From Macrostomum lignano (Eukaryota), in the NCBI GenBank assembly GCA_002269645.1, contig NIVC01000594.1:454011-518010 (forward strand): a DNA stretch of 64,000 nt, in the 5' to 3' direction. Position numbers and translations under genes: made by a program. Below, piece by piece: positions 1 through 64,000 of this stretch (position 1 is its first letter; each line of letters begins with the position of its first letter). The notes below the pieces were generated by a model, which was not told the DNA's origin, made no database searches, and saw only the letters and a program-made list of their open reading frames with translations.

Positions 1-240
1 CAACTGACTTATCAATCCATCAACTGACTTATCAATCAATCAACTGACTTATCAATCCATCAACTGACTTATCAATCCATCAACTGACTTATCAATCCAT
101 CAACAAACTTATCAATCCATCAACTGACTTATCAATCAATCAACTGACTTATCAATCAATCAACTGACTTATCAATCCATCAACTGACTTATCAATCCAT
201 CAACTGACTTATCAATCCATCAACTGACTTATCAATCCAC
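1..240. repeat. 20-bp minisatellite (CAACTGACTTATCAATC[C/A]AT) x12, truncated by window start
   Basis: Direct tandem periodicity of 20 nt. Confidence 0.95.
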
Positions 241-917
241 AATTAAATTACCAATCGATCAATCGCTACTTGTTGGATTGGTTGATGAATCAATGGAAAT
301 AGTTACAATAAATATTATACTCCAAATCAGTGCTCAAAGCAACTTGAGTCCCTAAAAACTATCATTACGATGAACTTTGAAAGACAGCAAGCCAAAGGTC
401 AGGACCGTTTTGACATTTTAAAGAAAACACGAGGAAGACGCAAATGAAGCGACATCATTAACAGCACGGCAGCAGCTTCCAAGCTAGCAGGTTGACTCAA
501 CACAAAAGTTCAGTTCGCCATAAACAACTACACTGGGAATTTCAAAAGCAGCAAAGCTGACCATCGGTCTTCACTGGAAATACCCGTATTTGCAACTCTC
601 ATTCAAATTGATTATCAACTGCAACCCAGCTGATTCACAACTGCATATTACAAAAAGATAACGAATTAATTAACCAAGAGAAAGCAATGCTAAAGATTAT
701 AACAACAGCATTAAAAACAAGTTTCAATACTTGATTTTATCATGGGTTTTAAAGTATAGTTATTGTGAAACAAGGAAGCAAAGCATTACTGAGAACATAT
801 AAATAAGTATAATAATATTAGTAATATTAATAATAATAATAACAATAAGTATACAATATTAGTTTACAATCTGATGGAAAGCTCCATTAGACAAAATTCG
901 ATACTCAAATCTCTGAT

Positions 918-1116
<199 letters not shown>

Positions 1117-1166
1117 ATGGGGGAAAAACGATCAAATATACTATTACCACCGTTGTCATTATTATT

Positions 1167-6854
<5,688 letters not shown>

Positions 6855-7324
6855 AATACTAAATGTTTGCTTTGAAAAGACAGCAAAACAAATTGCTTTG
6901 TTAGTTAGTTTAGACAGTTTAGAAGTGATTAGTAAGATACTCAAGTCGTAACAGTCGCTGTTGTAATAGTTAAGTCGTGAAAAATTAACGAAAATACGCG
7001 AGCAGTCTTCTCATCCTGAAATCCTAGACGTAAATTATTATAATCTGACACTAAATTGTAATGTCGCGATAAAAGTTGTACTTTAAACAAACTTTTAAAC
7101 TTTGAAAACCCATTTAACAAGAAAGAGATTTTTCATTACTTACTAAGTTTTTTATTTGTTTTGAGACTAATTTAGTTTATAAAAAAACGCTAGGAGTTTT
7201 AAAGATACTGGTTGCTATCATAAGGCTGGAATTATTTGAGTAAAAAATATACCTTCATTTTTTACAACGCAACTGAAGTTGTTTAGACTAGACAGCAGAT
7301 TTGGTGCGACTTACTAGGTCAGAA
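6855..7324. promoter_or_regulatory. Probable bidirectional promoter between PTPN11 (-) and the NME8-like gene (+)
   Basis: Divergent start codons at 6854 and 7325 separated by 470 bp of AT-rich, repeat-free sequence. TSSs not determined. Confidence 0.55.
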
Positions 7325-9886
7325 ATGGCAAGGAAAAAGCAAGAAATAGCCCTTCAAAAGGAGCTTAACACGCAAGAAGAATGGGACGACGCAATGACGA
7401 AGGAAGGTCTTTTGATTGTTGACATTTACCAAGACTGGTGTGGTCCTTGTAAGTCGATCGTTAGCCACTTTAGAAGAATAAAGAACGAGTCCGGTGAAGA
7501 TCTTCTTAATTTTGCTGTTGCGAAAGCCGACACAATCGATAGCTTGGATAGGTACAGAGGCAAATGCAAGCCATGCTTTCTATTCTACGGATCAGGAACG
7601 TTAGTAGAAGTCATTCGCGGAGTCAATCCCCCAGTGCTGGAGAAGAAGATCAAGGCTCATTTGACCAACGAACTCAACGTACTGAAGGGCGAACCAGGTG
7701 CCGAGCGAGTAGAAATCAGAGATCCAGAGTTTAAGCACCTTGATGAAGCTGAGCGACTGGCTAAGCAGAAAGCGGACGAGGAAGAGGAGGAAGAAGAACT
7801 CGAGAGAGAAGTCACGGTTGTGCTCATTAAGCCTGATGCGCAACACAGGATTGACGAAATCATGCAGAGACTGGAGGAACGAGGAATCGAAATCCTAGAA
7901 CAGCAAAAGCGAAAACTCACTGACGAAGAGGCCAGGGACTTTTATCGACACTTGGAGGACCAGGAATGGTTCGAGCAGATGATCACCTACATGACGACTG
8001 ACGAATCCACGGTGTTGGTCATCAGCAAAGGCAACTCTGGTATCATCTCGGAATTCCGTGAAATTCTCGGTCCAGCCAATGTTGAAGAGGCGAAGGAGAC
8101 TCAGCCGGAAAGCTTGCGAGCCATGTTCGGCTCAGAGTCATATAAGAATGCCATTCACGCTGCCGACTCTGGTGAAAAGGCAGCGAAGGAGCTGGAGTTC
8201 TTCTTCCCCGAGTTCAAGGTTCCGACTTTTAAAGTTCAGAAAGCCAAGAAGGAGAAGCGCAAAGAGATCGAAAAAACAGTTGCGCTCATTCGGCCTGACG
8301 CCTTCATGGAGTTCAAGGACGAAATCTTGGCCAAGATCAAGGAGGCCGGCTTCGCCATCGCGCTGAGAAAGGAGGTCCAACTGACCAGGGAGCAAGCGGA
8401 AGAGTTCTACTCGGAGAAGAAGGACAGTCCGTTCTTCCCGGAGCTCATCACCAGGATGACCAATGGCCCTGTGCTGGCGCTGGCGCTCGCTAAGGAGGAC
8501 GCCATCAAGGAGTGGCGCAACGCTCTCGGCGAGAAGGACCCCAAGGAGGCCAAGCAGACGCATCCGCAGAGCCTCCGAGCGATGTACTCAAAAGAGGAAA
8601 TTCAGATCAACCTGCTGCACGGCTCGGACTCGTTTAACTCGGCCAAGAAGGAGCTGGACTTCTTCTTCCCGGTCGAGCAGACCCTGGTGGTGATCAAGCC
8701 GGACGCATACGAGAACCGTCGCGAAATCATTCAGAAGGCCAAAGAGGCCGAATTCCGCATTGCAGCACGCAAGGAGCTGGTGCTCAGTGACGAGATGGCG
8801 CGCGAGTTCTACAAGAGCCACGCCGAGAAGGAGTACTTCGAAGAGCTGGTGGCTCATATGACCAGCGGCAAGTCGATCTTCCTCGTGCTCTCCCGCAACG
8901 ATGCCATTCAGGGCTGGCGAGAGTTGATGGGCCTGCCGGATCCGACCCAGGCCCTGGACAACGACCACTCCATCCGGTCAATCTTCGGCAAGGACATCAA
9001 AGCCAACGCTGTACACGGTTCGAGCAGCAAAGAGCACGCGGCGGCTTCAATCCGTTTGATCTTCGGCGAAATACAGTTCGACCACGATGGTAAACGAGTT
9101 CCAGGAACGGGCGACCTGACAGAAGAAGACGAGCTGGAGACCACTGAGGATGAAGACGCCGAAGGGGAGATGCGCGGTCCGAATGGCGAGATCGTTCGAA
9201 CGGACGCTCAAGCTGCTCAAAAATCTGACGAGGAGGAAGGCGAAGGCGGCGACCACGAGCGAGAGCATGAACACGAAGATCAAGAGGGTGAGCACGGGGA
9301 AGGTGAACAACACGATGAAGGAGAGCACAAGGATGAGCATCACGAGGAACAGAAAGAAGAGCAGCATGAAGAGCAGAAGGAAGAGCAGGAAGAAGAGCAG
9401 AAGGAAGAGCAAAAGGAAGAGCAAAAGGAAGAGCAAAAGGAAGAGCAGGAAGAAGAGCAGCATGAAGAGCAAAAGGAAGAGCAGAAGGAAGAACAGGAAG
9501 AAGAGCAGAAGGAAGAGCAGAAGGAAGAGCAGAAGGAAGAGCAAAAGGAAGAGCAGAAGGAAGAGCAAAAGGAAGAGCAGAAGGAAGAGCAGAAGGAAGA
9601 GCAGAAGGAAGAGCAGAAGGAAGAGCAGCATGAAGAGCAGAAGGAAGAGCAAAAGGAAGAGCAGAAGGAAGAGCAGAAGGAAGAGCAGAAGGAAGAGCAG
9701 CATGAAGAGCAGAAGGAAGAGCAAAAGGAAGAGCAGAAGGAAGAGCAGAAGGAAGAGCAGAAGGAAGAGCAGAACCAAGCGCAGAAAGAAGAACAAAAGG
9801 ACGAACAAAAGGACGAGCCGAAAGAAGAGCAAAAGGACGACGGGTCGAAGGATGGGCAGAAAGACGGAGAACAACCAACAGCATAA
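7325..9886 (+). CDS. NME8: Thioredoxin-domain + three NDK-domain protein (NME8/TXNDC3/NME9 family, axonemal dynein IC1 type) with acidic EEQK tail; single-exon CDS
   Basis: N-terminus MARKKQEIALQ.E and WCGPC thioredoxin motif. Three NDK repeats with I[K/R]PDA and N..H[A/G] motifs (KNAIHAADS, INLLHGSDS, ANAVHGSSS). First ATG at 7325; ORF track starts at TTG 7301. NME8 versus NME9 assignment needs phylogeny. Confidence 0.9.
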   Translation: MARKKQEIALQKELNTQEEWDDAMTKEGLLIVDIYQDWCGPCKSIVSHFRRIKNESGEDLLNFAVAKADTIDSLDRYRGKCKPCFLFYGSGTLVEVIRGVNPPVLEKKIKAHLTNELNVLKGEPGAERVEIRDPEFKHLDEAERLAKQKADEEEEEEELEREVTVVLIKPDAQHRIDEIMQRLEERGIEILEQQKRKLTDEEARDFYRHLEDQEWFEQMITYMTTDESTVLVISKGNSGIISEFREILGPANVEEAKETQPESLRAMFGSESYKNAIHAADSGEKAAKELEFFFPEFKVPTFKVQKAKKEKRKEIEKTVALIRPDAFMEFKDEILAKIKEAGFAIALRKEVQLTREQAEEFYSEKKDSPFFPELITRMTNGPVLALALAKEDAIKEWRNALGEKDPKEAKQTHPQSLRAMYSKEEIQINLLHGSDSFNSAKKELDFFFPVEQTLVVIKPDAYENRREIIQKAKEAEFRIAARKELVLSDEMAREFYKSHAEKEYFEELVAHMTSGKSIFLVLSRNDAIQGWRELMGLPDPTQALDNDHSIRSIFGKDIKANAVHGSSSKEHAAASIRLIFGEIQFDHDGKRVPGTGDLTEEDELETTEDEDAEGEMRGPNGEIVRTDAQAAQKSDEEEGEGGDHEREHEHEDQEGEHGEGEQHDEGEHKDEHHEEQKEEQHEEQKEEQEEEQKEEQKEEQKEEQKEEQEEEQHEEQKEEQKEEQEEEQKEEQKEEQKEEQKEEQKEEQKEEQKEEQKEEQKEEQKEEQHEEQKEEQKEEQKEEQKEEQKEEQHEEQKEEQKEEQKEEQKEEQKEEQNQAQKEEQKDEQKDEPKEEQKDDGSKDGQKDGEQPTA
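9343..9840 (+). repeat. Coding 12-bp repeat (GAAGAGCAGAAG) encoding (EEQK)n
   Basis: In frame with the NME8-like ORF. Confidence 0.9.
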
Positions 9887-10933
9887 AATGAATATCAGAA
9901 ATATGCACAAAGCTTTTTATTACAACAAACTTTTTAAATTGCCTACTTCTGGTTCGAAACAAAATTTATTCTTGCTGATGCTCTGAAAAGTTTTAACGTT
10001 GCTAAAAAATGCGTGCGTATATCATGCCCTTAAATGTCTGAATTTTCTATTTCCTATGATGCGTACAGTTCGCGGTGACTTTGACTATAATTTACCGATT
10101 TATTTATTTCGTTATTGCTTCAAATTGCTTTTGTCGTGCTAAGAACAATTTTAAAGAAGACTGCGATAAAAAATAAACATTTGATTTTCATAAGTTACGA
10201 GTATATAGTTAATAGTAAAACATTTTTTGTTATTTTGAACCGTGTCTCGAAAGTTACGTCGACAAAAGCAGAGGGTATATCATGCGCTGATACTCGTACA
10301 CATTTACATACATATGAAAAAAATCTGTGTATGAAAAAGATGAACTGTTGATATTTACAATTAGCTAGCTCGTATATTGCAAATTCCAGCTTTCCAACAA
10401 AATAAAATAAAAATCTGTGATTTAAACTAGCTTACTAGTTATTCTATTCCAAGAATAAAATCTATATTTAAATCGTACCTAACTTATCCTCTACAGGTAT
10501 AATTAAATTCTGCAAATATATTCTCTGTAGTCATGGTAAATAGTAAGTTTCTTTTTGCAGAAAAAACCAAAAATGAATACAGTTCGTAATAATAACCATT
10601 TCTACATGTATGAACTTTTAATAAAATAAATTATACACATGTATATATGAAGGCATGCTTATAGTTTAACAAAATGAAAAATACAAATTGAGCAATAAGT
10701 TTGAAGTTTAAATAATCAAAAATGTATAGTTCGAAATTAATCCAATGAATAATTTCATGTTTTAAATTTCCGGTGTTAGGACCAGACGTGACTTTTCATT
10801 TTGATTTTAAGTAGGTTTCTCCAGTAAAAATTGCATATTTATTTTGCAATCGTAGCTGGAAAATCAATACTTTGTTTCTTATTATTTTACGCGAATAATT
10901 TGTTAAAGTCTTCTTCTTCTTCCCCACAATGAA

Positions 10934-13900
10934 TCAACGAGTCGCAGGCTTCTCCGCGTCCGTCTCCCGATCCGTTAGGTCAGTTTTGCTTGTTCTATCG
11001 AAAGGTTTCGGAAACAGAATTTTGACGGCCAATTCCGATGAGCTGCTAATCCTAACCGGATGGAAAGTGCAGCACAGGTTGCGGTGGATTATCATGATAG
11101 CGCCAGTTACAGGCCTGTCGTCAACTTTAGAAGACGAATGGAATGAAATGAGCGCATTGTTGGGGCCCTCAACGGTGGGGCAGCGTTGGCCAATCCAGTC
11201 AATGTCGCCCGTTTTTACCACTGCAACGAGGCCGTTCCACTGCAGGAACAGTCGAAGGTTTCGGTACTCTGCAATTTTGGGTTTGGGGTTTGGTTTTTGT
11301 CTTTCCACTCGATTTTCTCTCACCCCTCTCAACTATCACGTCGTTGTGTGCCTGCCTCAATACTTCTCTTTCCTCCCTCTATCTTAACCCTCTTTCCTCC
11401 CTCTATCCTCCCTCTATCCTCCCTCTATCTTAACCCTCTTTCCTCCCTCTATCCTCCCTCTATCCTCCCTCTATCCTCCCTCTATCTTAACCCTCTTTCC
11501 TCCCTCTATCCTCCCTCTATCCTCCCTCTATCCTCCCTCTATCCTCCCTCTTTCCTCCCTCTATCCTCCCTCTATCCTCCCTCTATCCTCCCTCTATCCT
11601 CCCTCTATCCTCCCTCTATCCTCCCTCTATCCTCCCTCTATCCTCCCTCTATCCTCCCTCTATCCTCCCTCTATCCTCCCTCTATCCTCCCTCTATCCTC
11701 CCTCTATCCTCCCTCTATCCTCCCTCTATCCTCCTTCTATTCTCCCTCTTTCCTCCCTCTTTCCTCCCTCTTTCCTCCCTCTTTCCTCCCTCTTTCCTCC
11801 CTCTTTCCTCCCTCTTTCCTCCCTCTTTCCTCCCTCTTTCCTCCCTCTTTCCTCCCTCTTTCCTCCCTCTTTCCTCCCTCTTTCCTCCCTCTTTCCTCCC
11901 TCTTTCCTCCCTCTTTCCTCCCTCTTTCCTCCCTCTTTCCTCCCTCTTTCCTCCCTCTTTCCTCCCTCTTTCCTCCCTCTTTCCTCCCTCTTTCCTCCCT
12001 CTTTCCTCCCTCTTTCCTCCCTCTTTCCTCCCTCTTTCCTCCCTCTTTCCTCCCTCTTTCCTCCCTCTTTCCTCCCTCTTTCCTCCCTCTTTCCTCCCTC
12101 TTTCCTCCCTCTTTCCTCCCTCTTTCCTCCCTCTTTCCTCCCTCTTTCCTCCCTCTTTCCTCCCTCTTTCCTCCCTCTTTCCTCCCTCTTTCCTCCCTCT
12201 TTCCTCCCTCTTTCCTCCCTCTTTCCTCCCTCTTTCCTCCCTCTTTCCTCCCTCTTTCCTCCCTCTTTCCTCCCTCTTTCCTCCCTCTTTCCTCCCTCTT
12301 TCCTCCCTCTTTCCTCCCTCTATCCCCCCTCTATCCCCCTCTATCCCCCCTCTATCCCCCTCTATCCCCCTCTATCCTTCTTCTATCCTTCCTCTATCCT
12401 CCCAGCTCACCCTCAATCTCCAGCTCCCTATCCCAGTCCTGGAAGCGCAGCAGAGTCTCAGTGCTCAGCCTGTTCGGCAAGTAGGAGAGCCGGTTACTGG
12501 ACTGGGAGCAAGTGGTCCTTGGCCTGTCCACAACCTCGTAGTCGATGAGAAATCCGCGAGACAAAGAGAGCGACGAGCAGGATAGAAAGTACACATCGCC
12601 AACCAGGGCGGCCAGTGGCAGGTATTTAAATAGCAGCACGAGGTCGCGATACAGGTATCCGCTGAACTGCTCACAGCCTGCGGTGAATTCATTGGAGGAA
12701 ATGAAGCTTGTGATGGGGCGCCCTCTTTGTCAGCGCCTTCTCTGATGGCGCCTTCTATGTTGGCGCCTTTTATGTTTGGCGCCTTTTTATGTTTGGCGCC
12801 TTTTATGTTTGGCGCCTTTTATGTTGGAAGCCAGTTTTATGTTTGGCGCCTTTTATGTTTGGCGCCTTTTATGTTGGCGCCATTTATGTTTGGCGCCTTT
12901 TATGTTTGGCGCCTTTTTATGTTTGGCCCCTTTTTATGTTTGGCGCCTTTTATGTTTGGCGCCTTTTATGTTTGGCGCCTTTTATGTTTGGCGCCTTTTA
13001 TGTTTGGCGTCTTTTATGTTTGGCGCCTTTTATTTCGGTGCCTTTTATGTTGGCGCTGGTGATGTCGCTGCTAACTCTTTCGCTGTTGGTGTTATGGTGC
13101 ATTCTTGAGAGAACACCCAAAATTGAATAAATAAATTTTTTGTTTAATACACATAAATTTACTTTTGTGGCTTGCGAAAATTGTATCGAACAAATGGCAT
13201 GTTTGATTTTAAATTTAAATGTCATGCAGAAGTTAGTTTCCCGTTATTTTGATTTTAAAGTAATTACATGGATATGAATGAAAGGAATAAACATGATTAA
13301 AACAAAATCAGGTCCGGTTAAAAAATAGGTTTACTCCCTCTATGAGTCTATTCCCTCTATCCTCCCTCCATCCTTCCTTTATCCTTCCTTTGTACTCCCT
13401 CTATCCTCTGTCTCTCCTCTCTACTCTATCCTCTCTCTATCCTCCCTCTATCCTCCCTCTATCCTCCCTCTATCCTCTCTCTATCCTCTCTCTATCCTCT
13501 CTCTATCCTCCCTCTATCCTCTCTCTATCCTCTCTCTATCCTCCCTCTATCCTCCCTCTATCCTCTCTCTATCCTCTCTCTATCCTCCCTCTATCCTCCC
13601 TCTATCCTCCCTCTATCCTCCCTCTATCCTCTCTCTATCCTCCCTCTATCCTCTCTCTATCCTCTCTCTATCCTTCTGAAGCTTCCTGAAAACAAGTCCC
13701 AGCTAAAAGCCGAGCACAGAGGAAGCAACTCACAGACGTCCATGAGCCCCATCTCAGCGGCGCAGTGCTCGCACTCGCTCAGGCCTCGCAGTACAATGAT
13801 ATTATTGGGGTAGACAATTTTAAACAGCAACAACATCTGCAGTACATTGAGCTGCACCTGGCCCTGCACGTTAACATACAAATAGTTGCCAAGGAACACG

Positions 13901-14166
13901 TAGGTGGTGCTGCTGGGCCAGCCGTACTGCCGGAAAATGGCCAACAGGTCTCCCAGGTTGCCGTGCAGCTTGCCAACAACTCTACAGCCGACGCTGGACT
14001 TCAACTCCAGCAGCGAGGGCTCCAGACGAAAGATAGCGACGGCGCGTTTGACAATCTGGCTGAAATCCACGCTGGTCAGCGTCTCGCCGTTTATGAGGCG
14101 CTCAGCTGACAGACCGGCCCATTCCTGACAGCTGCTCAAGGCGGTGCGAACCTTCATCGCTGACAT
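10934..14166 (-). CDS. PP1/PPP-family Ser/Thr phosphatase homologue, predicted catalytically dead (344 aa)
   Basis: Exons 14166-13734, 12677-12411 and 11268-10934 (GT-AG, phase 1/1). Colinear with PP1c: IFRLEPSLLEL, GKLHG, YVFLGNY, FKIVYPNNIIVLRG.SEC, FKYLPLAALV, GAIMIIHRNLCCTF. Confidence 0.85.
11370..12400. repeat. 11-bp minisatellite CCTCCCTCT[A/T]T (~90 units), intron 2 of the PP1-like gene
   Basis: 11-nt period; block switch from the TAT to the TTT variant near 11740. Confidence 0.95.
12733..13050. repeat. 16-17-bp minisatellite TTTTATGTTTGGCGCC, intron 1 of the PP1-like gene
   Basis: Tandem units with a GGCGCC core. Confidence 0.9.
13345..13672. repeat. 11-bp minisatellite CCTC[C/T]CTCTAT, intron 1 of the PP1-like gene
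   Basis: Same unit family as 11370-12400. Confidence 0.9.
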
Positions 14167-14377
14167 TCTCGACTGTTAATGATTTCTATTCCAGTTGATA
14201 TATTGATTGGCTCTTGAAGCTGATTTTTAAACAAAAATTATTGAAATTATTTCTTTTTTTGCTGCTTTGAAATTACCGGTAAATCAGAGCATACTTGCTG
14301 ATTGCTATGAGGCCGATTTTTACCATAGACTGTCGGTTCTGTTAGATCAAGGACTGCTATAAATAGCGTCTATTTTT

Positions 14378-14415
14378 TACTAGTCCCGAGGGCAATGGTT
14401 CCCACGCCCGGGGCT
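14378..14415 (-). mobile_element. Possible Helitron 3' terminus (GC hairpin followed by CTAG|T)
   Basis: Minus strand reads CCCCGGGCGTGGGAACCATTGCCCTCGGGACTAG|TA. No matching 5' end found. Confidence 0.3.
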
Positions 14416-15352
14416 TTCTAAGAAATGATGTTTTTGCTAGGAAATTTTAACAAATAATTTGTTAGTGCCGACTTACGAATAATTACGCTTAATCTACAGA
14501 AAATACATTTCTGCGTTACTGTCAGTAGTCCAGTGGGCGAAAAAATATGTAAAAAAGTATACACAGCGGAAATTAGGAGATTAGGTGAGAAATTTAAAAT
14601 GGGCCACCCTTTGAGCTGAGCAGGAATCTGCGCGTGACTGACGGGTTTACAATCAACAAATAACTTTTAAAATTTTTATTTTAGCGGCATAAAAACAAAC
14701 AATTGAATTTCAAGCAGATAAACAATAAGGTCACTTCCGAATCGACTCTGTACCAAAGTTCATTCCGTATTTTATATTTTTAATATTTGCATGCAGAAAT
14801 ATGAGCAGATCTTCTAATAACGACATTCGATGAAAATATTCAGGTTTGGAGTGAAGTTGAAACAAATATAAATACCATTGTGCCGCTGCTAGTTCTTAAT
14901 TCTCTGGCGCATTTTTTGAAAATTATGTTACTAATGGGATCAGTTTCGGGGTTATAAATCATACATAGCACAGTTAATGGCTTTATTAGCTTTCAACCTA
15001 CTCGTATCTTTTAATACAGAGCATCATTTTTTAAAATACTTTTAGTTTATGACTTATTTTAAGCCTCATCACATGAGACTGAAGTGTTGTTTTAGACTTT
15101 TAAACAAATTAAAAGTAAAATTTCAACAATAATGGGGAAACTAATTAAAAAAATGATTAATTGAACCAAAGTTAAACTTTAATTTAAAAATAAACTTAAA
15201 TAAATTAAAAATTAAACCTTAGAAACTAATTTAAATAAAAAAAATTATTTCAAATAATAATTTAAAAGATTAAATTTTTTAGAACTAATTTAAACAAAAT
15301 TTACACAATTAATTTCAACAAAATAGTTTTAATTGGTTCAAAATCAAGCGCC

Positions 15353-36370
<21,018 letters not shown>

Positions 36371-36684
36371 TCCAAACGACTGCCATGAAGCATTGCCTGA
36401 TGCCAGCTCTGGAAATTGTTGTCTAAAGGAAATTTTTTGGCTTTCAAAAACTGATCAGTTGTTCGGCTACTGAGATCGGTAGGGACGCGGACTTCTGGCT
36501 TCTGTGGAATTCTTTACAGAATGGCGCGCATGGACCAAGACAGACGGCGAGTTGGGAAATTTTATTAGCTGGTTTGGCGAATTCTCATTGGCTGAGGGGT
36601 TCGAAAATTTGCCACTGTTGCATGAACTGGACAGACAAATCAGGGGAACTTCAGTGCAGCCTCAGTGGAGCCAAGGTTTTTTTT

Positions 36685-37420
36685 AGCATTGGCGCCAGAA
36701 TCGGATTATGATTGGCGCCAAGATTTGACAGCATTTGGCAACAATTTTTTTTGCGATCAGCGCCCAGAATTGGTTTGTAATTAGCGACAATTTTTGCGAC
36801 CAGCGCGAAGATTGATTGTTGGCGCCAGAATTGGTTTTCAATTGGCGCCAGAATTGGTTTGCAATTGGCGCCAGAATTGGTTTTCAATTGGCGCCAGAAT
36901 TGGTTTTCAATTGGCGCCAGAATTGGTTTTCAATTGGCGCCAGAATTGGTTTGCAGTTGGCGCCAGAATTGGTTTTCAATTGGCGCCAGAATTGGTTTTC
37001 AATTGGTGCCAGAATTGGTTTTCAATTGGTGCCAGAATTGGTTTGCAATTGGCGCCAGAATTGGTTTGCAATTGGTGCCAGAATTGGTTTGCAATTGGCG
37101 CCAGAATTGGTTTGCAATTGGTGCCAGAATTAGTTTTCAATTGGCGCCAGAATTAGTTTGCAATTGGCGCCAGAATTGGTTTGCAATTGGTGCCAGAATT
37201 GGTTTGCAATTGGCGCCAGAATTGGTTTGCAATTGGTGCCAGAATTAGTTTTCAATTGGCGCCAGAATTAGTTTGCAATTGGCGCCAGAATTGGTTTGCA
37301 ATTGGCGCCAGAATTGGTTTGCAATTGGCGCCAGAATTGGTTTGCAATTGGCGCCAGAATTCGTTTGCAATTGGCGCCAGAATTATTTTGCAGTTGGCGC
37401 CAGAATTGATTTGTGATTAG
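36685..37420. repeat. 23-bp minisatellite TTGGCGCCAGAATTGGTTT[T/G]CAA upstream of the NETO ATG exon
   Basis: About 30 units. Confidence 0.95.
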
Positions 37421-37842
37421 CGACAGTTTAGCTTAAAAACCGGCCATATTTTAGCAGAGGTCTCTCATCCGACAGACAGACGGGGCACATAGAACTTGAT
37501 TACGGCAGCCAGCCATATTTTAATTTAAAATTTTTGCTTCCATTCAAATACTCTCTAAAATTTAAATTCGACTGCCTACCTAATTTTGTCTCAAGATGAT
37601 CACGGATTGAGAAATTTTCTACATTTAAACCGCGGTATTGGCGTTAGGGGAGTTTCTTGGAAAGAATCTGAAATTATTCTGAGAAATCTTTCAGAGAGGG
37701 TGATAATCTTTTTTTAATTTGTTTGTAACAGGAATGCATAGGATCTTCTGACTATGCAAGGAACTGGATTTTGTAAAAGTACACGCAAAGGCATATGAAA
37801 ACAAAAAATTACAATGTTTGATATTAGAGTCACACTGTTAGA

Positions 37843-38480
37843 TATTGGAGAGTCACACTGTTAGATATTGGAGAGTCACACTGTTAGATACTGGAGAGTC
37901 CCACTGTTAGATATTGGAGAGTCACACTGTTAGATATTAGAGAGTCACACTGTTAGATATTAGAGAGTCACACTGTTAGATATTGGAGAGTCACACTGTT
38001 AGATATTGGAGAGTCACACTGTTAGATATTAAAGAGTCACACTGTTAGATATTGGAGATTCACACTGTTAGATATTGGAGAGTCACACTGTTAGATATTG
38101 GAGAGTCACACTGTTAGATATTGAAGAGTCACACTGTTAGATATTAGAGAGTCACACTGTTAGATATTGGAGAGTCACACTGTTAGATATTAAAGAGTCA
38201 CACTGTTAGATATTAAAGAGTCTCACTGTTAGATATTGGAGAGTCACACTGTTAGATATAGGAGAGTCACACTGTTAGATATAGGAGAGTCACACTGTTA
38301 GATATAGGAGAGTCACACAGTTAGATATTGGAGATTCACACTGTTAGATATTGGAGAGTCACACTGTTAGATATAGGAGAGTCACACAGTTAGATATTGG
38401 AGGGTCACACTGTTAGATATAGGAGTGTCACACAGTTAGATATTGGAGGGTCACACTGTTAGATATAAGAGAGTTAGACA
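37843..38480. repeat. 22-bp minisatellite GAGAGTCACACTGTTAGATATT (~28 units)
   Basis: 22-nt period. Confidence 0.95.
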
Positions 38481-39019
38481 ATGTTAGACAATTATCTAAA
38501 AGAGAATTAAATCTGAAAACAATAAAGACATTTTCACCAATAGCTGCTAAGCGAAGAAGGTTAACCTGTTTAATGTAATTTGTAATTGTACAGAAAGTGC
38601 AAACGCCAAGTTCATAGTAAACTTAAAAGTGCATCGCAAGACAAACAGACAATATCCATGTGCCATGACTGTACTGCGACGAAATAAAAACGCAATTTTA
38701 TTACTATAATTAGGTATTACGCATTTTCTAAGCTAAAAATAGGCAAAATTAGCATTCGCTTACTATAAGTAGCATGGTTGGAAACTTAAACAAAGCAAAG
38801 AGGAAAAATTAAACAAAAAAAACTGAAATATAACTGGCCATTTTTTTAAAATGAACTTTTTATAAGCGAAACTGTGACAGATCGGAGAGGCAAAGTATTT
38901 CGAAAATTCGGTCGAGCGCTGCAGTTCTGATAGAAATACAGAAGCATAAGCTGAGTAAAACAAATTCCTGGCTAACGAAAAGGATAATAATTAAGAGAGA
39001 AACTGCCTAACATCAACCT

Positions 39020-39930
39020 CAAAGTCTCACCCTTAATGAGATTATCGATTTCTTAACATCTCACCCCTAAGGAGATGATCGATTTATCAAAATCTCTGCA
39101 TCCCTAAGGAGATTATTGATTTCTTAAAATCTCTGCATCCCTAATGAGATTATTGATTTCTCAAAATCTCTGCATCCCTAATGAGATTATTGATTTCTCA
39201 AAATCTCACCCCTAATGAGATTATCGATTTCTCAAAATCTCACCCAATGAGATTATCGATTTCTGTAAATCTCACCCCTGTTGAGATTATCGATCTCTCA
39301 AAATCTCACCCTAATGAGATTATCGATTTCTGTAAATCTCAGCCCTGTTCAGATTATCGATTTCTGTAAATCTCACCCCTGTTTTTCATCGATTTTTCAT
39401 AATCTCACCCCTAATCAGATAATCGATTTTTCATAATCTCACCCCTAATGAGTTTATCGATTTTTCTAAATCTCACCCTAATGAGGTTATCGATTTCTCT
39501 AAATCTCACCCTAATGAGATCATCGATTTTAAAAATCTCACCCTAATGAGATTATCGATTTCTCTAAATCTCACCCCTGATGAGATCATCGATTTCTCAA
39601 AATCTCACCCTAATGAGATCATCGATTTTAAAAATCTCACCCTAATGAGATTATCGATTTCTCAAAATCTCACCCTAATGAGATTATCGATTTCTCAAAA
39701 TCTCACCCTAATGAGATTATCGATTTCTCAAAATCTCACCCTAATGAGATTATCGATTTCTCTAAATCTCACCCTAATGAGATTATCGATTTCTTTAAAT
39801 CTCACCCTAAGGAGATTATCGATTTCTCTAAATCTCACCCCTGTTAAAATCATCGATTTCTCAAAATCTCATTCTAATGAGATCATCGATTTTTCATAAT
39901 CTCATCCCTAATGAGTTTATCGATTTCTCA
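39020..39930. repeat. 32-33-bp minisatellite AAATCTCACCCTAATGAGATTATCGATTTCTC
   Basis: About 27 units with internal inverted segments. Confidence 0.92.
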
Positions 39931-40107
39931 AAGTCCCACTTTTCTCGTCCCTAGTACCTTACTTACTACTGACTGGGGCCGCGAGGCCCCTATCGCAACC
40001 CCAAGGTAAAAGAGCACAAGGATTAGGGATTATATCTTGAAGATCTGCACTTTAATAATGCTGCAGAGCAGTCGCGCAGAGGCAGCTGAGTTCAGTCAGA
40101 TCCCTAA

Positions 40108-41260
40108 TTAATCTTCATCCTCAGGCGGCGGCACGATGGTGACAGGCCGATGGGCGTGGTGCAGCACGTAGTCGCTGACAGATCCCAGGAAGGCCCTGCG
40201 CAGCTTCCCGATTCCGCGCGAGCCCATCACGATGAGGGCGACATCCTCCTCATCAGCGATTTGCACGATGGCCTGCGTTGCAGCGTTGAAGAAGTACAAG
40301 GATGAGGCTCGTGTTCGACTTTTTTAAATTGGCAGAAGAAGTAGAGTAGTAAATATATATAGAGCGTTTTTTCATGCATGTGGTACCTGAAAGAGTTAAC
40401 CTTCAAAATATCCTGACTTAACACCCTCGTGCTGGCGCCCCTGGTGCTGGCACCTCTGGTGCTGGCGCCCCTGGTGCAAAAGCCCCTGGTGCAAAATCTC
40501 CTGGTGCTAAAGCCCCTGGTTCTAAAGCCCCTGATGCTAAAGCCCCTGGTGCTGAATCTCCTGATGCTAAAGCCCCTGGTTCTAAAGCCCCTGGTGCTAA
40601 AGCCCTTGGTGCTAAAGCCTCTGGTTCTAAAGCCCCTTGGTGCTAAAGCCCCTGGTGCTAAATCTCCTAATGCTGGCGCCCTTATCATGGTACGGGCGCC
40701 AGCTGAAGCCCCATAGCACTCACACACGCTCACACAGGGTGCACAGCGATCGTGACTTTCTAATCGTCAGACATGTACAATCTCTGTGCCATGGGGGTTG
40801 GACCTCATGGCTGGGAATGAATGGGTGCTGCTGGTGAGAGTCGGACGCGAGGCCAGTCAGACGCATATGTCAGCTACTCGCCGATATGTATCGATAAAAC
40901 GCATAACTAAAGGCCACAAACCTGCCCGGTGCCGTGGGCAATACGCTCCAAGAAGCGGATGTGCGCGATGCCCAGCGACTGGCAGAGCTCGCGCACGTGA
41001 CCGGCCAGCTGCTTGGCCTCGGCCACCTTCTCCTCCACGGCCTTGGCGTACACCTCCCCGGCTGCCACCCCCGCCATGCCGAAACCGATGGCCACCTCCG
41101 GCGGCTCGCTGACGTTGGCGAAGATCACCTGGTCGGTGTCGCGTTTGATGTGCTCGGCGTAGAACCGGAGGCCGCGCTCGCTGTGCTGGCTGCGGTCGAT
41201 GCCGATGAGCACCTTCCGGCCTTGGTGCTGCTGCTGCTCACCGCTGGTGCTGGTTGCCAT
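40108..41260 (-). CDS. Universal stress protein (USP domain, ATP-binding type), 167 aa
   Basis: Exons 41260-40922 and 40272-40108 (GT-AG, phase 0). RKVLIGID.S..S..ALR-type N-terminus and LIVMGSRGIGKLRRAFLGSVSDYVLHHA carrying G-2X-G-9X-GS. Confidence 0.92.
40428..40700. repeat. 15-bp minisatellite CCCTGGTGCTAAAGC in the USP intron
   Basis: 15-nt period; terminal units read CTGGCGCCCC. Confidence 0.9.
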
Positions 41261-41314
41261 GCGGAATCTGAGGGATTCGATTTCGGTGTCAAATGAATAT
41301 CTCCCACACAATCT

Positions 41315-41620
41315 GAGACACGAGAGGCGCCACAATCTGAAATGACAAGAGGCGCCACAATCTAAGATAACAAAAGGCGCCACAATCTGAGAAACAAAGA
41401 GGCGCCACAATCTGAGACACGAGAGGCGCCACAATCTGAGACACGAGAGGCGCCACAATCTGAGACACGAGAGGCGCCACAATCTGAGACACGAGAGGCG
41501 CCACAATCTAAGATAACAAAAGGCACCACAATGTAAGTCACGAGAGGTTCCAAAATCTGAGATAACAAGAGGCGCCACAATCTAAGACACAAGGGCGCCA
41601 TATCATACAAAACAAGCGCC
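41315..41620. repeat. 24-bp minisatellite GAGGCGCCACAATCTGAGACACGA, probably in a USP 5'-UTR intron
   Basis: 24-nt period. On the minus strand a donor-like GTGAGT lies at ~41696 and an acceptor just before the ATG. Confidence 0.88.
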
Positions 41621-42344
41621 AAGCGAACGCATATCCAGCATCAAAGCAGAATCAAATTAATAAAAAACTACAGAAATCTGGCTATAAAAAGACTCACCAG
41701 TCTCAAATTCTAGAATAGAATTTACAGTTCTGCAAGATAAAAAACTTTGTTAAAACGCCTGGCTGCTCCCGGGTCTGTGGGAAAACTGTGGCAGACAGAG
41801 ACAAAGCCAAAATAAGGGCGAGTTGATCAAGCCGGGGCTCAAATTTTAAAGCCTCTTTGCTGACAGGTTCTGATAGGGTCTGGGAAGGAGAGAGGAAGAG
41901 GAGCTGGAAGGTTTGAGAAAAGAAGGGATCGAAAGATAAGCAAAGAGCTGCCAGACCTCGCTTCTCTGAGCTGTGGAGAATGGGGAAGGTAGCTTATATA
42001 GTTGAGATTGATTAAAAAATGAAGGTCGATGTCAATGCATGAGTCTGTGTGTATTTGGCCACTATTGCCTATGGAATATATGCTAATATATGCTTAATAT
42101 AGGGGATTGCGCCCCATCCTGCCATTGGTTGAACATGCAGCTCCCTATGCATGCGAAAATCCCGCCTGCAGATCCTTCGACCGCGTACACCATCTCAAAC
42201 AGGAAGGTGGGGATCTGGGAGGAGGCAAGTAAGGGAGAAGAAAATATATTATTAGTAAGAGGCGAGGTCTGAGGGTGGAGGGTTGGTGCTTCTGGAGGGG
42301 GCGGGGGGGGGGGTAATATCGATCGATTTTCGTCAGAGAAAGAC

Positions 42345-42388
<44 letters not shown>

Positions 42389-42769
42389 GAACTGCAAGTT
42401 AAACCGGGTGTACACTAATCCCTTCTGGCTGAGGGATAGGGATTAGTAAAGAGAGAGAGAGGAACAGAAAAAATCCAGAAGCCTTTAGTTAGTCAAAGAC
42501 TGTACATAGCTATGGGCAGTGCACACTCACACACCCCCATGTCCTGCTGCTGCCGTACACTCAGTGAGCAAATTTATGAAGCAAAGATTCCAGAAATATA
42601 GCTTGTATGCGCGTGAGGGATAGAGGGAAAGGGAGAGAAGGCAAAAGCCGGGGGAGTCAAGGAGGTCACAAACGAAAAACTGGAGTAGGAAGGCAAAAGG
42701 TCGTAGAAGACCGACAAATAATCTTGATCGACCATTAAAACTCTGAATTAAACGTTTTGAGTTTAGCAT

Positions 42770-44020
42770 TTGGCGCTAAAATCTAGCCTTCTGTGGCGCT
42801 GAATTGGCACTAAAATCTAGCCTGTGGAGCTGAATTGGCGCTAAAATCTAGCCTGTGGAGCTGAATTGGCGCTAAAATCTAGCCTGTGGAGCTGAATTGG
42901 CGCTAAAATCTAGCCTTCTGTGGCGCTGAATTGGCGCTAAAATCTAGCCTTCTGTGGCGCTGAATTGGCGCTAAAATCTAGCCTTCTGTGGCGCTGAATT
43001 GGCGCTAAAATCTAGCCTGTAGAGCTGAATTGGCGCTAAAATCTAGCCTGTGGAGCTGAATTGGCGCTAAAATCTAGCCTTCTCTGGAGCTGAATTGGCG
43101 CTAAAATCTAGCCTGTGGAGCTGAATCGGCGCTAAAATCTAGCCTGTGGAGCTGAATTGGCGCTAAAATCTAGCTTTCTGTGGCGCTAAATTGGCGCTAA
43201 AATCTAGCCTGTAGAGCTGAATTGGCGCTAAAATCTAGCCTGTGGAGCTGAATTGGCGCTAAAATCTAGCCTTCTCTGGAGCTGAATTGGCGCTAAAATC
43301 TAGCCTGTGGAGCTGAATCGGCGCTAAAATCTAGCCTGTGGAGCTAAATTGGCGCTAAAATCTAGCTTTCTGTGGCGCTAAATTGGCGCTAAAATCTAGC
43401 CTGTAGAGCTGAATTGGCGCTAAAATCTAGCCTGTGGAGCTGAATTGGCGCTAAAATCTAGCCTTCTCTGGAGCTGAATTGGCGCTAAAATCTAGCCTGT
43501 GGAGCTGAATCGGCGCTAAAATCTAGCCTGTGGAGCTAAATTGGCGCTAAAATCTAGCTTTCTGTGGCGCTGAATTGGTGCTAAAATCTAGCCTGTGGAG
43601 CTGAATTGGCGCTAAAATCTAGCCTTCTCTGGAGCTGAATTGGCGCTAAAATCTAGCAAAATGGAGCTGAATCGGCGCTAAAATCTAGCTTTCTGTGGCG
43701 CTGAATTAGCGCTAAAATCTAGCCTGTGGAGCTGAATTGGCGCTAAAATCTAGCCTTCTCTGGAGCTGAATTGGCGCTAAAATCTAGACTGAGGAGCTGA
43801 ATTGGCGCTAAAATCTAGCCTTCTGTGGCGCTGGATTTGCGCTAAAATCTAGCCTGTGGAGCTGAATTGGCGCTAAAATCTAGCCTTCTGTGGCGCTGAA
43901 TTGGCGCTAAAATCTAGCAAAATGGAGCTGAATCGGCGCTAAAATCTAGCCTGTGGAGCTGAATCGGCGCTAAAATCTAGCCTTCTGTGGAGCTGAATTG
44001 GCACATTAGAAAGAAAACCC
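42770..44020. repeat. 31-34-bp minisatellite GAGCTGAATTGGCGCTAAAATCTAGCC(TTC)TGTG between USP and G-gamma
   Basis: About 38 units in two length variants. Confidence 0.95.
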
Positions 44021-44421
44021 ATGCAGCGAAAAGCACTCCAGTTTCTGACTCCGGGTGTCCTTGAATGGCTGACTTGTACAGCCCAGGACCGCCAACTGCT
44101 AGGAGGAGGGGTTGTAGCCATGGGGAGAGGGGGAAGGAAGACATAGCAAAACTGGGAGTGGCCTTCCAAAGCCTTCGTCGTTTCCATCCCCACCCCATAC
44201 CCCCCCCCAGTGGCTGAAGGCAATATTAGAGCATTTTAGAATATTTTTGGCCCAAGTCCTTTAGTCAAGACAGCCTTCGAAAATCGTATACCACAGCTGC
44301 AGCAGTATAGCAGGCACCTTCAGGGACTCACAGGTATGCGAATTTTTCTTTAAAAGGTGTTACTAAAAGTAAATCGGATCTCTAACTATCTATCTAATAA
44401 CTGTTTTCCAGCCTCCGAAAA

Positions 44422-44622
44422 ATGTCCTCCATCGCTCAGCAGAAGAAAATTGTCGAGCAGCTCCGAGTTGAGGCCGGCATGGCCCGCAAGCCGGTGTCCG
44501 AGTGTGTCCGGGACATGGTTCAGTTTATGGAAAGCAACAAGGACAAGGATTTCATCGTGTCCGGTTTCGCGTCCAAGAAGGACAATCCATTCCAGGAAAA
44601 GGGAGGCTGCATGTTGCTCTGA
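44422..44622 (+). CDS. Heterotrimeric G-protein gamma subunit (invertebrate G-gamma1 type), 66 aa
   Basis: VEQLR.EA...RK.VSE, NPF.EK and CAAX CMLL (geranylgeranylation-type). A probable 78-nt 5'-UTR intron lies at 44334-44411 (GT..AG). Confidence 0.93.
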   Translation: MSSIAQQKKIVEQLRVEAGMARKPVSECVRDMVQFMESNKDKDFIVSGFASKKDNPFQEKGGCMLL

Positions 44623-45349
44623 GGCTGCCTAAATACAGTGTGTAGCATTGAGGACCAAAAAAGTAATCTGATTGATTGATTTTACAAACTAAATTTGGCC
44701 TTTTTTGACACGAACGACTCCTCTTCTTCGATACTAATATTAATGTTATTCTTCTATTAATTCTTAATTAGTTAGCGATTTGTATGCGGCGGGTTTGTCA
44801 ATCTGCTCTCATTTAAAATTAGTCTATAATTTGTCTAAAGCTACTCGGAGATATCAATTAATTATTAGCTGTGTGATATTATACTTCTTTTTTATTTGAC
44901 ACGCTTACTATCTCCGAAATAACTTTGCTATTATTATAAATTCCTTTCGTTTCTTGAGCCTTTGGATCTTTTTTGATATTTAAACAGTTTGTCAACTTAT
45001 AAATACCAATTTTACAGAGCTGAAATAATGCCGGAATTAATGCAAAGCCACTCGTCACAAGAGTGCACTGATTTCCAGCAAAATTGTCAACAAATAACCC
45101 AGTATAACAAACAACAAGCCTATGCAGCTTAATCTAAGTCGATTTTGTAACTTTGTTTTAATCATACACCTGCGTTTCAATGTTTACTCAGTCATAAATT
45201 GTTTAACACAATATACCTGTAATTCAACAACAATATACACACGTACAGAAAATTTAGCAAATACTTGATTAATCATTTGCTGCTAAAAATGTGCATTTTG
45301 CGTTTCTTTGCGAACACGATACTAACGATTCGACCCCGGAGCTTACAAT

Positions 45350-46690
45350 CCAATTTTGGAGCTTGCAGTTCTCTCCTGGAGCTTGCAGTCCAATTCTGGA
45401 GCTTTCAGTTCTCTGCTGGAGCTTTCAGTTTTCTGCTGGAGCTTGCAGTTCTCTGCTGGAGCTTGCAGTTCTCTCCTGGAGCTTGCAGTTCTCTCCTGGA
45501 GCTTGCAATCCAATCAAAAAGCTAACAGTCCTCTCCTGGAGCTTGCAGTGCAATCATAAAGCTTCCAGTTCTCTCCTGGAGTTTGCAGTCCAATCCTAGA
45601 GCTTGCAGTCCAATCATAAAGCTTACAGTCCTCTCCTGAGCTTACAGTGCAATCATGGAGCTTCCAGTTCTCTCCTGAAGCTTCCAGTTCTCTCCTGGAG
45701 CTTACAGTTCTCTCCTGGAGCTTGCAATCCAATCAAAAAGCTTACAGTCCTCTCCTGGAGCTTGCAGTGCAATCATAAAGCTTGCAGTTCTCTCCTGGAG
45801 CTTGCAATCCAATCAAAAAGCTTACAGTCCTCTCCTGGAGCTTGCAGTGCAATCATAAAGCTTACAGTTCTCTCCTGGAGCTTGCAGTCCAATTCTGGAG
45901 CTTTCAGTTCTCTGCTGGAGCTTTCAGTTTTCTGCTGGAGCTTGCAGTTCTCTGCTGGAGCTTGCAGTTCTCTCCTGGAGCTTGCAGTTCTCTCCTGGAG
46001 CTTGCAATCCAATCAAAAAGCTTACAGTCCTCTCCTGGAGCTTGCAGTGCAATCATAAAGCTTCCAGTTCTCTCCTGGAGCTTGCAGTCCAATCCTAGAG
46101 CTTGCAGTCCAATCATAAAGCTTACAGTCCTCTCCTGAGCTTACAGTGCAATCATGGAGCTTCCAGTTCTCTCCTGAAGCTTCCAGTTCTCTCCTGGAGC
46201 TTACAGTTCTCTCCTGGAGCTTGCAATCCAATCAAAAAGCTTACAGTCCTCTCCTGGAGCTTGCAGTGCAATCATAAAGCTTACAGTTCTCTCCTGGAGC
46301 TTGCAATCCAATCAAAAAGCTTACAGTCCTCTCCTGGAGCTTGCAGTCCTCTCCTGGAGCTTACAGTCCTCTCCTGGAGCTTACAGTCCAATCCTGGAGC
46401 TTACAGTCTAACCCTGGAGCTTGCAGTCGAATCATAAAGCTTACAGTCCTCTCCTGGAGCTTGCAGTCCAATACTGGAGCTTACAGTCCAATCCTGGAGC
46501 TTACAGTCCAATCCTGGAGCTTACAGTCCAATCCTGGAGCTTACAGTCCAATCCTGGAGCTTACAGTCCAATCCTGGAGCTTACAGTCTAATCCTGGAGC
46601 TTACAGTCCAATCCTGGAGCTTACAGTCCAATCCTGGAGCTTACAGTCCAATCCTGGAGTTTACAGTCCAATCCTGGAGCTTAAAGTCCA
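45350..46690. repeat. 20-bp minisatellite (CTGGAGCTT[G/A]CAGT core) with a 499-bp higher-order duplication
   Basis: Variant strings recur at 45391/45890 and 45601/46100. Confidence 0.93.
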
Positions 46691-47258
46691 ATCAGTAACT
46701 ATCCATTAAGCAGTCTATCGGAGCTTTGAAGACAGCTCCCAACTTACAGGATTCATTTGAATGTTAAATCAATTATGGGGCTTACAGTCACCTTATAAAG
46801 CTTTAAGTTTATTCTGGAGCTTATAGGTATTTACTAGCTGTCTTTTACATCTTACACAGCCACACAATTGAAAGAAATGAAGCACTATACCTCTATTTAT
46901 TTCAGTTAATCATCACGTCAGTTGATAAAAAATTATAATGTGTATCTTTTAGCGAAACAATTTATTTTCTTTGAATAATACCGTAACTGAAAGAAAAAAT
47001 ATTAAATATAGTTAAATTATCAGACAAATAAAAAACTAGGGCACTTCAACTTTGGCAGCTATTGAGAAATAATATGCCATGATATAAATTAACCGAAAAT
47101 CGTATTGAATTAAAAGCGATTGCGACATGAATCACCTTGCAAAGACAGTTTTGCACTGTGCGTCCAGATTGTTAATACTCATAAAAACGTTTGAAGTTCG
47201 TCATTTCATGTGTCATATATAATAATTAATAAATATATCTAAATATACTAAATCTTCT

Positions 47259-47866
47259 TCCTATATACTAAAAATGAGTTGTCTGTGGGTATGCGATAGA
47301 TTTCAGAAAAATTGGCTCAACCGATTTTCTTCAAATCCTATATACTAAAAATGAGTTGTCTGTGGGTATGCGATAGATTTCAGAAAAATTGGCTCAACCG
47401 ATTTTCTTCAAACTTGCACCATTCGATCAGAAATTTTCCTGGGACGGTACATGCATCTTGGCTAAGAAATTGCTCAATGTTAAAGGGATTAAATATTCGA
47501 AAAACATGCTTTTTTGCAAAGGTCAAGCAGCTCTTTCGACCTGAAATGCATTGTAAGAATGCTAGAGAAAAAACTGACTGACTGAATTCCGATTGTGATA
47601 AAGATTGCATCACAACAAGTTGAAAACAGTACCGAAGAAATGCACACACAACTTGATTTAAATTGCGTAACCATATTGCTAACTTAAATTGAGACTGATA
47701 CTGGCTGACTGAGAAATTGATTATGTCATAACTTTTTACTCCAATTGACTTGCTGAAAGAATTGAATTATAAGGGCCACAATTCATGTTCTCCAATTGAA
47801 AAGAGATAGCCCTGATGCGAACAGACTGGAATGCTAATGTAGCGACCTGGGTTCGAAGCTTAGTAG
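47259..47866 (+). mobile_element. Non-autonomous Helitron-like element with a tandemly duplicated 77-bp 5' end
   Basis: TCCTATATACTAAAAATGAGTTGTCTGTGG..GGCTCAACCGATTTT at 47259 and again at 47336 resembles DINE-1/Lep1-type 5' ends. The 3' end near GCGACCTGGGTTCGAAGCTTAGTAG|T is tentative. Confidence 0.55.
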
Positions 47867-48010
47867 TGCAAAAAGATTTTTTTTATTAAAACACCTTAAA
47901 AACACAACAAAACTGCTAAACATCAAAGAAGCGCAATGTCAAACATAGAAGAGCCAACATATCGAACATAAAAGAGTTACCATGTCAAACATAAAAGAGC
48001 TACCATGTCG

Positions 48011-48602
48011 CCATATAGGAAAAAGTTGTAAAACCGCGGACGGTGTCCGGCGCACTTTTGAAATTTTTCTAAAGCGCAGCGCGCGCATAGGCGCAGCGCC
48101 TGCGCGCGCTGCCCTTTCTTACTGGCTGCTGCTCTAGCAAATACATATACATGGAAATGGGTATAATACCTCTGTTGAAGGGGCTTATACACTCGTAATT
48201 TATTAAGCTTAGAGATGTTCCGAAAATTCAATTTCAATTTTCCAAAATTTGAAATTTTTTAGAGCAAATTTCAATTTCGAAATAAAATTTAGAAGTGAAA
48301 ATTTTGGTAGTGTCTAAAAAGTCGCTAAAAATAAACTACTTTCTACTACATATACATGTATTACTTTTTGCTTAAGCAGTAAATTGAAAGTAAAAAAGTG
48401 AGTGTTGATCATACTAAACTTTGTTTTTCTGAATTATGATTTCGGGAAATTTCAATTTTGATTTTGGAAAGTTAGCGAATTTTGATTTCGACGAAACTGC
48501 AGATCTTTCGGAACATCTCTAATAATCCTAAAGCGCGGTAAAATAGTTTGACTCTTTTCTAAAGCGCGCATCCGCGGGTTTTTAACATTTATTCCAATAG
48601 GG
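48011..48602. mobile_element. Non-autonomous DNA transposon/MITE with imperfect ~30-bp TIRs and an 8-bp flanking duplication
   Basis: Left end CCATATAGGAAAAAGTTGTAAAACCGCGGA versus right-end reverse complement CCCTATTGGAATAAATGTTAAAAACCCGCGGA. CCATGTCG lies at 48003-48010 and 48603-48610, though it is also part of the host repeat unit. Confidence 0.65.
48210..48521. mobile_element. Nested MITE with perfect 16-bp TIR TAGAGATGTTCCGAAA
   Basis: 48210-48225 is the exact reverse complement of 48506-48521. TSD ambiguous (TA, or a diverged 8 bp). Confidence 0.7.
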
Positions 48603-49697
48603 CCATGTCGAACATTAAAGAGCCACCATGTCGAACATTAAAGAGCCACCATGCCAAACATAAAAGAGCCACCATGTCAAACATAAAGAGCCACCATGTC
48701 AAACATTTAGGAGCCACCATGTTAAACATATATGTGACTTTATGTCAAATATTAAAGAGCCACCATGTGAAACATTAAAGAGCCACCATGTCAAACATTT
48801 AAGAGCCACCATGTCAAACCTAAAAGAGCCACCATGTCTAACAGTAAAGAGCCAGCATGTCGAACATTAAAGGGCCACCATGTAGAACATTAAAGAGCCA
48901 CCATGTCAAACAATTAAAAGCCAGCATGTCAAACATAAAAGAACCACTTTGTTGAACACTAAAGAGCCACCATGTCAAACATAAAAGAGACAACATGTCA
49001 GACATTAAAAAGCCACTGTATCAAACATAAAAGAGTTACCATGTAGAACATTAAAGAGCCACCATGTCGAAAATTAAAGAGCCACTATGTAGAATATTAA
49101 AGAGCCACCATGAAGAACATTAAAGAGCCACCATGTCAAACATTTAGAAGCCACCATGTCAAAGATTTAAGAGCCACCATGTCAAACATTTAAGAGCCAC
49201 CATGTCAAACATAAAAGAGCCACCATGTTAAACATTAAAAAGCCACCATGTCAAACATAGAAGAGCCACCATGTCAGATATTAAAAAGAGCCACCATGTC
49301 GAACATTAAAGAGCCACCATGTCAAACATATATGTGACTTTATGTCAAACATTAAAGAGCCACCATTTCAAACATTAAAGAGCCACCATGTCGAACATTA
49401 AAGAGCCACCATGTCAAACATTAAAGAGCCACCATGTAAAACATTAAAGAGCCACCATGTCTAACAGTAAAGAGCCACCATGTCGTACATTAAGGAGCCA
49501 CCATATTGAACATTAAAGAGCCAGCATGTCGAACATAAAGAGCCACCAAGTCAAACATAGGAGACACAATTTCAAACGTAAAAAGAAGCGTCATGCCAAT
49601 CACAAAGGAGCCATTATAAAGCTAAGGAAATTGTTGCACTTGCTACTTATTGTCCGGTGGATGCTTGCTATTTAGTATAGGATCAATACTTGCTATC

Positions 49698-49885
49698 AAT
49701 TGGTTGCTTGCTATCTGGGGTGCTTGCTATCTGGGGGTGCTTGCTATCTGGGGGTGCTTGCTATCTGGGGGTGCTTGCTATCTGGGGGTGCTTGCTATCT
49801 GGTGGTGCTTGCTATCTGGAGGTGCTTGCTATCTGGTGGTGCTTGCTATCTGGAGGTGCTTGCTATCTAGGGGGATGCTTGCTGT
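49698..49885. repeat. 17-bp minisatellite GTGCTTGCTATCTGG[G/T/A]G
   Basis: About 11 units. Confidence 0.9.
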
Positions 49886-50041
49886 CTTAGGATGTTTTCT
49901 TTTTGCATTGCACTTCATCTGAGCAGTTTTTCTATTGACTATGTGAAGGCTTTGTTTGGCCATCTTATTGATACTTGTAGAGAACAGAGATTCTATCTAG
50001 ATGTCCCCCATCGGGGGGCGAAGATTGCTAGTTTTAACTAA

Positions 50042-50540
50042 AATCTGTCAAATGAAACAGCCCGATGAAAACGGTACTGGACCAAGAAGCGTCCCACAGC
50101 TACTTGCGTCGCCCCAGAATCGTTGCAGATAACACAGGAAAGAAGTTGACTCCTGACGACTCTACAACGACAAGATGTCACCGTAAAAGTTGCCAAAAAG
50201 TCGCTAAAGAGCCGCCTAAGAGTCCATTTGAGACGTTTCATTGTCCGCGACTCTGTAAAGACTCTGGGGCGTGCTGGAGTCGCTGTAGAACCACAGAGTT
50301 GCGTCCAAAGCGCACCTGTGTCACTTTATGAATTTCGCATTTATAACAACTCTATTTAGTCTACTTGAGTAGTCCAGTAGTACAACTTAACAACCGACTT
50401 AACAACCGCCTCTCCGTCGCATTAGAGTCGTTAGAATCGTAAAAAGTCACAAGAGTGAGTCGCCTATAGTCAGTTGTTCACAATGATTCTTTAGCGATTC
50501 TTGTCACGATAACGTTTTCAATGGGCTGTTTCCTACAGAT
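50042..50540. mobile_element. Possible MITE with degenerate ~45-bp TIRs, 3' of the cathepsin gene
   Basis: Left AATCTGTCAAATGAAACAGCCCGATGAAAACGG versus right reverse complement ATCTGTAGGAAACAGCCCATTGAAAACG. No clean TSD. Confidence 0.4.
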
Positions 50541-50609
50541 CTAACGAAATCAATAACCAGTCTCTATACAGCTACTTAAGAGTAGCATATACGGGTTGTT
50601 CAAACTCTG

Positions 50610-53600
50610 TCAATCAGTTGAAACGCCAAACGTGACAACCTGTTTGGCAATGCCGCACATGTTGAGGCCCTGGGCGATCTGCAGGTAGCCTGACATGCCC
50701 CAGTCGGAGCCCCAGGAGTTACGCACCAGATAGAATGGCACAATATCGCTAGTTAGATCGTAGCCAACAATCTGAACGGCGTGATTCAACTGGGTGTCGC
50801 AGTTGTGCACGATGGTGCCGTCTACGTAGTATTGCCACATGTGACCGTCCACTGCCACGGCAGCGGTGCCGCGGCGCCACAGATGGTCAGGGAGGGCGTC
50901 CTCGTTCGATACCATGCTGACAAGAAGCCGGTGACACGAGTGATAGGGCTGGTAAAACTGGGTCTACCGTAAAACGACAATTGACATTCTACTGTAAGTG
51001 ACAATTGACTACCAGTTGAGATTTGACTGTCAGTGAAAAATAACGGAGGACATACATGTAGATTACATTTAGATGGTGGCTAATGTTAATGCCATAGGAT
51101 GCTATATATTCATATAATCTTAAGTCTTGGTAGGTTTAGTTCAGTTAGAGGCAGGGGCTTGTGTGCACCCTGGCACACTTTAAGCGACATTGTCGTCACA
51201 CAACCGGCAAGAGGCATTACTGCCCATTCCGCCGACTCCCCTGAGCAGGCGCACAAGCGCGCGGATAGGTACGCAGTCACACGCACAGGCACACACACAG
51301 GAGTGTACAGCGGCCCTAAACTTTATTTATCGTTAGGGGCATGTACACTTCACTGTGCCTTGGGGGTTGGCTCTCAAGGCTGTTAATTGCACGAGCCGAG
51401 CCAAGCCGAGATTCCAATTCAGCCCCAAATTAATGCGACTGCACTTGGAATCGAGCCTGGGCCGCTGGCACACCAGAGCGCTGCGCCAGACCACTGGGCT
51501 ACGGCCCCCGCAAGTCTTGGCAATATGTGGCTAAGGGTCACTGACAGTCAAGTATCCTCGGCAGTAAAATTCTTACAATCAATATGATATTTATCGTATA
51601 ATCCCATTAAAGCTTGACAATAAATTATATAAACAAAAAAGCTGTCGATCGCAACTCACTTCCGACACAGCACATTAGTAGTGCCAACCTGATAGCCACC
51701 AGTAACCTGTCGGCAGGGCTCGTTTTTGCCAACATACGGATAGAGACTGTCTTGAACGATTCTTTTGCCACCTCCCTGCTGATGAAAGCAAAATAGAAAT
51801 GTCAGATTAAGCGTCTGAATGTTTATAGATGAATCAGCTGTTTTCGAGTTTTTGTTTAGTAATTGAAAGAGCTTGATTGTGTCATTCAATTTTAAACTTG
51901 TTTAATAAAAAATCACAACAATGCAGTCGTAATGGATCTTGTACAAGATTCAGTTTAGACTACTGAGAGAAGTAGACGAATAAAAATGCGTATCGTAAAA
52001 TCTCGCACATAACTAGAAATGATTCACTGACGAAGGCAAACAAGTCAAAAGTCAGGTCTCAGTCTGCCTGCACGAGGTTCGACCCCCCCCCCCGCTTTTA
52101 GTGTGTCACTGTTCGCTTTCACAAACTCGAAATTTCATATTTCATCGAATTGGGCAAAAGCTCGAAACTTTACACCAATAAAATTGACTAAATCAGAAAA
52201 CTCCTCGTCCTGGACGATGTGAAACTTCGAGCTTGTGAAATTAAAGTTTATACAAAGTTTATATCGCTACTCACTGAGTAGTATGAAGCGGTGTGACAGA
52301 TATCGCCGCCGCCGCAGCCGGCGGAACCAGACGTACAATCTGTCACCTGTTGCACGCTTAAATCGGTTAGCGGGCCGTAAGCTCCGGCGGCAAATTCGCT
52401 CTCGGCCACTTCAGTAACTGCGAATGCCCAGCAGGCACCGCAGGCGCCCTGATTCTTCACTTTGGTCACGTCTTTAGAGTCGCGCCTGAGTACCATTTAT
52501 TTGAGAAATACACGAAGAAGGACACGTACAATAATTACTATTTAATTTGTTATTCATAGTAATCGGATTTTAATTAAAACTACATAACCTATAAAAATCC
52601 CACATCGCTAATCGGGATTTTCGATATTAACTGGATAGCGAAAAATTCTGCCTTAAATTCAAAGATTTGAATGTTTACGAATCAAAAAGGATCGCGGTGA
52701 TCGTGAAGTAAGCGGACTTTTTAATGGCCTACACTTTGCAAGCACTTCAGGGGTTATTCGATTTGAAATTGTTGGCCCAACACGGTCGATAAAATTGGGG
52801 TTGGTAAAGAGCAGACAGATTGAATTAGCGGGCTTGCTTTCGATTAACAAACGCTTAGCCCCAGTAGTCCCTTCCCACCATTCTAAGCCCCCCTCGACCA
52901 GCCCCCCCCCCCCCACAGAGCTGTAGCTATTAGCTGTTTTTTTACTACACTCATATTCTGCCCGGCGCGTGTGGTGGGGGTGGGCGTGGCTGGGCGTGTG
53001 AGATTATCGATTTTTCTGGGTCACCGCTAAAATCAACAAACGTTTGGGTTTATCGCTGATTCTTCTAGCCAATAACCAAGGCCCTTACCAAAATTTAAAA
53101 AATGTTTGTTTAGTAGGACCAATAAGGCTGTACTCGTAACTATAAAGCTGTACTATGATTGGCTGTTACAATTAGTCAACAAGAATTGCTCGCCGCTTTT
53201 AGGCTCTGTAACGTAACTTTGTAATTCCAAAATTGAGAAAATAACCTAAAATATAGGATTTAATAAACTTACCAATCAATGCGATTCGGACGGGCTTCAA
53301 ATGAGAGCACATCGGGCGAAACAAAATCGGATCTCTTTTTACGCAATCCGTCGATCTTGGGCTCCGTTCCCTCGTTATTGACCTTTGTAGCACTGGCATT
53401 CACAATCAGAGACGATAGGTAGCGCTCTAAATAATACAATAAAGAAATGACGCAGACTACTGATTTTATATATAACTCATAACAAACATTTCTAATGCAT
53501 TTGACAATATTGGATGCACATGAAATAAAAATAAAAATTTTACAAGCTCATTATAAATATCAAAGTGATTTGGAAGAGTTATAATTGACAATTACATTTA

Positions 53601-54467
53601 GTCGAAATGACGAAATTCTATAGATTATTACTTCACTCAATGATATTGAATTGCGTTACAGTTAATATTCCTGCAACAGAATTTATAGGAGCAATCGATA
53701 CTTTTAAGCTATAAGAAATTTATTCTCAGTGCAGAGATTTGCTGGCAAGAAGGCAATCACATAGCAGGTTTGAACTGTGCTTTTTTATAATCAGAAGAAA
53801 TATATTGATCGCGAGTCAGTCAATAAATTCATCAGCAGGTACGTAGCAGCAAGCTTGATGCTTAAATCTAATTACCGCGAAATTCAGTTGGGCTTAGATG
53901 CATAAACTTGGTAATGCCATATCTAGCGGCGCCTTTGATGCCGCCACTGGGCTCTTTGCCCAATAGGCGAGCCTCTATGAGAGTAGCCACTGTTTGCAAA
54001 TTTTCCTGTTTTAGTAATAAAAAGTGCCATCTAGTCAGTCATAAATTAAAGATCCAGATAAGGTAAAAACAGATAAAAAGGGTCCATTTAAAAGAAGTTA
54101 CAAGACAATTAAATTTAATTACCCAAAATATCTGCTGGCGTTTAGATAGGCCACTAGCTAGGCCATCGGCGGCGTCAATCTTCGCGCCCAAATCGATGTA
54201 CTTTTTGAATAAACACGCCGCCACGCCGTGCGACAAGCAGCGCCTACCCAGGCCTAATTTAGTGCACCAACCAATTAACTGATACAGATGATCGTTTAAA
54301 GGCAGGCTAGCGTTGCAAATACCGGCATGAAACTGACGACTATTTTCCTCTGTGAGATGCTCATTATCAATTCCGAAGAGTCTTCTGTGCCTGCTGGCAG
54401 TGACTCCAGAATGACACAAAAATACGATAATTAGTGCGAGTAATAGATTTCTTTGCTGCCAGGCCAT
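50610..54467 (-). CDS. CTSO: Papain-family (C1A) cysteine protease, cathepsin O-like (~421 aa)
   Basis: Exons 54467-54123, 54005-53876, 53426-53273, 52485-52275, 51778-51660 (NAGNAG alternative 51775) and 50916-50610. Signal peptide; I29-like KRQQIFWENL and YGITKFMHLSPTEF; IDW|R; NQGACGACWAF; LSVQQVTDC; LNHAVQIVG; RNSWG. Catalytic Q/C/H/N all intact. Confidence 0.9.
51131..51511 (-). mobile_element. tRNA-derived SINE (~380 bp) in the last cathepsin intron
   Basis: Minus-strand head GGGGGCCGTAGCCCAGTGG (A box) ... GGCTCGATTCC (B box). 9-bp TSD AAGTCTTGG at 51122-51130 and 51512-51520. Confidence 0.8.
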
Positions 54468-55081
54468 GAATAGTTGGCTGAAAAAGATTTAACAGTATTC
54501 GATATTTTTCGATACTTCGCAAAACAAAAATCCGTTAGAAAAAAGAAACTTTAAAAACTTAACTATTTAATTTTGACACTACTGGCTACTGCCCCTCCAT
54601 CTAGTCTTGAATAGAACAAGTTTATCATCAGGTATAAGTGCACCCACACCAGTCGCTTAACCGAAATAAATCAAACCGAATCAGCCGAACCAAGCCCAAA
54701 CCCAAGCCATAGAAAAAATCGATTCATTTGCTATTCTTATTAAAATAGAGACGTTGGTGATGGGGGCGGGTCGCAGCTGTGCAGGCGCTTAAGTGGGATT
54801 GGCTGAACTATCGATTTAAATAATTTTGTTTTTTAACTTGGAAGGGTGGGAGGGGCTGAGGGGTGATTTGAGGTGTTAAGTAACCACGACCATAGACACT
54901 TAAGCGAAGACAGGGTGCACTGAATGTATATAAGCTGTTATTTCCCTTCCTAAATCATTTTCTTTACCCCCCCCGCAGTTTGACTAGAAGAGAGACTTAA
55001 CGCCTTAACAGCCTAAAGCTTCTGGCTCAAGCTCAGTTCTTTTCTTCACTGAAAACAAACAAAAAACAAAGTCCAAAAAGG
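54468..55081. promoter_or_regulatory. Probable bidirectional promoter between the CTSO-like (-) and CPEB1-like (+) genes
   Basis: Divergent ATGs 614 bp apart. An acceptor-like CCCCCCCCGCAG at ~54978 suggests a 5'-UTR intron or trans-splice site. Confidence 0.5.
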
Positions 55082-56449
55082 ATGAACGGCCAACAGCCTT
55101 ACTTTCCGACGCAGCTAGGAAACGTTGGATTTGCGGACTTGGCAGCGTATCAATATCTGCCGGCTGCCTACCTCGCCCATCTGCCACAGCCGACTCTGCT
55201 GCCTGCAACACTACCAACGTCACAGGTGCCGCCGTCACAGTCAGCGCCAACACCAATCTATACGGGCAACGACTTTGGCAGCAATCAAATCACTTCAATC
55301 GCTCCAACGACGCAGACAAAAAATGAAACTCGTCTTCCAACATCAGAGGATGAAAATTCTGCCGGAGCCGCTGCCGCCACAAATTCTAACTGGTCGGTCG
55401 ACGAACTGGTTAATCAGCTACTTGCGTCGGTTGATCCTGGGGCTTGGTCATCATGGGGTCTCAATCCCGAGAACAGTCTAAGCGGCGCTGGTGACGGCTT
55501 TAGTAGCGCTACTACGGAGATTCAAACCTCTAGTGAAAACAGCGCCACGAGCTTTGATAGCGGCCACAATGGAACAAACCGTGCTCGCAGACCGAAGCCA
55601 ACACCTAATAGAAGCGAAAAAGAAGCTGTTTGGACTGGCACTATGCCAGTTCGCGTTTACAAGAATGCTAGATTCTCGCAAAAGGTATTTGTCGGCGGCC
55701 TACCGTTGATGGCTAAACCTGGCGAATTACAGAAGGCCTTCAGCGCCCTCGGTAGCACTCGAGTTATTTTGCCGAAAACAAAGAGTCCAACGGGAAGCAA
55801 CCAGATCTACGGCTATTGCCACATCGTTCTTAAGGATGGCAAGTATGTCAAGAGGCTTCTGAGCCGGTGCCAGAAGAACGTCGACAATCCTGACGATTCT
55901 ATCATGATGATAGTGCAGAGCTACGAATACTTCTATGAGCTGCAGCTCAGCAACGTCAAGAAGAACGTTCAGATCATACCTTGGTGCATCAATGATTCTC
56001 ACTACACCCACCAGATGAACAGCGGCGGTGAAAAGCACGTTGTCTTTGTCGGCGCGCTGCACGGCATCATGACGGCGGAGTTCCTTGGGCGCGTGATGTC
56101 CGACCTATTTGGAAACATTGAGTTCGTCACGTTGGACACAGACCGTTGCGATTATCCGATCGGCAGCGCTAGAGTGGGCTTCACCAGCCGCGAGTCCTAC
56201 ATGAAAGCGCTGAAGACGAACTTTGTTAAGATCAAGACCAGCCGTTTCACCAAGGTTGTGCAAATCGAGCCCTACTTGGAGGACTGCGCCTGCTCCATGT
56301 GCGCTCAACGCATCGGTGTCAACTTCTGCAAGTCTGAGATGTGCTTCCGCTACTATTGCGCTCAGTGCTGGGAGCGCGTACACGACGGCCTGGACAGCCA
56401 TAGCATGCTGGAGCACCAGAAGCTGAACAAGAAACGTCAGGAAGAGTAG
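55082..56449 (+). CDS. CPEB1: Cytoplasmic polyadenylation element-binding protein, CPEB1/Orb subfamily, divergent; single-exon CDS, 455 aa
   Basis: WTG.MP..., S.KVFVGGLP (RRM1), VQIIPW, VFVGALHG.MTAE.L..VM.DLFG (RRM2), D...YPIGSARV.F, VQIEPYLED, and ZZ domain C..C...C....C....C..C....H...H. Confidence 0.92.
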   Translation: MNGQQPYFPTQLGNVGFADLAAYQYLPAAYLAHLPQPTLLPATLPTSQVPPSQSAPTPIYTGNDFGSNQITSIAPTTQTKNETRLPTSEDENSAGAAAATNSNWSVDELVNQLLASVDPGAWSSWGLNPENSLSGAGDGFSSATTEIQTSSENSATSFDSGHNGTNRARRPKPTPNRSEKEAVWTGTMPVRVYKNARFSQKVFVGGLPLMAKPGELQKAFSALGSTRVILPKTKSPTGSNQIYGYCHIVLKDGKYVKRLLSRCQKNVDNPDDSIMMIVQSYEYFYELQLSNVKKNVQIIPWCINDSHYTHQMNSGGEKHVVFVGALHGIMTAEFLGRVMSDLFGNIEFVTLDTDRCDYPIGSARVGFTSRESYMKALKTNFVKIKTSRFTKVVQIEPYLEDCACSMCAQRIGVNFCKSEMCFRYYCAQCWERVHDGLDSHSMLEHQKLNKKRQEE

Positions 56450-58162
56450 AGAGCAAAGACGTAAGCAGCGAAGTTTGAAGGGGCTGAAACTTGCTAAGGG
56501 TTCACTAATTATCAACCTTGATTCAAACGCTGTTGCTGAAAAACTCGAAAGCTTTTTCTGAAATAGTTCCGGCATCTTTTTAACTATTTAAAAATGTTTT
56601 TAGACGAATGCGGTTATTTATATAGCACATTCTATACTCTATAGTAGCAACTACTACAGGCTCAGTAGGAAAATTTATTGTCATTTTTAAAGTTTTCTTA
56701 TTAGCCTTCTTAACCAAAAGCACCCTTTATAAAGATGTTAGCACTCCGAAAAATAGTTTTATGCCAAATTAAAGTAAAAATCCCAACTAAAATATTTTAT
56801 CCTCATTCTCATGTTTTCTGCTTAAGCCTATTATTTGCAGTTATGGTTTAACGACAAGCAAGCAGGTTTTATCCTATTAAACATTGTGCGCCAACATTTG
56901 TTAAACGTATTGCTTTTCACGTGCTTATTCTATGCTAAATTAACCATTTTTTTATAATTTATTAATCTGTTACGCACCAGATGTGCTTTTTTCAGTACCA
57001 AACCATCTTTATTATTTTTTTCTTACTCGCCCTAGATTCGACTGCCTAAACATTGCTGTTATCCGTTTGTTGCTAATAATTTTAATCGGTAGAATATTGT
57101 TTTTTTCTGCATATTTTAGTTTTACCAACGCAAAATTGTCATTTGTCTAAAGTTTTTATTAATATTTGCTAAATGTTTTACCGGAAGCCAAAAATAGTCT
57201 GTTTTTACTAGATTTTCCACCCCTGTTTAGCAAAGCTTCAATGATTTTTTGATGTTTCTGCCAGAATTTATTGATAATTCTAAATTAATATAAACTAACA
57301 ACAAAATCGCCTAAGCTTCAAGTTTCGTTTCTAATCAGAAGCAAAATTGTCTGTTACTCAGTTTCTGTTTCGAAGATAAAATAAAAAAACGAAACACCTT
57401 GGGTTAATCATTTTTTATTCAAAAACCAATTGATTTGGTTGATAGCGAGAAACCTCATTCAATATTATTGAACAATCAAGTGAAACAGAAATGAACAATC
57501 AACCAGATTAAATAAGCGCAGGTAGGTAGCGAAGTTTTACAATTTGGGTAGCCGTGATTAGATTTCTTGGGCAGACTGCGACCAGAAGAAATGCAGAAGT
57601 TGAGCACAACAACTCAATCATTAAAAGCACTTTTAAATGGGACCGGAAAATGTTTCAAAAGCCAGTTGCTTTCAGAAAATGCAATAGAAAGGTTTTTCAT
57701 TTTAAAACACTACGAGACAATTACTAGACAGATTTTACCGATTTCAATTTAATCCATGTAATTACGTCACAACTGCTTTTTATCTCCGTTGTGCATTTCA
57801 TCCCAGCGAAGGCTGAGGTGCCGGATTTTTAAGAATAGGCGGAGAGACAATTAAGACCAGCGTAATTGGGGTGGTGGGTTTGGGTGTACATTGGCTGTGT
57901 ACATTCGCGATAAGGTATAATAAACAATTAACGGACTAGATCTCTCTGCTCTGCAAGGGTTGAGAATAACGCTAGCGGAGTCAGGGGCTTAGCCAGGATT
58001 TTCGATTAGGTCTTTGAAGGGCTGGACATTCATTTAAACAAACGTAAATAATGATGGATTTTCAATAAAAAACTGGATTTCTATCGCATTTTCCAACCTT
58101 CAATCCAAAATTAGAAGTTTTTAAGCATTCTCTATTTTAGTTACTATAAGAAGTGAGGCTGC

Positions 58163-61100
58163 TCAATTAGCAGCGAACCTGCTGTTATCCAAGCAGGTGG
58201 ACAGACTAAACAGTCGCAATCGATTTTCAACATTCTGATCGGTCTCGTCTTCGCTGTAAGTTGACGAACTGGACGAACTGGCGTCAGCTAGCATTGAACG
58301 GATGTGGCGCTGGCCGGAACAGGTGGCCAGAACCGGACAGGTGGGACTGAGCGACACCGTGTTGCAAGCGTCGGCGTGCGCCTGCCATTCGGCGCAATAG
58401 TTGATCTCGCAATTGGTCGGCGCTGGCGGAGTCTTCAAATCGAATACCCGAACTCGGCCAGTGTAGCAGGGGCTGAGCAGGTAGCGGCCGCCCGGATCCA
58501 GATCGAACTGCAGCCGCTGATTGGTGGCCACAACCCGGCGCATTGTGGCCAGGATCACTCCGGGACGCCGGACATCCCAGCAGTGAATCTCGGGATCTTT
58601 GCGGCCGCCGCTGTATAGCAGATTGCCGCACGGCGAGAACTGCAGCTGGGTGACGCCGCCGAGCTGCGTGTGCGAGCGACACCAGAGCGGTTGGTGTTTG
58701 AGCATCGCATTGTGTCTTTCCGAATCCCGAATCCCTTTTCCCTATTTTTCTGCCCAGATCCCCAAATTTGTTTAATTCTCTTGCTAGGATATCTATACTT
58801 AAACTCGTTTCATTTTTCTAGCCCTAGATCCAGATTCCAGATCCTCAAATTCAAATATCAAATTTCCCATTCCAAATCCTCAAATCCCATTTCCCATTCC
58901 AGATCCTCAAATCCCATTTCTCATTCCAGATCCTCAAATCCCATTTCCCATTCCAGATCCTCAAATCCCATTTCTCATTCCAGATCCTCAAATCCCATTT
59001 CCCATTCCACATCCTCAAATCCAATTTCCCGATTCTTCAGTCCAGATCCCGAAATCCTAAAATCCTCAATTTTCTGATCCCTACCCCAGAGACCATAGAA
59101 ATCCCCATTGGATTCGATCCCCGCACTGACCTGGCCCCGCATGCAGGCCAGCATAGAGCCGGGCTCGGCAAACAGGCACACGGTGCGGTTGTAGCTGCCG
59201 CAGGCGTACACCCCAGGCCTGGCAGGGGTGCAGGCCAGAGCGGCGATGATGCCGCCTTGGCTTGGCTTCACACCGATCCGAGGCCGCCGCTCCGACTGCT
59301 TGCCCGGGCGGTGGATGTCGAACACGCGCAAATGTCGCTCGAAGCCGCAGTAGAGCCGGCTACCGTCGGGGCTGAACGCCAGGCTGTAGGGCGCCTGGAG
59401 TGGATCAGTTTTTAGGGAGAATAGTATCTGCTATGAGAGCTCATACGCTATGACTCCTATGAGATCTCACCATACGCGGTGGGAACTCACTCAAATGCCA
59501 TGAGATCTCACCATACGCGGTGGGAACTCACTCAAATGCCATGAGATCTCACCATACGCGGTGGGAACTCACTCAAATGCCATGAGATCTCACCATACGC
59601 GGTGGGAACTCACTCAAATGCCATGAGATGTCACCATACGCCGTGGGAACTCACTCAAATGCCATGAGATCTCACCATACGCGGTGGGAACTCATTCAAA
59701 TGCCATGAGATCTCACCATACGCGGTGGGAACTCATTAAAATGCTATGAGATCTTATCATACGCTATGGTATCTTCTTCAATTTCATTACATTAGATCTT
59801 ACCTGATGTCATGAGATCTCAGCCTGTGCCGAGATCTCAACCATAAAACAATATATTGGTTTGAGTCCGACACGAATACCGTAAGATCCTTAGAAAAAGA
59901 AATGGAATCACCCATGCCATGAGAACCCATCATAAGCTATGAGATCTTATTCCATGCCACAGAACCAGGGACCCAATTCCAGAGAGATCTCTCACTCTAT
60001 GCAGAATCTCACCTGCAGCTCGTCCAGATGATTATAAGGCGCATACTGCGCCCTCTGCTGGCCAGTGAAGGCGTCCCACAGTCGGACAGGATTGTCTCTG
60101 GAGCAAGCGGCGAAACAGCAGGTGTCCGGATCGGCCGAATTCATGCTGGGATACCTGCGATTGTTGGGCGCATTGGCGGATAAAGGGGGCTCGATGGTGT
60201 TGTAAGCAGTCAAAGTTTTCAGAGGCAATTTTCTGGGAAAGCGATTCTCTGAGGGGGCGATTCTCTGAGGGGGAGGGGGCGATTCTCTGAGGGGGGGCGA
60301 TTCTCTGGGGGGGGGCGATTCTCTGAGGGGGGGCGATTTTCTGAGGGGGGGGAGGCGATTCTCTGAGGGGGAGGGGGCGATTCTCTGAGGGGGGGGGGGC
60401 GATTCTCTGGGGGGGCGATTCTCTGAGGGGGGGGGGCGATTCTCTGAGGGGGAGGGGGCGATTCTCTGAGGGGGGGCGATTCTCTGGGGGGGGGGCGATT
60501 CTCTGGGGGGGGGCGATTATCTGAGGGGGGATTCTCTGAGGGGGGGGCGATTCTCTGAGGGGGGATTCTCTGAGGGGGGGGGGCGATTCTCTGGGGGGGC
60601 GCGATTCTCTGAGGGGGGGGGGCGATTCTCTGGGGGGGGGGCGATTCTCTCAGGGGGGGCGATTCTCTGGGGGGGCGATTCTCTGGGGGGGCGATTCTCT
60701 GAGGGGGGCGATTCTCTGGGGGGGCGATTCTCTGGGGGGGGCGATTCTCTGAGGGGGAGGGGGCGATTCTCTGAGGGGGGGGGGCGATTCTCTAAGAGAC
60801 GATTCTTGAGAGGTGATTCTCTGAAGGGGGGGGGCGATTCTTTGCAAGGCGATTCTCTGAGAGGGCGAGAATCTGAGGGGAGGGCGATTCTTGAGAGGTG
60901 ATTTTCTGAAGGTGGGGGCGATTCTTCGAAAAATATTCAAGATTCAATTTATTGAGAAGCGATTCTTCTAGAGGCGATTCTTAAACGAGTATTTCAGGGG
61001 TAATTCTTCCATTGCAGATTTGTCAAACCTACCAGCACATATCGTAGATCAGATCAGACTCGGGCATGTTCACCACAGGCTGCCAGCCACCTTCAGCAGC

Positions 61101-63339
61101 TTCGGATTCGTTCAATCGCGGCATATTAAACAGTCGAAGCTGATTGTCTGCCGAATTTGTCAACAGGCAGAGCCCATCGGGAGAGAATTTACAGCCACGA
61201 AAGTAGTTGCTATCGCGAACCAGAGTGAATGCTGACAGCTCGGCTGGGGGCCGCGAGCTGCTGGGTTTAACGAGTTGTACAGAGCGCGGAGCTCGTCCGC
61301 TGCTGATACACCGACTGTGGCAGCGTCATCCGCCCCTGCAGTCCTCTGGGCGGCGTCATCCGCCCCTGCAGTCCTCTGGGCGGCGTCATCCGCCCTGCAG
61401 TCATCTGGGCGGCGTCATCCGCCCCTGCAGTCCTCTGGGCGGCGTCATCCGCCCCTGCAGTCCTCTGGGCGGCGTCATCCGCCCCTGCAGTCCTCTGGGC
61501 GGCGTCATCCGCCCCTGCAGTCCTCTGGGCGGCGTCATCCGCCCCTGCAGTCCTCTGGGTGGCGTCATCCGCCCCTGCAGTCCTCTGGCGGCGTCATCCG
61601 CCCCTGCAGTCCTCTGGGTGGCGTCATCCGCCCCTGCAGTCCTCTGGGTGGCGTCATCCGCCCCTGCAGTCCTCTGGGCGGCGTCATCGGCCCCCGAAGC
61701 CAGCTGTTCTTCAACCGCCGCGGCATCCAAAGACGCGAACGCCTCCAATGACACGGCAGCCGCAGCGGCTACTGTTGAATCAATTCTGGCGAGTTTCACC
61801 GACGGGGTTGACGGATCTTGGGCGTCGGCGGCGGCCCAGTCCCAGCTGAGCTCCCAGTCTCTGGGGAATTCAGTGTGTGCGAGAATTGAAACCATTTTAA
61901 AGGTTGGGATGGGAGATTCTTGGGGTCGGGATGGGAGATTCTTGGGGTCGGGATGGGAGATTCTTGGGGTCGGGATGGGAGATTCTTGGGGTCGGGATGG
62001 GAGATTCTTGGGGTCGGGATGGGAGATTCTTGGGGTCGGGATGGGAGATTCTTGGGGTTGGGATGGGAGATTCTTGGGGTCGGGATGGGAGATTCTTGGG
62101 GTCGGGATGGGAGATTCTTGGGGTTGGGATGGGAGATTCTTGGGGTTGGGATGGGAGATTCTTGGGGTCGGGATGGGAGATTCTTGGGGTTGGGATGGGA
62201 GATTCTTGGGGTTGGGATGGGAGATTCTTGGGTCGGGATGGGAGATTCTTGGGGTTAGGATGGGAGATTCTTGGGGTTGGGATGGGAGATTCTTGAGGTT
62301 GGGGATGGGAGATTCTTGGGGTTGGGATGGGAGATTCTTGGGGTTAGGATGGGAGATTCTTGGGGTTAGGATGGGAGATTCTTGGGTGTGGTGGGAGATT
62401 CTTGAGGTGGGATTGGAGATTCTTGAGGTGGGATTGGAGATTCTTGGGGTTGGGATGGGAGATTCTTGGGGTGTGGTGGGAGATTCTTGAGGTGAGATGG
62501 GAGATTCTTGGGGTGTGGTGGGAGATTCTTGAGGTGAGATGGGAGATTCTTGGGGTGTGGTGGGAGATTCTTGAGGTGAGATGGGAGATTCTTGAGGTGA
62601 GATGGGAGATTCTTGAGGTGAGATGGGAGATTCTTGAGGTGGGATTGGAGATTCTTGGGGTTGGGATGGGAGATTCTTGGGGTTGGGATGGGAGATTCTT
62701 GAGGTTGGGGATGGGAGATTCTTGGGGTTGGGATGGGAGATTCTTGGGGTTGGGATGGGAGATTCTTGAGGTGAGATGGGAGATTCTTGGGGTGTGGTGG
62801 GAGATTCTTGAGGTGAGATGGGAGATTCTTGAGGTGGGATTGGAGATTCTTGGGGTTGGGATGGGAGATTCTTGGGGTTGGGATGGGAGATTCTTGAGGT
62901 TGGGGATGGGAGATTCTTGGGTTGGGATGGGAGATTCTTGGGTTGGGATGGGAGATTCTTGAGGTTGGGGATGGAGATTCTTGGGGTGTGGTGGGAGATT
63001 CTTGGGGTGAGATGGGAGATTCCTGGGGTGTGGTGGGAGATTCTTGAGGTGGGGTTGGAGATTCTTGGGGTTGGGATGGGAGATTCTTGGGGTGTGGTGG
63101 GAGATTCTTGAGGTGGGGTTGGAGATTCTTGAGGTTGGGGATGGAGATTCTTGGAGTGTGGTGGGAGATTCTTGAGGTGAAGTGGCTTGATTCTCTGCGC
63201 TAGAAGCCATTAATGACAATGAGCCCTCAAACAATTCAGAGACCAGCTCACTTTTCACTAAGTTGGCTAGACTCCTGTCTACTTCTAATAGAAGCAATTG
63301 GAGCAGCAGCAGCACCTTCAGCACCGTATCAACGTTCAT
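58163..63339 (-). CDS. WRAP53: WD40 telomerase Cajal body protein 1 (TCAB1), with four apparent 1-nt deletions as assembled
   Basis: Exons ~63339-63252, 61860-61033, 60154-60013, 59394-59131 and 58663-58163. NYFRGCKFSPDG.CLLTNSADN.LRLFN, IYDMCW|YPSM.S.DP.TCCFA..SRDNPVRLWDAFTG, FSPDGSRLYCGF, GGVTQLQFSPCG..LYSGGRKD.EI.CWD.R, TNQRLQFD. Exon 1 and start codon are tentative. Confidence 0.88.
58860..59050. repeat. 27-bp minisatellite AAATCCCATTTC[C/T]CATTCCAGATCCTC (WRAP53 intron)
   Basis: About 7 units. Confidence 0.9.
59455..59760. repeat. 41-bp minisatellite CATGAGATCTCACCATACGCGGTGGGAACTCACTCAAATGC x~7 (WRAP53 intron)
   Basis: Head-to-tail units with no spacers. Confidence 0.92.
60235..60980. 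repeat. G-rich minisatellite G(n)CGATTCTCTGA (WRAP53 intron)
   Basis: Variable G-run length per unit. Confidence 0.92.
61320..61692 (-). repeat. Coding 30-bp repeat encoding (GADDAAQRTA)n in WRAP53 exon 2
   Basis: About 12 units between acidic N-terminal sequence and the WD40 start; two units are 29 bp. Confidence 0.8.
61905..63178. repeat. ~20-bp G-rich minisatellite GGGATGGGAGATTCTTG[G/A]GG (WRAP53 intron 1)
   Basis: About 60 units with variant blocks. Confidence 0.95.
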
Positions 63340-63659
63340 CAGCTGCATTTTGACCGACAGACCCGAGGGCCATCGGCGGAACTACTCGAATCTTCTCTTC
63401 CTCTAGTAGCAGCAATGCCGCCAATTCTCGCAACCTTCGGTACGGCCAGGTAATGCGAAACAAATATGGGCGATTTCGATCGCTCTTCATCAACCGGGAT
63501 TTCCGCCGCCGCAGCCCCCTCCTGAGGCGGACTTTTATCGGCCTGCGAGTTGCAACAAACAATTGCTACTATGAGTAGGCGATGTGGCTAATAAAAAGGA
63601 TTGTCTCATTTAAGCTTATCTGATGTTTGCAAGCGTTTTCAGCATATTTGTGATTAACC

Positions 63660-64000
63660 TAGCAATGCCCCCAGTCGGTGTCTAACCCTTAGCAATACCC
63701 CTCAGTCAGTGCCTAACCCTTAGCAATACCCAGTCAGTTTCTTACCCTTAGCAATACCCAGTCAGTGTCTAACCCTTAGCAATACCCTCAGTCAGTGCCT
63801 AACCCTTAGCAATACCCAGTCAGTTTCTAACCCTAGCAATGCCCCTTAGTCAGTGTCTAACCCTTAGCAATGCCCCTCAGTCAGTGTCTAAATCTTAGCA
63901 ATGCCCCTCAGTCAGTGTCTAACCCTTAGGAATACCCTCAGTCAGTTTCTAACCCTAGCAATACCTCAGTCAGTTTCTAACCTAGCAATACCCTCAGTCA
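63660..64000. repeat. ~28-31-bp minisatellite CCCTTAGCAATACCCCTCAGTCAGTGTCTAA, runs off the window end
   Basis: About 11 units. Confidence 0.9.

What the first reader, a model, noticed from the sequence alone, without database searches (positions are those of the whole stretch)
10934..14166. PP1-fold pseudophosphatase with five of six metal ligands lost but an intact spliced ORF
Seen against PP1c: GDIHG to GKLHG (D64K, H66 kept), GDYVDRG to GNYLYVN (D92N, R96 lost), RGNHE to RGLSE (N124L, H125S), HGG to SCSS region (H173 lost), no recognisable WSDP/R221, and RAH to KTG (H248G). Hydrophobic core motifs, three clean exons and a 344-aa ORF are preserved. Known: these residues are essential for bimetal catalysis in PPP phosphatases, and pseudoenzymes are rarer in this family than among PTPs. 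Inference: it is a selected catalytically dead PP1 paralogue that could scaffold or titrate RVxF-type regulators, possibly in germline or cilia given its NME8-like neighbour.
Basis: partly seen in the sequence, partly recalled or inferred. Interest (0 to 1): 0.72.

Follow-up and report, generated by a model that had tools for sequence, protein, structure and literature searches.

The report
Dead PP1-like phosphatase gene, flatworm
This is a three-exon gene of the flatworm Macrostomum lignano whose protein descends from a PP1-type protein phosphatase but has lost almost all its catalytic residues. Selection still keeps the gene intact, so it is a lineage-specific pseudophosphatase whose partners and function are unknown.

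Summary
A minus-strand gene has exons at 14166-13734, 12677-12411 and 11268-10934, GT-AG introns and a 344-aa product. That product is exactly GenBank PAA80181.1 of Macrostomum lignano.

- **Homology:** it is clearly related to PP1 (PDB phmmer 3.6e-22; Foldseek 4e-17). Pfam gives no hit.
- **Lost residues:** D64K, D92N, N124L, H173C and H248G, plus H125S and R96Q. Only H66 is kept.
- **Not a decaying pseudogene:** a second M. lignano paralogue group, 41% identical, is also dead and shares H125S, both intron positions and 70 derived residues.
- **Selection between the groups:** dN/dS is about 0.4. A neutral ORF survived this divergence in 0 of 5000 simulations.
- **Selection within group B:** 14 synonymous against 5 non-synonymous changes (omega 0.12, p 9e-6).
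- **Selection on the window gene:** against its homeologue, exons differ by 0.87% and non-coding DNA by 2.4%. Exons carry no indels where 8 are expected.
- **Transcription:** the GenBank model comes from an RNA-seq-built annotation.

The RVxF-decoy idea is not supported across the family: the window protein keeps 4 of 9 pocket residues and the paralogue none. The germline or cilia idea rests only on a convergent neighbour. This is a new, uncharacterised member of the small class of PPP-fold pseudophosphatases.

The parts
13734..14166 (-). Exon 1 (433 nt). It runs from the ATG at 14166-14164 to the donor ACGTCT|GTGAGT and encodes residues 1-144 plus one base. It holds GKLHG (in place of GDIHG), GNYLYVNVQG (in place of GDYVDRG) and RGLSECEHCAA (in place of RGNHECASIN).
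   Evidence: 98.4% identical to the homeologue L001 with no indels
12678..13733 (-). Intron 1 (GT...AG, phase 1). It is mostly tandem arrays: an 11-bp unit x29 at 13352-13674 and a 16-bp unit x19 at 12746-13056.
   Evidence: same intron position and phase in paralogue group B
12411..12677 (-). Exon 2 (267 nt). It encodes FKYLPLAALV, SCSSLSLSRG (in place of CCHGGLSPDL) and the acidic stretch DWDRELEIE.
   Evidence: (100% identical to L001)
11269..12410 (-). Intron 2 (GT...AG, phase 1). It is almost wholly an 11-bp tandem array (CTCTTTCCTCC, 94 copies, 11366-12403).
   Evidence: position and phase conserved in group B
10934..11268 (-). Exon 3 (335 nt including the stop TGA at 10936-10934). It encodes VVKTG (in place of ICRAH), LISFHSSSKV (in place of LVTLFSAPNY), GAIMIIHRNLCCTF (in place of GAMMSVDETLMCSF) and a 40-residue tail of low model confidence.

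Best explanation
SHOWN. The gene encodes a PP1-derived protein of the PPP (calcineurin-like) fold. It has lost five of six metal ligands, the general acid H125 and the phosphate-binding R96. It therefore almost certainly cannot bind the two-metal centre or hydrolyse phosphoesters. It belongs to a small family so far seen only in Macrostomum lignano. The family has two old paralogue groups: A, which includes this gene, and B, about 41% identical. Each group has near-identical homeologous copies from the recent genome duplication. The family was already inactive before A and B split. Since then it has been kept as an intact, spliced ORF under purifying selection, and its model comes from an RNA-seq-built annotation.

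INFERRED. It works by binding rather than by catalysis, as a regulatory or scaffolding subunit. The best-conserved parts between A and B are the remodelled former active-site loops: residues 61-100, 121-140 (motif RGxSECEHCAAxMGLxD) and 181-200 (SLSLxRG). The N-lobe and its re-lined cleft are thus the likeliest functional surface. That conservation could also be structural, because these loops lie in the core of the fold. The canonical PP1 docking sites are not conserved across the family: the RVxF pocket, Y134 and the beta12-13 loop. Loss of R96 and H125, with no recognisable R221, argues against a phospho-substrate trap. The partner and the tissue are unknown.
For: - Homology and fold.
- Loss of catalytic residues against 68 invariant PP1s. 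No Pfam Metallophos hit.
- Group B is also dead (D64N, N124A, H125S, H173N, H248E).
- Both intron positions and phases are identical in A and B.
- 70 shared-derived residues, 45 of them at sites at least 90% conserved in PP1, with conservation peaks at the old active-site loops.
- A against B: dN 0.62, dS 1.5. Codon-position differences are 154/115/188 of 318 (chi-square p 5e-8).
- Neutral simulation: 0 of 5000 ORFs stay open at 0.38 substitutions per site, and 0.24% at 0.2.
- Within B: 14 synonymous, 5 non-synonymous, omega 0.12, p 9e-6, and the only exonic indel is in frame (6 nt).
- Window against homeologue L001: exons 9/1035 differences, non-coding 61/2533 (Fisher p 0.002). Exons have 0 indels where 8.2 are expected (P 2.8e-4).
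- The exact protein is the product of a GenBank model. That annotation was built only from RNA-seq assemblies, using StringTie/TACO plus a de novo transcriptome (PMC5730564).
Against: - No direct expression, activity or interaction data were found.
- Between the two group A copies alone the counts are 4 synonymous and 5 non-synonymous (omega 0.39, p 0.14), not significant by themselves.
- One annotated copy (L005, PAA47705.1) is frameshifted. It differs from L001 only by two single-base homopolymer deletions and no substitutions, which looks like an assembly error.
- RNA-seq reads multi-map among 99%-identical copies, so transcription of this particular copy is not proven.
- The C-terminal lobe of the model has low confidence (pLDDT below 50 at 201-243, 260-281 and 322-344).
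- No orthologue from another species was available. The family's age and constraint are therefore inferred from paralogues within one genome.
Confidence: 0.68

Rival explanations
1. Decaying pseudogene: a PP1 duplicate that lost function and only looks intact by chance.
For: Catalytic residues are lost. Pfam gives no hit. One copy is annotated as truncated. The 4:5 synonymous to non-synonymous counts between the two group A copies are not significantly different from neutral.
Against: - Five distinct intact ORFs exist in two groups that are 59% diverged in protein.
- Splice sites and intron phases are conserved.
- A neutral ORF survived in 0 of 5000 simulations.
- Codon positions differ as 3rd > 1st > 2nd, p 5e-8.
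- Omega is 0.12 in group B.
- Exons are less diverged than flanks and free of indels.
- The gene model is RNA-derived.
Confidence: 0.03
2. RVxF decoy: the dead protein keeps the PP1 RVxF groove and titrates or scaffolds PP1 regulators.
For: The window protein keeps M283, L289, C291 and F293 of the pocket (LCCTF for LMCSF), and V264 becomes L (and direct reading).
Against: - I169Y, L243A, F257V and R261N; the acidic rim D166, E167 and D242 becomes G, D and V. The L243, F257 and D242 equivalents rest on my ungapped reading of a region where automatic alignments differ.
- Paralogue B keeps 0 of 9 pocket residues (C, S and L at positions 289, 291 and 293).
- This lobe is the least conserved between A and B and the least confident in the model.
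Confidence: 0.12
3. Mimic of metal-free PP1: lacking the M1 ligands, it constitutively binds the PP1 biogenesis factors SDS22 and Inhibitor-3 and so tunes the supply of active PP1.
For: SDS22 binds only PP1 that lacks the M1 metal, and such variants stay locked on SDS22 (PMC10776994). The N-lobe, which SDS22 contacts, is the part best conserved with PP1.
Against: Y134 is needed for SDS22 binding, since Y134A fails to bind. It is Met in both paralogue groups. R96 is lost too. The SDS22 interface was not examined residue by residue.
Confidence: 0.07
4. Still an enzyme with different chemistry: the re-lined cleft forms a new metal or Cys-based catalytic or redox site. Its conserved residues are C61, H68, C132, H134, C135 and C201.
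For: These Cys and His residues are identical in groups A and B. Several replace residues that are highly conserved in PP1. The motif SECEHCAA is identical in A and B.
Against: I have no coordinates to show that these residues cluster. C132 is simply PP1's C127. No family is known in which a PPP fold works without the two-metal centre. The phosphate-binding arginines are lost.
Confidence: 0.05

Closest known systems
PP1 catalytic subunit (PPP1CA/B/C, Glc7, PPZ1), PPP family
   Same: It gives the best sequence and structure matches. Shared features are the PP1-like PxLLEL stretch before the first motif, the hydrophobic core motifs (YxFLG, LRG, F..LP.AA), the retained H66 equivalent and the beta14 strand L-x-C-x-F.
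   Different: Five of six metal ligands, H125, R96, Y134, Y272 and the beta12-13 loop are replaced. There is a 3-residue insertion in the GDxVDRG loop. Pfam finds neither Metallophos nor STPPase_N. Residues 201-243 cannot be aligned. Only 21-25% identity.
PfPPP8 and its apicomplexan homologues (PPP-type pseudophosphatase of the Plasmodium basal complex; PMC10317984)
   Same: A PPP-fold protein with mutated metal-binding motifs that is nevertheless functional and conserved. It was described as the first experimentally characterised PPP pseudophosphatase.
   Different: PfPPP8 is a large multidomain protist protein with changes mainly in one motif (GDxxDRG to GNLINRG). The flatworm protein is a stand-alone PP1-sized domain with all the main motifs degraded. 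No specific relationship between the two was looked for or noticed.
Kinetoplastid kPPP and PP2B-like predicted pseudophosphatases (TriTryp phosphatome; PMC2175518)
   Same: Lineage-specific, fast-evolving PPP paralogues with substituted catalytic residues, predicted to be inactive and of unknown role.
   Different: A different lineage and subfamily. They were predicted from sequence only, as this one is.
Other degenerate PPP domains in public data (for example Durusdinium trenchii CAK9014027.1, Echinostoma caproni VDP89135.1)
   Same: Among the 133 nearest representative PPPs that align at all six ligand columns, 18 have at least one ligand changed and 10 have at least three.
   Different: They match the Macrostomum family profile (A1) only at E about 1e-20 to 1e-24 and show different substitution patterns, so they look like independent degenerations. 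The sample is biased because the query profile is itself dead.

Membership tests
Active PPP-family Ser/Thr phosphatase | GDxHG motif (D64 and H66 bind metal M1) | tested here: not met
   GKLHG: D64 to K66, H66 kept as H68
Active PPP-family Ser/Thr phosphatase | GDxVDRG motif (bridging D92, D95, phosphate-binding R96) | tested here: not met
   GNYLYVNVQG: D92N, 3-residue insertion, D95V, R96Q
Active PPP-family Ser/Thr phosphatase | GNHE motif (N124 metal ligand, H125 general acid) | tested here: not met
   GLSE: N124L, H125S. H125S is shared with paralogue group B
Active PPP-family Ser/Thr phosphatase | H173 and H248 (M2 ligands) | tested here: not met
   H173 to C178 (robust). H248 to G254 by the ungapped register; automatic alignments vary but none places a His there
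Active PPP-family Ser/Thr phosphatase | Match to Pfam Metallophos (PF00149) | tested here: not met
   No Pfam family at E<=1. Group B proteins have only a weak precomputed hit
Active PPP-family Ser/Thr phosphatase | Metal-dependent phosphatase activity | not testable with these tools
   Needs recombinant protein, a pNPP or phosphopeptide assay and metal analysis
PPP / calcineurin-like fold (homology, not activity) | Significant sequence and structural similarity to PPP catalytic domains | tested here: met
   phmmer 3.6e-22 to PP1/PPZ chains. Foldseek E 4e-17, TM 0.58-0.71 to PP1, with PP2A and calcineurin close behind. The N-lobe is confident and the C-lobe is not
PP1 subfamily | Closer to PP1 than to PP2A, PP2B or other PPPs | tested here: inconclusive
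   The top 40 PDB sequence hits are all PP1, PPZ or Glc7-type chains, plus one chain named only FAP15 (73-82 bits), ahead of calcineurin and BSU1 (64-67 bits). The margin is small, Foldseek does not separate the subfamilies, and no phylogeny was run
PP1 subfamily | PP1 N-terminal domain STPPase_N (PF16891) | tested here: not met
   No hit. All canonical PP1 hits carry it
PP1 subfamily | RVxF-binding pocket (I169, L243, F257, R261, V264, M283, L289, C291, F293; residue list from my own knowledge of PP1 structures) | tested here: inconclusive
   The window protein keeps 4 of 9 identical residues, with V264 becoming L. Group B keeps 0 of 9. The alignment is uncertain for L243 and F257, and the model has low confidence there
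Pseudophosphatase (pseudoenzyme) | Phosphatase homologue lacking residues essential for catalysis | tested here: met
Pseudophosphatase (pseudoenzyme) | Maintained by purifying selection rather than decaying | tested here: met
Pseudophosphatase (pseudoenzyme) | Expressed as RNA and protein | tested here: inconclusive
   The exact protein is the product of a GenBank model from an annotation built only from RNA-seq assemblies. No copy-specific, tissue or protein evidence was found

The most novel reading that the evidence does not exclude
The former catalytic cleft has been rebuilt rather than merely lost. Its conserved lining is GxLHG, RGxSECEHCAAxMGLxD and SLSLxRG, with invariant C61, H68, C132, H134, C135 and C201. 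It would form a new ligand, metal or redox-sensing site. Alternatively the protein is a permanent mimic of metal-free PP1 that sequesters PP1-maturation factors. Either way it would be a metazoan PP1-derived pseudoenzyme family with a new regulatory mechanism acting on PP1 signalling.
Probability: 0.1. Interest if true: 0.65.

Novelty: new member of a known kind. Interest (0 to 1): 0.36.

Why it matters
Few pseudophosphatases are documented in the PPP family. A 2023 paper on Plasmodium PfPPP8 calls that protein the first experimentally characterised one. This gene would be an animal, PP1-derived example with nearly the whole catalytic apparatus removed, yet under clear purifying selection. It sits in a flatworm where RNAi, in situ hybridisation and transgenesis are routine, so its role could be tested.

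The finding is limited in reach. The family has been seen in only one species, its function is unknown, and degenerate PPP domains turn out to be fairly common in sequence databases. Public records also need a correction: UniRef names the protein 'protein-serine/threonine phosphatase', which it almost certainly is not.

Tried and rejected
I used the 99% identical P0001 and the cluster members instead.
2. The gene ids Mlig023519, Mlig016765 and Mlig024376 gave no hits in the full-text library or in the supplements of four M. lignano papers. Long supplement files are truncated in the store, so absence is uninformative.
3. None of these protein clusters has a Logan (SRA-derived) member. A control gene in the window, the CPEB-like gene, has none either, so this says nothing about expression.
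4. The exhaustive profile search of 1.84 billion representatives found no family member outside M. lignano. The third hit, P0004, is a garbled, frameshifted model of a group B gene.
5. The frameshifted copy L005 could have been evidence of decay. I rejected that because it has zero substitutions against L001 and two homopolymer single-base deletions.
6. The SDS22-decoy idea is weakened because Y134 is Met.
7. The neighbour-based functional inference is rejected. The NME8-like gene is convergent on the other strand, and the paralogue locus has different neighbours.
8. The RVxF groove could not be assessed from the model because pLDDT is below 60 over most of residues 201-290.
9. The long + strand ORFs over the introns (for example 11186-12484) are translations of the tandem arrays and are spurious.
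Full report
**What is there**

The region 10934-14166 holds a minus-strand gene. The ATG is at 14166 and the exons are 14166-13734, 12677-12411 and 11268-10934. Both introns are canonical GT-AG and phase 1, and the stop is TGA at 10936-10934. The product is 344 aa. Both introns are filled with tandem arrays of 11-bp and 16-bp units. The long + strand ORFs across them are translations of these arrays.

The 344-aa protein is exactly GenBank PAA80181.1, BOX15_Mlig023519g2, of the free-living flatworm Macrostomum lignano. UniRef automatically names it 'protein-serine/threonine phosphatase'. The window is therefore part of the Mlig_3_7 assembly.

**Homology and lost residues**

phmmer against all PDB chains gives PP1, PPZ1 and Glc7 at 3.6e-22 to 1e-19. 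Calcineurin and BSU1 follow at about 1e-17. Only residues about 17-183 align well. Pfam reports nothing at E<=1, neither Metallophos nor the PP1 N-terminal domain.

I aligned the protein to human PP1 alpha. I also aligned it to 68 canonical PP1s, in which all these positions are invariant. The result is:

| PP1 residue | Role | Window protein |
|---|---|---|
| D64 | metal ligand | K66 |
| H66 | metal ligand | H68 (kept) |
| D92 | bridging metal ligand | N94 |
| D95 / R96 | relay to H125 / phosphate binding | V100 / Q101, after a 3-residue insertion |
| N124 | metal ligand | L129 |
| H125 | general acid | S130 |
| H173 | metal ligand | C178 |
| H248 | metal ligand | G254 by the ungapped register; automatic alignments disagree |

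R221 cannot be placed.

An AlphaFold2 model was built for the 99% identical homeologue P0001, which differs at five residues. The alignment held the family plus 68 PP1s. The model has pTM 0.73 and mean pLDDT 68.9. The N-lobe scores 80-95, but residues 201-243, 260-281 and 322-344 are below 50. Foldseek against PDB puts PP1 first (E 4e-17, TM 0.58-0.71), with PP2A and calcineurin close behind. The PPP fold is supported. A PP1 origin is the best guess but has not been shown by a phylogeny.

**Is it decaying or selected?**

The database holds a 99% identical copy, P0001 or Mlig016765g1, at locus L001. It also holds a second group of M. lignano proteins only 41% identical: P0002, P0154 and P0155 (Mlig024376g1-3) at loci L002-L004.

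An exhaustive HMMER profile search of 1.84 billion representative proteins found no other member. The next hit after the family is at 1e-32. The third hit is a garbled model of a group B gene.

Group B is dead as well: D64N, N124A, H125S, H173N and H248E. Only D92 and H66 are kept. The two groups share several features:
- the identical H125S change;
- the eight-residue motif SECEHCAA;
- both intron positions and phases;
- 70 residues identical to each other but different from the PP1 consensus, 45 of them at sites at least 90% conserved in PP1.

The simplest reading is that inactivation came before the A/B split.

Since that split:
- dN is 0.62 and dS about 1.5, which is saturated.
- Differences by codon position are 154, 115 and 188 of 318 (chi-square p 5e-8).
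- In simulations of neutral substitution, 0 of 5000 copies of this ORF stayed open at the per-lineage distance of 0.38, and 0.24% did at 0.2.

Within group B the three copies show 14 synonymous and 5 non-synonymous variable codons (omega 0.12, binomial p 9e-6). Their only exonic indel is 6 nt and in frame.

For the window gene against its homeologue L001, the count is 4 synonymous and 5 non-synonymous, which is not significant alone (omega 0.39, p 0.14). However, exons differ at 9/1035 sites and alignable introns and flanks at 61/2533 (Fisher p 0.002). Exons carry no indel where 8.2 events would be expected (P 2.8e-4).

A third group A copy (L005, annotated as a 250-aa protein) is frameshifted. 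It has no substitutions against L001 and two single-base deletions in short homopolymers, on a small 48.7-kb contig. I read this as an assembly error and not as decay.

**Transcription**

I found no direct expression data. The GenBank annotation of Mlig_3_7 was built solely from RNA-seq: StringTie/TACO assemblies plus a de novo transcriptome, with ORFs called by TransDecoder (PMC5730564). The deposited CDS equals my spliced model exactly. That is indirect evidence for transcription and for the splice junctions. Reads multi-map among the near-identical copies, so it does not prove transcription of this particular copy.

**How it probably works**

Catalysis and two-metal binding are excluded as far as sequence can tell. 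A phospho-substrate trap is unlikely because R96 and H125 are gone and no R221 equivalent is recognisable.

The RVxF pocket is only partly kept in the window protein. My residue list comes from my own knowledge of PP1 structures.
- Kept: M283, L289, C291 and F293; V264 becomes L.
- Changed in the window protein: I169Y, L243A, F257V and R261N, and the acidic rim is lost. The L243 and F257 equivalents rest on my ungapped reading of a region where automatic alignments differ.
- Group B keeps none of the nine positions.
- This lobe is the least conserved between A and B and the least confident in the model.

An RVxF decoy cannot be the function conserved across the family.

A decoy for SDS22, which binds only metal-free PP1, is an attractive idea. 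But it needs Y134 (PMC10776994), and Y134 is Met in both groups.

What is conserved between A and B is the N-lobe, especially the re-lined former active-site loops: identity is 0.63 over residues 61-100, 0.70 over 121-140 and 0.60 over 181-200. I therefore favour a non-catalytic binding or scaffolding module that uses this surface. These loops also lie in the fold's core, so their conservation may be partly structural. The partner is unknown.

The neighbouring NME8-like gene (thioredoxin plus three NDK domains; ORF 7301-9886 on the + strand, first ATG at 7325) converges on this gene from the opposite strand. The group B locus has different neighbours. Adjacency therefore gives no functional hint.

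**Comparison with what is known**

PPP-fold pseudophosphatases have been predicted in kinetoplastids (PMC2175518). One, Plasmodium PfPPP8, has been characterised and was called the first in the PPP family (PMC10317984).

In my sample of the 133 nearest representative PPPs that align at all six ligand columns, 18 have at least one ligand changed and 10 have at least three. They include proteins of a dinoflagellate and of the trematode Echinostoma caproni. The sample is biased because the query profile is itself dead. Degenerate PPP domains are thus under-studied rather than truly rare.

**Verdict**

This flatworm family is a new, uncharacterised member of a known kind. It is notable for being animal, PP1-like, almost completely stripped of catalytic residues and clearly constrained. 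It is known from only one species and has no functional data. Interest is moderate to low (0.36).

Noticed in passing
window 11366-12403, 12746-13056, 13352-13674: Both introns of the gene are almost entirely tandem arrays: an 11-bp unit CTCTTTCCTCC x94, a 16-bp unit TGGCGCCTTTTATGTT x19 and an 11-bp unit TCCCTCTATCC x29. On the transcribed strand the 11-bp arrays are purine-rich. The gene spans differ between the homeologous copies (3233, 3181 and 2893 bp for window, L001 and L005), probably from array size (not measured directly).
   Followed up: partly
window 7325-9886 (+): Single-exon NME8/TXNDC3-like gene with a thioredoxin domain, three NDK domains and a long acidic (EEQK)n repeat tail. 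It converges on the pseudophosphatase gene. It is 96.8% identical to the homeologous copy, with many repeat-length gaps.
   Followed up: partly
window 3310-4872 (-); L002 1-2910: The group A locus lies next to an SH2-SH2 (SHP2-like; the homeologue's model also has a Y_phosphatase domain) gene. The group B locus lies next to an SH2-containing inositol 5-phosphatase (SHIP-like) gene. This may be coincidence or a trace of an old segmental duplication.
   Followed up: no
window 23936-27280 (+): Long ORF with the domain set of a Ty3/gypsy-type LTR retrotransposon polyprotein: zinc knuckle, aspartyl protease, RT, RNase H and integrase. I did not examine it further or print it.
   Followed up: no
window 55082-56449 (+): CPEB-like gene (RRM_7 plus CEBP_ZZ). 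The same protein cluster occurs on the contigs of L001 and L005, so synteny is kept across the duplicated blocks.
   Followed up: partly
L005 7280-7320 and 8165-8174: The copy annotated as a 250-aa protein (PAA47705.1) differs from L001 only by two single-base deletions (GGG to GG, TT to T) and has no substitutions. This is probably an assembly indel error that produced a truncated database protein.
   Followed up: yes
P0004 (UniRef100_A0A1I8FQJ0): A 558-aa M. lignano model named 'CRAL-TRIO domain-containing protein' is a frameshift-riddled version of a group B pseudophosphatase gene fused to unrelated sequence. It looks like an annotation artefact of an older assembly.
   Followed up: partly
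window 18001-20000: Extreme strand composition (GC skew 0.62, AT skew 0.56) with overlapping long ORFs on both strands and no Pfam hit. This is probably another low-complexity or repeat block.
   Followed up: no
P0144 (Echinostoma caproni VDP89135.1); P0117 (Durusdinium trenchii CAK9014027.1): Other PPP-like proteins with several metal ligands replaced: H66Y, D92N and H248N in the trematode, and all six in the dinoflagellate. Their substitution patterns differ from the Macrostomum family, so they look like independent cases of PPP degeneration.
   Followed up: partly
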